Positions 1 through 64,000 of a DNA stretch of 64,000 nucleotides are shown in pieces. The translations under genes and the position numbers were made by a program. Under the pieces are notes generated by a model, which worked only from the letters and a program-made list of their open reading frames with translations, did not search any database and had not been told where the DNA came from. Where the stretch lies: assembly GCA_965223265.1 (NCBI GenBank), contig OZ244999.1, forward strand, positions 1,056,001 through 1,120,000, given 5' to 3'. Each line of letters begins with the position of its first letter. The stretch's first letter is position 1. Origin of the DNA: Planctomycetota bacterium (GTDB lineage: Bacteria > Planctomycetota > UBA8108 > SXIK01).

Positions 1-2991
1 CGGATTCGGGAGCAGTTCGTTGCAACAGTCTCGTGTGGCGCCGAAACACACTGTGCCAGGGGTGAACTCGCCGCACGTTCCCTGGTGGATTTCTGGTGTG
101 AGTTCTAAACCAACACTAAACCGTTCGCCGATGTCCACAGACAACAATTGCTCGGCGCCTGTGACGACAACGCTTTCGATTACTCTAAACGACCGGCCCC
201 ACACTATGTCATTAATGCCATCCAGGACTACATCGCGCCGAATGTCCGATTGACACGGGTCGGCGTCGTCACAGCACTTTTGTTTAAAACCTCCCAGCGC
301 CACCTCTCTCCGATGCTCCATAGAGAAAGGTAATTCTAGCAATCCAAGCCCATGAACCCGTAACCAGGGACCTGCGGCTCTGCTCCAAGGCTCTGTTACT
401 CCGTCCTCACAAGGCGGCCCAGGTTGCCCTTCGCAGCAATCTGGTATCTCTAGATGTCGCCAGCGCCCGTTTAGGCACACGTCTTGGGTGCACTCCTCGT
501 TATCGTCAGCCGCTGGGTCGTCTGGGTCGCACCCTCCACACTGCTCGCCGCCCAGTTGCCCTCCCTGCCCGTCTCCCTCCGGGCCGGAGCAACAATCCCC
601 AGTCACCGCGTACGGCGGGCAATTGCACCCCCAGCCAGAAAGCGTAAGTCCGCTCCCTGGGTCACTTACCATCTTCGAGCCGTCTTCTGTTACGTGCCCA
701 GTGGCCACGATATCGAACTGGCCCGTGTCGTGGTTAAACGAAAGAAAGTATCCCGCGGCGCCAGGCGGAAGAGCTGACATGTTCGGATATTCAATGGCTA
801 CAGGCCTCTCTTGGTCAAAGACCATACCTCCAGGCTGAAACGTCCAGGCAAAAGGCGGTGCAGCGCCGTCTGGCATGGGCATGGGAATGTCGTCGTGGTG
901 CACTTGGCTTAGCGAAAGCTCAACGGGCGTCGCGAGCGGTCGCTCCGGCGTTGGTGTTCGGTTGTCTGCTGGTACCACGCCTTCCTCTACCAAAGACAGA
1001 GGAAACGTGACTGACCCAGCAAGCACTGTCATTTTCAACCCGTCAAGCTCTGGAACAGTAAGCTCCACGGTCTTTGAGCCGTCGTAAAGCACCCTATTTG
1101 CAAAAGGGAGTTTCGGCAGCAGAATTGGAGAAGGAAGCGAGTTGTCGACCCCTTGAGTGAGGACGATTTCGTCGTAGTGAAGTTCAGGGTAATCACAGTC
1201 GCCCCCGCAATCGGCCGTGCGTCCGTCAACGTGAAGCGTAGCAAATCCTGGCCGAATGCTTGAAGGAACGTCTGGGTCAAAGTCTGTGTCAGGAAGTGAG
1301 AATTGCCCAGTTGCGCTTGTAAGGGTACTAAAGGCCTCTTCGCCCGCGGTAAGAGTTACGTGAGCCCCGGCAATCGCGTTTCGAGTGTTGTCAAGGACAA
1401 CGCCAGAAAAACGTGTCGTGGTCTCGTCGTCGCGTGTTGCGGCAAAGACCGTAAACCTCGCTGGTCCCCAGAGGTTCTGCGGAAAGTCAGCAATGACCAC
1501 GTGGTTTCCCGACTCAGGTCCAGGCACAAACGAGACCTCCGCATGTCCTGTTTGACTCGTCCGAACGGTAAAAAACTCTTCGCTGTTTACTTTGCCGCCA
1601 CCCTGTGCGACTGCGAATGTAACTGGCACACCTTCAATACCGTTACACCCATCGTTTATCCATACGCGTAGCGGCTCTGGAAGGGGAGTTTCAGTCGCTC
1701 CGCGCTGACTTCCGCCAGAGCCTATGTTGATTTTCGTTGCTCGACCAGGAAGAGCTGAGGCGCAGAACGAGACACCGCCTTCAACATCTGCGCTAGTCAC
1801 AGAGACACGATTGTTTCCGCAACCTGCATCTGCTCCAAGCCTAAGATAGGCGCTGGCAATTCCATTCTCGTCTGCTCTTGCCTGTAGGGTCATCAGTCCG
1901 TCTTCTCGTAGCACACCTGGCGACAGTGCCAGCCGCGCGTCGCTTCGGGTGACGCGAAACGTGACAAGCTTACGTGCAAAAGGTGAGCCATCTCGTCTAA
2001 GCACGCGAACTACTAACGGTTCTGGAAGCTCCTGGTAGACTGTTCCCTCTTGCGCGTTCCCTGAGACGAGCTCCATCCTGTAGCAATCAGTGCACGGCTC
2101 GACGCGTTGTACGACAATCTGCCTTGCGGCGCTGTTTCCGACAGCGTCGACAGCCTCGACGGTTATCGTATTCTCGCCAAGTTCAAGCGGAATGCCGCTT
2201 CTCTCAAATGTACCGTTCGTCCCGATTCCGACTACGACGTTTGCTGCTACGCCGTCCACCGTAACCGAGAGCCCCATGAATCCACTTAGCACGTCTGACA
2301 CGCGGCCCGCAACCGTGATAGTGGCTGCCGTTACCTCCGCCTGCTCTCCCGGCTCGTCAATGTGGAGACCTGGTGCGGTGGCGTCATGAATCACAGACAG
2401 GGCTCTTGGCGCCGTGCGTCCGTTTTCGGATATCGCTGTAACAAAAAGACGGTTTACGCGGTTCTCGTGTAGGTCAACGGGTGTAGAGAATATGCCGCGC
2501 TCGTCAGCCACCGCTTGCGCAAGAACTCTTCCGCCTTCAACCTCAATCGCCACTCCTGAGTCTGCGGTCCCAGAGAGAAGGATAGAGCTCTCGCTTGTAG
2601 GCGAGCTCACAGCGTCGAGTACCGGAATGCCTGAAGCTGGAACTTGAGGGCATGCGCTAAACTCGTCGCAGCCAAAGGCGTCAGGAGTGGGGTCCTCTCC
2701 GCATTCTTCTGTGCCTGGAAACGGCATTTCCAGCGTCCCAGCAAAAAGGACAATCAACGTGTGCACAGGGTCTGAAATGTCGAGCTCGCCGTCGTCGTTT
2801 GAATCGGAAGCGTCTACGCAGGCAAGGGACATCGGGTCATGTAGGAAGAGAAACCCAAGCGTGTGAACGGGGTCGGAAATGTCAACCGCACCGTCTCCGT
2901 TCGATTCTCCTCGAATGAAGCGCTCTGCTGCGTCGGTCGGACCCGACAGAAACACGACCAACAGTGTGAAACAACCCGCACGTCCTGTCAC
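1..2991 (-). CDS. Large secreted protein, N-terminal signal peptide + dockerin-like (Planctomycete type) domain, Ig-like/Cys-rich regions; runs off left edge
   Basis: Not in the ORF track (no stop inside the window). Manual minus-strand translation from GTG at 2991 after GGAGG: MTGRAGCFTLLVVFLSGPTDAAERFIRGESNGDGAVDISDPVHTLGFLF...DASDSNDDGELDISDP; antisense shadow ORFs at 20, 488, 875, 2090, 2414 and 2879 all share one frame. Frame spot-checked only. Confidence 0.8.
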   Translation of the reverse strand, partial: MTGRAGCFTLLVVFLSGPTDAAERFIRGESNGDGAVDISDPVHTLGFLFLHDPMSLACVDASDSNDDGELDISDPVHTLIVLFAGTLEMPFPGTEECGEDPTPDAFGCDEFSACPQVPASGIPVLDAVSSPTSESSILLSGTADSGVAIEVEGGRVLAQAVADERGIFSTPVDLHENRVNRLFVTAISENGRTAPRALSVIHDATAPGLHIDEPGEQAEVTAATITVAGRVSDVLSGFMGLSVTVDGVAANVVVGIGTNGTFERSGIPLELGENTITVEAVDAVGNSAARQIVVQRVEPCTDCYRMELVSGNAQEGTVYQELPEPLVVRVLRRDGSPFARKLVTFRVTRSDARLALSPGVLREDGLMTLQARADENGIASAYLRLGADAGCGNNRVSVTSADVEGGVSFCASALPGRATKINIGSGGSQRGATETPLPEPLRVWINDGCNGIEGVPVTFAVAQGGGKVNSEEFFTVRTSQTGHAEVSFVPGPESGNHVVIADFPQNLWGPARFTVFAATRDDETTTRFSGVVLDNTRNAIAGAHVTLTAGEEAFSTLTSATGQFSLPDTDFDPDVPSSIRPGFATLHVDGRTADCGGDCDYPELHYDEIVLTQGVDNSLPSPILLPKLPFANRVLYDGSKTVELTVPELDGLKMTVLAGSVTFPLSLVEEGVVPADNRTPTPERPLATPVELSLSQVHHDDIPMPMPDGAAPPFAWTFQPGGMVFDQERPVAIEYPNMSALPPGAAGYFLSFNHDTGQFDIVATGHVTEDGSKMVSDPGSGLTLSGWGCNCPPYAVTGDCCSGPEGDGQGGQLGGEQCGGCDPDDPAADDNEECTQDVCLNGRWRHLEIPDCCEGQPGPPCEDGVTEPWSRAAGPWLRVHGLGLLELPFSMEHRREVALGGFKQKCCDDADPCQSDIRRDVVLDGINDIVWGRSFRVIESVVVTGAEQLLSVDIGERFSVGLELTPEIHQGTCGEFTPGTVCFGATRDCCNELLPNP

Positions 2992-3252
2992 TCTAACCCT
3001 CCTCCAAATCCTCCTTATGCTTTCGGCGTCGTGCTCTGAAGGGACGAACCTCAGAGCCGAATTCTACGATTTGGACGGAGCCGAAAGCAACGCGAAGGCA
3101 GCTACCACGGCCACTCGGACGAATTCTTTGTCATGCTCGTCTTCCCTCTCAGTAGAAACTTCAGCGTCGGTGTCGTGTCGTCGCTCCTCAACTGCTTTGG
3201 CGACTTCGACTTCCGGCTGACCGTAGACGATAACGCCAGGTGTCGCCTTGTG

Positions 3253-4428
3253 CTACTCCGTGTCGGTCCCGCCAAGCGCGGCCGGAAGCAGCTCGCTAAC
3301 AAGAGTGGCGACATCGGCAAATGCAGGGTTCCTTCGGTCGACAATCCAGAAACAATCGGACGCCTGAAAAGGGGTCCCGTCTCTTAACTTCCCCTGAACT
3401 GCCACCATGACTTCGTCTCCGTCGTTTGCGGAACCCAGCAAGAAAAACAACAGACGGTTGTCGAACTTCATGACCAAGTCACCTTCGCCGTCAGGAAACC
3501 CGCCGTCACATTCACATGCGACCGCGGACTCAGGCGCACCCGACACATCTTCGAACGAAATACTTAGCGGGGGAATTCGTGCACCATTTGGGGTAACCAT
3601 TTCAAGGGAATCTGTATCAACAGCCTGTACGTTAGTTTCCGGCGTACCTACTAGCGCTACCGTAGTAACCCCATGTGCGCCCCGATTCTCACGTACTGAG
3701 TTTTCACTCAACAGGAACGGATTTGGACACGACCCAGGCTTGATATCCAAACGGAAGTCAACGAATGGGAAGACTTCACCATCTGAACCCAGTGGCTCAA
3801 GGTCCAACAGCTCGACTTCGAATGCTTCTTCTGGCTCAGCAACGGCAGTCGCTGCTTCGTCAGTCGTAATTGCCATCGGGCATGGGTTCACAATTCCCCA
3901 TACGATGAACGTTTCCTGGTCATTCTCAGGGACCGTGACTGTCTTACCGAGCCCAGGAAGAAGGTAAAAGTCCTTGTCGAGCTTCGGGTCACCTGTTCGG
4001 TTTGGCGTGTTTCCAATGCAAAAAGCACGTTGGTCAACGGCGGGGTCATTGCAGACGTTGAGCCCAGTAAACTCGAGATTGAGAACGACGGACCCAATAT
4101 TGCTGTCCAGAAAGGTGCTTCCGTTAAAGACCGAGAGGAAACCGACCTCTGTTATCGCGCCAACCGGTACCTCAGTTGGAAGCCCGAGCCTCTCGCGTGC
4201 AATGAAGGAAGCACCGCTCGGTTGCGAACCAGGCGCGCCTTCGCCCCACAGAATCGCTGTTCCCAAGTCTTTGAAAAAGGAGGCCCACCGAGAACTACAG
4301 CCAGTCGCGCACCGTACTCGTATACACGGTCGGTCCCAAGAGCTCTGGACTTTCAAATCCGCTGTCTGGCTTAGCGCATAGTCGGTCACACAAAGTACCG
4401 CTATGATTGCACAACTTCGAATTGTCAT
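3253..4428 (-). CDS. Secreted protein with DIKPGSCPNP-type C-terminal domain
   Basis: Signal-peptide-like N-terminus, GGAG RBS, motif LDIKPGSCPNP...DGEGDLVMKFD. Confidence 0.75.
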   Translation of the reverse strand: MTIRSCAIIAVLCVTDYALSQTADLKVQSSWDRPCIRVRCATGCSSRWASFFKDLGTAILWGEGAPGSQPSGASFIARERLGLPTEVPVGAITEVGFLSVFNGSTFLDSNIGSVVLNLEFTGLNVCNDPAVDQRAFCIGNTPNRTGDPKLDKDFYLLPGLGKTVTVPENDQETFIVWGIVNPCPMAITTDEAATAVAEPEEAFEVELLDLEPLGSDGEVFPFVDFRLDIKPGSCPNPFLLSENSVRENRGAHGVTTVALVGTPETNVQAVDTDSLEMVTPNGARIPPLSISFEDVSGAPESAVACECDGGFPDGEGDLVMKFDNRLLFFLLGSANDGDEVMVAVQGKLRDGTPFQASDCFWIVDRRNPAFADVATLVSELLPAALGGTDTE

Positions 4429-4822
4429 CTCGTCTCTCCTAGTCAGGATTTACCTCAGTTCTCGAGTCACCATTGATTGAAAGCGTGTCAAGTGTGTTAT
4501 GCTTGAGATAGTGACTTGCGTCTCCTCCACCGAGAAGCCGCTGGTGAAAAACCCCTCCGGCGCTTGCTCCGCGAAGACGGAGGTGTCGGGACTCCCCCGT
4601 GATATTTCCTCTTTCGCACTGTCCTGGTTTCTAAGGGAGTGAGCGTGCTTGTGCTTGTAGACAGCTCGACGGTTTGGACAGAGCACGACCATGCTCCACC
4701 CTCCCATTAGGACCAGACGGAAACTGACTGACCTTGTAACTGAGAAAACTCGCGCCGCCGTAAGCTGCTACATTACTGCTTCTTAGGCGGGGCGGACTTT
4801 CCGTCGGGAGGGGCGCTCGAGC

Positions 4823-5434
4823 TCAATCGGACGATTCCCGGTCAAGCCACTCGCGAAGACGCTTCACTGCCCTCGACACTGCCATTCTCGCGTTCACCTC
4901 ACGCTCAAAGCCCATCGCGTCTGCAATCTCTTCGTACGAGTAGCCACAGAGGTGCCGCAGGATGATGGCCTCTCGGTGGTGCTTTGGCATCTTGAGCAGC
5001 GCCGCTTCAACTCTCTCCTCAAGCTCCCGCGCGCGAGCAAGCCAGCTTGGTGTCGGCATTCGAGAGTCGATGATGGAAGAGAGCATCACGTCCTCAGTTC
5101 GCAGCGCTACCTCCGTTTCGCCTCTACGCTTCTTCGCGTGCTCTGCGCGGTACGTGTCAACGAGCTCGCTTTCCACGCAGCGAGCAAGCCAGTTTTGAAA
5201 CATCGCTGGAGACTGTTCTTTAAATCCGGATAGTCCCCGAAACGCTCGAAGCATCGCACCTTGTACAAGGTCGTCCCGGTCGTAGAGCGAACGAAGCCGA
5301 GTGCCGATTCGAAGCGAGACGATGCGCCTCACGCGCGGAAGGCAGCGCTCAAAGAGAGCGTCAAGCGCCTTGCGGTCGCCGTCTTGGGACGCGACGAGAA
5401 GGCGCATGGTTGAAGAAAGAAAGGGCGAGTTCAT
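4823..5434 (-). CDS. ECF (sigma-70 family) RNA polymerase sigma factor
   Basis: DDLVQGAMLRAF...FQNWLARCV (sigma2) and HREAIILRHLCGYSYEEIADAMG (sigma4); directly downstream of the kinase. Confidence 0.9.
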   Translation of the reverse strand: MNSPFLSSTMRLLVASQDGDRKALDALFERCLPRVRRIVSLRIGTRLRSLYDRDDLVQGAMLRAFRGLSGFKEQSPAMFQNWLARCVESELVDTYRAEHAKKRRGETEVALRTEDVMLSSIIDSRMPTPSWLARARELEERVEAALLKMPKHHREAIILRHLCGYSYEEIADAMGFEREVNARMAVSRAVKRLREWLDRESSD

Positions 5435-5445
5435 TGTGACTGGGG

Positions 5446-8367
5446 CTAATCCTTCGTTAGTGGTTCTCGAATCGGGCGAACGGGTCTCACGCCAATGCTT
5501 CCGGAGCGAGAGCCAAGCGAAGGCCAAGCGGGGTCGTTAAGCTCTGCCTTGATAGCCAAGTCACGGAACGACCCTCCGAATGCGCGTCCCGGTTTCAGAA
5601 AATCCCCGACCGCGCCTTTCGAGTGGTCAAGAGGCCTTCCCGGATTCTGAAACCTCTTCCTCCAAGAGCCCCTACAGAGCTCCCAGACGTTTCCGTGAAC
5701 GTCGTGAATCCCAAACGCGTTCGCGTCAAACAAGCCCACTGGTGCGTGGAGTAGGTATCCGTCGTCAAGCCACGTGTCGAATTCTTGCTCGTTGCCAAAC
5801 CCACCCGCGTTGCGACTGAAAAGGTCACGGACATTTGCTCTGCCGCGAAGTGTCTTCGGGTCGTCTCCACTCTCAAATCCAGAGAACGCCCCACACCCAG
5901 CAAGCCATAGCCACTCGGCACGTTTGGGGACCGCGAGGCCACTGGCGCCTAATACTTTCGTGGCCTCTTCTGTCGAGATGCCTTCTACTGGGTGTCGCCA
6001 AGTGATTTTTTTACCGGCTACCGTGATACCAGCGCCAAAATGACTCGGGTTTCTCTGAGTGAGCGTCTGCCAATTGTGCTGTGTCATCTCGAACTTTGAC
6101 GCAAAGAAGGCTCTCAGCCGCTTTACACTTTCCTTCTCTCCTTTTGTCCTTGGCCTCGGCGGAAGAAGTACAAAGACAAGGCACGTTCTCTCGGTGACGA
6201 CAAGCCGACCGTCTTCACCTCGTGTTGGAACGTCGCCGGTTTCTGGGTGAGCGAACTCAAACAGCCCAGAATCGGGGTCTACTCCAAGAGGAAGCAGTCC
6301 GAACTGAGGTTCGAGCGTCAAGCCACTGTATCTCGCGTTTGCCCTAATCGAATCTGTAACCTCCCCCCAGCGCGTGGCCCACTCAGGAACTGCGAGCGAA
6401 AGGTCTCCCGCAAGAAAACGCTTCTCGGCCCTTCTCAAGAGCCCAGGAACCGGTGCTTCAAACAGCATCGCCCTTAGCTCAAGAACAAGCGTAGCAAGCG
6501 TATCGTGAGCGAACTGGTCTTTTTTCGAAGTGAACTCGTAGTGGCCAAATTGTTTGAGCTTTTTCCTAAGGCCGTTTCTCCGCTGCCTTGCCATACGTCG
6601 CCGATTCTTCAAAGTCTCAAGTCGCGCGGTGAAGATGGACTCTGACGTAAACGCTACGTGACTAACTCGATGTCGCCTGAGTTGACGCATTTCTGCCTCA
6701 ACGCCTAGCCCTTCCTCTGTTGTCTCCTCCAGGGCCTTTGCAAATGGGAGGTAATCAATCGCTGCTCTGCTTCGAAGGTGCTTCCCGTCTACCGGTTGCC
6801 CTCTCTTTCGCAGTTCCTCAAGTCGCCTTTCATACTCCGGCAGGCCGCTAAGTGCAGCATTCGCGTCTCGCAGGAACCGGTCGAGGACCGAGAGGCTTTC
6901 TTCGGACCCAAGACTTTCCGCCCTTCGTTCCAGGTCGAGGAGAACTTTCAAGTCAGTCAGCTGTACGATTTCTTCTCTAGCCTTCGTTCGAATGAAGGTA
7001 ACGACAGCTACGGAAACGACGACAACAAGGAAGAGCGAAGCAAGAAACAAGGCTGCCGCGCGGTTTCGCTTGACCCATTTTCTAAGTTCAGGAACTGCGC
7101 CCTGGTGGTGAGCCCGCACCACTCGGTCGTCAAGAAAATCCTGTAAGTCCGCCCCAAGCTCTCCCATGGAGGAGTAACGATTCGCAGTGTCACGCTCCAT
7201 CGCGCGCTGACAGATGCTCACAAGTTCCGGCGGAGTCTTCGGAGCGAGTCGTTCTACGGCGACTGGTGGTCCAGAGCGTACCCTCTGAAGCACTCTCGCA
7301 GGAGTTGTCTCGCTCCGGTCGCCTTCAGCTGTGGAGTACGGCACCTGCCCTGTCAGAAGGGTGTAGAGCATGGCACCAACCGCGTACACGTCGGTACGCG
7401 GGCCTACGAGCTCAGGATTCCCTTCAGCTTGCTCTGGAGCCATAAAAGGCGGCGTGCCAAGCACAGCGCCATAAGCGGTGAGCTCTGTGTCATCTCCTTC
7501 GAGAGGTGTGTCGGGGCTATCGCCCCGGCGCACTTCTTGAACCAGGGCGCGGCCCGAGTCAACTTCACGGGCAAGCCCCCAGTCCATCACGTACAGCTCG
7601 CCAAAGGCCCCGACCATTACGTTGGTTGGCTTTACGTCGCGGTGGACAACACCTCGTGAATGCGCGTGCTCGAGCGCATGGCAAACCTGAACAAGAAGGC
7701 CAATCACACGAGCAAGACTCCACTCGGCGCCACCTCTGCGGTACTTCTCGAAGACCGCGTCGAGAGTCATCCCACTAACAAGCGGCATGGTAAAAAAACG
7801 GTGCCCCTCAGGGTCGGACCCAACGTCAAGCACCTGGACGATACCGGGGTGGTCAAGCTTCGCTCCGATTCTCGCTTCGCGAAGGAAGCGAAGAGCTGCT
7901 TCAAGGTGCGCCTCGCCTGAATCCATACGGGGGAGCAGTACCTTAATGGCGACCCTTCGCCCAAGGTCAGCATCTCGCGCTGAAAGAACAACGCTCATCC
8001 CGCCGCGTGCAACCACACCTTCAACAAGGTATCGCTTTAGCGACTGCGACGAATACGTGGGCTTGCGCTCGATGAGATTCGCAAGCTCCTCGGTTGAGAC
8101 AGACGGAGACTCGCCATGCAGTGCGCGGGCAACCGAATTCTGAAGTTCGCTCTCGCAACCTGACGGTGTGGTCGCTGTTGTGACACCCGCTTCGAGGCTA
8201 CCGGCAAAGGAGTGAAGGAATCTCAAGCCCTCTTCTACGCTAGAGTGAGCGGTGCAGTATGACTCGAAATCGACGGCTTCTCCCGCGCGCTTCCGTCTTA
8301 GGTAATTGGAGTAGAGCTCTTCTGCGCTTTGAGGTCTTGAGGGTGGACGGTCTCTGCTGTCGTTCAT
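5446..8367 (-). CDS. Ser/Thr protein kinase with TM helix and C-terminal FGE-sulfatase (SUMF1) domain
   Basis: GGMSVV, VAIK, HRDVKPTN, DWGLA, GTPPFMAPEQ; C-terminal NAFGIHDVHGNVWE. Confidence 0.92.
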   Translation of the reverse strand: MNDSRDRPPSRPQSAEELYSNYLRRKRAGEAVDFESYCTAHSSVEEGLRFLHSFAGSLEAGVTTATTPSGCESELQNSVARALHGESPSVSTEELANLIERKPTYSSQSLKRYLVEGVVARGGMSVVLSARDADLGRRVAIKVLLPRMDSGEAHLEAALRFLREARIGAKLDHPGIVQVLDVGSDPEGHRFFTMPLVSGMTLDAVFEKYRRGGAEWSLARVIGLLVQVCHALEHAHSRGVVHRDVKPTNVMVGAFGELYVMDWGLAREVDSGRALVQEVRRGDSPDTPLEGDDTELTAYGAVLGTPPFMAPEQAEGNPELVGPRTDVYAVGAMLYTLLTGQVPYSTAEGDRSETTPARVLQRVRSGPPVAVERLAPKTPPELVSICQRAMERDTANRYSSMGELGADLQDFLDDRVVRAHHQGAVPELRKWVKRNRAAALFLASLFLVVVVSVAVVTFIRTKAREEIVQLTDLKVLLDLERRAESLGSEESLSVLDRFLRDANAALSGLPEYERRLEELRKRGQPVDGKHLRSRAAIDYLPFAKALEETTEEGLGVEAEMRQLRRHRVSHVAFTSESIFTARLETLKNRRRMARQRRNGLRKKLKQFGHYEFTSKKDQFAHDTLATLVLELRAMLFEAPVPGLLRRAEKRFLAGDLSLAVPEWATRWGEVTDSIRANARYSGLTLEPQFGLLPLGVDPDSGLFEFAHPETGDVPTRGEDGRLVVTERTCLVFVLLPPRPRTKGEKESVKRLRAFFASKFEMTQHNWQTLTQRNPSHFGAGITVAGKKITWRHPVEGISTEEATKVLGASGLAVPKRAEWLWLAGCGAFSGFESGDDPKTLRGRANVRDLFSRNAGGFGNEQEFDTWLDDGYLLHAPVGLFDANAFGIHDVHGNVWELCRGSWRKRFQNPGRPLDHSKGAVGDFLKPGRAFGGSFRDLAIKAELNDPAWPSLGSRSGSIGVRPVRPIREPLTKD

Positions 8368-8842
8368 TGGGCCATGAGTGGAACATCAAAACCAGAGTGA
8401 CTGAAGCCTGCATATTCTACCGCAGCGCTATCACGCGAAACCAGAGACAGGCTTCCTCGCATGTCGAGTCGCTGCGGCCGCTGACAGAATCAATCGTCTA
8501 GAGACGCCTGGAGAGCTTTGACTCGTGTGCCCGTCACAACGAATCCTCACCTCCACCACTCGGCGTGTCGAAACGTGCGCAGGAAGTCAGGGCTGCAGAG
8601 CTCCTGTATCCGCTCTCAACGTCGAAAACCAACTGGCGAATATTCGACTCTTTTGCGCCCAGGCGGGCGCTGGGTGTGTGACAACTCTTCCTGTATGTGG
8701 GCCCCGTGGGCCGGTCTGCCCCGATTATCTTAAGAACGCGAACCGTGAGACACTTGCCGTAGACAAGGTAGGTCGATACACGGATTTCGCATGGGGTTTT
8801 TGTGGGGGCAAACCACGTCCTTTTTTCACAGGAGACTTCGCA

Positions 8843-9235
8843 ATGTCGAACTTCAACAAAGTCATTCTCATGGGTCGTCTCACCGCTACGCCTGAGTGTC
8901 GCTACACGCCGCAAGGTACGGCCGTGACCGACCTCTCTCTCGCCATCAACCGCAAGTACCGCGCCGGTGGCGAGGGCGGCGAGCTCAAGGACGAGGTGAC
9001 CTTCGTTGACGTCACGTTCTGGGGCAAGCAGGCAGAGACTATCTGTCAGTACACGGACAAGGGCACTTCGCTTCACGTCGAGGGCCGTCTCTCGCTTGAG
9101 ACCTGGGAGAAAGACGGTGAGAACCGCCAGAAGCTCAAGGTCACGGGCGAGAACTTCCAGTTCCTCGGTTCGGGTAACGGCAACCGCGACACCGCGGACG
9201 CCACCGCCCAGGAGCCCGCTACCGCCGGGGTGTAG
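8843..9235 (+). CDS. ssb: Single-stranded DNA-binding protein
   Basis: MSNFNKVILMGRLT...EVTFVDVTFWGKQAE...VEGRL; AGGAG RBS. Confidence 0.95.
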   Translation: MSNFNKVILMGRLTATPECRYTPQGTAVTDLSLAINRKYRAGGEGGELKDEVTFVDVTFWGKQAETICQYTDKGTSLHVEGRLSLETWEKDGENRQKLKVTGENFQFLGSGNGNRDTADATAQEPATAGV

Positions 9236-9410
9236 TCCCGGCACTTTAGTAGGGAAGTCCCTTCGCATGGACTTTTGGGGAAGCGTGTCGCTTCCCCGCC
9301 CTACCTTGTCTATCTCTTAAAACGTTTCCGTATCTGTAAACCATTAGCTCTCCAAAAAATCGGGTTTGAAGTCCCGCGGTGTCTGTGGACTCTTGTTCCC
9401 GCGGCTCTTT

Positions 9411-9796
9411 TCATTTGAGCTCGACAGTCTTTAGCGGCACAAGCGTTTCGGTTGAGAAGTCAGCTCGAGCGTTTATCCGTTGCAGCGGGAAGTGGCCAAT
9501 CAAGGCTTCAAAGTCTCTTCCGTTTGGCTCCATTTCGACAAAGAGCACTTCGCCGCTTACCCAAGGGAAGTCTCCAATCTGGTAGCGACAGGCCCGCAGA
9601 CTTCTCCCGGCTTCTTTGAGCCGTCACCAAGTTCGACTGTGACCTCTCGGCTAAGCGAGAGCTCACCGAACTTCTCTCGCCACGCAGCTGGTAGCGTAAG
9701 GAAGCGAGCGGCGCTATCGACTGTTGCTGGAAACGAGTGCGAGAGCTCTGGCTGTAAGGCGTTTTTGACGGTGACGTTTGCTACGATAAGGCCCAT
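9411..9796 (-). pseudogene. Clan AA (retropepsin-like) aspartyl protease, single frameshift near 9585
   Basis: MGLIVANVTVKN...ATVDSAARFLTLP continues after a 1-nt shift as QIGDFPWVSGEVLFVEMEP...EALIGHFPL; may be a sequencing error. Confidence 0.7.
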
Positions 9797-10006
9797 GCGA
9801 GTGTCATAGCACAGACAAACGGGAAGCACCAAACCGCACCGAACGGACGCTCTCTCACGTTTAAAAGTTGGGCTCTTACCTTATGTGGCCGCAACGAATC
9901 GTGCGAGAGAGCCAAATTCAGACGGCCGTTTCTCACCGATTTCCCATTTTTCTGGCAAAAGAGGCCTGAGTTCTTGTCCCTACATGGGTAGGAGGCAAGC
10001 ACACTC

Positions 10007-10174
10007 ATGCAAAGCGAAAACGAGCCGACAAAAGAAGAGCTCGCGAGAAGACTGACTGCGCTCTTACGGAAGAACCCAGAGATTCTTTGTGAGCTTAAGC
10101 GTCGAATCGAAGAAGAAGAGATTGTCTCTTGGGACGACGAAGAGAGCGGCGGTAGCCGTGGTGAGGGTGAGTAA
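10007..10174 (+). CDS. Small hypothetical protein (55 aa)
   Basis: AGGAGG RBS, MQSENEPTKEELARRLTALLRKNPEIL. Confidence 0.5.
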   Translation: MQSENEPTKEELARRLTALLRKNPEILCELKRRIEEEEIVSWDDEESGGSRGEGE

Positions 10175-10200
10175 GAACGGTCTGTGTGCTACTCTGGGCC

Positions 10201-12504
10201 ATGGCAGAGCAGTACCGCCAAGCAACCATATTTGAGCTCGTAGAAAGCGCGCCTCAGACCGCTGAAGAAGAAGCGCCACCCACCGCAGAAGCGGGAGCCG
10301 CGGTCGAGCCAGAGGAGACGGCCGAAAAACCCAACCGCATACCGCGCGGACCCTACACCGTCGAAGACTTCCAAGCCTACCGCGAAAGACTCTTAGCTGG
10401 AAAGGTCACAGCAGAAGAACACAAGCAAGAGCTTGCGCGTCTTCTCGCAAAGCGCGAACACTTCGTTTCTGCCCTCGTGTCAGAGCACAACGCAGACGCG
10501 CTAAAGCGCATGGCGCGCCGCCTTGGTGAATGGGACTGGAGGAGTAACACGAAGGAAAAAAACGCTTGCGCCATTCACCACCGGCTTGCCCAAAGCTTCG
10601 TTGTCACTGACTCCTTTCAGTGGTCACCGACTGAAGAGAGTTACGAGGACGCGTTAACGCGGATTGTAGCTCAAGTGACTGACGCAGAGCTTGCCGCGTA
10701 CGTAGTGCAACAGGTAGCGATTGAAGAAAGGCGAGAGCAAGCACAGGCAGAGCGCACAGCGCGTAACGAAAAAGCGCTCGAGAATCCAGAGACAGTTGAA
10801 GAGTTTGAAATCTTTGTCCGCAGACACGCAGACGGTGAGCGCGGACTTTCGCCAGAGCAGCTTGAAACGTTCGATAGGCTACGCGCTGAACAGTCGCGCG
10901 CGGCGCGCCGAGACAGCAAGCAGTCGGCGACTGTGGAGCGAATCGAGGCAGACGACGGCGTTCAAATGACGCTCACTGAAACAGAGCACACTCGAGATAA
11001 GCACGCCCTTTTTGTGGTGCAGCTCTCAAGTCGCGTTCCTACCGACAAGTTCCGTGAGATTCGTGGCAAAGCAAAGCAGCTCTCTGGCTGGTACTCGCGC
11101 TTTGCGCGTGGTGGTGCTGTGCCAGGCTTTCAGTTTAGAAGCAAAGAGAACGCAGAGGCGTTCATGAGCTTACTCGGTGGTGACGTTGACCGCTCTGGCG
11201 TGCTCGAGGAGCGCCGTCGGCGTAAAGAGCTTTCAGCTGGTGGCAGGTTGCTTTCGCTCGCTGACTCACTCGAAGAGAAGGCAAGAGAAGAGCTTGGAGC
11301 CGACCGACTTGAGAACACAGTGCGCCGCGCAGGCATGGCAGCCGGTATCCGCGGGAGAGCAAGGGCTGACATTGCACTTGCAGAGAACACTCGCCAAATC
11401 GGTCAAGCACTTGAAGCAGGCACAGCCGTATTCCTTGACGGAGTGAGAAACAGAGCGCAAGTGTCGCTACTTGTTGGAACGCTTCGCCGCGCGGTGTACG
11501 CCCGCGAAAGAAAGGAACGTGAAGGAAAAGAGCACAACCCATGGGAGACCTGGACAGAGCCAGGTGACGAGATTCGGTCTACGACAGCTGACATTCCGTT
11601 TCTTGAGTACCCCTACCCAGTCATTCACGCTTCCTGTCTTTCGCGAACCATAGCGCAGGCGCGAAACCGGTCTGGCATGAAAATGCGGGCTGACCGAATG
11701 GCCAAACGCTTAGAGGGTCTTGACGAGTACGCGCTCGTTCCGTTTGAAGAGGAGCGAGACATTGACGAGCTCTTAGAATTTATCGGGAAAGCGAAAGACA
11801 AGCGCGTTGACACAGAGTGGATTGAGCGCGGCGTAGAAAATTTTAAGCGTATGCGCGCAGCGAACATTCACACGCTACCAGAGCTTCGCTCTGCCGCGCG
11901 CGAGCTCTTGCCAATCCTTGCTGCTCCAGAAGAAGAGAACCCGATTAAGGCAGCAGAGCGCGAGCTCATTGGACGAGATATCCCCGGCTTCTTCCCTACT
12001 CCACCAGCTGTGATTCACCAAATACTTTCGCTTGCAGAGATAGAGCCAGGCCACAGGGTTTTGGAACCTTCGTGCGGTAAGGGCGACATTATGGACGCGG
12101 TGTCTCGCGAGCACCCAGAGGCGCAGCTTACTGGAATTGAATTCTCAAGCTCGCTGCTTGATATCCTCGAAGCAAAAGGCCATGAGGTAAGCCAAGGAGA
12201 TTTTCTTGAAGCTTCCGGTGACTACGACCGCGTTGTCATGAACCCGCCGTTTGAATGTGGCGCAGACATTGACCACGTGCGCCACGCTTACGAGCGGCTT
12301 GCACCAGGTGGCCGCGTTGTTGCAATCATGAGCGAGGGCCCGTTCTTTAGGGAGGACCACAAGTCGCGCGCGTTTCGTACGTGGCTTGAAGAAAAAGGTG
12401 GCACTTCAGAGAAGCTACCTGACGGTTCTTTTACTGGTAACGACGCCTTTCGTCAGACAGGTGTCTCTACGCGCATTGTCACCATTGAAAGGCCAAGGGA
12501 GTAG
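10201..12504 (+). CDS. Plasmid/ICE-type orphan N6-adenine DNA methyltransferase with long N-terminal extension
   Basis: FFPTP, VLEPSCGKG (motif I), VMNPPF (motif IV), FRQTGVST. Confidence 0.85.
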   Translation: MAEQYRQATIFELVESAPQTAEEEAPPTAEAGAAVEPEETAEKPNRIPRGPYTVEDFQAYRERLLAGKVTAEEHKQELARLLAKREHFVSALVSEHNADALKRMARRLGEWDWRSNTKEKNACAIHHRLAQSFVVTDSFQWSPTEESYEDALTRIVAQVTDAELAAYVVQQVAIEERREQAQAERTARNEKALENPETVEEFEIFVRRHADGERGLSPEQLETFDRLRAEQSRAARRDSKQSATVERIEADDGVQMTLTETEHTRDKHALFVVQLSSRVPTDKFREIRGKAKQLSGWYSRFARGGAVPGFQFRSKENAEAFMSLLGGDVDRSGVLEERRRRKELSAGGRLLSLADSLEEKAREELGADRLENTVRRAGMAAGIRGRARADIALAENTRQIGQALEAGTAVFLDGVRNRAQVSLLVGTLRRAVYARERKEREGKEHNPWETWTEPGDEIRSTTADIPFLEYPYPVIHASCLSRTIAQARNRSGMKMRADRMAKRLEGLDEYALVPFEEERDIDELLEFIGKAKDKRVDTEWIERGVENFKRMRAANIHTLPELRSAARELLPILAAPEEENPIKAAERELIGRDIPGFFPTPPAVIHQILSLAEIEPGHRVLEPSCGKGDIMDAVSREHPEAQLTGIEFSSSLLDILEAKGHEVSQGDFLEASGDYDRVVMNPPFECGADIDHVRHAYERLAPGGRVVAIMSEGPFFREDHKSRAFRTWLEEKGGTSEKLPDGSFTGNDAFRQTGVSTRIVTIERPRE

Positions 12505-12525
12505 CAACAGCGGTTCTTGTGGGGC

Positions 12526-12741
12526 CTACGACTTACGAACAGCTTTCAGCAACGCTCTGCGTGGACCTCTTGGCAGGTCAGCAAGAAACTTCTGTCGCTC
12601 TTCAGCGTTCAGACTCAGGAAGTGCTCTCTTTCCTCGGCGAGCGTTCTCTGCACACCCTGTCTTGAACCAAAGGCCTCAAGCTGTCCCAATCGGGTTCGC
12701 TTGTCGCCCTTGTTCTTGGGATATCCGGTTAGGTCTGACAT
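12526..12741 (-). CDS. Small hypothetical protein
   Basis: ORF with an extended -10 motif 7 nt upstream of the ATG. Confidence 0.55.
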   Translation of the reverse strand: MSDLTGYPKNKGDKRTRLGQLEAFGSRQGVQRTLAEEREHFLSLNAEERQKFLADLPRGPRRALLKAVRKS

Positions 12742-12791
12742 GGCCCCGACGATACCACAAGGCGCAATCTAAAGTCACGAACCACGGAGCG

Positions 12792-13544
12792 CTACCCAGC
12801 GTAGGTCTTACCGCGAAGCTCAAGCTCGCGTGCAATATTCTCAACGCTTAAATGCAGCAGGTCTGAAAGGCCAGACTCAGCGCGGTAATCAGCAGCAACG
12901 ACGTGCGAAACGCGGCCGTCTTGCGAATACTCCCAGGCGTGTTTCCGCTTTCGGCGCTTCTCGCGGTCATACACAGCGACAGGCACACCGCCCTCTTTCT
13001 TCACCAAAGTAAAGCACGGAATGTCTGTGTAGCCGTCACCGACAAACACAAGCTGAGAGAACGGAATACGGAGCTGCCCTGGTGCAAACTTTTGGTTCAC
13101 ACCGAAAGGTTTGCTTCGAGCACCAGGCCCAATCAAGCCTTTGGAAATCTGAAACAGAAAACGGGTCTTATCGGTGAAGCTTACGACGTTCTTAATGACT
13201 CGAATCTCACCGTCTTCTGCGTACGCGAAATCGCTTGCGAAGATATCGGTGAATTCTTCTGCAATCGCCGTGTGACGCAGTACCTCACCGATACCGCTGC
13301 TTACCACGTAGAACTCAAGCTCACAATTAACGCCCGCGGCGTGCTCTCGCAGCCGCGAGAAGATTTCAGGCGCACCCTCATAGAACGTCACCTCCGGCCC
13401 AAACGAAGCAAGTGAATCTTTCGTTATGGGGTGAGCACCGTTACGCGTAGCGTCAATCATTTGGTTAAGGTACGCAGTGGTTGAATCAGGCCCAAGGGTA
13501 TCGTCAAAGTCAAAGACGATTGCGATTCGGTTTGGTTCTTTCAT
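12792..13544 (-). CDS. HAD-family hydrolase
   Basis: IVFDFDDTL (motif I), VVSSG, KTRFLFQISKG, VGDGYTDIP. Confidence 0.85.
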   Translation of the reverse strand: MKEPNRIAIVFDFDDTLGPDSTTAYLNQMIDATRNGAHPITKDSLASFGPEVTFYEGAPEIFSRLREHAAGVNCELEFYVVSSGIGEVLRHTAIAEEFTDIFASDFAYAEDGEIRVIKNVVSFTDKTRFLFQISKGLIGPGARSKPFGVNQKFAPGQLRIPFSQLVFVGDGYTDIPCFTLVKKEGGVPVAVYDREKRRKRKHAWEYSQDGRVSHVVAADYRAESGLSDLLHLSVENIARELELRGKTYAG

Positions 13545-13548
13545 GGCG

Positions 13549-14211
13549 TTACGCTGCGGAAGCAGTGGTAGACCGTTTCTTTTCTCCCTTCTTCGGCTTC
13601 CACTTGCCGCGCCTTGCGCTTCCGCTAAAACGAAGGGCCCGATAAAGGCTTGCTGTTGCTCTAACGTCAGAAGGAGCGTCATGAGCGCCTGTCATTTTTC
13701 GCCCGAGGTGGTTAAGCACGGTCTCGAGTTTCCAGTCTTTGGGGGGCCGTCTGTTCTTCTCAAGGAAGTACCACATGACTCGCTGCATGACGCACACGAC
13801 GTGAAAGTCTGAAGGCAAGAACGAGTCCATGCGGTCGTACCAGGCACGGAGGAAAGGAGCGTCAAAGGCAGAGTTGTACGCAGCAAGTTGCGCCACGTAG
13901 TAGGGCTTACCAGCCTTTGATTCTTTTCTGATTGAGGCGTGACGCTTAAGGAACGCGGTGAACTGCTTTTGAGCTTCACGCTCTGAGACTGCTTCCGCTT
14001 CCCAGGCCGATTCGTCGTAGGAATTGACTTCGAGCGCAACGGGTGACGCAGCTTCCTTATCGAACCTGACTTTCACTTCGAAGGATTCAACGGAGCGTAA
14101 ACGCTCGTCGAGTGCAACGGCACCGATTTGGATTATTTGGTCGTCGTCAGGCGAGAGCCCGGTAGTTTCTAAGTCGAAGACTACTATGCGTTTTTTCGAT
14201 AAAACAGCCAC
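13549..14211 (-). CDS. DEDDh 3'-5' exonuclease (DnaQ-like)
   Basis: VFDLETTG, AYNSAFDAPFL, AHDAPSDV. Confidence 0.9.
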   Translation of the reverse strand: MAVLSKKRIVVFDLETTGLSPDDDQIIQIGAVALDERLRSVESFEVKVRFDKEAASPVALEVNSYDESAWEAEAVSEREAQKQFTAFLKRHASIRKESKAGKPYYVAQLAAYNSAFDAPFLRAWYDRMDSFLPSDFHVVCVMQRVMWYFLEKNRRPPKDWKLETVLNHLGRKMTGAHDAPSDVRATASLYRALRFSGSARRGKWKPKKGEKKRSTTASAA

Positions 14212-14301
14212 CCCCCAGAGTAGCACGGGCTGTTTTTGTACTCAAACGCAGGTGCGCGAGAGGTAGGTGTTGTGAGAACCCTTACACTCTCGCATGAGAG
14301 G

Positions 14302-14568
14302 TTACGTCGCTTGTTCCTGGCCAAGAAGTTCGACACCACTTAGCGCGAAAGTCTCGACCCAGGACCCGTGACAGTCGTTACAGAAAACCCGTTGAGTGAC
14401 TCTTCCGCTTTCAGGCATGTCAAAGCTTTCGCCTTCCAGGTCCCCGCCCTCACAGTAAGGGCAGCTACCGCCGCCACCCTTTACGAAAGCGTCAAGGTCA
14501 ATGTCCTGGGGCTTTGGTTTGTTGTCGGACATGAGGAGAACCTTTGCCTCTCTCCTCGCGCGCACCAT
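14302..14568 (-). CDS. Small zinc-ribbon protein
   Basis: CPYC...CNDC. Confidence 0.65.
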   Translation of the reverse strand: MVRARREAKVLLMSDNKPKPQDIDLDAFVKGGGGSCPYCEGGDLEGESFDMPESGRVTQRVFCNDCHGSWVETFALSGVELLGQEQAT

Positions 14569-14621
14569 GCGAAAAGAGTAGCACAGGTAGGATTCTTACG
14601 CGCAGCAGCGGCTTTCAAGAA

Positions 14622-15518
14622 CTATGCGATACGCTTCAATGGGCGTTCAAGCCAGGCTGCGCACCGTCGTAGCTCGTAAACCTTCGACACGAATTCGTCA
14701 AGTTCAGTACTGTACTCCTCAAGAACGCCCACGAATGGTGTGAGGCCTTCGTCAAGCTCTGGAACAGAGAAAGAGGCCGAGCCAAGCGTTGCTGCATGGT
14801 TTCTCAGTCCAAGTAATGCGTTCAGGTATCCTCTACTCGACTGGAATGCTTCCCGAAGTTCCGCGCCAATCGAGAGAATCTTTTTCGCCACTGTCTTTCC
14901 TATCTCGGTGTAAGAGGCGTCATGGATAGCGTCCACGGCCAAACCTCGGACAAAGAAGCGCCCTTCGTGCTCGAGCACAATCTCGAAAGGGTCTATGCGG
15001 CTCTGGAAGTAGCGAATGCGGCTATGCTCGGACTGCGGCTGGACGGTGCTATGCTCTCGGCCTAAACGAGAAACGGCTGCCTCAAGGTGCCGAAGCTTTT
15101 CTACGAAGTACTCGACCTCAAAGAACAGGTACGGTCCTGCGCCAAGCTCGTCCACGGCATGGTAAAGCGCTCGGCCAAGGGTCTCATGAACTGGGCCTTC
15201 GCCTTCAATGCGAATCCCTCGAACATTGCGCTTCGAGCAAAACGTGTGGACTGAGTGAGCCCACCGCGACGTAGCTTCTACAACAGGCAATACGTCTTCT
15301 ACGTAAGGAGAGAGGTTGCGATAGGCAGACAGTAGCGGTACCAGTTCGGCTCGAGGAAGTTCCGCGAATGGGTTTGGCACACCGTAGTCAAGTCCGTCAG
15401 CGTCAAAGCACTTGAGGAGCTCAGGGTACGATTGCCCGTCTGCCCAATACGACTCACCGTCAAAGACAACAATTTCACGCCAGTCGAATTCATTGTGAAA
15501 AAATCGAACACCTGTCAC
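14622..15518 (-). CDS. Hypothetical protein
   Basis: 298-aa ORF; weak internal repeat (VRFFHNEFDWREIVV / IRYFQSRIDPFEIVL). Confidence 0.6.
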   Translation of the reverse strand: MTGVRFFHNEFDWREIVVFDGESYWADGQSYPELLKCFDADGLDYGVPNPFAELPRAELVPLLSAYRNLSPYVEDVLPVVEATSRWAHSVHTFCSKRNVRGIRIEGEGPVHETLGRALYHAVDELGAGPYLFFEVEYFVEKLRHLEAAVSRLGREHSTVQPQSEHSRIRYFQSRIDPFEIVLEHEGRFFVRGLAVDAIHDASYTEIGKTVAKKILSIGAELREAFQSSRGYLNALLGLRNHAATLGSASFSVPELDEGLTPFVGVLEEYSTELDEFVSKVYELRRCAAWLERPLKRIA

Positions 15519-15556
15519 TCGAGTCGAATATCACAAATGAGATTCAAAGTCACGAA

Positions 15557-17158
15557 CTACGCAACACGTGACAAGCCTTTCTTTAGTTTGAGCTTCTTCT
15601 TTGGCTCGCGTTCTGGTTCTTCTTCGTCGTGCTCCAGGTGGAGCTCAAGATTCACGCCAAGTCTTCTCTCGTCGGCTGGAACCCATGGCAAAAGCCACTG
15701 GTCTTCCTCAGCGCGTGGAACAAACCCAAAATCGCTCTCGTCGTCTTGAGGCACAACGATAGCTTGAAGGTCGCTGCCACTTACGGTATCGCGAGCTGCA
15801 CCAAAGTGAGGTGAGAGAAAGAAGCCAGAGAGCCCGTTCTTTTTCGACGTTGGTGGTATGTCGTAGAACTCTGACGGGAGCACTGCGTCACGCATGACGC
15901 GCTGCTCGCTTACTCCGCGAGAGCGACGGCCGAGCTCACCAGACACACTCCAAAACGTTTCAATCGTTTCAAATTGCCCTAAGATTTTTGACGCCCAGGT
16001 GGCTGACTCTTCTGACTCCAATCGAAGTAGCGCCTTGTTTGAACATTGCGCCACAATCTCGTGCGCAATTCGGGGGCCTGCCGCTTCCCTAAACCCTTCA
16101 ATATCTTGAAACGCGATAACAAGCGACGCTCCCTTGGACCGCCCTTTGACTGCCAGATACGGAAGCATGTCACCTTTTAGAAGCGGGCCAGAAAGACGCG
16201 CTTCGTCAATCCAGACCCACGTGCGCCTGCTGTCAGAGTTCGGTTGTACGTCAATCTCTTCAGTCATGACGCGAAACACTACCTGATTGATTGCGTCAAG
16301 CGGGGCTCGAACGGTTGCGTTTGAACCGAGCAGCAGAATCGAGTCAGACGTAAGCCAAGAGCGAATCGAAAGCCGCCGTTCTTTCGGCAAGCGCTGCCAC
16401 ACAGCAGCAACAGGCTTGTAGTACGTCATGCGAGACACAATCGTTGTGAAGACTTGATACGCTGTGCGCTCGTCACCAAAAAATGCGTCAAGTACGTCGC
16501 GGCCGTCGGCGTCTCTTCGAAGCACAGCTTGGATTCTCTCTTTTGAGAGACACGCAAACACGAAGTCTGAAAAGGACCACTCGGTAGGCGAGTGGCGAAT
16601 AAAGCTCGCCACAACTTCAGTAATCACTTGGCGCGCTGCGTCAGTGAAGTAGCGGTTGTTACCGCCCTTCTCTTCTGGGATAAGAGCAGTCACTAAGTTC
16701 TGAGCTCTGGCAAAGCTTGTGATATCTGCCGCAATGTCCCAAGCGACTGCGCACGGGAACTCGTCACGCGCTTCAAACGGGTGAAGCGAATACACAGGAC
16801 ACGTAACACCGATTTGCCGAAGGAAGGCAGTGGTGTCAGATTTTGCGTCAAAGATAACTGAACGAGTGTCAGAGCCTGCCTCGATTCCAGCCAGTGGCTG
16901 CGCCATGAGCCTTCGCTGCAAAAGAGATTTCCCGGACCCCGTGGTCCCGACAATGAGGAAATGCTGCGTTGCAGCTGACTCAGGAAGAGTCACATTTCCA
17001 AACTGCAATGTGCCGCGAGCGTCGCCACGCGCTGCGGTCCTACGAAGTTTCCGGCCGCGACGGTAACGAGCCTTTCTTGCGCGCCGAAGCAAAAGCTCAC
17101 CGCCAAAGACAACGCCTACGATTCCAAGAGCGATTGCGGCACGTGTCGTTACGTTCAT
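15557..17158 (-). CDS. Type IV coupling protein (TrwB/TraD-like)
   Basis: N-terminal TM, HFLIVGTTGSGKS Walker A, IFDAK, WIDEA, GRSKG; adjacent to the relaxase. Confidence 0.9.
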   Translation of the reverse strand: MNVTTRAAIALGIVGVVFGGELLLRRARKARYRRGRKLRRTAARGDARGTLQFGNVTLPESAATQHFLIVGTTGSGKSLLQRRLMAQPLAGIEAGSDTRSVIFDAKSDTTAFLRQIGVTCPVYSLHPFEARDEFPCAVAWDIAADITSFARAQNLVTALIPEEKGGNNRYFTDAARQVITEVVASFIRHSPTEWSFSDFVFACLSKERIQAVLRRDADGRDVLDAFFGDERTAYQVFTTIVSRMTYYKPVAAVWQRLPKERRLSIRSWLTSDSILLLGSNATVRAPLDAINQVVFRVMTEEIDVQPNSDSRRTWVWIDEARLSGPLLKGDMLPYLAVKGRSKGASLVIAFQDIEGFREAAGPRIAHEIVAQCSNKALLRLESEESATWASKILGQFETIETFWSVSGELGRRSRGVSEQRVMRDAVLPSEFYDIPPTSKKNGLSGFFLSPHFGAARDTVSGSDLQAIVVPQDDESDFGFVPRAEEDQWLLPWVPADERRLGVNLELHLEHDEEEPEREPKKKLKLKKGLSRVA

Positions 17159-19692
17159 GCCGGAATCCTCTCGCGTTCGTAATCAACAGCAAGGTCTTTC
17201 GCGCGGCTGCGCGACATTTGCTTTGCCAAAACTTCCAAAACCTCCGCGTCGCCGTCTTCGTCGAGCGATAAGCGGTCAGTGTAAATACGGGTCTCGTCGC
17301 GAGCTCGAGACGCCTGTACGTACGAAATCTCGCGGTCAGTCATGCCGCCGCCTGAAAGGACAAAGGCGTTATTAACTGTCGCGCCTTGTCCTTTGTGGGT
17401 GGTAACGGCGTAGCCGAGCTTTAAATGAGCGTAAGCGTCAGTATGAATGCGCAGAGTCTTTCCGTCGTCAAGCCGTATCATGAGCGATTGCTGTTTCTTG
17501 TTTAGGCCGACAACGGTTCCAACCATTCCGTTTTCAAGGCCCAGTAGCTTCTCGCCTTTGGTAAAAAGCACGCGGTCACCCACGCGGAATTCACTGTCTT
17601 CCACTTCGAGCACTTCGTCGCTAAGGTGCCCAGCCTCTAACCGACGCTGCTGACAGAGCTGGTTCACTTCGCGCCCTTCGAAATTGGTGCCTACGAAAAT
17701 CAGCGTTTCTTCCAAATCTTTCTCTGCTGCCGCTTCCCAGTCATTTACCAGCGCTTCAATGGCTTCGTCACGGTCGTCTTGAACTTGGAGGAGCCCGCGA
17801 GAAGCAAACTTTGCAAGCGCACTCTCTGCTTCACCCACTGCAAGCTCTTTCACTGCTTCTACGTCAACTTCGTCACGCTGCCGCGTAATGTGGGTAAGCT
17901 CTGCTGCGCCTACTTCGTTGATTACTCCTTGGAAGATTGCACCAGCACTGATTGCTTGCAGTTGCCGGGTGTCACCGACCATGACGAGTTTCGCGCCCGC
18001 GCGCTCGACTGTCCCAGCGAGTCTGCAAAGGTCACGCGTTCCAACCATTCCCGCTTCGTCAAGAACAACAATGGTGTCGTTTCCAAGGCGAATGCGTTCT
18101 TGCCTAAGTTCTCGAAGAAGCGATTGTATGTGCTGTGATTCAATGCCAGAGCCTTTCTGCAATTCGCAGGCAGCTTTTCCAGCGAGCGCTGTTCCAAGGA
18201 CGCGATACCCTGCCGCTTCCCACGCTTCGCGTGCCGCTTCAAGTAGTGTGGACTTCCCAGTACCCGCGAGGCCGTTCACACACGTAACGGAGTCATTGCC
18301 AGCGGTCACATGGTAGACCGCTTCCACTTGCTCGTCGAACAACTTGAACTCTTCTTCGCTTCCCAGAAGCGACTTGCGAAGCGAAGCGGTTTTACGCTCT
18401 TCGTAACCGCTTATAGCCTTTGCAACGTCGCTTCGGGCAAGCGAATGGAGGTCGTTCCCGCGGGAGTCACGAGCAATTTTTAAGACTCTTCGTTCGAGAA
18501 AAAGCATTTCTTGTGTCGTGTAGTGCGTCTCACCCCTCACCTGGTAATCGAGTTTCACGATTGTTCCGTCTTGGGTGAGAGCATGCGCGACGCGCTCTTT
18601 GATAGCGGATATTCCGACGCCCTTTCCTTGCGCTTCTTCTGCTGCGTATCTGACGAGCTCAAGTTCTGAGAAGTGAGCGTTTGAGTCAGTGATTCTCTTC
18701 ACTGCGCGACGTATCGCTTCGTAAGCTTCGATTGCAATGTTTCGCGGCTTGTAGCGCTTTTCCTTTTCTGCTTCGAGAATTTCGTGTGAGAGCCCGAACT
18801 CACGGGCGACCTCTTGCCAATGCTCAATCAGAGTCTCACGGAGGATTTGTTCTTTCTCGGTGCGTGTAGCAAGTGCTGCCTTCTCTGCTGCCCTTGTTCC
18901 AGAGAGCTTGTGCTTTATGAGCCACTTTTCGATTTCTCTTCGTCGTTTGGAGAACTCTGAAATGAGCTCAGGTGAGACGCAATCCAGCTCAAACCAAGAG
19001 ACTCTCTCGTTTGGCTTCCCTTCTTTCTCTGGACGGTGTGAGCGAAGACCGATTTGCTCGAGCTCGCGTGAGAGCTCTGCCCTGTAGAGTGCGCCAAGCG
19101 CCATTTTCATGTTGCGCCGAAAGAGGTGACGAGCGTCAAGAGCGTTCGTGCCACCGTCTTCTCGCGCTACCACGTTACAGAGCACCACGTGGTGGTGAAG
19201 ATTTGGGTCGGGGAGCTCACCAGGAATGCCACGCGACGTGTCATGGCGAAAGATTGCAGCCATCAGCTTTCCGCGTTCGCTTTCCGTTCCGTTGTAGCCA
19301 AGGCGAGTGAAGCCGCAATGCTCTTGAAGTTCAGTAAGAACGCGCATGAGCGCGCGGTGGTTTGCTGCCTCGATTTCTTTTCGTTGCTCGAGGTTTCCAG
19401 CTGACCATGCAGCTGAAACCGATTTTGGAACAGAGAACGTCAAATCGAATCCAGCGCGCCGCTTCTTCTTTGACTTCATGACCAGGTCATGTGTTCCGTC
19501 AGGTGAGGTACCTTCCAAAAGGTTACGGAACACTTGCCCGTCAACTTGGCCAGAGAGCCCGAGTGCCTTCGCGCCTTCTCCCCACCAGTTGCCTGGCGGC
19601 TCACCGCCACCTACGTAGTAATCTTCTTGTCCAAGATTTGCGTAGTACGAAAGCGCGTCTTCGCTTGAACCAATCGCTTTAATCGAGAGCAC
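17155..19692 (-). CDS. mobF: MOBF relaxase-helicase (TrwC/TraI-like)
   Basis: MLSIK...SYY...DYY, DLTFSVPKSVS, HDTSR...DPNLHHH; RecD-like helicase GLAGTGKS, DEAGM, GYAVTTHKGQG. Confidence 0.95.
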   Translation of the reverse strand: MLSIKAIGSSEDALSYYANLGQEDYYVGGGEPPGNWWGEGAKALGLSGQVDGQVFRNLLEGTSPDGTHDLVMKSKKKRRAGFDLTFSVPKSVSAAWSAGNLEQRKEIEAANHRALMRVLTELQEHCGFTRLGYNGTESERGKLMAAIFRHDTSRGIPGELPDPNLHHHVVLCNVVAREDGGTNALDARHLFRRNMKMALGALYRAELSRELEQIGLRSHRPEKEGKPNERVSWFELDCVSPELISEFSKRRREIEKWLIKHKLSGTRAAEKAALATRTEKEQILRETLIEHWQEVAREFGLSHEILEAEKEKRYKPRNIAIEAYEAIRRAVKRITDSNAHFSELELVRYAAEEAQGKGVGISAIKERVAHALTQDGTIVKLDYQVRGETHYTTQEMLFLERRVLKIARDSRGNDLHSLARSDVAKAISGYEERKTASLRKSLLGSEEEFKLFDEQVEAVYHVTAGNDSVTCVNGLAGTGKSTLLEAAREAWEAAGYRVLGTALAGKAACELQKGSGIESQHIQSLLRELRQERIRLGNDTIVVLDEAGMVGTRDLCRLAGTVERAGAKLVMVGDTRQLQAISAGAIFQGVINEVGAAELTHITRQRDEVDVEAVKELAVGEAESALAKFASRGLLQVQDDRDEAIEALVNDWEAAAEKDLEETLIFVGTNFEGREVNQLCQQRRLEAGHLSDEVLEVEDSEFRVGDRVLFTKGEKLLGLENGMVGTVVGLNKKQQSLMIRLDDGKTLRIHTDAYAHLKLGYAVTTHKGQGATVNNAFVLSGGGMTDREISYVQASRARDETRIYTDRLSLDEDGDAEVLEVLAKQMSRSRAKDLAVDYERERIPA

Positions 19693-19728
19693 TGCCTACA
19701 ACTCCCTCTCGCCCTTGGCACGACTTCC

Positions 19729-19995
19729 CTACTCTTCCGTCGCGTCGTTAAAATCTTTCCTTAGAGCTTTCAGTTCGTCTTCCATTCTGCTGAAGCGTTT
19801 TAGCTCGGCTTCGATTCGACCGAGCCGGTCATGAACCCCAAGCAGTCCGCTATCTGCGGCTGCCATGGTGGCAACTCTTCCAAACTCGTTCGGTGAGAGC
19901 CGAACGTGCTTTGCCGCTTCCGAAATGATTTCGTCATACGGAGGAAAGAGACGAAACGTAAGCTTCTCTACAAAGGAATTCTTCTTCTTGCTCAT
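19729..19995 (-). CDS. Putative relaxosome accessory protein (RHH-like + coiled coil)
   Basis: Small ORF directly upstream of the relaxase; LTFRL...IISEAAKHVRLSPNEFGR. Confidence 0.6.
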   Translation of the reverse strand: MSKKKNSFVEKLTFRLFPPYDEIISEAAKHVRLSPNEFGRVATMAAADSGLLGVHDRLGRIEAELKRFSRMEDELKALRKDFNDATEE

Positions 19996-20249
19996 GTCTG
20001 GTTCCTTGAGTTCCAGACAAGCTCTGTTGCTTCTCGAAGCTTCTTCGATATGGGGTACTGCTTGCTGTAGACCGCAAAGGCAGCTTCAAGGATTTCCTTC
20101 TTGTCTCTTCCGGTTGCCAGTGAGTAGAGCTCAAGCTCATACGTCGTGTCTGGTGCCAGGTTGTAGCTTGCTTTGGTCTTTAGGAAGTGTGGCGTAAAGC
20201 CGTTCCCGTTTCCTTTTGACTTGGTACTTCTTCGGGTCATAACAACCAC
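19992..20249 (-). CDS. Small RHH-like DNA-binding protein
   Basis: KASYNL...ELYSLATGRDKKEILEAAF; overlaps the next gene by 4 nt. Confidence 0.55.
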   Translation of the reverse strand: MVVMTRRSTKSKGNGNGFTPHFLKTKASYNLAPDTTYELELYSLATGRDKKEILEAAFAVYSKQYPISKKLREATELVWNSRNQT

Positions 20250-20369
20250 CCTTTACAACTTCGCCCTGCAAAAAGCAGAACGTTACTACACGCAAAAGAG
20301 TATCACGATAGACCCGTAGACTCAAATTCACGCACGTCTCTGCCGAACCCTCATTCCACTTGTCGACTC

Positions 20370-20440
20370 GTGTGGTCGGGTGGTCAACCACCCAGCCACC
20401 TAACCACCCAGGTGGTCAGCCACCTATCCACCCACGTGTC
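20370..20440. repeat. CCACC/GGTGG repeats with 8-bp period upstream of the mob operon (probable accessory-protein sites in the oriT region)
   Basis: aaCCACCc agCCACCt aaCCACCc aGGTGGtc agCCACCt atCCACCc. Confidence 0.65.
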
Positions 20441-20707
20441 TACAAAGGAACCCCGTTGGGGGGTTATTCCTGTTTCCTGAAATTCCCACACCTGTGCATT
20501 TGCAATGCGGGGCTTGTGGACGCTTCTTGCTGACAGCAAGCGCTTAGTCGACGGTGAATCCCTCTCTTGGAACAGGAAGTTACACGTGTCTCGCCGCTCT
20601 ACCTGGAACACGCGCGCGTAGCGAGCCGTAGACACAGGCTTCACGCTCTGTTGTTGCGCACTTAGCTCGGGTTTTGCATGGATTTGTCGACACGGTAATT
20701 CGGGCGC

Positions 20708-20721
20708 TTGCGCTGGGGTGT
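20708..20721 (+). other. Candidate MOBF nic site
   Basis: TTGCGCTGGGGTGT resembles the F nic TTGCGTGGGGTGT with one extra base; orientation would put the relaxase last in transfer. Confidence 0.3.
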
Positions 20722-21039
20722 TCTCGGCAAAAAAGGCCGCAAGGAAAAGTCCGAAGACGATTCCTTACAGCAATAAGAAAGAGTCCAACTCGTCTCAGTC
20801 TGCCAGAACTGAAAGCAGTCAGATAAGGACATCTTCTGGCACAGTTGCCCAAGCTCTTTCATGCCCGAAAGTTTGAAGAGAAAGTACTTTCGGGTTTGAA
20901 GTTAAAAGAAGTGAAGAGAACACAAACCGCACCACTTCAGAGGAGTTGAAGTAAAGGTAGGGTTCAATTCAAGACAGCTTTAACACCGTTGAAGTTGAGT
21001 CGTCAACAGCTATCTCGCTTTGCGTGTGCTACTCGCTGG

Positions 21040-22599
21040 TTAGGCCGCTGTCGCCTTCTCTTCCGCTGACAGCAGTGGAAGCACATGCCGCCTAAGGACG
21101 CTTCGCTGTATCGATATCGCTGCTGGATTCGTCTTCTCTCGAAAGGAAAGCTCCCGGCTTGACGCGTTCTTCCATGCAGTCTCTACGACCTGGCGGCGGT
21201 GTTCGTCAGCGAGCTCCGCAAGATAAGCGGTGACCAATGCGTCTTCCTCTTGGTGGTTCTGCTCGACCGGAGTGTCTTCTTGCCCGGAATCTACCACCTC
21301 GGACTGAGTTGGACTCGTTTGTGTACCGACACGCGTGTCTTGCGCTGCGTACCACTCCACGAACTCCGCTTCGAGGTTGTACCTATTTGGGTGGTGCAGT
21401 GTGTGCGCCAGGAACTTCTTTGGCTTCGGCCCGGCCTTCCCTCTCTCGTCCTTCCACTTTGTGTACGCAATGCGCTCACGAATCAATGCCTCTGGCTTGT
21501 TCTTGAGAAACCACTTGGCGTCTTTTTCTTCGAACCCAAACGCCAGCAGCTGCGAAAGTAGGTCCTCTGGCTTGCTCAAAATCAGTTCACCACTCAACAC
21601 TCGGTGTGCAACTGCTTCGGAATTAGCGGCACTCCTCGTTTCTCGGTGCACCTTATTCTCGGGTGGCTGCACTTTGTAAGCGTCGCCTCGCTTTTTACCC
21701 CCTCCCTTCGGACTTTTACCTGACACCAAGACAATCTCTGGCTCGCCACCAAGCGGTGTTGGATACCGTTCCTCTTTCAGCTGTTTTGTAAGGAAATCGT
21801 GTCGCTCAAGTTCTGTTAGGCCTGGCGTGAGTCGTTCTATGAGCTTACTTGGTGCTGTGTACTTTTTGTCGATACCAATTTTCTCGTGAGCAAACACCTT
21901 GAGCGGAATTCGGTGAGAGCGTTTCTTCCAAAAATGCTTGCCAAGGTAACGTTGCGCAACCTTTGCTGTCGGGGTTTTCAGCGACAGATACAGTTCGTAG
22001 TCGAGGCCGCGGAGGTGTCCGGCACCAAAGCTCTTAAACACCACCTCATTCCAATCAACAAAGGAGTATCCGTTTTCTTGTTGGCTCTGGCTCTTCGCTG
22101 CGCCTTTTCCCGGGGCGCTTACCCTATCAAAGACGGAAAATGTTTCATTGCGCCACTCTTTTGAATCGTTGTCGAACCAGGCATTCTCAAACTTGAGGCT
22201 GAGAGCGGCCCATTTGTCTATTTCAAAGCGTAGACGACGGTAGTCGTCCTTACTGTGACCCCACCGCAAAAACTTAAGCAGCCGATATTGGGTGAAGAGA
22301 ACTCTCCGGTTCTCAAAGTTGCACGCACGACTCAACTGAAGAAATCCGACGAGCACGTCATTGCTCGTTGGTGTGGGGAGGCCATATTTGGGCGGAGCCG
22401 TGACTGTGAGCTTACGCGGAATGTGTAACCCTGTGTTCTCGTCGAAAAACGTGTCTTCCCGAACGAGCTCAAAGCAATCCTTTGGTGCGTAGTGTTGCAA
22501 GATTGACAGCGGAAACTCAACAAAGTTGAGCTCGTCTTTCCCCTTCTTCAAATCAGTCAGAAGAGGAAACTCCAATATCTTGCCCTGGTCGTCTTCCAT
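21040..22599 (-). CDS. repA: Plasmid replication initiator protein A
   Basis: GKDELNFVEFPLS, YGLPT, WFDN..KEW, YLGKHFW; iterons immediately upstream. Confidence 0.85.
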   Translation of the reverse strand: MEDDQGKILEFPLLTDLKKGKDELNFVEFPLSILQHYAPKDCFELVREDTFFDENTGLHIPRKLTVTAPPKYGLPTPTSNDVLVGFLQLSRACNFENRRVLFTQYRLLKFLRWGHSKDDYRRLRFEIDKWAALSLKFENAWFDNDSKEWRNETFSVFDRVSAPGKGAAKSQSQQENGYSFVDWNEVVFKSFGAGHLRGLDYELYLSLKTPTAKVAQRYLGKHFWKKRSHRIPLKVFAHEKIGIDKKYTAPSKLIERLTPGLTELERHDFLTKQLKEERYPTPLGGEPEIVLVSGKSPKGGGKKRGDAYKVQPPENKVHRETRSAANSEAVAHRVLSGELILSKPEDLLSQLLAFGFEEKDAKWFLKNKPEALIRERIAYTKWKDERGKAGPKPKKFLAHTLHHPNRYNLEAEFVEWYAAQDTRVGTQTSPTQSEVVDSGQEDTPVEQNHQEEDALVTAYLAELADEHRRQVVETAWKNASSRELSFREKTNPAAISIQRSVLRRHVLPLLSAEEKATAA

Positions 22600-22663
22600 G
22601 TTGAGAGCCTGCTTCAATTGACTTAAACCATTGCATGCGAAAGTTCACCTCACAATCCCCAAT

Positions 22664-22820
22664 TACCGTGCCTGAACGGAAGAATACCGTCGGCGAACGG
22701 AAGCTTCCGTCAAGTACCGTGTCTGAACGGAAAAAGTACCGTGTCTGAGCGGAAGATTTACCGTGTTTGAACGGAGGCACTACCGTGTCTGAGCGGAAGA
22801 TTGACCGTGTTTGAACGGAA
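22664..22820. repeat. Iteron array (7 copies of ~TACCGTGTCTGAACGGAA; last five at 22-bp spacing), probable oriV
   Basis: Copies start at 22664, 22685, 22715, 22737, 22759, 22781 and 22803; AT-rich AGAC repeats at ~22866-22905. Confidence 0.9.
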
Positions 22821-23369
22821 GCAAATCGTTGCAGCTTCGCGATATAACTCACAAATCTGGCCCCTAAGACAGAGACTATATATAGACTAAAAGACAGATA
22901 GACAGGGCCGTCTGTTGTTTCTCCTTTATGTTTGTTTTCTGTAATCCAATCTGTGGGTTCTTAGCCAATCAGAACGGGCGTGTAGTTGCTGAAGACCTTC
23001 CGCTCAAGGACGGTACTCAATGCATTCCCAAAGCTGTCATTGCCAAGAGACCAGTCATTACGTCCCCGCACCCGGTTTCCCGAAGGGAAGCTTTCCAAGT
23101 GGAAAGACGTATCGCGAGAAGCAGTCAGGCCAAGTGGCCGTTACCTTCCTCGAGCAAAATCTGCAAAAGCGACGTTCCCCACCCTTTCACTCAAATCCAA
23201 AACGGCGTTAGCGGAGCTCGAGATTTTCGCGACACCGATTCGTTCGTTACCACTTCGCAGTGGCCGACTGACTTTCACTTTTCTCTTCGCTACGCGCGCC
23301 ACGCGCGCTCTGTTTTGAAACGAAGCCCGCGGCAGCACCTTAGAAACGCCTCGCGCGGTCAAAAAGTTC

Positions 23370-23600
23370 TGATAGCTTGATAGCAAGCTTGCAACCTTGC
23401 AAGTGAGCGTGAACGCTTTCTTTCACACTTGAAAGCGAGCTTGTACGCACTCACGCGAATTTCGCTACGGCTCATCGCGGCAGTTCTGCACGCATGAAAG
23501 CAAGCGTAGTAGCTATCAAGTAAGCTTGCACGCTATCACGCAAGCTAAAAAGCTACCTTGCGAGATTGCACGCTCTCTGCCAAGCTTTCAAGCAAGGGTT
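23370..23600. repeat. Degenerate GCAAGC/AGCT short repeats upstream of parA (centromere-like parS)
   Basis: gatagcttgatagcaagcttgcaaccttgcaag...agctatcaagtaagcttgcacgctatcacgcaagc. Confidence 0.55.
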
Positions 23601-23606
23601 AGGACC

Positions 23607-24248
23607 ATGATAATTGGCTTTGTAATGAGAAAGGGTGGTGTCGGGAAGAGCACACTCGCTACACACGCCACAGTCTACCTTCATGACCGCGGTGAACCGG
23701 TAGCTCACATTGACGCTGACGCAAGCCTTGACTCAAGCAAGTGGCTAAAGCGCATGGAAGTCGACATTCCCGTGTACGGTTCTCACAGCGTTGACGAGAT
23801 TGTTGCGCTTGCTCGCGAGCTCGATAGCAAATTTGACTACGTGATTCTCGACGCCCCAGGTTCAAACGACGAAGCAGCGCGAACACTTCTTTGTGTGTGC
23901 CACGTTGCAGTCATGCCGTGTGGTCCTTCGTATCTCGACATGGACTCACTGGAAGAAACTCTTGCACTTGTTAAAACTGCTCGCGCACTTCGTGACGGAA
24001 CATTGCCGCACGTCTTTTTTGTTGGCAACCAAACAAAGAAACGCCAGACACTAAGCAAAGAACTGGTTGAGTTGATTGACAACAAAGGAATACCTCGAGC
24101 AAAGCATACTGTGAGAGAGCTTACAGCGATTGAAGACGCTCCCGGGCAGGACACAGTGGTTACACGAGAGAAGAAGCGCGCAGCAAAAAACGATATCAAC
24201 GCAGTAATGGAGGAGATACTTGCCTATGCCAAAGAGAAAGCCGCTTAA
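23607..24248 (+). CDS. parA: ParA partition ATPase (short, type Ib)
   Basis: RKGGVGKST, IDAD, DYVILDAPG. Confidence 0.92.
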   Translation: MIIGFVMRKGGVGKSTLATHATVYLHDRGEPVAHIDADASLDSSKWLKRMEVDIPVYGSHSVDEIVALARELDSKFDYVILDAPGSNDEAARTLLCVCHVAVMPCGPSYLDMDSLEETLALVKTARALRDGTLPHVFFVGNQTKKRQTLSKELVELIDNKGIPRAKHTVRELTAIEDAPGQDTVVTREKKRAAKNDINAVMEEILAYAKEKAA

Positions 24249-25128
24249 CGAGCGGTTTACCGAGAAGGAAGAAGTCGAAACGGAAACGAAACCCAGTGCT
24301 TCCGAGGCCGAGTCAGGGGGCTTGACGCCCGAGCAAAAGGTTTTCGCAAAGACTGGGAAAGTTGTTCCCATATCGAAGAAGAAAGCAAAGCAAAAGAACA
24401 AGGCCGATTCGAAAGACGAGCGAAAAGATAACGACGGGGACGCTGGCGAACACAAAGACACCGGGAAAGAAGAGGGCAAACAATCAGGCTCTGAAGAAAG
24501 GAAGAAGCAAGACCCAGACGAGCAAGAAGGTGCGGGACGAAAGGACTCTCAACAAAAAAACTCACCGAAGAACGGCACAAAGAAAGAGAACGGCGACCCA
24601 GAACCAAAAGAGACCGTTCCGCTTTACCCTGTTCGACCTGCCGACAGTGTTCGCGAGCAATTCCAAGTTCGCGTTCCGCCGTCTCACCACAGGCGGCTTG
24701 GTCATGCAGCGTATGTGAACGCGAAAATCAAAAAGGTTGAGCCCGGCAACCAGTGGAAGATTATGGACGAGGCCGTTTGTGACTGGTTAAACGAGCGCGG
24801 ATACACCGAAGTAGAAGTGTTCGGTGAAGAACAAGCTGTTTCTCCGAAAGAACTTCGCATATCGGAGCCCGCACCAGCACTAAAGCTCCCTTGGCCAGAG
24901 GGGACCGAGAGAAAAGGCGCGAACCACAGCATACGCCTTAATGTCATTAAGCGAGTTCACCATGCCATGCACGCGCAAAAGAACGTGCTCGCTGTCGAAC
25001 CGAATACAGAGCAGGACATTGCAACAGAAGCGCTTGACGAGTGGTTTGAACGAAACGGGTTTTCTGAAGAGCACGTCTTTGAGCCTGTCGAAGTGACTGA
25101 AGCGCCGCCGCAGGTAGGCAACGCTTAA
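24226..25128 (+). CDS. Partition adaptor: disordered N-terminus + two RHH-like repeats
   Basis: Overlaps the parA end; duplicated motif VEPGNQWKIMDEAVCDWLNERGY / VEPNTEQDIATEALDEWFERNGF. Confidence 0.7.
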   Translation: MPKRKPLNERFTEKEEVETETKPSASEAESGGLTPEQKVFAKTGKVVPISKKKAKQKNKADSKDERKDNDGDAGEHKDTGKEEGKQSGSEERKKQDPDEQEGAGRKDSQQKNSPKNGTKKENGDPEPKETVPLYPVRPADSVREQFQVRVPPSHHRRLGHAAYVNAKIKKVEPGNQWKIMDEAVCDWLNERGYTEVEVFGEEQAVSPKELRISEPAPALKLPWPEGTERKGANHSIRLNVIKRVHHAMHAQKNVLAVEPNTEQDIATEALDEWFERNGFSEEHVFEPVEVTEAPPQVGNA

Positions 25129-25363
25129 CCGAGCGCACTGCGGTATACCGTGGCTGCTACTTCGAGCAGAAACACGGCAGCCACCCCGAATCGGATTGTT
25201 GCAACAACAAGACGTGCAATCATGAGCGGTGTTCGAGCGGGCCCGCCGAAAGTTTCCGCTTTTTGTGGGGTAGCGAGAGGAAATCGCCCTGGTAACAGTG
25301 CGCTCTCGAACGATAATTCGGTTCGTCGTTGGTTAGAAAAACTGACTGTGATATCGTCGGCCA

Positions 25364-26350
25364 ATGAGTCGGCGAATCGAAAATAACATAGGGGTCAAAC
25401 CAGACCCTTGCCTGGAACAGGACTTCATTCCAGAAGACTTGGCACTAAGCATTTTGCTTCCTCGAAATCGTCACGAGTCAATGGTAGCGCTTCTCCCTCA
25501 GCTTGAGGACAAGGACACCGCTAAGATTTCGCGAACGCTAATTGAGCTCGGAAATTTCCCGGAAGGGCATTCAGCTCTTGAAGTGAATCTCATTGCCGAC
25601 AAGCTTGACGATTCTGACCCTTTCATACGTCGGTGCGCTGCTCGCGCTATTGGAAAGATTGCAAACGAGCATTGTGTTGAACCGCTTCGGGCTGCCTTGC
25701 AACACTCTGACCCAGAAGTTGGTGCGGCAGCATTAGAGGGGCTAAAGAACGAGCCTCACCCCAGATTTGTTGCAGTCTTAATTGAGGCCTTAGCCGACGA
25801 CCGCGTCTCTCAAGGCGTATCCCTTGCGCCAATCCATTACGAGCTGGTAGACGACGAACTCACACGTCAAATCGAAGACCTTGCTCAACATGAACACCCA
25901 GCCGTTAAGCGAGGGGCAGAATTTGCGCTCTCTGCAATTTACGAACGCCCCATGGAGCCTGAACCAGGAGAGTTCGAACGGTTAACGCAGGAGCTTAAAG
26001 ACTCAGACCCCGCGGTTCGTGGAAACGCGGCCTCGGAGCTTGGGACCTACATGATTGACGCTTCTCTTGAACCTCTTGAGAAAGCTTTAAAAGACAGCGA
26101 CCCGGAAGTGCGTCGTGCCGCCGCTGCTGGATTCGGTGCAGAAAACCCACGCTTTCTTCCAATGCTAATAGAGGCGCTCGCTGATACCAGCTCAGAGGTG
26201 GTTGCAGCTGTCCGTTTCAGTCTTTTAGGATTTCGCTACGAGTCCTACGACGACAAGGTACGGGCTCAAATCGCAGAGCTCACACGACACCGCCACCCAA
26301 GCGTTCGAGAATACGCGAAAGGGATTCTTTCCAAAGCAGAACAGAGCTAA
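25364..26350 (+). CDS. HEAT-repeat protein
   Basis: Repeated L.DSDP.VR..AA..LG motifs. Confidence 0.85.
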   Translation: MSRRIENNIGVKPDPCLEQDFIPEDLALSILLPRNRHESMVALLPQLEDKDTAKISRTLIELGNFPEGHSALEVNLIADKLDDSDPFIRRCAARAIGKIANEHCVEPLRAALQHSDPEVGAAALEGLKNEPHPRFVAVLIEALADDRVSQGVSLAPIHYELVDDELTRQIEDLAQHEHPAVKRGAEFALSAIYERPMEPEPGEFERLTQELKDSDPAVRGNAASELGTYMIDASLEPLEKALKDSDPEVRRAAAAGFGAENPRFLPMLIEALADTSSEVVAAVRFSLLGFRYESYDDKVRAQIAELTRHRHPSVREYAKGILSKAEQS

Positions 26351-26389
26351 AGCCCCTGCCAAAAACGGCTTACGGGTTTCTCGAATTCC

Positions 26390-26416
26390 TGTCAGGTTTC
26401 GCGCTTTCGTTGCGGC
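26390..26416 (+). promoter_or_regulatory. Putative ECF promoter, copy 1 (TGTCAGG-N14-TGCGGC)
   Basis: Ends 17 nt upstream of the sigma-like gene; same bipartite motif at 27811. Confidence 0.55.
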
Positions 26417-26433
26417 ATATACTGTTAGCCGCC

Positions 26434-27708
26434 ATGACTCAAACCGCGCCCTGTCCAGAACCGTTTTTCGAGAAGTGGAGCGACACAGCGCTCGTGTTCG
26501 TTGACAGAGCTGTGCGGCGGAGAGCACCGCGTCGCTCACCCCTAAGAAACCAGCTCGAGCCAGAAAAGAACTCGCTTTCGTTTTTCGCCGTAAGGGCCCT
26601 CTGGGTGCGGTCGCAGTCAGAGCCAATCAACGACGAGGAGGCTCTCCTTGCAAGAATTGTCTTCAACTTAGTTGACAGTGAGGCGAGACGCATTCTTTCG
26701 AAGAAACAAGAAGTTCTTAACGACGCGGAGGCCTTTGACAGAGTTCCACCTCCTCTCTCTCCACCCACACAGCTAACCGAACACGCTGAACGAATTCGGT
26801 ATGAACAGCTCTTCGAACTTCTACAGCGTCTTGGAGTTCCAAGAGAGGACCGTGAAATGCTGCAGCAGTTGACACAAGGTGGTCAGGATAGACGAGAGGT
26901 AGCTGCGCGGCTCGATATCAAGCCAAACGCAGTCGACCAGAAAATCCGGCGTCTCAAGCAACGTCTATCAAAAAGCGACATACTCGACAAGCTGTTGCTC
27001 ATTCCACTTCCTGTTTCCGTGTTCGTGTTTATTGGTCTTGACCAGGCGGAGGCTCGCTCAGCACTGCAAGCCCCTCCGCGAATCCCGCTCCACAAGCGAA
27101 TCGTGTCCCGCGTGTCCACAAGACGTCGAGCTCTTTTTCTTTACAAAGAAGGAGCCACCATAGGAGCCAAGATACGTTCCGTTGACGATATGTTTGCTAA
27201 GTTTCTTGACCAAAAACCGAACCCCAATGTTAACGACGTAATGGGATTCTCGCTCGAACACTTTTCTCCACTTTCCGACCGGCGTGAAGAGATAGAAAAA
27301 CAGTTGATTGCTCTTGGTGCACCGCACGGGCTAACGCACTCGCAAACGATAAAGTGCGCAAGGGACCTTCTTGTGTGGGAGTTATCCGCTATCAAGACGA
27401 ACAACTCCAGGTACTGCGCAAACGTTCGAAAGAACAACCTGAAATTTCGTTTTCAGGAAATAGAGCCAGTCATCTTGCGAGCTGAAAAAGAACTCCCTGA
27501 ATTCCAACTGGGACGAAACCAATACTGGCTGAGTAGAGAACCAGATACCAAGGTGGCAGTCGCCCGAGTGAAGTATGTCAGTAGTGCCAAGCCTTACTTC
27601 AGTACCCTCGACCGCCTTAGGACCCCTACTGTAGAATCTGTCTTCGATACTTCAATCCCTTGGGTCTACCGCCGAGGCCAGTTGTTCTCGTCCGAGCACG
27701 CAAAGTAG
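26434..27708 (+). CDS. Divergent ECF-like sigma factor with hydrophobic segment and C-terminal extension
   Basis: ALLARIVFNLVDSEARR (sigma2-like), DREMLQQLTQGGQDRREVAARLDIKPNAVDQKIRRLKQRL (sigma4 HTH), LLLIPLPVSVFVFIGL. Confidence 0.65.
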   Translation: MTQTAPCPEPFFEKWSDTALVFVDRAVRRRAPRRSPLRNQLEPEKNSLSFFAVRALWVRSQSEPINDEEALLARIVFNLVDSEARRILSKKQEVLNDAEAFDRVPPPLSPPTQLTEHAERIRYEQLFELLQRLGVPREDREMLQQLTQGGQDRREVAARLDIKPNAVDQKIRRLKQRLSKSDILDKLLLIPLPVSVFVFIGLDQAEARSALQAPPRIPLHKRIVSRVSTRRRALFLYKEGATIGAKIRSVDDMFAKFLDQKPNPNVNDVMGFSLEHFSPLSDRREEIEKQLIALGAPHGLTHSQTIKCARDLLVWELSAIKTNNSRYCANVRKNNLKFRFQEIEPVILRAEKELPEFQLGRNQYWLSREPDTKVAVARVKYVSSAKPYFSTLDRLRTPTVESVFDTSIPWVYRRGQLFSSEHAK

Positions 27709-27810
27709 TCTCAACACCACGGCACAGCTTTCCACCTTCCGCGCGTAACCTTCTAACGCGCTGCCTACCCACCGCTCCTCACTCCCCCCCAACAAGAGTC
27801 TCCATTTTTT

Positions 27811-27837
27811 TGTCAGGATTTCCGTTTCTCCTGCGGC
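27811..27837 (+). promoter_or_regulatory. Putative ECF promoter, copy 2 (TGTCAGG-N14-TGCGGC)
   Basis: Upstream of the long + strand operon 27942-39242. Confidence 0.55.
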
Positions 27838-27941
27838 CACGTTCATTGAGCCAGACTGGTTAACCGGTCGACTCGGTGGTGGTCGTCAGTGTGGCGCCAC
27901 CCTTCTATATCCGGCCGTTTGAGAAGCGGAGTTCGAAGGCC

Positions 27942-28160
27942 ATGTTCGCTGAGCTCGCACTCGCCGCGTCAACTGGGACCTACCTCGTTGGGTCGCTCTT
28001 CTCAGAACGCACCATGCGCAAGTGGTACCTCGGTGGCGCCACGTGCTCATGCGCAGCGTTTCTTGACCAGCAACTTGTTGCCGGTGCCGCAGGTGCCGCG
28101 CTCTTCATCGCGATTCATTCCGTCAAACTTTTCCGTCTGAGAAAGGCGCCCGCGGAATGA
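27942..28160 (+). CDS. Small membrane protein
   Basis: Hydrophobic ORF with ATGA overlap to the next gene. Confidence 0.55.
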   Translation: MFAELALAASTGTYLVGSLFSERTMRKWYLGGATCSCAAFLDQQLVAGAAGAALFIAIHSVKLFRLRKAPAE

Positions 28161-28723
28161 AACCCGTTGACCACATACGGCGGAAAGGCGATTGGCTATC
28201 GCACGACCAACTGCTCGAGCTCGAGTTCACCGACTACCGCCTTGCAAAGGACGTGGAAGCGGGCCACCTGGTGCGAACCAGAATCTCTGTGTGTCGTGCA
28301 AAGCCGACCGTTCCCGTTTTCGATTCTTCTAAGACGCCGCTTGGCACTGACGGAATCGCTCCGGCCGCACTCGAGCGCGCCTTGCGTTCACGAAACGAGG
28401 GGGAGCCCAAACCAGTGTGGGCTTATCACAGAAAAGGCCACCGCATAGACCTGGCCCAAGCCACACATGCGGCCCAACTCGGAGACGTCTACGTCCGCAC
28501 CGTACTCGAGCGCCCGGAGCTCACTTGGTTTTCAGACCGTGAGTGGCCGCGCTTCCTCGGTGTCAAACCCCGCGGTCACGTGCTTCCAGACGCAGTGCTC
28601 CTTGACAGTAACCGTCAGCCCGTCACGTTCGTTGATGCGGTGACGAGCTCGTACAGAACAGACAGATTATCCGCGCTCGCTTCGTATGCGAGTGACATGA
28701 ACTCAGACATTCAACTCTGGTAA
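28157..28723 (+). CDS. Replication-relaxation-like / PD-(D/E)xK protein
   Basis: QATHAAQLGDVY...VLPDAVL...FVDAVTSSYRTDRL. Confidence 0.55.
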   Translation: MKPVDHIRRKGDWLSHDQLLELEFTDYRLAKDVEAGHLVRTRISVCRAKPTVPVFDSSKTPLGTDGIAPAALERALRSRNEGEPKPVWAYHRKGHRIDLAQATHAAQLGDVYVRTVLERPELTWFSDREWPRFLGVKPRGHVLPDAVLLDSNRQPVTFVDAVTSSYRTDRLSALASYASDMNSDIQLW

Positions 28724-28861
28724 TGGAGGATTTTTCGTTGCGCTCAATTTGCTGAGTGCTTTGTGCCTGTCTCCGGCCTGACATTGGGGACAAAACGGCG
28801 CAAGGATATCCCGCCTTCGAAGACCGGTTTCAACAAACTTTGTTAACCGAAGGAGGGAATC

Positions 28862-29020
28862 ATGCACAACACTAAAACACTTCTATCTTTGCCCGGTCAA
28901 GGTGTCGTCAAGCTTGACGACTCGAATCCTTGGCTCGTGCACTCGGTCACAGGTTTCACCTGGGGCCAGCTTATCGTGTCAAACTTGTGCACTTGCGTCG
29001 TCGTTGCCGTTCTCTTTTGA
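28862..29020 (+). CDS. Small protein with C-terminal hydrophobic helix (52 aa)
   Basis: GGAGG RBS; MHNTKTLLSLPGQG...LIVSNLCTCVVVAVLF. Confidence 0.5.
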   Translation: MHNTKTLLSLPGQGVVKLDDSNPWLVHSVTGFTWGQLIVSNLCTCVVVAVLF

Positions 29021-29039
29021 GAGCGGTGTCTTTTGCTTC

Positions 29040-29080
29040 AGGCCGGATTCTTCTTCACAGAGGAACCGGCCTCTTTTTTT
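29040..29080 (+). terminator. Intrinsic terminator inside operon
   Basis: AGGCCGG..CCGGCCT hairpin + CTTTTTTT. Confidence 0.6.
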
Positions 29081-29169
29081 GGCCGCGCCGGTCTCTTTCA
29101 AACGTCGCTTGCTGTTGCGGCTCTGGATTCGCCAGGTCGCAATTCGAAGCGAAACGAAGGAGGAGGCTT

Positions 29170-29358
29170 ATGGAAAGGAATCGAAAGCAGGAACTGTCAT
29201 ATGAGGACGCGCTACCGGTCGCAAGAACAGTCGTTGAGGCGTGCAAGCCAGACGAGCTCGTTGAGCTTGCTGTCGCGCTCGTGGTTGACGACCTGTTGCG
29301 ACACAACCCGCCAATCAAACACAGGCGCCCGCGTAGACCTCTTTCCCTGGTGCGGTGA
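29170..29358 (+). CDS. Small hypothetical protein
   Basis: AGGAGG RBS; MERNRKQELSYEDALPV. Confidence 0.6.
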   Translation: MERNRKQELSYEDALPVARTVVEACKPDELVELAVALVVDDLLRHNPPIKHRRPRRPLSLVR

Positions 29359-29368
29359 CTTTGTTGTT

Positions 29369-29404
29369 GGTCGTGGGTCCTTCGGGACTCACGGCCTTTT
29401 TTTT
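29369..29404 (+). terminator. Intrinsic terminator inside operon
   Basis: GGTCGTGGGTCC-TTCG-GGACTCACGGCC + T run. Confidence 0.7.
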
Positions 29405-29487
29405 CGCTGTGCGGTTCTCCGAATGTCGGCTCTGGCCTCTGCTCATTCGGAGTGGAGATTTGAACCTTCAACATAAGGAGACACGTC

Positions 29488-29811
29488 ATGAACGTAATCA
29501 CGCTCGACGGTAACGTCGTTGACCCAGGAACACTTAAAGAGCTCGCTGAAAGCCAGCGCGTTCGAGTGATTCGAATTGCGCACAACCGTGGCAAGGACAA
29601 GCCCGCGCTGTTTCTCGACTGTGAGGTCTGGAACGGCTGGGCTGAAAATTTCCGCGGTGAGAAAGGCGACCCCGTAGTCGTCTCTGGTGAGCTCCGCCAG
29701 GACTCTTGGGAAGACAAGGACGGTAAGTCGCAACAGAAGACTTACGTCCGTGCTCGTGAGGTGAAGCTTCTGGCGAGAAAGCCAGCTGAAGCAGAACCTG
29801 CCGCGCAGTGA
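29488..29811 (+). CDS. ssb: Second, short single-stranded DNA-binding protein
   Basis: MNVITLDGNVVDP...FLDCEVW...KGDPVVVSGELRQDSWEDKDG. Confidence 0.85.
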   Translation: MNVITLDGNVVDPGTLKELAESQRVRVIRIAHNRGKDKPALFLDCEVWNGWAENFRGEKGDPVVVSGELRQDSWEDKDGKSQQKTYVRAREVKLLARKPAEAEPAAQ

Positions 29812-30051
29812 ATCTCTACGAGGTGGTTGCCTCAAAAAATGGCGTAAGCCCACCTCAATCTTGCTCGGTCTCTCTTCGGAGAGGCCGGGCACTTTTCTCC
29901 CGAGTCTGGCTGTCGGGAAGTGAACAGCCAACCGATTGGTGCCGCGGCAAACCGGCACTTCCAAACTTCTTTTCTGCTGTGCCTCTGACCTTCGGGTTGC
30001 GGACTGAGCGAAATTCGTTCGCTCACGCTTCAACTCGAATAGGAGGAAATC

Positions 30052-30750
30052 ATGTCGTATCTCTACCCAAATCCAAGCATGGTGGCGTTTTGGCTTTCAG
30101 CCAATCGGTATTCAGGGTTTCTGGCGAGTAACAAGACGACAATTCTGTCTGTCGACTTCCCGCCAGTTGTCTCATGTCCGGTGGCTTGTACTTACTGTTA
30201 CGCAAGGCGCGGTCGGCAGGCCATGGCTCGAGCGGTTGAGCTTCAAGCTGAACGCTACCAGCGGTACCGCGAGAACCCCGAAGGCTATGCCGCGGAGCTT
30301 GCCGAAATCCTTCGGCGCTTTGAGCTCTGCTTTGGTCTGGCCGTGGGTTCAGAGCGCTTTCCGCTTCGGCTCTTTGGTGCCGGAGACTGCGGCAACGTGA
30401 AAACGTTTCGCAGGTTCCATGCAGCGCTCGTGCGCTGTGGTATTTCGAGCTACGGGTACAGCCGTTACCTCGGGATTCCCGGTGACCTCTGGTACTCAGC
30501 GGATTCGAACACGTCACCGACTCTTATCGCGCGAGCAAAACGAGAAGGAAGACGTGTCGCGTTTGTTCGAATGCCAGACGACCTGGTGCCCGACGACGCC
30601 ACTCTGGTGTTCCCAGAGCACCGACTGGCAAAGCGCGTTCCTGTCGACGGGCGCGATTGCCCAAAGATTCGGAATCCGCATGAGCCAGGAGTTTGCTACG
30701 AGTGCAAGCGTTGCTTCTCTCGAGAGCAGGCAGTGACCGTTGCGGCATGA
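30052..30750 (+). CDS. GP88-like radical-SAM-type protein
   Basis: SCPVACTYCYA (CxxxCxxC), RLFGAGD, C-terminal CPK...CYECKRC. Confidence 0.6.
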   Translation: MSYLYPNPSMVAFWLSANRYSGFLASNKTTILSVDFPPVVSCPVACTYCYARRGRQAMARAVELQAERYQRYRENPEGYAAELAEILRRFELCFGLAVGSERFPLRLFGAGDCGNVKTFRRFHAALVRCGISSYGYSRYLGIPGDLWYSADSNTSPTLIARAKREGRRVAFVRMPDDLVPDDATLVFPEHRLAKRVPVDGRDCPKIRNPHEPGVCYECKRCFSREQAVTVAA

Positions 30751-30811
30751 CACAGCAACCTTTCGCTCGGCCTCACCCATTTGGGTGGGGTCGGGCATTT
30801 GAAAACAAACC

Positions 30812-31069
30812 ATGAACACGAAAACACTTGAAATCAACCAACACGACGTAGCAACGCTCTCAAAGCTAATCGGTGAGCTCGAAGAAGTCGCGGCCCAGTG
30901 GCATGTCGAACTTGCGCCAGTGCTTACAAAGCGCACGGTTACGCGCCGTGAGTTCTACGAAGTGCAGAAAGTCGCGACGAGGCTTAAAGAGATTGCGACC
31001 TCGTTCGCGACTTCCACCAAAGTGGCGAGGACCCAAGGTTTCATTCGCGCAAACAGTGAGCTTCCATGA
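30812..31069 (+). CDS. Hypothetical protein
   Basis: ORF coupled to the next gene (ATGA). Confidence 0.6.
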   Translation: MNTKTLEINQHDVATLSKLIGELEEVAAQWHVELAPVLTKRTVTRREFYEVQKVATRLKEIATSFATSTKVARTQGFIRANSELP

Positions 31070-31815
31070 GCAAGAGAGAAAAGAAGTGGAAGATTGAACC
31101 GCGGCTAACGGCTACGCAACGGCTTTTGCTCGAACTTCCGACGCGCTGTGGGGCAGCAACCCGCGAAACGATTCACGCTTACGTGAACAAGGCTCGCGCC
31201 GCTGCCGGAAAAGACCCGCTGTCAGAAGACGCTATCCGCGTAGCGCTCATTCGTCTTGCAGACCGTTGGCTCTGTAAGAACCTCGTTGCAGCAGAAAACG
31301 TAGCCTACGTGGTGCCAACACCGGCTGGCTGCCGAAAGGTCGGAGCGGAGCCGCGCGGGAAGGCGTCTACTTTCGTTGCGCTCTTGCAGCTCGCTGTCTC
31401 TGACTTCTGTTTTCAGAACGGCAAGGTGCTTCTCACAGCAGAAGAGTTGCGCGAAGAACTGGCGCGTAGAGACAAGGCGCTACTTGTCCCAAGAATTCCT
31501 CGCGGAAGATTCTACGTTGAAGAAGGCAAACTCGGATATGTGGACGTGGACCTTGAGTCGCGCACAGCCTTTCAAGTCATCCGGCGCCTTCGGCGATACG
31601 GGGAAAGATTAATGGACCTTGGTCCTGCGTGGGAACCGCTTGTACGCGAAGGCAAAGAGCTTCGCTACGTGGTGCTGACACACTACCCGCGTGACCTTGA
31701 GCTCCAACGCGAACGCAAAGCGCAAGGCTGTCCAACGCCGCTTCGCTCTGTAGTGTCGCCATTACTGGAGCGGTTTCGGTGCGAAGAACCGGAGGTTGCA
31801 ACCAGTGCTACCTGA
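31066..31815 (+). CDS. Winged-helix + degenerate nuclease-like protein (replication-relaxation-like)
   Basis: RLTATQRLLLE...YVVPTPAG wHTH; YVDVDLE. Confidence 0.5.
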   Translation: MSKREKKWKIEPRLTATQRLLLELPTRCGAATRETIHAYVNKARAAAGKDPLSEDAIRVALIRLADRWLCKNLVAAENVAYVVPTPAGCRKVGAEPRGKASTFVALLQLAVSDFCFQNGKVLLTAEELREELARRDKALLVPRIPRGRFYVEEGKLGYVDVDLESRTAFQVIRRLRRYGERLMDLGPAWEPLVREGKELRYVVLTHYPRDLELQRERKAQGCPTPLRSVVSPLLERFRCEEPEVATSAT

Positions 31816-32236
31816 TTATTGGACTCAAGTGCTACCCCTTATTGAAAACCTTGAAGCTCCCTACGCGGCGCTTGGCATTCGCTTGCGCTGTGACTTCAAG
31901 GCCAATCCGCCCGTCATGACGTGTCCGGTGCTTGACGAGGCCCCAGACCAGGACCGCGCGCTCGAGAAAGCTTGGAAGAAGAAACTTCTCGAAGTGCACC
32001 CGGATAAACCGGGTGGCAGTGAAACTGCCTACCGCGTTGTCACTGAAGCCTACGAATATCTCCGCAAAGGCCGCACCGCACACGACGAAAGGTACCGCGG
32101 TGAGATTCTGCGCATTCACGCTCGCTACGAGAAGAGTCGCGCAGAGTACGACCGCAAAGAAAAAGAGGAGCGGCGCACGGCAAGCGGTGTGCTCGAGGCC
32201 GCAGTAGACGAAACATTTTCCATGTTCGGATTTTAA
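31796..32236 (+). CDS. J-domain (DnaJ-like) protein
   Basis: KAWKKKLLEVHPDKPGGSETAYRVVTEAYEYL. Confidence 0.8.
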   Translation: MQPVLPDYWTQVLPLIENLEAPYAALGIRLRCDFKANPPVMTCPVLDEAPDQDRALEKAWKKKLLEVHPDKPGGSETAYRVVTEAYEYLRKGRTAHDERYRGEILRIHARYEKSRAEYDRKEKEERRTASGVLEAAVDETFSMFGF

Positions 32237-32239
32237 GCT

Positions 32240-32734
32240 GTGGCAAAAAAACGACCTGACCCGCTTCCACGATTCATTGCGATTCCAATCGCAGCTATTG
32301 CGCAAGTCGCGTGGTTTCTCTGGGGAGGGCTGTTCTGTTGGGTACCGCTTGTCGCTCGCGTTCAGATTTGGGCGTGCTTAAAACTTGCTGACGCCCTTCG
32401 AAGAGGAAAACACCGCGTTGCATCAGCCTCAATTCGGCGCGAGCTAAGACTGGCCGCAACTTTTTACGTGGACGGCGTTATCGCAATAAATTGGGCGCTC
32501 TTTCCTATCTCAGTGTCTCCCGAAAGGGAGGCAGAGCTCACAGAGGAAGAAGAAAACGGCGCCGAACAAGACGAAGACCCGCGTCACCGGCGCGCTCGAG
32601 CAGTCGTGCACGTCATGTGGAGTGCTGTGTTTTGGATTCTCGTTTTCTCTCCACTGTCTGGTTTCCGCTGGCTGCTTGAACTTGTCGGTGGGCTCATTCG
32701 CGCAGTCCTTACACTTTTTGGGCTCTATTCATGA
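32240..32734 (+). CDS. Membrane protein
   Basis: Several hydrophobic helices. Confidence 0.65.
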   Translation: MAKKRPDPLPRFIAIPIAAIAQVAWFLWGGLFCWVPLVARVQIWACLKLADALRRGKHRVASASIRRELRLAATFYVDGVIAINWALFPISVSPEREAELTEEEENGAEQDEDPRHRRARAVVHVMWSAVFWILVFSPLSGFRWLLELVGGLIRAVLTLFGLYS

Positions 32735-34391
32735 ACTACCTCTTTTTCCCGTTCGCTTTTGCGTGCCGCTTTGCTCTCTGGCTTGTCAGTGAGCTTCCGC
32801 TTTTTTGCCTACGGCAATGTATCCCAGTGACGCTCGGGGAGTTCTTTGCGCTACCGCTTCTACCGCTCTTTCTTCCGTTTTATGTACTCTCTTTTTTTGG
32901 TGCGTTCCTTCTTCGTGAGTGGCTTTTCTTTCTTTCACTTCGCTCAAAGCCGCTAAGGAGAAGGCTTCGGCCAGGAGAGCTTTATCTCGGCGAAGAACTT
33001 GTCACAACGCCTGACGGAATGCCCTACGAGACTCCAAGTGGTGAGACCCTGGTCACTGGCTTACCCCTTTCATTCTCGTGGGAGGAGGCTGTGTGCGTTT
33101 TTATTCTGGGTTCGCCGGGCACCGGGAAGAGTGCCTTAGCTGACCGAATTATGGCCGCAGAAATTAGGCAACAGAAATGAACACACTTTCCGTGTATATC
33201 GATTGTGGCGGTAAGGACGTTGAGCACAGCGCGCTAATGCGGGCAGAAGCCAAAGCAGCTGGCGTGCATTACCATCACGGCAGTTTCGACGCTGAGCTCT
33301 CTCATTCAATGCCGCTTTTACGTTTACTCGCTCCAACGGTTGCCGGGCGTACGGATTTCGCAGCGCAAGTGGTGCGAGTGCTGCGCGTCGGGGAGGGGGC
33401 CGCGACGTATTGGGAGGCTCGTGCACGGCAGAAGCTTGCGGAAATAATCGAGAGTCACCCGGACGCGGACACCTTTGCGCGGATACACGCTCACCTGCGA
33501 AACGATTCAGATAAGGACACGCAGGGTCTCGTCGATTCGATTGGCGAGTTTGCCGAGCTTCGGCAACTGAATGTGTCCGCCTTCGAAAGTTTTCCTCAGG
33601 AGGTTAGAGACTACGAATTCGACTTTTCGAAATGGCTGCGCGAAGGCAACCACTGTGCCTATGTCAAGGCTGCGCGAATGCACTCAGCTGTTCCACTGTT
33701 GTTGCTTTCGCTTGCAGAAGCAACGCGCGTCCACAATTCAAACCCAGACAACGAGCGGTGCAGAGTTGTCGTGGTCATTGACGAAGGACACCGAGTCATT
33801 CCTTATGCGCCAGACCTGTTCGCACGATTAATTGCGTTGGCTCGCGCCTTCTTCCTGCGTCTTGTTGTGGTGCAACAAGGTACGTCCCAGCTGGAAGCGG
33901 CGGGCGGAGAACAGCTCGTGCAACAATTTGCCGACTCTGCAATCACGACCTTGTTTGGAACGGCGGACGGAACGCACCGCGTGTATGGATTAGAGCATGA
34001 AGTTCAGGAGCAGCAGGTGCACCCGGATACGGGCATTGTCAGCATTGTGCGTAGGCCACTTTTAAACCCAGCGCTTTTCACGTGGCTGCAAAGTGCTCGC
34101 GCAGCGCGTGGCGTTTGCCTTGTCAGAACACCGACGCGAACTGACAGACTTTACACCATGGTGCGCTCTCCTTTTGCCACTGACTTTGAGACATTCAAGC
34201 GGCTTAAAAAACGCGGGTGGCCCAAGGAAGGCGAGCTAAAAGGCGCGCTTCCCGCGGTACCAGTTTCTGTGTTTGGCAAGCGAGAGGACGACCACGACCA
34301 GGGCGAAGCCGGTGACAGCAAGCCGCCACCCAAGGACGACTTTTACCGAAAGCGCAGCCAACGAAAGAAAAGAAGGAAGCAGACAGCATGA
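32731..34391 (+). CDS. Second VirD4/TraD-like coupling ATPase, split in two ORFs (32731-33180, 33177-34391)
   Basis: TM helices + ILGSPGTGKS in ORF1; VVVIDEGH, LARAF..VVQQ in ORF2; one extra A at CAGAAATGA would fuse them. Confidence 0.7.
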
Positions 34392-35014
34392 CTGACGCTT
34401 TGACCCGAGCGGGAGACCAGGACTCCGCTCGCAAGCTCCCGCTTCCTGGAACCTTCGATTACATGCTGTTCATTCGTGAGCGCTTTTACGCTGCGCTTTC
34501 GAAGCAGAGTGGAGCGCTTTGCGACGGACCGTTCCGTAGGTGGCAGGACTTCGTCGTGTCACAAATCGAGTGGCTTGAACGTGCGCAGGCAGCGCTTCGA
34601 GAAGAATTCGAGCGCGAAAGAGGGCGTGCTCCAAGACCAAGCGGTCAGACGTGGTTAGACGAGATTGCGCTATCTGTCTACCGGTACAGACCTGGCACAC
34701 CAGGATTTCAGTGCGAAGTCGAAGCCGAATTCTACCGCGCTACAGAACTTCAGTGGCTTGCGTGCGCTGCAAATGGCGACGCGTTTTTGCTTCGGATAGC
34801 CCGGAAAGACCTTGAATGGCGCAAGAAGGTGTACGACACCGCGCCGCCCGATTTCCTCGAGCCTGACCCGAGTTACCGCTACGCAGAAACGGGTATTGAC
34901 CGTGCACTTCACGACCTTGGGAAACGAATCGAAGAGGCGAAGGACTTCCTTAAGTTCTGCGACGACAACGGCATTGACCCGAACAATCTCAGAAAGAAAG
35001 GAGACACAACGTGA
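34388..35014 (+). CDS. Hypothetical protein
   Basis: Translationally coupled ORF. Confidence 0.65.
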   Translation: MTDALTRAGDQDSARKLPLPGTFDYMLFIRERFYAALSKQSGALCDGPFRRWQDFVVSQIEWLERAQAALREEFERERGRAPRPSGQTWLDEIALSVYRYRPGTPGFQCEVEAEFYRATELQWLACAANGDAFLLRIARKDLEWRKKVYDTAPPDFLEPDPSYRYAETGIDRALHDLGKRIEEAKDFLKFCDDNGIDPNNLRKKGDTT

Positions 35015-35298
35015 ACGACCAGATTGACCTCGAAAAAGTCGACGACCAGACCCGTGAACGACTCGAAGCGGTCGTTGCTGAAGGACGCGTCAAGAGGGAA
35101 GCAGCGAAGCTCATTGCCGACGGCCTTGAGCTCGAGCAGAAAGCGCACGAGAAGTACCGCAAAGCGCAAACGCTTCTGACAGGCAAGACGGAGAGGAAAA
35201 AGCGCGGCAGACCGAAGAAGGCAGACACCGTAGAGGACGTCTCAGACGTGCGCGACAGGCCGCGACCGACAGTCATTGCAGCGGGAAACGCCCAATGA
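35011..35298 (+). CDS. Small coiled-coil protein with AT-hook-like motif
   Basis: AGGAG RBS; KKRGRPKK. Confidence 0.65.
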   Translation: MNDQIDLEKVDDQTRERLEAVVAEGRVKREAAKLIADGLELEQKAHEKYRKAQTLLTGKTERKKRGRPKKADTVEDVSDVRDRPRPTVIAAGNAQ

Positions 35299-35692
35299 AG
35301 TTGAACCACGCACCCTTAGTTGAACGTACACCCAACCGTACAGGCTTCGCGGCCTTTGTACGGCTACGTGTACGGATTGAGATTTAGAAGGCACTACGTG
35401 CCAACCATTTGTGGCTGGTGACATTTCGTCGAAAGCACCCGCCACAAATGGTGGGCTTGAAACAGTTTCAACCCCTTTAGATAGAGAGGAAGACCGGCAA
35501 CATGCGAGTTCCAATCGCGTGGTGGTTCAATTCGAGTCCCACGCGCCGGTCTTCCGCTTTTTTAAGAATGAGTTTTTGTAGCCAGCCGACGGGTGAATTT
35601 GCGTCGGCAGCTGTGCGAATTTCCTCCAACGAGCGACCAGAGTCCGCCGGTTATTCGGACTGGCGAATTGTGGAAACCAAATGGAGGGAGAT

Positions 35693-35890
35693 ATGGAAAA
35701 GAGGGAATGGGCGGTGTGTTTCACAGTCGACACAACCGCAAGCGTTATCGTGGAGGTTCTTGCCGCATGCGAGGACGAAGCGCATGAGCTTGCGTGGAAG
35801 GTGTTCGACGATTCGCCCGAGCTCGCCTTTGAGCCTGACGATTATATGGGAGAGCCCTACGTGTCTTGGGCAGACCCCAATACTGATTGA
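35693..35890 (+). CDS. Small acidic protein (cassette 1)
   Basis: GGAGG RBS; MEKREWAVCFTVDTTASVIVEV. Confidence 0.65.
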   Translation: MEKREWAVCFTVDTTASVIVEVLAACEDEAHELAWKVFDDSPELAFEPDDYMGEPYVSWADPNTD

Positions 35891-36109
35891 GGCTCAGCAC
35901 AGCACACACACCCGGTCGGGGGTCTCATTTGCGAGAGCCCCGGCCTTTCAAATCGAATCCAAACGAATGACTTTCTGTAGCCAGCCGACGGGTGAATTTG
36001 CGTCGGCAATAGCTGTGCGTTCTTCCTCCCCACGTCCGACGTGGCCAGATTCCGAGGTGATTTTCTTAGCGCCTCGAATTGTGTTAAACGTCAACCAATG
36101 GAGGAAGAA

Positions 36110-36289
36110 ATGGAAGAAGAGACCCGCCGCAACTCCGACGCCATCAATGCTTTGCATGCTCGTATCACGGCACTCGAAGACACAGTCGCGTTTCTGCTCA
36201 CAGAACTGCGAGAACAGTCCCGAGGCCGTACCACTACGGAATACCTTGCGGAAGCCGTGGAAGAGTTCTTGCGAAAGATACGGCGATAG
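36110..36289 (+). CDS. Small protein (cassette 2)
   Basis: GGAGG RBS; MEEETRRNSDAINALHARITALE. Confidence 0.6.
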   Translation: MEEETRRNSDAINALHARITALEDTVAFLLTELREQSRGRTTTEYLAEAVEEFLRKIRR

Positions 36290-36383
36290 CGGCTCCAACG
36301 CGCGCAGCACCGTCGGTCGGGGTTCTCATTTACGAGGGCCTCGACCTTTCAAACTCAAAGAATTCTGACGAGTCATAGGACCA

Positions 36384-36824
36384 ATGCTCGACGAACCATT
36401 CTGCTACGCGTGCGGTGGCGAGATAGACGCAGAACAGAATCGTCTCTGCTACGTGTGTTATTTCCAGCAGATTGCTGAGGCGCACCAGGCTCTCTCGAGG
36501 CTTCTCGCTGTGATTCACCGAGCAATTACCTTGAAAGAATGCGGACAACGTGAGCTCTGGTCACATTTTCAGAAAGTGGACGTCGCGCTCGAGCGCTTTT
36601 CTGAATTTCGAGGAACTGACCTTTACCTTGAGGACGCGCTCTACAGTGAAACGCCTCCGAATTTCCCGAGGGCGTACTGTCTTCTTGCGGGCGCCATTTC
36701 CTCCGTGTTCAAGCTTCGAATTCCAGAAGACACTCCGCGTGTGCAGCGTATTCAACCACTGCTTTTCAAGGACGAGCCCGACGAAAAGTGCGAGCTCCCT
36801 TGGTCAAACCTTTACCCGTCTTAG
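36384..36824 (+). CDS. Hypothetical protein with N-terminal Zn-finger
   Basis: CYAC...CYVC. Confidence 0.6.
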   Translation: MLDEPFCYACGGEIDAEQNRLCYVCYFQQIAEAHQALSRLLAVIHRAITLKECGQRELWSHFQKVDVALERFSEFRGTDLYLEDALYSETPPNFPRAYCLLAGAISSVFKLRIPEDTPRVQRIQPLLFKDEPDEKCELPWSNLYPS

Positions 36825-36887
36825 AAAGGAAACCCCATGGTTGCGTGCTTCGTTGAGTAAGAAACCGCCCTGTGGGAGAATCCAAAA

Positions 36888-37334
36888 ATGAGTGATAAAT
36901 ACCACCCAAAAGGACGAGTCTTCCGCCGCAAGGACGGGCCGTGGGAATTCCAAGTCGACCCTCACGACTTGCTCTGGATTCTGATTCACAACGAGAAGCC
37001 CCGTTACCGTGTAGTCTGGCAAGGAAACCCGCAGGGTGAGCTTGAGATAAAAGACGTCTCTTTCTTCAAGGAAGACGGCAAGCCGCAGCCAGAGCTCTTT
37101 CAAGCGGGACACGCAAAGTCACGCGACGGTTTCCTCGGCCTTTGGCAAGGTGCTTGCCGCGAAGCACTTGCCGTTTACCGCGGTGAGTCGCCAATTTCTC
37201 CCGAGAGCTACAAAGACGCTGTGTTGCTCCTGTCCAAAGTCGGCCTACCGCCAGACCTCACCCAGGTTGCGATACAGGCTGCTGAAGAGTTCGAGTTTCT
37301 TCAGTGGCTCAAAGACTCAGTAAGCCTGAATTAG
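36888..37334 (+). CDS. Hypothetical protein
   Basis: GGAG RBS, 148 aa. Confidence 0.65.
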   Translation: MSDKYHPKGRVFRRKDGPWEFQVDPHDLLWILIHNEKPRYRVVWQGNPQGELEIKDVSFFKEDGKPQPELFQAGHAKSRDGFLGLWQGACREALAVYRGESPISPESYKDAVLLLSKVGLPPDLTQVAIQAAEEFEFLQWLKDSVSLN

Positions 37335-37367
37335 TCCAACCCCGATTTCCAAGAAAGCCAAAGCCAA

Positions 37368-37541
37368 ATGAACACAGTACTGGAGCGAGCCGACCGGTGG
37401 CTCAAAGCGAAAGGCGGGGCGTTTGCCGTTGGGCTTGTCCTCGGCAAGGGTTTTTTGATTGTCACTTCGGCGTTCAAGCCGCGCGAATGCCCGCGGTGCG
37501 TCGAGCGGGAAAACCCGTCGGCAGAAAGGAGCAACGAGTAG
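37368..37541 (+). CDS. Small hypothetical protein
   Basis: MNTVLERADRWLKAKGG...CPRC; stop overlaps the xis start. Confidence 0.4.
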   Translation: MNTVLERADRWLKAKGGAFAVGLVLGKGFLIVTSAFKPRECPRCVERENPSAERSNE

Positions 37542-37828
37542 TGAACGTGCTGTCAAAGCTCGCCGAGTACCCGGCGGACGCACTACTTGACCAGGCCGCC
37601 CTCGCTGAAGCCCTTGGCGTAACCAAACGGGCTGTGCGCTACCTTGTTGCCCGTAACGAGCTACCGCCACCGTTTGCCCTCTGCGGAAAGCGATGGCTTG
37701 CGGGCAAGGTTCGCGAATTTCTCAACGCGAGACAGGACCAGGCGATACGCGAAGCAGAAGCGGCAGCCGAACACGAAGCCCGACTACTCGGTGAAATCCC
37801 CGCTGTTCCACGGCGCCGCGCCCGGTAG
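37541..37828 (+). CDS. Excisionase / AlpA-like HTH
   Basis: LLDQAALAEALGVTKRAVRYLVARNELPPP...KRW; immediately before the integrase. Confidence 0.8.
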   Translation: MNVLSKLAEYPADALLDQAALAEALGVTKRAVRYLVARNELPPPFALCGKRWLAGKVREFLNARQDQAIREAEAAAEHEARLLGEIPAVPRRRAR

Positions 37829-37829
37829 A

Positions 37830-39242
37830 ATGACGCCGCAAAAACAAGGACAACTCGAAATGGCCGAAAAGAAAAAGCGCGCCCGCAATGACGCGGGCCA
37901 CCTCTACCAAAGAACTCCCAGAGGATTCTGGTACGGACGCTGGTGGTCTGGCCCAGAGAATGCTCGTGTCCGGAAGAAGGCCCGCCTTCACCGTGATAAA
38001 CGCGAAGCACAGAAGCTACTCGACAAGCTTATCGCAAAGGAAAAAGCGATTGACGCTGGTATCATTGCGCGCCCGAAGACTGGACGGCAAGAGCACGCTC
38101 TTTCTACGGTCGTTGACGAATACCTTGAGTGGGGTGCGTCCGCTGGTGGTCTCCGCGGTAGACCCTGGTCAGCCGAAACGCTTCGCAAAAAGGAGCAGCG
38201 GCTTAGCTGGTGGCGCGAAGAGCTTGGCTTTGAGTTTGTCTCTGAGCTTGCCGGAAGTCTCTCTCTGGTTGAAGAAAGCCTGCGCGGCTTGTTCCGAGAG
38301 GAAAAAGACGACGGAACGGTTATCGAGCGCACCGGGAAGACTGTCCAGAACTACGCGGAGGCTCTGGCCTCGTTTTGCGACTGGTGCGCAAGGCGGGAGT
38401 TCCTTGAGACTGACCCCCTAAAAGACCTCGGTAAAATCGACACGACGCCTGCGGTTACGCGGCGAGCGCTGACCGTCGAAGAACTCCAGGCGCTTCTTGC
38501 CGTGGCACCACCGAAGCGACGCCTTACGTATCAGGTGGCCGTCTGCACTGGACTTCGTGCCGGTGAACTCGAGGAGCTGACAGTTGCGCACCTCGACAGC
38601 GAGCGCGGCGGCTTGAAGCTTGACGCTGCCTGGACAAAGAATCGAAAGCCAGGCTTTCAGCCGCTTCCGTCAGCTATCCTCGACTCGCTCAAGGAAAAAG
38701 CTCGTTCAAAGTCACCGACAGACCCGCTCCTCTACGTCGGTTCGAACATGAGCCGAGACATTGATTCAGACTGCGCAAAAGCCGGTATCGAAAAAACGAC
38801 GTCTGAGGGCAAAGTGGATTTCCATGCATTGCGTTCCGCCTTCACTACGCTGGTTATCGAATCGGGTGCAAACGTAAAGGAGACTCAGGAGCTCGTTCGC
38901 CATTCAACGCCACAGCTCACCATGGATATCTACGCAAGAGCACGCAACGAGCGGCTCGCGAACGTCGTGGAACAGGTTGGCGCAGTAGTGCTACAAACCG
39001 GAAGGAACACACCACCAAACGGAACGAGAGGGGAACCGAGCGGCATGCGCGTTGGGCCCCCTGTGGGCCCCAGCGAGACAAACGACGAAGACGACGGTGA
39101 CGTAAGTGACAGTGACGCAGACTGCTTAGCGCGAGTCACTACTCACCCTGCCAGGGGGTTCGATTCCCCCCGCCTCCACCATCTTATGATCGACGGAAGT
39201 CCCAGCCGCAGATTCGGTTGGGACTTTTTCGTTGGGGGGTGA
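37830..39242 (+). CDS. Tyrosine recombinase/integrase 1
   Basis: TGLRAGEL, TKNRK, DFHALR, RHS...TMDIY; C-terminus reads through the att site. Confidence 0.93.
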   Translation: MTPQKQGQLEMAEKKKRARNDAGHLYQRTPRGFWYGRWWSGPENARVRKKARLHRDKREAQKLLDKLIAKEKAIDAGIIARPKTGRQEHALSTVVDEYLEWGASAGGLRGRPWSAETLRKKEQRLSWWREELGFEFVSELAGSLSLVEESLRGLFREEKDDGTVIERTGKTVQNYAEALASFCDWCARREFLETDPLKDLGKIDTTPAVTRRALTVEELQALLAVAPPKRRLTYQVAVCTGLRAGELEELTVAHLDSERGGLKLDAAWTKNRKPGFQPLPSAILDSLKEKARSKSPTDPLLYVGSNMSRDIDSDCAKAGIEKTTSEGKVDFHALRSAFTTLVIESGANVKETQELVRHSTPQLTMDIYARARNERLANVVEQVGAVVLQTGRNTPPNGTRGEPSGMRVGPPVGPSETNDEDDGDVSDSDADCLARVTTHPARGFDSPRLHHLMIDGSPSRRFGWDFFVGG

Positions 39243-40403
39243 GAAAGGCCGTGGGGGCAATATGGGGGCATCAGGTTGACCGGGATCGTCCTCATCCCGA
39301 CCGGAATCGTCCCCATCCCCGCCGAGGACCATCCGACCGACGCTCTCCGCGATTCGGGCGAGCCCGTCCTCTTGGGTCCTGGCGTAGGTCTTCATGGTGA
39401 TTCGTGGATCGGAGTGGCGGAGCAGCGACTGGGCCTCTTTGACGTTCGCCCCGGCGTTGACCACCAGCGTCGTGTAGGCGACCCGACAAGCGTGGAAATC
39501 GACCTTGCCCTTCCCGGAAACACGCTTTTCAATGCCCGCCCGGACGAGATCCACGTCGAGTTCGCGAGCGGGGTGGCTCGGAACGTAGAGCAGCGGGTCC
39601 TCGGGACCTTTGTCGGCGGACTCGACCCGAAGTCGTTCCACTAGCTTCTGGGGTAGTGGCTGAAATCCTTCCTTCCGGTTTTTCGTCCATGCAGGGTCGA
39701 GACTCAGCCCGGATCGTTCGGTGTCGAGGTGCTGCACTTGAAGCTGACGCAGTTCGTTTGCGCGGAGCCCGGTGCAGAACGCGACTTCCAAGAGTAGACG
39801 ACGCACTGGTGGCGCGACCGCCAACAGGCGCTGAATCTCCTCTTGGGTCAGCGCCCTGCGTTCCTCCTGTGGCGTTGTGTCGATCGGGGCAAGATTCTTC
39901 AGTGGATTTTCCGCGAGAATCTGTCTTTCGACACACCAGACGCAGAACGCAACGATCGTTTCGGCATAGTTCGATAGCGTCTTGCCGGTGGAGCCCGTTT
40001 CCATCAGCGCTTGGAGGGCTTCCTCTACCCGGCCGAGAGCACCCTCAAGATCCGAGACGCACCTCAGCTCCAGTCGGTCGTTCCACCATGAAAGCTGACT
40101 TCTTCTCTTGCGCGTGTGTTCGGACGCCCAGGGTCTACCATATCGTCCACCCTGGGTTTCACCCCACGCGAGATAAGCGGCGGACGCTTCGTCGAACGGG
40201 CGGTCTTTCGGCTTGGGTCGAGGAAGGTGTCCGCTTCGGATCGCGGCCTGTTTCGCTTCGATCTTCGCGGCGATTCTCTCGGTCTCTGTCTTTGACGTTG
40301 TGCCGGTTCCCTTGCGTTTTCGACCTTGCCAGTCGCGATACTGAAAACGCCAGCGGGGGTGAGGTTTGCCGTTCTTGTTGTGGGTTCGGTGCACGTAAGC
40401 CAT
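39126..40403 (-). CDS. Tyrosine recombinase/integrase 2 (homolog of integrase 1)
   Basis: TGLRANEL, TKNRK, DFHACR, RHSDP..TMKTY. Confidence 0.93.
   Translation of the reverse strand: MAYVHRTHNKNGKPHPRWRFQYRDWQGRKRKGTGTTSKTETERIAAKIEAKQAAIRSGHLPRPKPKDRPFDEASAAYLAWGETQGGRYGRPWASEHTRKRRSQLSWWNDRLELRCVSDLEGALGRVEEALQALMETGSTGKTLSNYAETIVAFCVWCVERQILAENPLKNLAPIDTTPQEERRALTQEEIQRLLAVAPPVRRLLLEVAFCTGLRANELRQLQVQHLDTERSGLSLDPAWTKNRKEGFQPLPQKLVERLRVESADKGPEDPLLYVPSHPARELDVDLVRAGIEKRVSGKGKVDFHACRVAYTTLVVNAGANVKEAQSLLRHSDPRITMKTYARTQEDGLARIAESVGRMVLGGDGDDSGRDEDDPGQPDAPILPPRPFSPPNEKVPTESAAGTSVDHKMVEAGGIEPPGRVSSDSR
39154..39181 (+). other. ssrA: tmRNA 3'-end fragment (att core)
   Basis: GGGGGTTCGATTCCCCCCGCCTCCACCA (T-arm + acceptor + CCA) with no RNA gene body upstream; antisense reads MVEAGGIEPP. 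Confidence 0.8.
39197..39230 (+). terminator. Terminator following the tmRNA fragment
   Basis: AAGTCCCAGCCG-loop-CGGTTGGGACTT-TTTC. Confidence 0.7.
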
Positions 40404-40512
40404 TGGAATGATCTCCTTCTCAGATGATGTTACTCGAAGCAGGTAAGTGGAGACTGTTCTGACTGAAGGCAGGACGATGAGAGCGCTACGCGGATCGTGA
40501 AGGGGAACGCGA

Positions 40513-40779
40513 TCACAGGAGAGCATCGAGTTTCCCGGATAGATGTCCTGACTTCCGGGCAGCGTCTTTTGAACGGTCGTTCAGGTACTGGAGGACCGTG
40601 CCGGCGTTCCAGACTTTCTTACCGCCGAGCCTAATACCCGCTGGGATCTCGCAGCGACTGATCATTCGTCGGATCGTTCTCGGTGACACGCCAAGCGCGT
40701 TTGCGAGGGCTCTAAGATCGAGGAAGCGGTCCTCGGGCTGCTCGGCGAACTCCGTAATGACCAAGGGGGGCTTTTGCAT
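40513..40779 (-). CDS. Excisionase / AlpA-like HTH
   Basis: FLDLRALANALGVSPRTIRRMISRCEIPAGIRLGGKKVW. Confidence 0.8.
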   Translation of the reverse strand: MQKPPLVITEFAEQPEDRFLDLRALANALGVSPRTIRRMISRCEIPAGIRLGGKKVWNAGTVLQYLNDRSKDAARKSGHLSGKLDALL

Positions 40780-41007
40780 GGGATTCCTCCGTGAGTTGAT
40801 GGTATCGATGCGTCTTGTGACGAGTCGATCGGAGCTTTCGTCGCTCGCGATCAGTACGAACCATTGTCACGGCGACTACGGAACGGAATAATCCCGATAT
40901 GATTATTCCGGCGTCTGAGTGGCGAACCTCACCAATCCGCAGACGTTGCAGAATGCCTCGGCACGGACGGAAAAAAGACAAGGGACTTGACAGCTCCCAG
41001 AATCGAA

Positions 41008-41829
41008 TTATTCCGACTGTTTCTTTCCGGCTTGACGGTGCCGATGTCGATCGAGAGCCTGCCTTACCTCGTCTTTCGTCATTCGCAAATCCCGCCCCAA
41101 CTCTTCGTACGTGGAGCCCCGTGGCCGCGCGATCCACGCTTTGTGGACTTGTTGGTCTTTCTTGGGATCGGTCTTTCGGGGACGGCCCCGTCGCGTGCGT
41201 CGTGGCTTCGAGAGAGGGCGGCCCTCCTCTCCGGCTTCGCTATAGCGCGGCGCGGCTGATGGAAAAGAAGGAGGGGTTGGCGCTGGCGGACTGCCGCTGC
41301 TTTTCGTCAGTCCCCGCTTTGCCTCGGCTTCAAGCTCGCTCTCATCGTCGCGTAGCCTCTCGCGCATTCGCTTTACTCCGACGGCGAATCGGCTCCACTC
41401 CTTTGGGCATTCGATTCTTTCGGCGACGAAGTGGCTGCGGAACTCCTCTGCGAAGGTCAACTCGTCACCGACGCTCAAGACGGAGTACGCCTTAGTCCCG
41501 ACCAGGCGCCTTGCAGTATCTTTCAATCGTTGGTTGAGATCGTCGAAGCCTGGTTCGTCGAAAAGCTCCGTTAGGTTGCACAAAGCCAACCGCAGTCGTT
41601 CGTAGGCTTCGATCGAGCGCGTCGAGCAGCAAACCTCGAATTCGTCCAGCACCCGCTGGCACCGAGATGCCAGTTGTTCCTGAGCGGAAAGAACGTCTAG
41701 CCGGACGTTGAAGGCGTCGAAGTCGAATGGATCGGACGGGTAATCCGATCTGCTGTGCTTTTCCTGGTTTTCGTCCGAGCTTGACGATTTGTGGGCAGGC
41801 TTCGACATCGGATGAGGTGACCTCGGCAA
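41008..41829 (-). CDS. Hypothetical protein with C-terminal AT-hook/HTH
   Basis: RRGRPRK...TYEELGRDLRMTKDEVRQALDR. Confidence 0.6.
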   Translation of the reverse strand: MPRSPHPMSKPAHKSSSSDENQEKHSRSDYPSDPFDFDAFNVRLDVLSAQEQLASRCQRVLDEFEVCCSTRSIEAYERLRLALCNLTELFDEPGFDDLNQRLKDTARRLVGTKAYSVLSVGDELTFAEEFRSHFVAERIECPKEWSRFAVGVKRMRERLRDDESELEAEAKRGLTKSSGSPPAPTPPSFPSAAPRYSEAGEEGRPLSKPRRTRRGRPRKTDPKKDQQVHKAWIARPRGSTYEELGRDLRMTKDEVRQALDRHRHRQAGKKQSE

Positions 41830-42178
41830 GGTTGAGAACGGACCCTTCTGTTTATCGGCAACCGCGAAAGCCTCTCTCCACTTGATTCCACAATCTGTTG
41901 ACGACAGTCTCGTAAACTTCTTTTCGGCTGCGTTGCTTCGGAGATTTCATTGACGGTCTGTTTCCGAGGTCACCGGAATTGTGTCCCTCGGTTGGAGCCT
42001 CCATTCGGGGGGGACCCGTTTCTACAAGCAGGACCGGATTTGCGGTGTGCCGCGGATCGATGGTCGGGTGTCTGACGTAATTCAGTCGCGCCGCGTCCCG
42101 CTTCGTTGTCGTCTCGTCCTTCCCATCAGAAGCGGTACAATACGCCCTCGGACCCAGGTTGGTTTCGGAGGATATGCA

Positions 42179-43035
42179 ATGCCCCTATCGCCGAAGGATT
42201 TCGGAGCGTCTTTCCAGCAGTTCATGGATCAGATGGCATCGCAGGCCGGACCACAGGAACCGGTCTTTGTGAGTCGGCTCCGAGAGCACTTCGGTACGGA
42301 ACCCACCAGCCTTCCAATCGTCTCGGAAACCTTCGCGGAACATGATCACCCAAATCTTCAGTTAGCAATCGACTCGCACCTAAAAGCCGATGGACGCACC
42401 TCGGAGGTCATCGGCATCATTTCCGAGCACGCCTTCTTCGGCGCAAGCCTCTCGGCGCTCGTCGCACCGACCGGATCTGGTATGTACCGTGGACCTGGCG
42501 CATCGATCGGTCCGGTCAAGTACACGAACATAGCACTCGACGGTGATCGCGTACTGACCTGTGTGCAATGCGGACTGTTTCTCATCGAGGAGGGGGAGAA
42601 GCGTCTGGCGGTGCTGTTGCAAGGGCCAGTCAGGGAACGACACTATCCAAAGGGCACCGTCGAGGTGATGGCGGCAGACAAGACGTTTGGCGAGGAATTC
42701 CTGGCCGAGCTACGAAACTCGATCAGAACGAACAACGTCTACCGGGGGAGAGTGCTCTCGGTCGGTCAGGACGAGCTGATGCGTACCCTGAAGATCGAGT
42801 TTCACCACCTTCCCGAGATACCCCGCGAAGGCATCATTCTCCCAGACGGACTCCTGGACCGGATCGAACGTCAGACAGTTCGGTTCTCAGTCCATAGCGA
42901 GCGCCTACTCCAGCAAGGCCGACACTTGAAGCGCGGGCTCCTTCTCCACGGACCGCCGGGAACGGGGAAGACACTGACTGCAATGTACCTGTGCGGCGCG
43001 ATGGAGGGCCGCACCGTCTTGCTCCTGACCGGACG
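42179..43035 (+). pseudogene. AAA+ ATPase, truncated after Walker A
   Basis: KRGLLLHGPPGTGKT, then runs into a convergent gene without a Walker B. Confidence 0.7.
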
Positions 43036-43045
43036 TCGTGACTGG

Positions 43046-43342
43046 TCAAAGACGCCCGAAACCACAATTAGGGCAGAGAACGCCCATTTCGAAGCTGTCC
43101 GCGACGTTCCGAACAGCAGCGAACCAGCCGCGGGACTTCGCGAATAGTCCGAAGCTGTCATAGGTACACTCGTCGCCTGTTTCGGTCCCGAAGTGTTCGT
43201 TATGAAGGGTCTGTCCGCACTTGTCACAAACGAATAAGTTCCCAGTCAAGAACGCCGCCCACTTGTACTCGTCGTCGCGATCGGAAATCTCCAGATTGAC
43301 CATGTTCGAGGCCTCAGCGGCTAGTTTTTTTCCCTGAGTCAA
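43046..43342 (-). CDS. Small Zn-binding hypothetical protein
   Basis: CDKC...CPNC. Confidence 0.5.
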   Translation of the reverse strand: MTQGKKLAAEASNMVNLEISDRDDEYKWAAFLTGNLFVCDKCGQTLHNEHFGTETGDECTYDSFGLFAKSRGWFAAVRNVADSFEMGVLCPNCGFGRL

Positions 43343-43345
43343 CCC

Positions 43346-43612
43346 TCAGCGGGGCTTTTTCTCTGTGATGTTGGGGAAGTCGAGGGCTCGCTCCGCGTTG
43401 AGCGCGATGAATTTCTGTTGGTCGTCCGGCACATCCGCGTCAAAGAATATCGCCCCCTCGGGGCATTCAGCGACGCACAGGTCGCAATCCGTGCAAGTGT
43501 CAGGATCAATGTAGAGCATGTCCGCGCCCTCATGAAAGCAGTCCACAGGGCAGACGGTGACGCATTCGGTGTGTTTGCAGCCGATGCAGGCTCCGGTCAC
43601 AACGTGTGGCAT
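43346..43612 (-). CDS. Dicluster ferredoxin (FdxA-like)
   Basis: CIGCKHTECVTVCPVDCF...CTDCDLCVAECP. Confidence 0.92.
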   Translation of the reverse strand: MPHVVTGACIGCKHTECVTVCPVDCFHEGADMLYIDPDTCTDCDLCVAECPEGAIFFDADVPDDQQKFIALNAERALDFPNITEKKPR

Positions 43613-43720
43613 GAGCATCTCGCTTTAAGAGTAAAGTCGCGAACGAAATTAGTGCGGCTACATCCCTGAACAGGATCTACCGGCAAATCGGACAGCCTCT
43701 TGCTAAAATAGCTGGGAGGA

Positions 43721-44317
43721 TTGCCAGCCGTGTCCCCGGAAGAACAAACCGATTTTCAGCTCCTCATCCAGCGTGTTCGCGATGGGGATCAGGACGCGGC
43801 CGCGGAGCTCGTCTACCGGTTCGGGCCTCAGATTCGTCGAGTGGCCCGCTTCGAGCTGGCGGCCGCGCGACTGCGACGCATTTTCGACTCGGTCGACGTT
43901 TGGGACTCCGTACTGGCCGCTTTCTTCGTCCGAGCCGCGTCGGGTCAGTTCGAGATCGATACACCCGAGCAGCTCCTGGCTCTTTTGGGGACGATGGTTC
44001 GCAATCGTGTCCGTAACCACGTCGAGCACGAGCAGGCAGCCAAGCGTGACCGCCGCCGACTGGCCGACAGAGCCGTCGATGTCGCGGACCCCATGTCTCG
44101 CGATCCGACTCCCAGTCGCCTTGTCGCTAACCGCGAACTACTGGAAGAATTTTTCCGCCGCCTGCCGGAAGAAGAACGTACAGTTGCGCAGCGTCGAGCC
44201 ACGGGCGCCTCGTGGGAGCAGATTTCGAAAGAGCTCGGCTGCCCCGTAGATACTCTCCGCAAGCGATTGACCCGCGCGTCCGATCGCGTAGCACAGCAGC
44301 TTGGGCTTGCAGGATGA
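43721..44317 (+). CDS. ECF sigma factor (Planctomycete kinase-associated type)
   Basis: RVRDGDQDAAAELV...DSVDVWDSVLAAFF...SWEQISKELG. Confidence 0.9.
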   Translation: MPAVSPEEQTDFQLLIQRVRDGDQDAAAELVYRFGPQIRRVARFELAAARLRRIFDSVDVWDSVLAAFFVRAASGQFEIDTPEQLLALLGTMVRNRVRNHVEHEQAAKRDRRRLADRAVDVADPMSRDPTPSRLVANRELLEEFFRRLPEEERTVAQRRATGASWEQISKELGCPVDTLRKRLTRASDRVAQQLGLAG

Positions 44318-46857
44318 CAGACGATTCACGCAAAGCGTCGGAAGAACTGTTGACGCAATTGCTGGCCGTACAACGTCACAAGTGGTGCGCCGGTGAAAGG
44401 GTCAGCGTTGAGGAGTTGCTCGCACAAGACTCCAGTTTGCTTTCAGACCCAGACGCCGTCCTCGATTGCATCTACGGTGAGTTTCGTCTGCGAGTTGAGT
44501 TGGGTGAATCTCCTGCCTTAGAGGAGTACGTCTCGAGGTTTCCCAATCTTGAACCAGAGATTCGAGACCTCGCCGATGTCCACCGCGAGCTAGGGGGAGG
44601 GAAAGCGCTCGCACCCCTCGACATAGGTACCGTCGTAAACGAACCTTCGTTGCCGCAGCATCTCGATCGCTACGAGCTGCTTGAAGAAGTTGGGCGCGGT
44701 GGGATGGCTATCGTTTACCGGGCAAGCCACCGTGACCTAGGTAGTACTGTTGCCCTGAAGGTGTTCCACGGCCTGCAAGTCTCTGGCTCTGACGCCGCGC
44801 GGCGCATGCACCGCGAAATTGACGCGTTGGCTGCAATTGATCACGCTGGTGTCGTCTCGATCCGAGACGCGTGTTGCACGGGCAACACGCCGTACCTCGT
44901 GATGGATTACGTGGAAGGAAAGGACCTCCGAACTTTGTTGAGCGAGGAGGGACCTCTGTCACCCGAGGCTGCATGCGATTGCATCCGTCAAGCCGCCGTC
45001 GCGTTGGAGGCGATCCACCAAGCGGGTGTCGTTCACCGCGACATCAAGCCTTCCAATCTGATCATCGAAGAGCACGACGCGTCAGATCGTCGCACCGTGA
45101 AGATCCTGGATTTGGGGCTTGCTCGCGTTGTGGACGTTCTCGACGACGAACACCTGACCCGAGACGGTGTCATTCTCGGCACTATCGACTACATTGCCCC
45201 GGAGCAACTCAACGCTCCACACGAGGCAGGACCAGCCGCCGATGTCTTCGCGCTGGGCTGCACGTTGTTTGAGGCTCTGAGTGGGCGGTTGCCCTTCGGC
45301 GACGGCGGTTTCGTCGCCCGGTTGGTCGCCCGCACCACGATCGATGCACCTTCGGTAGCCGACGTCTGTCCGCAGATTCCGAGGTCCCTGGCCGCTGTCG
45401 TTGACCGTATGATTCGACGCGACCCAGTCGAACGATATGCAAGCGCGGGAGCCGTCGCCGCGGCGCTATCGCCGTTCTCAGAAGCCGGTCAAATCTACTC
45501 GCAATGCATTACAGAGCGTAGCGCGCAATCTGCAGTGCGAGTAGCTGACTTGCGAGCCAGCGAATTGAGCGGGATCGGCGACGATCCAAACAGCTTGATC
45601 GATTTGCTGAAGTGGGCGGAAGCCGCTGGCGAGATGGAGGTTGCCTGTCGAGTCGCAGTTCCTCTCGCGAGCTACTGGCACTGCCGAGGGCACGTCGTCG
45701 AAGCAGGCAAAGTCCTCGATCGACTCCTCGACTGCAACCTCGACAAGGTGCCTCCCTTGCTTCGAGCGGGGGTCCTGGTCGCAGTTGCCGCATTGGCCGT
45801 CGCCCGCGGCGAAACCGAAGCGGCGTTGAAAGCGTACGAAAGCGCTCTCTCGATTGCACGACGCTGCCGAAGTCCCGCGGCTACGGCTGCTGTCCTCGCG
45901 GACTTAGGAATTCTCTACAGGGCGCGTGGTAATCAAGATCTCGCGCAGACAGTTTGTCGTGGGAGCATGGTCCTGCAACGGGAGTTTGCGATCGAACGCC
46001 ACTTGGCAAGCGTGCTTAACACACTTGGAAACCTGTACTTCGATCGGGCAGAACTCGACAGGTCGAGGAGCTGCTTTGAGGAGGCCCGAGCTCTCAGCGC
46101 GCGACTCGGACGGCGGGAGTGGGAGGCGCATCACATCGTTAACCTCGGCCGTGTCGCACAGGAGCAAGGGAGGATCAGCGAAGCGGTGTCGCTGGTCGGC
46201 GAGGGTCTGAAGATTTACCGCGAGATTGGAAGCGCGGCGGGCGAGGCATTCGCCCAGACAAATCTTGGGTCTCTCGCGTGCGAACGCGGTGAAATTGACG
46301 ACGCACGGCGACAGTTCGAGTACGCGCACAAGCTGTTCAGTGATCTTGGAGACCGTCGTGGGTTGGCAATCACGCTCAACAACCTCGGGCATGTTTCGCA
46401 TGCCGCGGGCGAACTGATTCAAGCTCGCACATACTACGACGAGAGCGCGGCACTCCTCGATCCCGAACAACCTGTGTGGGGGACGATATCCCTCAACCGT
46501 GCGCGTTGGGCTCAAAATACCGGTCGTTCCGACGAGGCCCGAAGATTCGTAGCTAGCGCGCTGCAGAGTCTCATGAGCCCGATTCGACCCCTACGCCTGG
46601 TGGCGACACTAGAGTTTGTCGCTGAACTCTGGATGGAACGCGACCCGGCGAAGACCTGTGAGCTCCTCGGCACCGCAGTCGCCGTCCGAGAAAGAGCTGG
46701 CGCAGCGGTACTACCGTCGCGACGAGAAGGTCTCGACCGGATACACGAGTCTTGCAAGAAACAACTCGGTGCAGAGAAGTACCGAGAGCTTCTCGACAGC
46801 GGCCGTGCGTGCGAACTCCACGAAGTAGTGGCGCGTGTGACCGGCGTAGCCCCGTAA
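44314..46857 (+). CDS. Ser/Thr protein kinase with TPR repeats
   Basis: GRGGM, HRDIKPSN, DLGLA, GTIDYIAPEQ; TPR motifs LNTLGNLY, LNNLG. Confidence 0.92.
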   Translation: MTDDSRKASEELLTQLLAVQRHKWCAGERVSVEELLAQDSSLLSDPDAVLDCIYGEFRLRVELGESPALEEYVSRFPNLEPEIRDLADVHRELGGGKALAPLDIGTVVNEPSLPQHLDRYELLEEVGRGGMAIVYRASHRDLGSTVALKVFHGLQVSGSDAARRMHREIDALAAIDHAGVVSIRDACCTGNTPYLVMDYVEGKDLRTLLSEEGPLSPEAACDCIRQAAVALEAIHQAGVVHRDIKPSNLIIEEHDASDRRTVKILDLGLARVVDVLDDEHLTRDGVILGTIDYIAPEQLNAPHEAGPAADVFALGCTLFEALSGRLPFGDGGFVARLVARTTIDAPSVADVCPQIPRSLAAVVDRMIRRDPVERYASAGAVAAALSPFSEAGQIYSQCITERSAQSAVRVADLRASELSGIGDDPNSLIDLLKWAEAAGEMEVACRVAVPLASYWHCRGHVVEAGKVLDRLLDCNLDKVPPLLRAGVLVAVAALAVARGETEAALKAYESALSIARRCRSPAATAAVLADLGILYRARGNQDLAQTVCRGSMVLQREFAIERHLASVLNTLGNLYFDRAELDRSRSCFEEARALSARLGRREWEAHHIVNLGRVAQEQGRISEAVSLVGEGLKIYREIGSAAGEAFAQTNLGSLACERGEIDDARRQFEYAHKLFSDLGDRRGLAITLNNLGHVSHAAGELIQARTYYDESAALLDPEQPVWGTISLNRARWAQNTGRSDEARRFVASALQSLMSPIRPLRLVATLEFVAELWMERDPAKTCELLGTAVAVRERAGAAVLPSRREGLDRIHESCKKQLGAEKYRELLDSGRACELHEVVARVTGVAP

Positions 46858-46890
46858 ACCGAAATCGCTAGCGAGACATTTGGTGCGCCA

Positions 46891-47337
46891 ATGAAGATCG
46901 ATGCAGCCGCCCGAATCTTCACGAGCCACTATCAGATCGTCATCTGCGACGATCCTGCCGCTTTCACCGAAGAGTCGAATTGGGGTGAGGGCGATGTCGC
47001 GCGAGGCTTCGCAGGAAACGACCACTTCCGGATGGTTGGAACCGAGGCCGACCTCAACGATCATTGGGTAGAAGTCCAGTTTTCCGCGGAGGCGCCGTCG
47101 GGCGGGCTCTCCGGCGAGTCAACACCATGTCCAGCTTCGACGAGGATGGCGATAGTGTTCGTAGGGTTGAATCGTGGTTCTGGGACAGTCGGCCCGCCCC
47201 TCGAGCTCACAGCCGATTTCAGTACTCTCCAACCACGAATACACAACTTCGAGCCGACAACTTGTCAACACGAACGCGCCCCCATAGGATGGCCGCTGCC
47301 GATAGTGAGCGGCCTCAGGACCTTCCGCGCAAACTGA
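46891..47337 (+). CDS. Hypothetical protein, possibly truncated
   Basis: Protein-like N-terminal ~70 aa, remainder doubtful. Confidence 0.35.
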   Translation: MKIDAAARIFTSHYQIVICDDPAAFTEESNWGEGDVARGFAGNDHFRMVGTEADLNDHWVEVQFSAEAPSGGLSGESTPCPASTRMAIVFVGLNRGSGTVGPPLELTADFSTLQPRIHNFEPTTCQHERAPIGWPLPIVSGLRTFRAN

Positions 47338-47386
47338 ATCGAAAACCCATCGAGGCGTTGGCCACAAAGAAAGACAGGATTTCTCC

Positions 47387-48643
47387 ATGACGACCACGTT
47401 GTTTCCGAGAGTCGTCCCGATGGTACTGTTTCTCGGTTTCGCCGGCAGCGTCGTCCTGTCGAATGAGCGATACGACCATCGCGCCGAGGTGAGAATCGAC
47501 TCGCGAACGACGATCGTTTCGCCGGATTCCGGACTGATTCTGAAGCGGGCGATGCTCGGCATGCGAACACATCCGGACGGCTCGATTCTCCTCTGCGTGC
47601 AGACCCTGCCGGTCCTGCTTCGAAGCACTGACCAAGGGAAGACCTGGACACAGCTCGAGGTGAAACTGCCCGGCAACCCCGAGAAGGCTGTCTTCAACGG
47701 GTTAGGCATCAGTCGCGACGGCCGCGTCTGGCTCATGCACCAGACCGACTCCAGCGGCACGGACCTCTTTGTGTCCGTGTCCCGCGAAAAGCGGGGCGCC
47801 GAGCTCACCTGGACGACCACCCAAATCGACTATACAAAGTTCGCTCCGAAGCCGGACCAGCCTTACACTTCCTGTCCCAACGACTACAACACCTTCTTCG
47901 AGCGACCAGACGGCACCATGGCGCTGGCTATCGGCCTGCGTTACGACGACCACGGAGATTATCAGCAAGAGGACTCATCGCGTCCGGGCTTTCACGAGAC
48001 ACTTATCCGCTCAAGCGATGGCGGGAAGACATGGGGTGATCCGACGGAGGTTCACCAGCACGTCGCGGAGACCTGTTTCGCGGTTGATCCGGCGGACCCG
48101 GATCATGTTTTCGCCATGACTCGCAAGCAGCGAATGCTCTTGCGCGGCGAGGACCCGGCCACCGTGGCGAGGCAAGCGGGCGTGCCCGTCAACACCGGCT
48201 GGCCATGGAAGGGCGCCATTCTTCTCGAATCGCACAACGGTGGACGCACGTTTCACGAAGTACCCGCGAGCTACCTCGGCTACTACAGTCACCGCGGCAC
48301 GATGCTGTGGACGGAAGACAACGTGATCGTCGCGCCTCACACCGCCGCCGGCCCAACCGACTATCGGCTGGTGGTCAATATCAGCCTCGATGGCGGCGAG
48401 ACGTGGGTCGACGGGACCGAACACGGCGCCCCGGCGATGACTGACGCCAGGGATTTCGAACTGGTTCCCGATCCTCCTGGATTCTCCTTTATGACGCCCA
48501 CGGTCGAGCTCTCGCGGAATCATTTCCTGACCGTATATTGCCAGGGCCACCCGCAGAAGACGGTGATGGGCGTGTTCTGGCACGTCGAGGCTCCGAAAAA
48601 GAAGACCGTCCGCGGGACTCTTACCCCGCCGACGAACGGCTAG
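47387..48643 (+). CDS. Secreted sialidase-like/BNR-repeat protein
   Basis: Signal peptide; Asp-boxes STDQGKTW, SSDGGKTW, SHNGGRTF, SLDGGETW. Confidence 0.85.
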   Translation: MTTTLFPRVVPMVLFLGFAGSVVLSNERYDHRAEVRIDSRTTIVSPDSGLILKRAMLGMRTHPDGSILLCVQTLPVLLRSTDQGKTWTQLEVKLPGNPEKAVFNGLGISRDGRVWLMHQTDSSGTDLFVSVSREKRGAELTWTTTQIDYTKFAPKPDQPYTSCPNDYNTFFERPDGTMALAIGLRYDDHGDYQQEDSSRPGFHETLIRSSDGGKTWGDPTEVHQHVAETCFAVDPADPDHVFAMTRKQRMLLRGEDPATVARQAGVPVNTGWPWKGAILLESHNGGRTFHEVPASYLGYYSHRGTMLWTEDNVIVAPHTAAGPTDYRLVVNISLDGGETWVDGTEHGAPAMTDARDFELVPDPPGFSFMTPTVELSRNHFLTVYCQGHPQKTVMGVFWHVEAPKKKTVRGTLTPPTNG

Positions 48644-48864
48644 TGCGCCGCGCGACTGAGGACATGACGAGGCGACCTCGAGTTCACACTCCTTCTCGCG
48701 TCTCCACGGTCGAAAGCGGGGTGGGGGAGTCGCGTATTTTGTTCGGTGATATAGAAGCCGACGACTGCTGCGAGAAACAGCGCGGACTTAGAGCGCGTCG
48801 CCGAACGGATGATCGCCGACCTCGGCCTTGCGTCGGTGTTCGGTGGCCTTAGGATCGGACTGTG

Positions 48865-49281
48865 CTACTGCAGGTTGTGCACCACGAGTCCGGGCACACG
48901 GTCGAAGTGTCGAGCGTTGCTCGTGGCGACATGGTCACCACGCGACAGTGCCGTACAAGCGATCAGCAAATCAGAGGTTGCGATCCTCTCACCTGCTGCG
49001 CTCAACCTGGCATCGATTTCCCCAAACACGCGCATCACCGCAAGTGAGATCGGTACCGTCGGTATCGCCGAAAGCACTGCCTCAACGAATTCCTCACGCT
49101 GGGCGCGACGGGCGGCGGTGTCGGCGCGCCAGCAACCGTGGAAGAGTTCTCCTGCGCTCATCACAGAGATCGCCAGTTCGATATCCCCGAATCGATCGAT
49201 GAGGTCCCGAACGAGCTGCTCGGGAGTCTGACGACGGCGTTCTGCATAAATGAACGCGGTGGAGTCGATCAGGAGTCCCAC
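48865..49281 (-). CDS. vapC: PIN-domain toxin
   Basis: LIDST, SAGEL, DLLIACTA, ATSNARHF. Confidence 0.9.
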   Translation of the reverse strand: MGLLIDSTAFIYAERRRQTPEQLVRDLIDRFGDIELAISVMSAGELFHGCWRADTAARRAQREEFVEAVLSAIPTVPISLAVMRVFGEIDARLSAAGERIATSDLLIACTALSRGDHVATSNARHFDRVPGLVVHNLQ

Positions 49282-49562
49282 GAGGGTCGGTCCTCCGCCG
49301 GCTCGCTTGAGAGCACATCTAGAAGGTCGTTGCCGAACTCATCGTCCAGTACGACCGGTGTGCGTCCGCGAAGCAAAGCAAGACACTCGGAGGCCCGTCG
49401 ACCATCCAGCCGTGGAGGGGTCATCATGCAGACATCTCGGCCGTGGCGATGCACGATGAAGTGTCGACCCGCCTCTATCTGATCCAGGATTTCGGAGAAC
49501 GACCGGCTGGCTTCCGTTGCGGAAACTCGATTCTCAGCTGGGATATCTGATTTTTCTTCCAT
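49269..49562 (-). CDS. Phd/YefM-family antitoxin
   Basis: VSATEASRSFSEILDQIEAG..FIVHRHGR; upstream of vapC. Confidence 0.85.
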   Translation of the reverse strand: MEEKSDIPAENRVSATEASRSFSEILDQIEAGRHFIVHRHGRDVCMMTPPRLDGRRASECLALLRGRTPVVLDDEFGNDLLDVLSSEPAEDRPSWDS

Positions 49563-50470
49563 AAATCTGATATTATCGTTTCTCGGAGTCTATTCAAGGT
49601 ACTACCTGGGCGGAAATGGCTCCGCAAGAGTGCCAGCGTTGAAGTCGAGGATGATCACGCTGTGGTACCCCTTTTCCGGGCGTCGTCGCCGTTGCCCTCG
49701 AGCTACGCTCGAACCCATAGCAAGCAACCCAACACGCATCGCGTTTGGAACCCTCGGCCAACTCTCGACGAGTTCAGCGAGTTCTACATCGACTGTTTGT
49801 CCCCGGGTCACGAGAACGACAAGTAGGCGCAGGATAGCGAGCAGTCCGCGTTCTGTCGGTGGAGCGTGAGAAGTTCGTGCCGCAAGTCATCGGGCATCGA
49901 CAGACATCGAGGCTGATCACGTTAAACGTGGGGGACTCCGCCCAATCCCGTGCGGTCGAGCGGGGACGCCGTGGTTTTTCGCTAACTAGACGATTCCGGT
50001 GTCGTGGACGATTCGTTGCAGACGATGATCGTAGCTCCGACGAGTTCGTGTATTGGCCATACGCCAACGGTCGACTCGACGCCCTCAATTCCAAGTGGTT
50101 CACTGCGCAGAGATCGGCGTGCCGATTCAGATTTCGCAAACTCCTGCCACGGTGTACGACGGCGGAAGTCCGTGCGTCGGAGTCTCGAATGCTGTGAGAA
50201 ACGCTCGGTAATAGAGCGCGCTCTAAGTATGCAATTGACACGTCGAGCATGCATTATGAGACGTTCGAGTTTTTGGACATCACGGCCGGCCCGCAGATGT
50301 CGAGTCCGATGCTGCGATCTGGGCAGTTGCTCTACGGACAGCGTCCGACGACGTTGCAGATTCAGAGAACCTGGTCGACTTTCGTTCGAAATTTGCGACC
50401 ATCGAGCGTGGTCAACTTCGCCAATTCGTTGGCTTCGCACGTCGTTCTAGTTCTTGGACAGCACGCCAAC

Positions 50471-51010
50471 ATGAAACCGGGAAAGGTCGTCATACTCAAC
50501 GGTCCCTCCAGCTCTGGGAAGACCACTGTCTCGCTGGCAACCCGGGACCTCCACGGACCCGCGTGTAGCGTCGTTTCAATTGACCAGTTCTATCAGTCGG
50601 TGAATCCAGCGAGAGACAACAATTGGGAACTGTTCTATACGCTGACCCAAGTACTCCTTGATTCCGCCAGCTCGTTTGCGAAGCATGGATTCGACGTCGT
50701 CGTTGACACCGTCTTTGAACGCCGAGATTGCTTTGAAGCATGCCTTCAGTCATTCACCGGCGTAGAAACTCGCCTCGTCGGATTAACGGCACCCTTGGAA
50801 ATCCTGAGCGCGCGCGAAAGGAGGAGAGGTAACCGTCGTCCGGGTCTCGCAAGAGAACAAAGCGTAAGAGTTCACGAAGGCTTCGTGTACGACCTCATGC
50901 TTGACACGTCCGAACTTCCAGTCGACGAGTGCGCAGCTGAAATCCTCCGGCTGTTTGGGCGGAGTCCATGCACCACGGTCACCAAGAAGGGCAAGGGCGC
51001 ACCCGATTAA
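50471..51010 (+). CDS. Chloramphenicol phosphotransferase-like kinase
   Basis: VILNGPSSSGKTT, RERRRGNRRPGLA, YDLMLDTS. Confidence 0.8.
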   Translation: MKPGKVVILNGPSSSGKTTVSLATRDLHGPACSVVSIDQFYQSVNPARDNNWELFYTLTQVLLDSASSFAKHGFDVVVDTVFERRDCFEACLQSFTGVETRLVGLTAPLEILSARERRRGNRRPGLAREQSVRVHEGFVYDLMLDTSELPVDECAAEILRLFGRSPCTTVTKKGKGAPD

Positions 51011-51189
51011 CTCAACATAACGAGTATCCTCGGAAATTCTCTCGTTCTCTCGCAAGAGGTGATCGACAGTGTCCTTTATCGCGGATTAAAGCAGGGAACA
51101 GATGCTTTCGTTGGTCGAGACATGTTCGAATGAGTTGACCCGGCCCAACACAGAAGCTGAGCGCCCAACTTGCCCAAGGAGTAGGGAAC

Positions 51190-53235
51190 ATGAACACGTT
51201 TCGACTCGTGTCCTCCCGGCTCAGCATGGCGCTGGCCATGCCGGTTCTTTTCTGCTCCGCTGCCCTGGCTGACGACTGGCCCATGTTCGGCCGCGACGCG
51301 ACACGCAACGGCGTCAGCCCGGAGAAGGGAGCGCCGCTCCACTGGACGGTGGATCTCACGAGCGATGGGGGCGCCATCGGATCTGGGCAAAACATCAAGT
51401 GGTCGGTGAAGCTCGGGTCGATGACCGTCGGCGATCCGGTCGTGGCAGACGGGATCGTCTGGGTCGGAACCAATAACGACGAAAGACGAGACCCGCGCGG
51501 AACGTATAAGAGTGATGCCAGTGTCCTCCTCGCCCTTCGCGAGTCCGATGGCAAGCTGCTCTACCGCTACGAGTCTCCACGCCTGCGGGGTAGTAGATTC
51601 CAGGACTGGCCGGGGTCGAGCCTCGCTTGCTCTCCCTTGATCGAAGGTGACCGGGTCTGGTTCACGACCAACCGCTGTGAGACGGTCTGCCTCGACGTCG
51701 GAGCGCTTCGACGCGGCCACGGCAAGCCGCAGCTCCTCTGGAAAGTGGACATGGTGGAGGAGCTCGGCGTGTTCCCTCGGAGCGCCGCCATGCACTTCTC
51801 ACATCTTTGTTCCGTAGCGTCCTTTGAAGATTTCATCTACGTCATAACGAACAACGGAGTGAGTCGGGACTTCCGGACCGTTCCCGCCCCGGACGCGCCC
51901 AGTGTCGTCTGCTTCGCCAAGTACACGGGGAAGGTGGTGTGGATGGACGCGTCCCCGGGCGAGAATCTCCTCCTCAGCCAATGGTCCAGCGCTCTTGTCG
52001 CCAACATCGACGGCCGCCCGCAGGTGATCGCTCCACAGGGCGACGGCTGGTTGCGATCCTTTGACGCGCGAACCGGCAAGTTGATCTGGGAATTCGACTC
52101 GAATCCGAAAAGTGCAAAGTGGGCACCGAGTGGGCGTGGGACAAGGAACGACCTCCCTGCGACCCCCGTTTTCTACGAGAACCGCGTCTACATCGGCAAT
52201 GGTAGTCATCCGGAAGCCGGCGGTGGGCCGGCTTGGCTCTACTGCTTGGACCCGACGAAGCAAGGGGATATCAGCTTAGAACTGCCCGCTGGTCCTAGTC
52301 AGGGTAAGCCAAATCCGAACTCCGGTGTCGTGTGGAGGTATGGCGGGAAGGAAACCTTCAACCGAACCGTTGCCAACGTGACGATTCACGATGGACTCCT
52401 CATTGCGGCGGACCTCTACGGCTTGGTTCACTGTCTCGACGCCAAGACCGGACAGCCGTACTGGGTCCACGAGACTGAATCGGGACTGTTTGGATCTCCG
52501 CTCATCGTCGACGGCAAGGTCTATCTGGGCGATGAGGACGGTCAGGTGTGGATCTTCGCTCTCGCGAGGCAGAAGAAGGTGCTCGCGAAGATCGATATGG
52601 GCTCCACCATCTACTGCTCGCCGATCTTCGCCAACGGCGTTCTCTACGTTGCGACGCGCACGCGACTCTTCGCTATCGCTGGTGATGCGAAGAAGGAGAG
52701 GACAGATCCGATCGACGCGTCATCGGTGTCAATTAGACAGCCGCGAGGTCCACGAGCCGCGTACACCCCGACTCCGCGAGACGTCGTCGAGACGATGCTC
52801 AAGCTGGCGAAGGTCACCGAAGACGACGTCGTCTACGATCTGGGTTCGGGCGATGGCCGCATCGTGATCGCGGCGGCGCAAAAGTACGGCTGCAAGGCGG
52901 TCGGTTACGAGATCGATGCCGAGCTCGTCACTGATTCGAAGAAGAGCGTCGAAGCCAAGAAGCTCGAACACCTAGTCACGATCGAACGCCACGATCTCTT
53001 CGATGTCGATCTCGCTCCCGCCACTGTGGTCACATTGTATTTGTTACCGCGTATGAACGAAAAGTTGATCCCACAGCTTGCGAAGCTGAAGTCTGGATCA
53101 CGGATTGTCGCACATGAGTTTCCGATCCCAGGTGTGAAGCCGGTGAGGGTGCTCGAGGTGGAGTCGGTGGAGGATCTTACCAAGCGGAGTGTTTTCTTAT
53201 ATCGGACACCGCTGGAGAAACAGACAAAGCCGTGA
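51190..53235 (+). CDS. Secreted PQQ-like beta-propeller fused to class I SAM methyltransferase
   Basis: DWPMFGRDATRN, repeated Trp-motif blades; C-terminal YTPTP..VYDLGSGDGRI. Confidence 0.85.
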   Translation: MNTFRLVSSRLSMALAMPVLFCSAALADDWPMFGRDATRNGVSPEKGAPLHWTVDLTSDGGAIGSGQNIKWSVKLGSMTVGDPVVADGIVWVGTNNDERRDPRGTYKSDASVLLALRESDGKLLYRYESPRLRGSRFQDWPGSSLACSPLIEGDRVWFTTNRCETVCLDVGALRRGHGKPQLLWKVDMVEELGVFPRSAAMHFSHLCSVASFEDFIYVITNNGVSRDFRTVPAPDAPSVVCFAKYTGKVVWMDASPGENLLLSQWSSALVANIDGRPQVIAPQGDGWLRSFDARTGKLIWEFDSNPKSAKWAPSGRGTRNDLPATPVFYENRVYIGNGSHPEAGGGPAWLYCLDPTKQGDISLELPAGPSQGKPNPNSGVVWRYGGKETFNRTVANVTIHDGLLIAADLYGLVHCLDAKTGQPYWVHETESGLFGSPLIVDGKVYLGDEDGQVWIFALARQKKVLAKIDMGSTIYCSPIFANGVLYVATRTRLFAIAGDAKKERTDPIDASSVSIRQPRGPRAAYTPTPRDVVETMLKLAKVTEDDVVYDLGSGDGRIVIAAAQKYGCKAVGYEIDAELVTDSKKSVEAKKLEHLVTIERHDLFDVDLAPATVVTLYLLPRMNEKLIPQLAKLKSGSRIVAHEFPIPGVKPVRVLEVESVEDLTKRSVFLYRTPLEKQTKP

Positions 53236-53450
53236 TTCCGGAAGGCGTCGAGCGGAGGCGTGCATCGAATTCTTCTGTACATGACGCAGCTGAAGATCAA
53301 GAAGCCGGCGACGCAGTGAAGGAGTCCCAGAGAATGTCAGAGAAAAGTTCGAACCCGGCATCGCCCACCTCGTTCCGAGCCCCGTCTCAACCCAAGAACG
53401 ACCCGGGCTTCCTCCGTTTGTCACAGCTTTCGGAACTTTGGTGCACGGAC

Positions 53451-53823
53451 TACTCACACGCAAACCGACTACACCCCAAGCTCGCCACCGGCGCCGGGTC
53501 AGCGCCGCAGGTGGGGTACGGCGCCGCTGGGGAGATCGCCGTTGCCGAAGAGAAAGTTGAAGACGTAGACCGGGTCGGCGATGTCGAGCTCCTGGTCGCC
53601 GTTGCAGTCGCCACGGAGGAACTGGGGTCTGAGGTCCTCCAGAGTCATGTCGCAGAGGGGCGCCACGCTCCAGAGACCAAGAGACGGCTGGCCAGAGGCA
53701 GCGATGCCGACGTGGACCTCAGCCGGAAGTCCCTCGACGGTGACCGTGTTTGCCTTGCCCCAGCTGGTTCCCTCTTCTGATGCGTAGGCCTGGATTGTGT
53801 CACCGATTCTGTCGATCCGGAGC
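53451..53823 (-). pseudogene. C-terminal fragment of a dockerin-like secreted protein, cut by an IS
   Basis: FLRGDCNGDQELDIADP...; frameshifted tail APYPTCGADP; 5' end abuts an IS terminus. Confidence 0.6.
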
Positions 53824-55184
53824 CCGTCGTGTCCAAAAACCGAAACGGCAAACAAATCCTCGTGTCCCTTTGACTTGCCCGCGGTGGACGTCGACGAATT
53901 ACGATCGAAAACGCGTGCGAACCAGAGTTGAGGGCTGGAAGGAACAGGAGCCCGAACAGCCGCGTTGTCGTCAGCGTCGGTTGCGACGGGTGATGACCGG
54001 AGAGAAAAAAACGCGAGATCTACGCTGCCTCCCGGTAGTAGTACCGAAGCATTCCGCCGAGCCGCTCACGACAGCAAACTTCTCCACTTGTGTCTCCGAC
54101 ACTGTCATCGCGTTCGATCAACTGGTTGCCGAGGCCTCGGTGACAGCGTTTCCGATGGTAATGATCGACAAACGAGCCGATCGCGCGCCTGAGGGATTGC
54201 TCCGTAAAGAAGATCATGCGATCGAGACACTCGCTCTTGATCGAGCGAACGAATCGCTCGGCGTGGGCATTCAAGTTTGACTCCGCACTGGCAGTCGCAC
54301 GATGTTCGTTCCGAAGTCGTCCAGGAACTTCTGAAACTCGGCGGTGTACTTTCCGCCGTGATCGAGGAGCAGGTACCGTTTCCCCAGGAGGAACCCGTCG
54401 AACGAATCGGTCAGGATTCGCGCGATCTGCAGCATGAACCGACTGTCTGGGTTTCGCGTGATGCCTGCGACATGAACCCGCCGCGAGGAGAGCTCTGTGA
54501 AGAAGTGCACGTAGTACGTGATCAAACCCGGGGCCGAGCGACTTCGACCGTGAAGAAGCCGGCGGCGGACAACGTCTCCCAGTGAGCGTTCAAGAATTTG
54601 CGCCATGGGGTTCGCTTACTACGCTCGTGAGAAGGCTCGATTCCGTTCTCCCGGAGGATGTTGGCAATCGTTCCGCGTGAGACCTCGTGGCCGAGATGAG
54701 CCAAAGCACCTCTAATCCTCGTGTATCCCCAGCGAGGATTTTCTCGAGCCATTCGGAGGACCAGGTCCGCGATGTCCGTCTTGATCCGTGGTCGTCCGAT
54801 TCTCTTTCGTCGGGAACTGTAGTCCCATTTCTTAGCGACGAGCTGCCGATACCAGCGCATGATTGTGTCTGGCGTGACGATCGTCGCGACAGCCTCGAGA
54901 ATGTTCCGGCCAAGTGCTTCCCCTTCACGGCAAGCCTTCGGCGTTCGTCATCAGTGAGACGCAGGCGTTTTCCGCGAAGCTGACCCGTGAGGACTCGGTT
55001 TTCCTCAACCAGATAGTCAATGACGTCTTGCTGATGCCGGTTGATCCAGCCGGCGAAGGTGATGACGAGTAATTGCCAAGGGTGAAACGCGTTCACTCAC
55101 ACGATGATAATCGAGCGCGCACCAAGCGTACAATTGACGGGGTGGACATGGGTCATGAAACGTTCGAGTTTTTGGACAGGACGG
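53824..55184 (-). mobile_element. Degenerate IS with integrase-core (rve) transposase, frameshifted (CDS pieces 54020-55096)
   Basis: MNAFHPWQLL...[10 protein letters not shown]...NAHAERFVRSIKSECL...RERLGGMLRYY; inverted ends TGTCCAAAAAC at 53830 and GTTTTTGGACA ending 55178. Confidence 0.8.
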
Positions 55185-55260
55185 GCATGAGTTGTGATTC
55201 GTTTGAGCTTTTGGACATCACGAGCTTCCCGGCCCGGCATCGTCGCCGGCCAAGAGGTAT

Positions 55261-56752
55261 TCAGCTCAGCCAGTCGGACGCCGACACGGTACCGGCGGTC
55301 TTCTCTGGAAAAACGACATAGCGTTCGGTCCCCAGTGCGAACTCGACGTCGCCGCGAAGCAGTGCGGCGGTCACGTCGGGTTCGTCTGCGATATCTGAGA
55401 CCTCGGTTACCGTTCCGGTTTCCCAGAACAGACGTCTCAAGAAGTCTGCGGTGGATTCGCCTTGCTCGCGCTCAAATCTCTGCGCCTGGTCGTCACGCAC
55501 GACTACGGCGTCTGCCCGCGCGGCCGCGTGAAACAACGCGAGCTCATACATCGACATCCGCACGCCACTGTCGAAGTAGGCAATCACTTCTGGGCAGATC
55601 TTCTGAATGGCCTTGGTGGAGGTCTCGACGTTATTCAAGGCAGGCATGCCCTTGGAATAGAGGTCCAGCCAGTGGAGCTTCTCATCGACGAGGTCGAACA
55701 CGACCGGAACATAGATTCCTCTTTCGCCTTGCAGGCTGAACTTCATCTCAACGGTTCGGGCGTCGAAGTGCTTTCCGTCGGTATCTTCGCGCACCATGTA
55801 GCCGGCAAATGCCCGGTCGAGCTGGCTAAAAGCCAGACCAGCGTAAGCGTTGACCACCATAACGGCATATCGGACGTCGCTCTCGAGTATCGCGTTGCAG
55901 TCGATATCTACGAACTCACTTGAACCATCAGGATAAGGAGCACTCGTGAGATCACCCGCGCTCCTGGCCAGCGTCTTGCCGTCGACCTGGCACTGGAGCT
56001 CGTAATATGAGCACACGCCGCGATACGCCCAGTTGCTGTCGTAAAAACCGACCGAGAGATCGATATCGGTGTCGGCGACGTTCCGGTTTGGCTCGCACCA
56101 GTGCAGGAATAGACGGATAAACTTCCCAGCCTGCGCTGGTGCTTCGATCGTTGAGCCGCGTGGCAGGGCGATGGCGCTCGGACTGGCCGTTCTTTCGTTA
56201 AACGGCACCATGATCTTCTTTAGGGAACGGTCCAAGAGCCACGTCGACGACCTTGGAAGCGTTCCGAAGCGGACGAGAAGCGCCATCTCTATCGATTCCG
56301 TGACTCGCCGAACGGTGTCGCTGTCGATCGTCGAGCGTTGGTCCGGCGCCGAAATGCCGCCAGCAGTACCACCCTTCGGCCAGTAGATCCGAACCGGCAC
56401 AGGCTTGGTGCGAGAGAGGAAGTGGTTCCGTAGCGTCACGAGCATCGGCGTGGGCAGCTGATTCACGATGGAGGTGAACGCTGCGACGGTATCGTCGATG
56501 ATCTCGGGGCGTCCACGAGCGACTCGCAGCAGGTGGTCAAGCCGTCTCGCCAGTTCGCCCGGTCGCTCATGCAACATCCGAATTGCCCCGACGACATTCC
56601 TCGCTGCAAGTGCTGCTTCCACTCTTCCATGGAACGACTGGAATGCCGCAGCCTTCTCGCCGCTTGGCGACTTCTTGCGAACCACTGCGAAGGCTCGCGC
56701 GAGCTTGGGATAGCGAGAGGCGTACTCGTGCGGGTGAAGAAGCTCTCCGACC
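55261..56752 (-). pseudogene. C-terminal part of prokaryotic RING/TerD-domain protein (MXAN_6230/SCO0854-like), split by transposon
   Basis: ELLHPHEY...RPGELARRLDHLLR...RLFLHW...DIDLS...GDLTSAP...EFVDID. Confidence 0.8.
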
Positions 56753-56993
56753 TGCTGAGTCCCACAAACTCTGGCTCGTGAGCAGCGACGAGTCTCAGAT
56801 TCACTGACCCGGAAACGCCCCGGCATACCCCGCCGAACCGACCGTCCGATCATACCCCGCCTACCCCGCGCCCCCCGTTCGACGCTGCGCCCTGGACCTT
56901 CGCTCGACTCCTCGCCTCACCTCGAGTAAAGAGGGGAGCGGAGAGACCGGTGTTGGTGCACTTCTCTCCGCAAGTCCCCGTACGGAGAGAGCG

Positions 56994-57662
56994 ATGCTAC
57001 CCCATTTGGTCAACGCGATACAGAGCTATGGCGAAGCTGTTCGCCGCCGTGAGATCCAGCCGACCTGTAACCGCTGCCCGAATTGCAGCGGGGAGCCAGA
57101 TCGGTTCCGCTACCGCGGTCACCGAGAGCGCGTGTTCCTCGTTATCGTCAGGCGTCTGGTCGAACCTGTCCTGTCGCTTCTGAGTCGCTGGAAGTGTCCT
57201 CTGTGTAAGCGCTCCTTCACGCTCTACCCGCCCTTCGCGCTGCCGGGGAAACGCTACGTTCGCGACTGCGTTTTCGATCACGCTCGGCGCTACCTCCAGA
57301 TCGACGAGCTTTCGTATCGCGAAGCCGTCAAGGTCGAACACATGCCCGTCTTCCACGAGGGTGACGACAGGGGAGCGATCGACGAGCGCAGCCTCGCGCA
57401 CTCAACACTTCATCGTTGGCTTTCGTTCTTTCGCTCTCTCAACGCCACGCTCCTGGAGGCTCTCCGCCTCATCCGAGAGCGCTCGGCGAGGTCCGACATC
57501 TTCCGCAAGGTCTTCGCCGTCCGTCCAGCCAAGTACCGAAGCGAATCACGGCGGGACACTCTCGTCGCGGCACTTCGAGCTCTCTCGATCGACCAGGTGT
57601 TCCGTTCCCTCTTCGGCCGATCGATCTTCCCCGACTTGGCAACCTCCGCAGCCTGGGCGTGA
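56994..57662 (+). CDS. Zn-finger/HTH accessory protein (DUF6431-like)
   Basis: CPNC...WKCPLCKRSFTLYPPFALPGKRY...HSTLHRW. Confidence 0.7.
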   Translation: MLPHLVNAIQSYGEAVRRREIQPTCNRCPNCSGEPDRFRYRGHRERVFLVIVRRLVEPVLSLLSRWKCPLCKRSFTLYPPFALPGKRYVRDCVFDHARRYLQIDELSYREAVKVEHMPVFHEGDDRGAIDERSLAHSTLHRWLSFFRSLNATLLEALRLIRERSARSDIFRKVFAVRPAKYRSESRRDTLVAALRALSIDQVFRSLFGRSIFPDLATSAAWA

Positions 57663-57702
57663 GCGAGAATCACGCCTCGCTCGCCCCATGCGAGGTGTGA
57701 TC

Positions 57703-59265
57703 ATGAAAGCGAAAGATCTCGATTGGGCTATCTTCTGGGCGGCTCTTCTCCAGCCCGTCGTCATCGGCGAGGTGCCGGAGGAGGAAGCCGCGCGATTTCT
57801 CCGCGAGCTCGCCAAAGAAGAGCGCATCTTTCCCGACGGATCGCGACGCAAGCCGGCTCTTTCGACCCTGAGGCGGAAGCTTCGCATCTATCGCGAGGAG
57901 GGCTTCGAGGGTCTTGCCCGCAGGCCGCGAAGCGATCGCGGGAAACCGCGTGCCCACGGCAAAGAGCTCGTCGAGAAAGCCGTCGAGCTGAAGCGTGATC
58001 AGCCACTGCGCTCCCACTTCGCCATCAACAAGTTCCTCCAGGCTCAGCACGGAAAGACCATTCCGCGTTCGACCCTCTTCCGCTACCTCAAGATCGCCGG
58101 CGCGACGCGGCTGAAGCTCGGTGTCGAGAGGAGGAAAGTCCGGAAACGCTGGACTCGTGACTCCACCCATGCCCTCTGGGTCGGCGACTTCGCCGATGGA
58201 CCCTACGTGCTGCACGACGGCGAAGTCGTCCCCACCTTCCTCTGTGTTCTCATCGACTGCTACAGCCGCTCGCTCGTCGAGGGGCGCTACTACCTTCGGC
58301 AAAATCTCGAGGTCTTGATCGACTGCTTGCTGCGGGCGTGGGCCAAGCACGGCGCTTCGGACGAGCTCTATGTCGATCAGGCGAAGGTCTATATCTCCAA
58401 AGCGCTCAAGGCGGCATGCCTTGCCGTTGTCACCCGGCTCATCCATCGCGGCAAGGGCGATCCGCCACCGGGTGGTCTCGTCGAACGACTCATCGAGACG
58501 ATACAGGGCCAGTTCGAGGCCGAGGTCAGAGCCGGCGAGATCCTCACTCTCGACTCGCTCAACGGAAGCTTCGATTCCTGGAAGACCGTGGCCTACCACC
58601 GCCAGGTCAACACCGAGACCGGCGAAACACCCGAGGCACGAGCCGAGGCCGGCCTCAAACGGCCTATCCGACACGTCGACATTCAGCGCGTCACCGAGTT
58701 CTTCATGTGCCGCGAGACGCGGCGCGTTCACCCGGACTTCTCCGACGTCCAGCTCGATCGCCGCTTCTATCGCGTCGACAAGAGTCTGCGCGGTGACAAG
58801 GTCGAAGTCCGCTACGATCCCTTCTCCGCGCCCGACACGGTTCTCATCTACTCCAGCAACGAAGAGTACCTCGGAAAGGGCGTCCTTCACGAGCGCGAAG
58901 AGGGCGAGGACGCCGGTGCTCCCGCCCCTCCCGCCAAAGCGAAGCACAACTATCTGGAGCTTCTTCGCCGTGAGCACGACGAGGAGCTCAAGAAGCGCGC
59001 CCAGGGGATCGACTACCGTCGTGTCATCGCCTCTCGCCAGTGGCCCTTCACCGACTTCGCATGCCTTCTCGGCCGGCTCATGGGGCGCAAGGGCGCCCTC
59101 TCGAGCTTCACCGCCGAGGAGCTCGAGGAACTCAAGAAGTTCTACAACCGTACTCCCAGCCTCACCGAAGTCCTCTTGCTGAGGGCCTTCGAGAAGGCTC
59201 CGGAGAAATCCATTCCCTACATCGCCTACGAGCTTCAACGACTCGCAGGCAGAAAGGAGGACTGA
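57703..59265 (+). CDS. DDE transposase (Mu/rve type)
   Basis: HTH + PRSDRG, LWVGDF, IDCYSR, LYVDQ, VERLIE, VEVRYDP. Confidence 0.9.
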   Translation: MKAKDLDWAIFWAALLQPVVIGEVPEEEAARFLRELAKEERIFPDGSRRKPALSTLRRKLRIYREEGFEGLARRPRSDRGKPRAHGKELVEKAVELKRDQPLRSHFAINKFLQAQHGKTIPRSTLFRYLKIAGATRLKLGVERRKVRKRWTRDSTHALWVGDFADGPYVLHDGEVVPTFLCVLIDCYSRSLVEGRYYLRQNLEVLIDCLLRAWAKHGASDELYVDQAKVYISKALKAACLAVVTRLIHRGKGDPPPGGLVERLIETIQGQFEAEVRAGEILTLDSLNGSFDSWKTVAYHRQVNTETGETPEARAEAGLKRPIRHVDIQRVTEFFMCRETRRVHPDFSDVQLDRRFYRVDKSLRGDKVEVRYDPFSAPDTVLIYSSNEEYLGKGVLHEREEGEDAGAPAPPAKAKHNYLELLRREHDEELKKRAQGIDYRRVIASRQWPFTDFACLLGRLMGRKGALSSFTAEELEELKKFYNRTPSLTEVLLLRAFEKAPEKSIPYIAYELQRLAGRKED

Positions 59266-60056
59266 TGTTCACCACCCATTTCAAGATGACGACGCAGCCC
59301 TTTCTCGAGCGCGCGCCCGTCGAGCAGATTCTTTCCGACGAGCGCATCACCCAGGGACTCGCTCGACTGGAGTACCTCGCCAAGTCGGGCTCGATCGGCC
59401 TGGTGACCGGACTCACCGGGGTGGGGAAGTCGTCTCTGGTGAAGCTCTTCGTGCGCTCGCTGAGCCGCAACCTCTACGACCCGATCTATCTCTCGCTGAC
59501 CTACGTCGGGGCAAACGGCATTCTGAAGCTCCTGGTTTCCAGCCTCGGCGAGCAGCCCCGCCGTGGCAAGGAGCGGCTCTTCCTCCAGATCCTGGATCGC
59601 GTCGGGGCGAACGAGCACACGACAATCCTCGTCATCGATGAAGCGCACCTGCTTCCTTCGGAGTCGCTCACCGATCTGAGACTTCTGGTCAGCTCCGGAC
59701 TCGAGGACGGCCCGCCATTGAAGATCCTCCTCAGCGGACAAGAGACCCTGAGAAAGGAGCTTACCCGAGCGCGCCACGCCGATCTCACGCATCGGCTCAG
59801 CGTGCGCTACCACGTGCCGCCGCTCAGCAAGGAGCAGACGGTCGAGTACATCGACTTTCAGATGCGCGCAGCCGGCGCCTCGCAGAAAGTCTTCGAGCCT
59901 GAAGCGAAGTCGCTCATCCACGACTACTCAAGCGGCGTGCCGCGGCGCATCAACAACATCGCCACCGCCTGCCTCATTCAGGCCGCGAGCAAGAACGTCC
60001 AGAAGATCTCCGAGGCGCTCGTCAACGACACCGCCCCCGAGTTCCATCTGCCCTGA
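59265..60056 (+). CDS. ExeA/TnsC-like AAA ATPase
   Basis: TGLTGVGKS, VIDEAH, LSGQ, GVPRRINN. Confidence 0.9.
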   Translation: MFTTHFKMTTQPFLERAPVEQILSDERITQGLARLEYLAKSGSIGLVTGLTGVGKSSLVKLFVRSLSRNLYDPIYLSLTYVGANGILKLLVSSLGEQPRRGKERLFLQILDRVGANEHTTILVIDEAHLLPSESLTDLRLLVSSGLEDGPPLKILLSGQETLRKELTRARHADLTHRLSVRYHVPPLSKEQTVEYIDFQMRAAGASQKVFEPEAKSLIHDYSSGVPRRINNIATACLIQAASKNVQKISEALVNDTAPEFHLP

Positions 60057-60075
60057 GAACGGAGACTGACGCGCC

Positions 60076-60369
60076 ATGTTCCACAAGACCCTGATGCCTC
60101 GAGTCAACGACTTCGCCGAGTATCCTGAGCTCGCCGTTTTGATGACCCTCGCGACGAACCTCGAGATCGCCCTGTTCGCTCTGAACGCCGCGTACCCCGA
60201 TCTCGACTTCGACTACACGCAACGCTCCTCCTACACCGAGCAAGACGCCTATCTCGCCGCCTTGGGCGCTCAGCTGCGAGCGCTCCAGATCGTCCTCGAA
60301 GAGTATCTCGAGAGCCTGCAACGAATCCGATATTTGAAGGCGCCGAGCGGTGGAGGTGGCGTCGCATGA
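60076..60369 (+). CDS. Transposon-encoded hypothetical helical protein
   Basis: GGAG RBS; PELAVL motif. Confidence 0.7.
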   Translation: MFHKTLMPRVNDFAEYPELAVLMTLATNLEIALFALNAAYPDLDFDYTQRSSYTEQDAYLAALGAQLRALQIVLEEYLESLQRIRYLKAPSGGGGVA

Positions 60370-60683
60370 CAGGACGATTCTCCGGCAAGCTCCTGCGGTC
60401 GTTGAGAAACGATATACCGATCGCGTGGCTCCTCGATCTGCTCGGCGTCCCCGCGAAAATCTCCGAGGGCTACGTGCGCTTCCTCTGTCCGCGGTGTCGC
60501 GAATTCAACACCGCGACGAAGGCGTCCACCAACCTCGCGCGTTGCTTTCGCTGCGAGACGAACTTCAACCCGATCGACCTGGTCATGATCGTCAAGCGGC
60601 TGAATTTCGTCGACGCCGTCGAGTTCCTCGCCGAGCTCCGCGATCGTCGCGGTGACGCTCGCGCCACGCCTCGCCCTTCGTGA
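60366..60683 (+). CDS. CHC2-type zinc-finger protein
   Basis: FLCPRC...NLARCFRCETNFNPIDLVM..LNFVDAV. Confidence 0.8.
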   Translation: MTGRFSGKLLRSLRNDIPIAWLLDLLGVPAKISEGYVRFLCPRCREFNTATKASTNLARCFRCETNFNPIDLVMIVKRLNFVDAVEFLAELRDRRGDARATPRPS

Positions 60684-60817
60684 TTCCCCGGGTCGTCGTG
60701 CCGTCCGGGACACGACGACCCGCGCCTTCTCGCCTCGCAAATCGCATCTCGCACCCGCGAATCAGCACCATGCCATTTAATCTGGGATTTCCGCGCCAGA
60801 TACTGTGGGACTTAGCA

Positions 60818-61923
60818 CCGACCCACACCCAGTACGGGCGATAACGGAGCATATCCTCAATCAGCGTGTCGCCGTCAAAACTTTCGAGAAGAGAAAAAAG
60901 CGCTCGCCGGAGTGGCCGCCCTACGCGCGCGAGTTTGAACCGACGTACCTTGAGTGGCACCTGGGCGCGGTGGTAGGAGCGACTCACGGGTTGTCCCAGG
61001 AGCTTGGCGATCGGTCCCGACCAACGAGATCGTTCTTCGACGACCATGTCTCTGATGATCGTCTCGCCCTGCAAACCGGGATCCGCATCCGAGTAGGCCG
61101 CGAGTACCCGCAAAACGTCGGTGGCCGTTTTGAGATACGACCTGGCTACTTCGAGCACCGTCCCCGGAGAATAGATTTGAAACAGCGTGCCCACGACGAT
61201 CGCTACATTCTCCTTGACGGAGATCGTCTCCGGAAGCCAATCGAGAAGTTCGTTGGACCAATCTTTCACCAAAACCTGCAAGTGAGCGCGATCATCGGGA
61301 GGCATGGCCTGGCTGCGAACGCAGAAACTCAGGAAGAGGTCTCGGCTGGCTTCCTGCACGTCTTCCCCGAGGTCTAGTACCTTGAATCGCACATTCTCTG
61401 CAGGCAGGCCGCGTTCGACGGAAGGTTTGAAGAAAGGCGACGACTGGTCGACCTGTCGGTTGCATATGGGGCACGCCGAGTAGTTCTCGCCGTCGTAGCA
61501 ATGGTCACAAACGATATGCTCGCATGGATTGAGTACGTGCGTCGTTCCAACTCGTCGACAGTGAACGCACTCTTGGTCGCGTCGCTGGAAAAAGTATGTG
61601 AGCACCCTTCGGATCCACAACTCATGCGTATCCTCAGGAATAGCGTGCGGAAAGTGTCGAAAGAGCGGCTGGTGCTTTCGGTTTGCGCCAAGAGAGGACG
61701 CAATCGCGTCACATGCCCAGCGTTTGAAGTCGGCGGCACCTTCCGCGGGCAGCGTCTCCAGCCGCGCACGCAGACGAGTCGAAAGGACGTACCCGAACTC
61801 GGCGAGTTCGAGCTCCAGGGCGTCTACGATGAAAGGACCTACTCGGGCTTGACCGGTTGGAGGGAAGAGCAACCGGCTTCTCTGGAGCAAGACTGCTTCG
61901 CTTGCCTGCCTTGAAGTACTCAC
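60818..61923 (-). pseudogene. N-terminal part of RING/TerD-domain protein
   Basis: PLFRHFP, CVHC...NPCEHIVCDHC...ACPIC RING; joins in frame with the 55261-56752 part as WVWVGELL. Confidence 0.85.
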
Positions 61924-61939
61924 CGTGCCCTCATAGGTC

Positions 61940-61983
61940 AAAAACGATTGCGGATCGGAACCGATCGTTGTTCCGACCCGCAA
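61940..61983 (-). terminator. Terminator-like hairpin in the 5' leader of the RING/TerD gene
   Basis: TTGCGGGTCGGAAC-loop-GTTCCGATCCGCAA-TCGTTTTT on the minus strand. Confidence 0.6.
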
Positions 61984-61988
61984 TGAGC

Positions 61989-62058
61989 ATCCATGAAGGT
62001 AATCGTCCACGCTGTTTCGAAGATTTAGAAGGAAGCCTGGACTCAGCCTTCACTGGAT
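61989..62058 (-). ncRNA. Candidate structured cis-regulatory leader RNA
   Basis: Nested stems UGAAGG/CCUUCA, GUCCA/UGGAC, GCU/AGC around loop UCCUUCUAAAUCUUCGAAAC. Confidence 0.5.
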
Positions 62059-62114
62059 ACTTTAACACGACTTTGAATGAGCTTCGCAACTTTCTGTCGT
62101 GAATCGTTGATTGA

Positions 62115-62265
62115 CTAGTCTGTGTCGCCGCGTGATTTGTACCAGCGCAGGTAGTCGACGAACTTGCTGGCGACAGGCTTCAACCTGTCCCGTTCGAGAG
62201 CTTCGAATTGACCAAACTCTACGTCGAGGACGTGTCGAGTGTTCTTGTCGTACAGAATCATCCCT
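62115..62265 (-). pseudogene. Fragment resembling an SMI1/KNR4 C-terminus
   Basis: QGMILYDKNTRHVLDVEFGQFEALERDRLKPVASKFVDYLRW. Confidence 0.35.
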
Positions 62266-62587
62266 TGCGAGTGGCGAGCGCTGAAGGGACCGGCAAAAGA
62301 AGTATTCTCTCCGCAGCAGCGGTCTCCCGGAGAGCAAGGTCAGTCGCACTTCACCGACATGCGGACTCTGGGCATCAGGGGGGGAGGTTTGGCGGGGAGG
62401 ATGTCTGAGGTCGTTGGAGGGAAGCGGACCTTTTGGAGGTTCCACGCTTGGGGGCGAGCCGAGGATTCCTATCAGTGTCGGGTTCTCCATCTCGCTGCGA
62501 ACGGCCAACTTCAGAAGGTCTCTGGTATTGAAGGTGGTCTGCCCACTCGTTACGGTACTGCCGTTTAGTTTTCAACGGAGAATCAAA

Positions 62588-63145
62588 ATGAGCGAACGAA
62601 TTGTCATGCGGACCGGCGAATCTCTGATTGCCGGTGGTCCCCCGTTCACGGCAGCCGAGCCCGAAGTGGTCATTGGCGAACTGGATGGCCCGGTGGGTAC
62701 CGCGCTGGCCACTCTGACCGGGAATCAGTCTGCCGGGCATTCCAAGGTCTTTGCCATCATGGATACGGACATTCAGGTTCGTCCAGTGACACTGATGGTC
62801 AGCAAAGTGACCGTCAAGAGTACGGCGTACACGAACATCCTGATGGGTACGGTTCAGGGAGCCATTGCAAACGGAGTGCTGGACGCCGTCCGGGCCGGTG
62901 ACATCCCGAAAGAAAAGGCCAACGAGCTTGGAATTATCTGCTCCGTGTGGCTGAACCCAGGTGCAGCGACTGACGAAAACCTCGATCACGAGGCACTGTT
63001 CGATATTCACCGCCGCGCGATGGCTCAGGCGATCAAAAAGGCAATGAGCAATGAGCCGTCGATTGACTGGCTTCTTGAGAACCAGGAACAGATCACGCAC
63101 AAGTACTATCAGCGGGCGCTCGACGCGAAAAATGCCTCGAAGTAG
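62588..63145 (+). CDS. fae: Formaldehyde-activating enzyme (Fae family)
   Basis: GESLIAGG...EVVIGELDGPVGTALA...VRPVTLMVSKVTVK...QGAIANGVLDAV. Confidence 0.88.
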   Translation: MSERIVMRTGESLIAGGPPFTAAEPEVVIGELDGPVGTALATLTGNQSAGHSKVFAIMDTDIQVRPVTLMVSKVTVKSTAYTNILMGTVQGAIANGVLDAVRAGDIPKEKANELGIICSVWLNPGAATDENLDHEALFDIHRRAMAQAIKKAMSNEPSIDWLLENQEQITHKYYQRALDAKNASK

Positions 63146-63235
63146 TCACCAGGATAATGGGAGCTGGACTTCCGGTCAGGCGGACTTTGCTTGTGGTTGT
63201 CTGGTCAGGGCGTGGACCACGACGGCCTCGAGTGT

Positions 63236-63370
63236 TGGCGAGGGTGACGACGAGTAGTTGCCAAGGGTGAAGCGCGTTCATTCACGCGATGATAAACGAG
63301 CGTGCACCAAGCGCGTACGATTGATGAGGCGAACACGGGTTATGAAACGTTCGAGTCTTGGACAGCACGG
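63236..63370 (-). mobile_element. Remnant left end of the same IS family as 53824-55184
   Basis: MNALHPWQLLVVTLA start and end sequence similar to 55050-55184; third relic at ~50205-50285. Confidence 0.75.
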
Positions 63371-63453
63371 GCGAAGTCATCATGTCGCCTACCCTGTTTA
63401 CGGTACTCCGTGCGATGAAGCCCGGAATGTCTGGGGCAGAGCACCGGTGATTG

Positions 63454-63748
63454 TCACAGATGACGACCTACATCCATGACTTCATGCAGGACTCTCCGGA
63501 TGCGAACCTCTTCGTCGGTGAAGGTGTAGAGGACGATGTGATGTTCGACTCTTTTCGACCAGCAACCTGCTCGCAGCTCGTCCCGTTGCTTTCCAACCTT
63601 AGGATCGGTCGCCAACGCATCGATTCCGCGTTCGAACGCATCGAGGTAACGGTCGGCTTGAGCTTCACTCCACGTCTCGAACGAGTAGATCCCAGATGCC
63701 GATCAGGTCTCCCTCGGCCGCCCGGTCCTTGACGAGCTTTCTACGCAT
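63454..63748 (-). pseudogene. parE: ParE toxin with +1 frameshift
   Basis: AAEGDLIGIW / IYSFETWSEAQADRYLD...HHIVLY...RVLHEVMD after removing one G at ~63692. Confidence 0.75.
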
Positions 63749-64000
63749 CTTCAGCCGCTAGTCCCGCTCGCTTGCGGGCTTCGCGTCTGATCTCTCTGAA
63801 GTCGAGAGCGCCAGCATCTCCACTAGCCTCTCCTTCGATCAAGGCTTGACGCAGTGCTTCAACCTTTTGCTCGTGTTCTTCTAAGAGTCGCAGAGAAGCA
63901 CGAACGACTTCGCTCGCGTTCCCGTAGCGTCCAGATGCGATCTGGTCGCTGATGAAACTTTCGAAATGGTTCCCGAGGGAAACGCTTGTATTCTTGGCCA
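63741..64000 (-). CDS. parD: ParD-type RHH antitoxin (start codon cut by window edge)
   Basis: AKNTSVSLGNHFESFISDQIASGRYGNASEVVRASLRLLEE. Confidence 0.88.
   Translation of the reverse strand, partial: AKNTSVSLGNHFESFISDQIASGRYGNASEVVRASLRLLEEHEQKVEALRQALIEGEASGDAGALDFREIRREARKRAGLAAEDA

Follow-up and report, generated by a model that had tools for sequence, protein, structure and literature searches.

The question raised by this locus is whether the structured leader of a bacterial RING-finger gene acts as a riboswitch, as another kind of cis-acting element, or as an RNA that works together with the protein encoded next to it. The leader lies on the minus strand of a 64,000-nt stretch of the genome of a Planctomycetota bacterium (contig OZ244999.1, positions 1,056,001 to 1,120,000), the whole of which is referred to below as the window.

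A structured RNA precedes a RING gene interrupted by a transposon

The region comprises the following features, given in the direction of the leader.

62084..62089, minus strand: -35-like hexamer TTGCGA, read from the sequence, 19 nt upstream of the -10
62067..62059, minus strand: extended -10-like TGTTAAAGT, with the hexamer TAAAGT at 62064..62059 and TG ahead of it
62051..61995, minus strand: conserved RNA motif of 57 nt, defined by covariance model (CM) R1 and by covariation
62051..62047 with 61999..61995, minus strand: P1 of the motif, GAAGG with CCTTC
62046-62043 and 62004-62000, minus strand: internal loop of the motif, CUGA / GAUUA
62042..62035 with 62012..62005, minus strand: P2 of the motif, GUCCAGGC with GCGUGGAC, one G.G mismatch
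62034-62013, minus strand: terminal loop of the motif, which opens with the invariant UUCCUUCU (the loop of the window begins UUCCUUCUAAAU)
between the 57-nt hairpin and the second hairpin, minus strand: spacer of 10 nt
61984..61947, minus strand: second hairpin, 15 perfect pairs, 8-nt loop, core GCGGG...AUCCGC
61944..61940, minus strand: UUUUU, preceded by CG, in the tail of the second hairpin; 16 nt separate the U run from the GTG
61932..61928, minus strand: SD-like GAGGG of the RING gene
61923..61921, minus strand: GTG start codon of the RING gene, at which the N-termini of 78 homologs align
60818..61923, minus strand: N-terminal 369 codons of the RING gene (Prok-RING_4 and first part of a predicted Ro60-like ring)
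56753..60817, plus strand: Mu/Tn552-like transposon of 4065 bp, with terminal inverted repeats and a 5-bp target duplication
about 55261..56745, minus strand: C-terminal 494 codons of the RING gene (rest of the predicted ring, vWA-like domain with a TerD insert)

The preliminary description had recognized an extended -10, a nested stem with a CUGA/GAUUA internal loop, and a hairpin with a U run ending about 16 nt before the GTG. The -10 was found where TG and TAAAGT occupy 62067..62059, the nested stem with the described loop at 62051..61995, and the end of the U run at 61940, ahead of the start codon at 61923. The second hairpin and its U run also stood, with 15 pairs counted instead of 14. 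This hairpin was found independently by a terminator scan, and its sequence predicts an intrinsic terminator, with a GC-rich stem (8 of the 15 pairs are G-C) followed by the tail CGTTTTTGAC. The comparison of the internal loop to a kink-turn seemed unlikely to hold: judged by eye, the conserved bases (CU-N-A / G-A/C-U-U/C-N) misfit the canonical GA/AG arrangement, the GA of the 5' strand of a canonical kink-turn falling at a variable position.

Given the location of the -10-like TGTTAAAGT, transcription would be expected to start around 62052, at the base of P1. A strict sigma-70 promoter scan, with a spacer of 16-18 nt, called no promoter within the window. The minimum free energy (MFE) of a 161-nt stretch was -64.1 kcal/mol compared to -42.8 ± 4.2 kcal/mol for 200 dinucleotide shuffles (z of -5.07), and none of the shuffles equalled it. 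A 152-nt stretch was unique in the 9.18-Mb genome, and CM R1 matched the whole genome at the window copy only (66.2 bits, E of 7e-14), thus ruling out a repeat or a REP-like element. Despite the G.G mismatch in P2, this score is within the normal range for the model.

Upstream from the RNA, a 48-codon open reading frame (window 62115-62261, minus strand; stop at 62112) ends 61 nt before the motif and has no Pfam match. It is separated by a 470-nt gap from a divergent gene for a formaldehyde-activating enzyme (Pfam Fae), which forms the other flank of the RNA region on the plus strand.

The open reading frame starting at 61923 encodes a Prok-RING_4 finger (Pfam, E of 1.3e-18). The gene belongs to NCBIfam family NF041916 (RING_SCO0854), named 'MXAN_6230/SCO0854 family RING domain-containing protein'. 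The N-terminal piece scored 357.9 bits (profile positions 2-330) and the C-terminal piece 497.9 bits (profile positions 331-835). Each is below the cut-off of 600 bits because the gene is split; a homolog that is 84% identical, P0003, scored 882 bits. On sequence grounds, the split gene can therefore be assigned to NF041916, which, with the TerD fold predicted for the C-terminal part of its product, bears out its initial identification as an MXAN_6230/SCO0854 RING/TerD gene. Full-length relatives are about 860 residues long, and the databases contain at least 450 members. With this query, the gene was absent from 60 relatives of the same phylum.

Codon 369 is the last one ahead of the transposon, which parts the gene precisely at the boundary of profile positions 330 and 331; base 60817 is both the last base of this codon and the last base of the transposon. 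As judged by Pfam matches, the element encodes a transposase with rve and Mu-transpos_C domains, an ATPase (AAA_22), a small Zn-ribbon protein (CHC2), and a DUF6431 protein. Ten full-length, near-identical copies (~100%) are present in the genome, so that the element looks recently active, and read depth over the transposon is about 10-fold that of the flanks. One 780-nt contig of sequencing run X2 (depth of 4.8) joins the flanks (56746/60818) without the transposon, its short side being 24 letters long. This is a weak hint of an uninterrupted allele of the RING gene in the sample of that run. Downstream from the C-terminal piece, overlapping open reading frames on the minus strand (window 54271-55096) have translations resembling fragments of IS transposases.

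The RNA is conserved in at least six phyla and its helices covary

We analyzed 80 loci encoding relatives of the RING protein in Myxococcota, Planctomycetota, Oxalobacteraceae, Acidobacteriota, Streptomyces, Verrucomicrobiota, and Obscuribacterales. Short motifs were counted in the 75 loci for which 150 nt or more of upstream sequence was available. The motif CTTCCTTC was present on the coding strand upstream of 72 of the 75 homologs, in at least six phyla, and its reverse complement upstream of one; for CTTCCTTCTA, the corresponding counts were 36 and 0. The presence of a similar motif upstream of homologs in other phyla, suggested at the outset, is thereby substantiated.

A MAFFT alignment of 69 distinct instances contained 19 invariant columns. 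The consensus consists of P1 (G-R-A-G-G / C-C-U-Y-C), an asymmetric internal loop, a P2 of 8 bp, and a loop of the form UUCCUUCU...AGC. Cells of paired columns could pair in 94.7% of the cases; the figure fell to 80.5% when columns were shuffled and to 41-53% when partners were slid. Double changes were found in 10 of the 15 pairs. P2 was 98.9% paired, with covariation at 6 of its 8 pairs, and its many G.U pairs point to conservation of a structure formed by RNA rather than DNA. RNAalifold yielded the identical fold. In a CM-fitted set of 93 instances, 97.1% of the cells were paired, in an alignment that is biased towards the model. Thus, examination of the upstream regions of homologs, proposed as a check of the original observation, revealed both conservation and strong covariation of the two helices. 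About 90 distinct instances of the RNA were collected from Myxococcota, Planctomycetota, Oxalobacteraceae, Acidobacteriota, Actinomycetota, Verrucomicrobiota, and Obscuribacterales.

The leader had not been assigned to a known family, and Rfam led to the same outcome. In the window, Rfam 15 at E ≤ 10 returned only mir-2329 (E of 0.12, on the second hairpin) and P37 (E of 5.2), both of which are chance matches. At gathering score, 20 homolog loci gave tRNAs only and 8 rsr loci gave tRNAs or nothing. Full-text literature searches turned up no account of the motif or of the gene family other than mentions in lists of domains. The RNA defines a new family of structured RNAs.

Two ideas on the internal contacts of the RNA were considered. 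Pairing of the loop CUUCC with the purine strand of P1, or a pyrimidine triplex between them, was dropped because the loop is invariant while P1 varies (GAAGG, GGAGG, GCAGG, GAGGG, and other 5-mers). The 3' side, GAUUNCCUYC, resembles the 3' end of 16S rRNA, so that P1 might mimic an SD:anti-SD duplex; this idea was weakened by P1 sequences that are not SD-like in the 3' copies and in the 5' copies of Streptomyces.

The RNA accompanies a single protein family independently from its position

CM matches were obtained in 76 of the 80 homolog loci, upstream from the gene in 74 and in arrays downstream from it in two. Among the four loci without a match, three lacked upstream sequence (L060, L070, and L078) and one (L088) contained a diverged copy recognized by eye. 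In each of six genomes, the strong CM matches adjoined a gene of the family. Among 101 Streptomycetaceae genomes, 33 contained the RNA and 35 encoded the protein family at E ≤ 1e-20; the protein was encoded by all 33 RNA-positive genomes, and the RNA was found in none of the 66 protein-negative genomes.

The position of the RNA varied. In 17 of 30 Streptomycetaceae RNA loci, it was located 5' of a full-length RING gene. In the remaining 13, it was located 3' of a RING-less paralog that retained profile positions ~174-760. Each of these 13 RNAs was closely preceded by a TAnnnT box and followed by a terminator hairpin. In the only paralog locus that was read fully (L130, G065:C5:579500-585000), the RNA begins 15 nt past the stop codon. 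It is followed there by a convergent gene whose translation resembles, by eye, the C-terminus of an NAD-dependent DNA ligase. In two Obscuribacterales metagenome-assembled genomes (L067 and L072), the RNA was absent upstream from the gene, and arrays began 18 nt past the stop codon. They comprised 10 diverged copies at 3195-4641 of L067 and 6 at 5499-6249 of L072, with compensatory changes between copies. A search of the whole genomes detected 13 copies in the array and one elsewhere for L067, and 6 copies for L072. The arrays have repeating spacers of about 200 nt. Part of the L067 array is a near-exact duplication of 497 nt, which may be an effect of assembly.

Three tandem pairs of the RNA were found upstream from RING genes (L077, L082, and L084). 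Of 17 pattern matches in viral contigs, 3 passed the CM, and exactly those 3 were accompanied by a homolog. The three contigs concerned, classed as viral in IMG/VR, are 460 kb (L161), 230 kb (L165), and 242 kb (L154) in length. Two RNAs lie 3' of a RING-less homolog in L161 and L165, the Pfam analysis having been run on L161. No conserved neighbor other than the gene of the protein family was present in 16 loci, in 13 of which the nearest downstream open reading frame found was convergent. These results indicate that the RNA is found beside one family of bacterial RING-finger proteins only, independently from its position relative to the gene.

Promoter-like boxes, the second hairpin, and the distance to the start codon

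Among 72 instances with upstream sequence, 51 have a TANNNT box whose start lies 10-18 nt ahead of P1, compared to 1-7 instances for other 9-nt bins. Homologous loci often contain TTGACN at 17 nt from the -10-like box. In tandem pairs, each copy has its own -10-like box, accompanied by a TTGACA -35 in L084 and found as -10-like boxes only in L077. Both copies of L077 also have their own hairpin and U run.

The sequence between P1 and the start codon was classified for 72 loci. A clear hairpin with a U run was present in 18 (median distance of 69.5 nt), a U run straight after P1 in 19, and neither in 35 (median distance of 22-25 nt). An SD-like sequence near the start codon was detected in only 29 of the 72 loci. 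In many loci, the RNA lies 2-25 nt from the start codon without a terminator or an SD-like sequence. Where the RNA abuts the start codon in this way, it forms a genuine mRNA leader, and regulation in cis cannot be told apart from a role as a partner.

The second hairpin has conserved features of its own. The core GCGG[AG]..[CU]CCGC was found in 17 of 34 distinct long tails, against 1.45 (maximum of 4) in shuffles, and a looser pattern in 29 of the 34, against 9.4. Since the hairpin of the window contains this recurrent core, it is probably part of the RNA, more than a generic terminator. In one locus (L049, ~2930-3000), about 8 tandem repeats of a 9-nt unit, GACCCGTAG, follow the second hairpin and precede the start codon of the RING gene.

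The protein is predicted to contain a Ro60-like ring

The two pieces of the gene product were folded separately (pLDDT of 81 for the N-half and of 86 for the C-half). Foldseek returned nothing for the N-half at E ≤ 0.001. A Foldseek-independent search gave the following matches, listed with the two values returned and the range.

N-half residues 192-369: D. radiodurans Rsr 2nvo_A; 6.9; 125; 36-186
N-half residues 192-369: Thermus phage Ro60 9l5y_B; 6.5; 128; 25-175
C-half: Thermus phage Ro60 9l5y_B; 10.2; 210; 214-466
C-half: D. radiodurans Rsr 2nvo_A; 8.9; 243; 184-521
C-half: Xenopus Ro 1yvp_A; 7.6; 207; 231-525

According to these matches, the two halves map onto consecutive parts of Ro60. 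The architecture suggested by the models consists of a RING finger, a Ro60-like helical ring, and a vWA-like domain into which a TerD domain is inserted. At the sequence level, Pfam detected no TROVE domain in the protein at E ≤ 1, a profile search of the PDB returned RING fingers only, and hhalign gave a probability of 0.2% for the family against 8 Streptomyces Rsr proteins, both alignments being shallow (Neff of ~2.1-2.5). For the ring region, the best score in the ESM Atlas was 0.89, to unnamed clusters, and was uninformative. No endoribonuclease fold was detected in the structure searches of both halves, and PADLOC assigned three homologs to 0 families.

Comparison with Ro60 and its Y RNAs

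Bacterial Y RNA genes have been described on the same strand as rsr and within 4 kb of it, several per locus being possible, and the YrlA gene of Mycobacterium smegmatis is located 5' of rsr (Chen et al., 2014; PMC4201824). The RNA described here resembles them (Yrn1/Yrn2 and YrlA/YrlB) in being encoded on the same strand beside the protein gene, 5' or 3' and often in multiple copies. It also resembles Y RNAs in its closing stem, formed by the 5' and 3' ends, and in a pyrimidine-rich loop, which some Y RNA hairpins have. According to the same article, Ro60 contacts the 5' strand of the stem made by the two ends of the RNA; this strand reads GGCUNAG in the new family, which differs from the motif GNCGAAN0-1G of YrlA (PMC4201824). 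On the protein side, the model superposes colinearly on the ring and the vWA domain of Ro60. Unlike Ro60, the protein has no TROVE signal at the sequence level, and its N-terminal RING finger and TerD insert are absent from Ro60. Unlike Y RNAs, the RNA has no tRNA-like domain and no match to the Y RNAs of Rfam. The CM found no match at 12 canonical Streptomyces rsr loci (best score of 14 bits), and canonical TROVE genes were present at separate loci in 53 of the 101 Streptomycetaceae genomes; both systems thus coexist, at separate loci, in Streptomyces genomes. The lack of sequence support, the absence of CM matches at rsr, and the location of TROVE genes elsewhere indicate that this system is separate from Rsr and that the RNA is not one of its Y RNAs.

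Structured RNAs associated with phoH2 are likewise located 5' or 3' of their gene (legend to Figure S14 of bioRxiv 10.64898/2026.10.21.760802). That system, as far as the legend describes it, shares with ours lineage-specific structured RNAs on either side of a protein gene; the protein and the RNA differ. The main text of that preprint mentions neither RING as a domain, nor TerD, nor names beginning with Myxococc-, the word 'ring' referring there to the rings of figures.

Alternative explanations for the leader

The arrangement in the window recalls a small-molecule or ion riboswitch with a terminator as its expression platform. The hairpin is compact and conserved at the 5' end of an mRNA in at least six phyla, has invariant bases in its terminal and internal loops, and forms a 5'-UTR domain that covaries and is matched by the CM upstream of the gene in 74 of 80 loci; of 72 loci, 18 have a terminator-like hairpin next and 19 a U run behind P1, and the association is with a single gene family. 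Orphan riboswitch candidates such as the yjdF and nadA motifs are comparable, as compact conserved 5'-UTR structures linked almost exclusively to a single gene family, with terminators in some cases. Unlike these candidates, the RNA is also found 3' of its gene and in arrays, has a promoter-like box for each copy, tandem copies included, and displays no evident antiterminator. The 3' copies, which comprise 13 of the 30 Streptomycetaceae loci, the two 3' arrays, and the pairs of the viral contigs, are difficult to reconcile with a switch acting on the gene that follows. Moreover, among 35 distinct long leaders, MFE folding left the second hairpin independent from the motif, with no cross pairs, in 27, and produced motif-tail cross pairs in 8; the conserved core of the second hairpin is also unlike a generic terminator. 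We consider a riboswitch to be quite unlikely. Of the aptamer and terminator layout of the preliminary description, what stands is a conserved, structured RNA that opens the transcript of the RING/TerD gene and precedes a terminator-like hairpin; its interpretation as a riboswitch is poorly supported, in view of the 3' copies, the arrays, the separate promoter-like boxes, and the independent folding.

The RNA could alternatively be a purely cis-acting operator or stability element, bound in the UTR of its own mRNA by the RING protein or by another factor, with no separate ribonucleoprotein. This possibility is unlikely but retains some weight, as no clear terminator lies between the RNA and the start codon in 54 of 72 loci (median of 22-25 nt), SD-like sequences near the start codon are often absent, and the 5' strand of P1 is SD-like (GAAGG/GGAGG) in 68 of 69 aligned instances compared to 4 of the 29 listed 3' copies. 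Arrays of 6-13 copies and 3' units comprising a promoter and a terminator are hard to fit as operators, as are tandem 5' copies that each have their own promoter and terminator. In type III toxin-antitoxin systems, such as ToxIN, a promoter, a structured RNA, a terminator, and a protein gene follow each other, and the ratio of RNA to protein is set by read-through. The long-form loci share this layout, and arrays of the RNA do exist, as would be expected from an RNA antitoxin or inhibitor neutralizing the protein. We nevertheless regard such a function as highly improbable: PADLOC was blank for the three homologs, neither an endoribonuclease fold nor, more specifically, a ToxN-like fold was found, most loci have a single copy, and the array copies are diverged and not near-identical repeats. 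Finally, the 48-codon open reading frame ends at 62112 on the same strand, so that the structures might merely be the intrinsic terminator of that upstream gene and a chance hairpin. The likelihood of this is practically negligible, since that frame has no family match, both the motif and the second hairpin are found again ahead of homologs whose neighbors are unrelated, and the conservation of CTTCCTTC, the covariation, and the CM matches in 76 of 80 loci contradict it.

A proposed dedicated partner RNA for a RING and Ro60-like protein

The exclusive linkage to one RING family, together with the Ro60-like fold predicted for its members, makes a partner RNA more probable than a metabolite-sensing switch. 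By analogy with Ro60, we on balance favor the reading that the RNA is a dedicated, Y-RNA-like partner of a RING-Ro60-like-TerD protein; in the 5' arrangement, the best reading is that it also provides the leader by way of which transcription reaches the gene.

In the model set out here, we infer the ends of the transcript, the physical binding of the RNA, and any feedback. The RNA module of the window, of about 115 nt, would be transcribed from its own promoter, probably starting at the base of P1, and would probably end, at least in part, at the second hairpin and its U run. As proposed from the mode of binding of Y RNAs, the protein would recognize the conserved stem and internal loop (GGCU-N-AG / CG-A-UU-N-CC), and the invariant pyrimidine loop UUCCUUCU would be left free to contact something else. 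With the 5' arrangement of the window, the gene would be reached only by read-through or by transcription passing the RNA, and the efficiency of the terminator, and possibly binding of the protein, would consequently set the ratio of RNA to protein.

A more tentative extension, which we consider possible and would not yet expect to prove correct, is that many phyla and some giant viral contigs contain an undescribed two-part module, in which a protein with a RING finger, a Ro60-type ring, and a TerD domain is associated with a Y-like RNA whose UUCCUUCU loop recruits or senses a further partner. If so, the module would be an RNA-gated or RNA-guided RING ligase, and an instance, in prokaryotes, of a RING domain of the E3 type and a Ro60-type ring combined in one particle. 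The RNA provides a first functional handle on a large uncharacterized family named by locus tags, namely that its members probably act together with a particular RNA or upon it. Confirmation of the Ro60-like fold would add to the Ro/Y-type ribonucleoproteins a branch equipped with a RING finger of the ubiquitin-ligase type.
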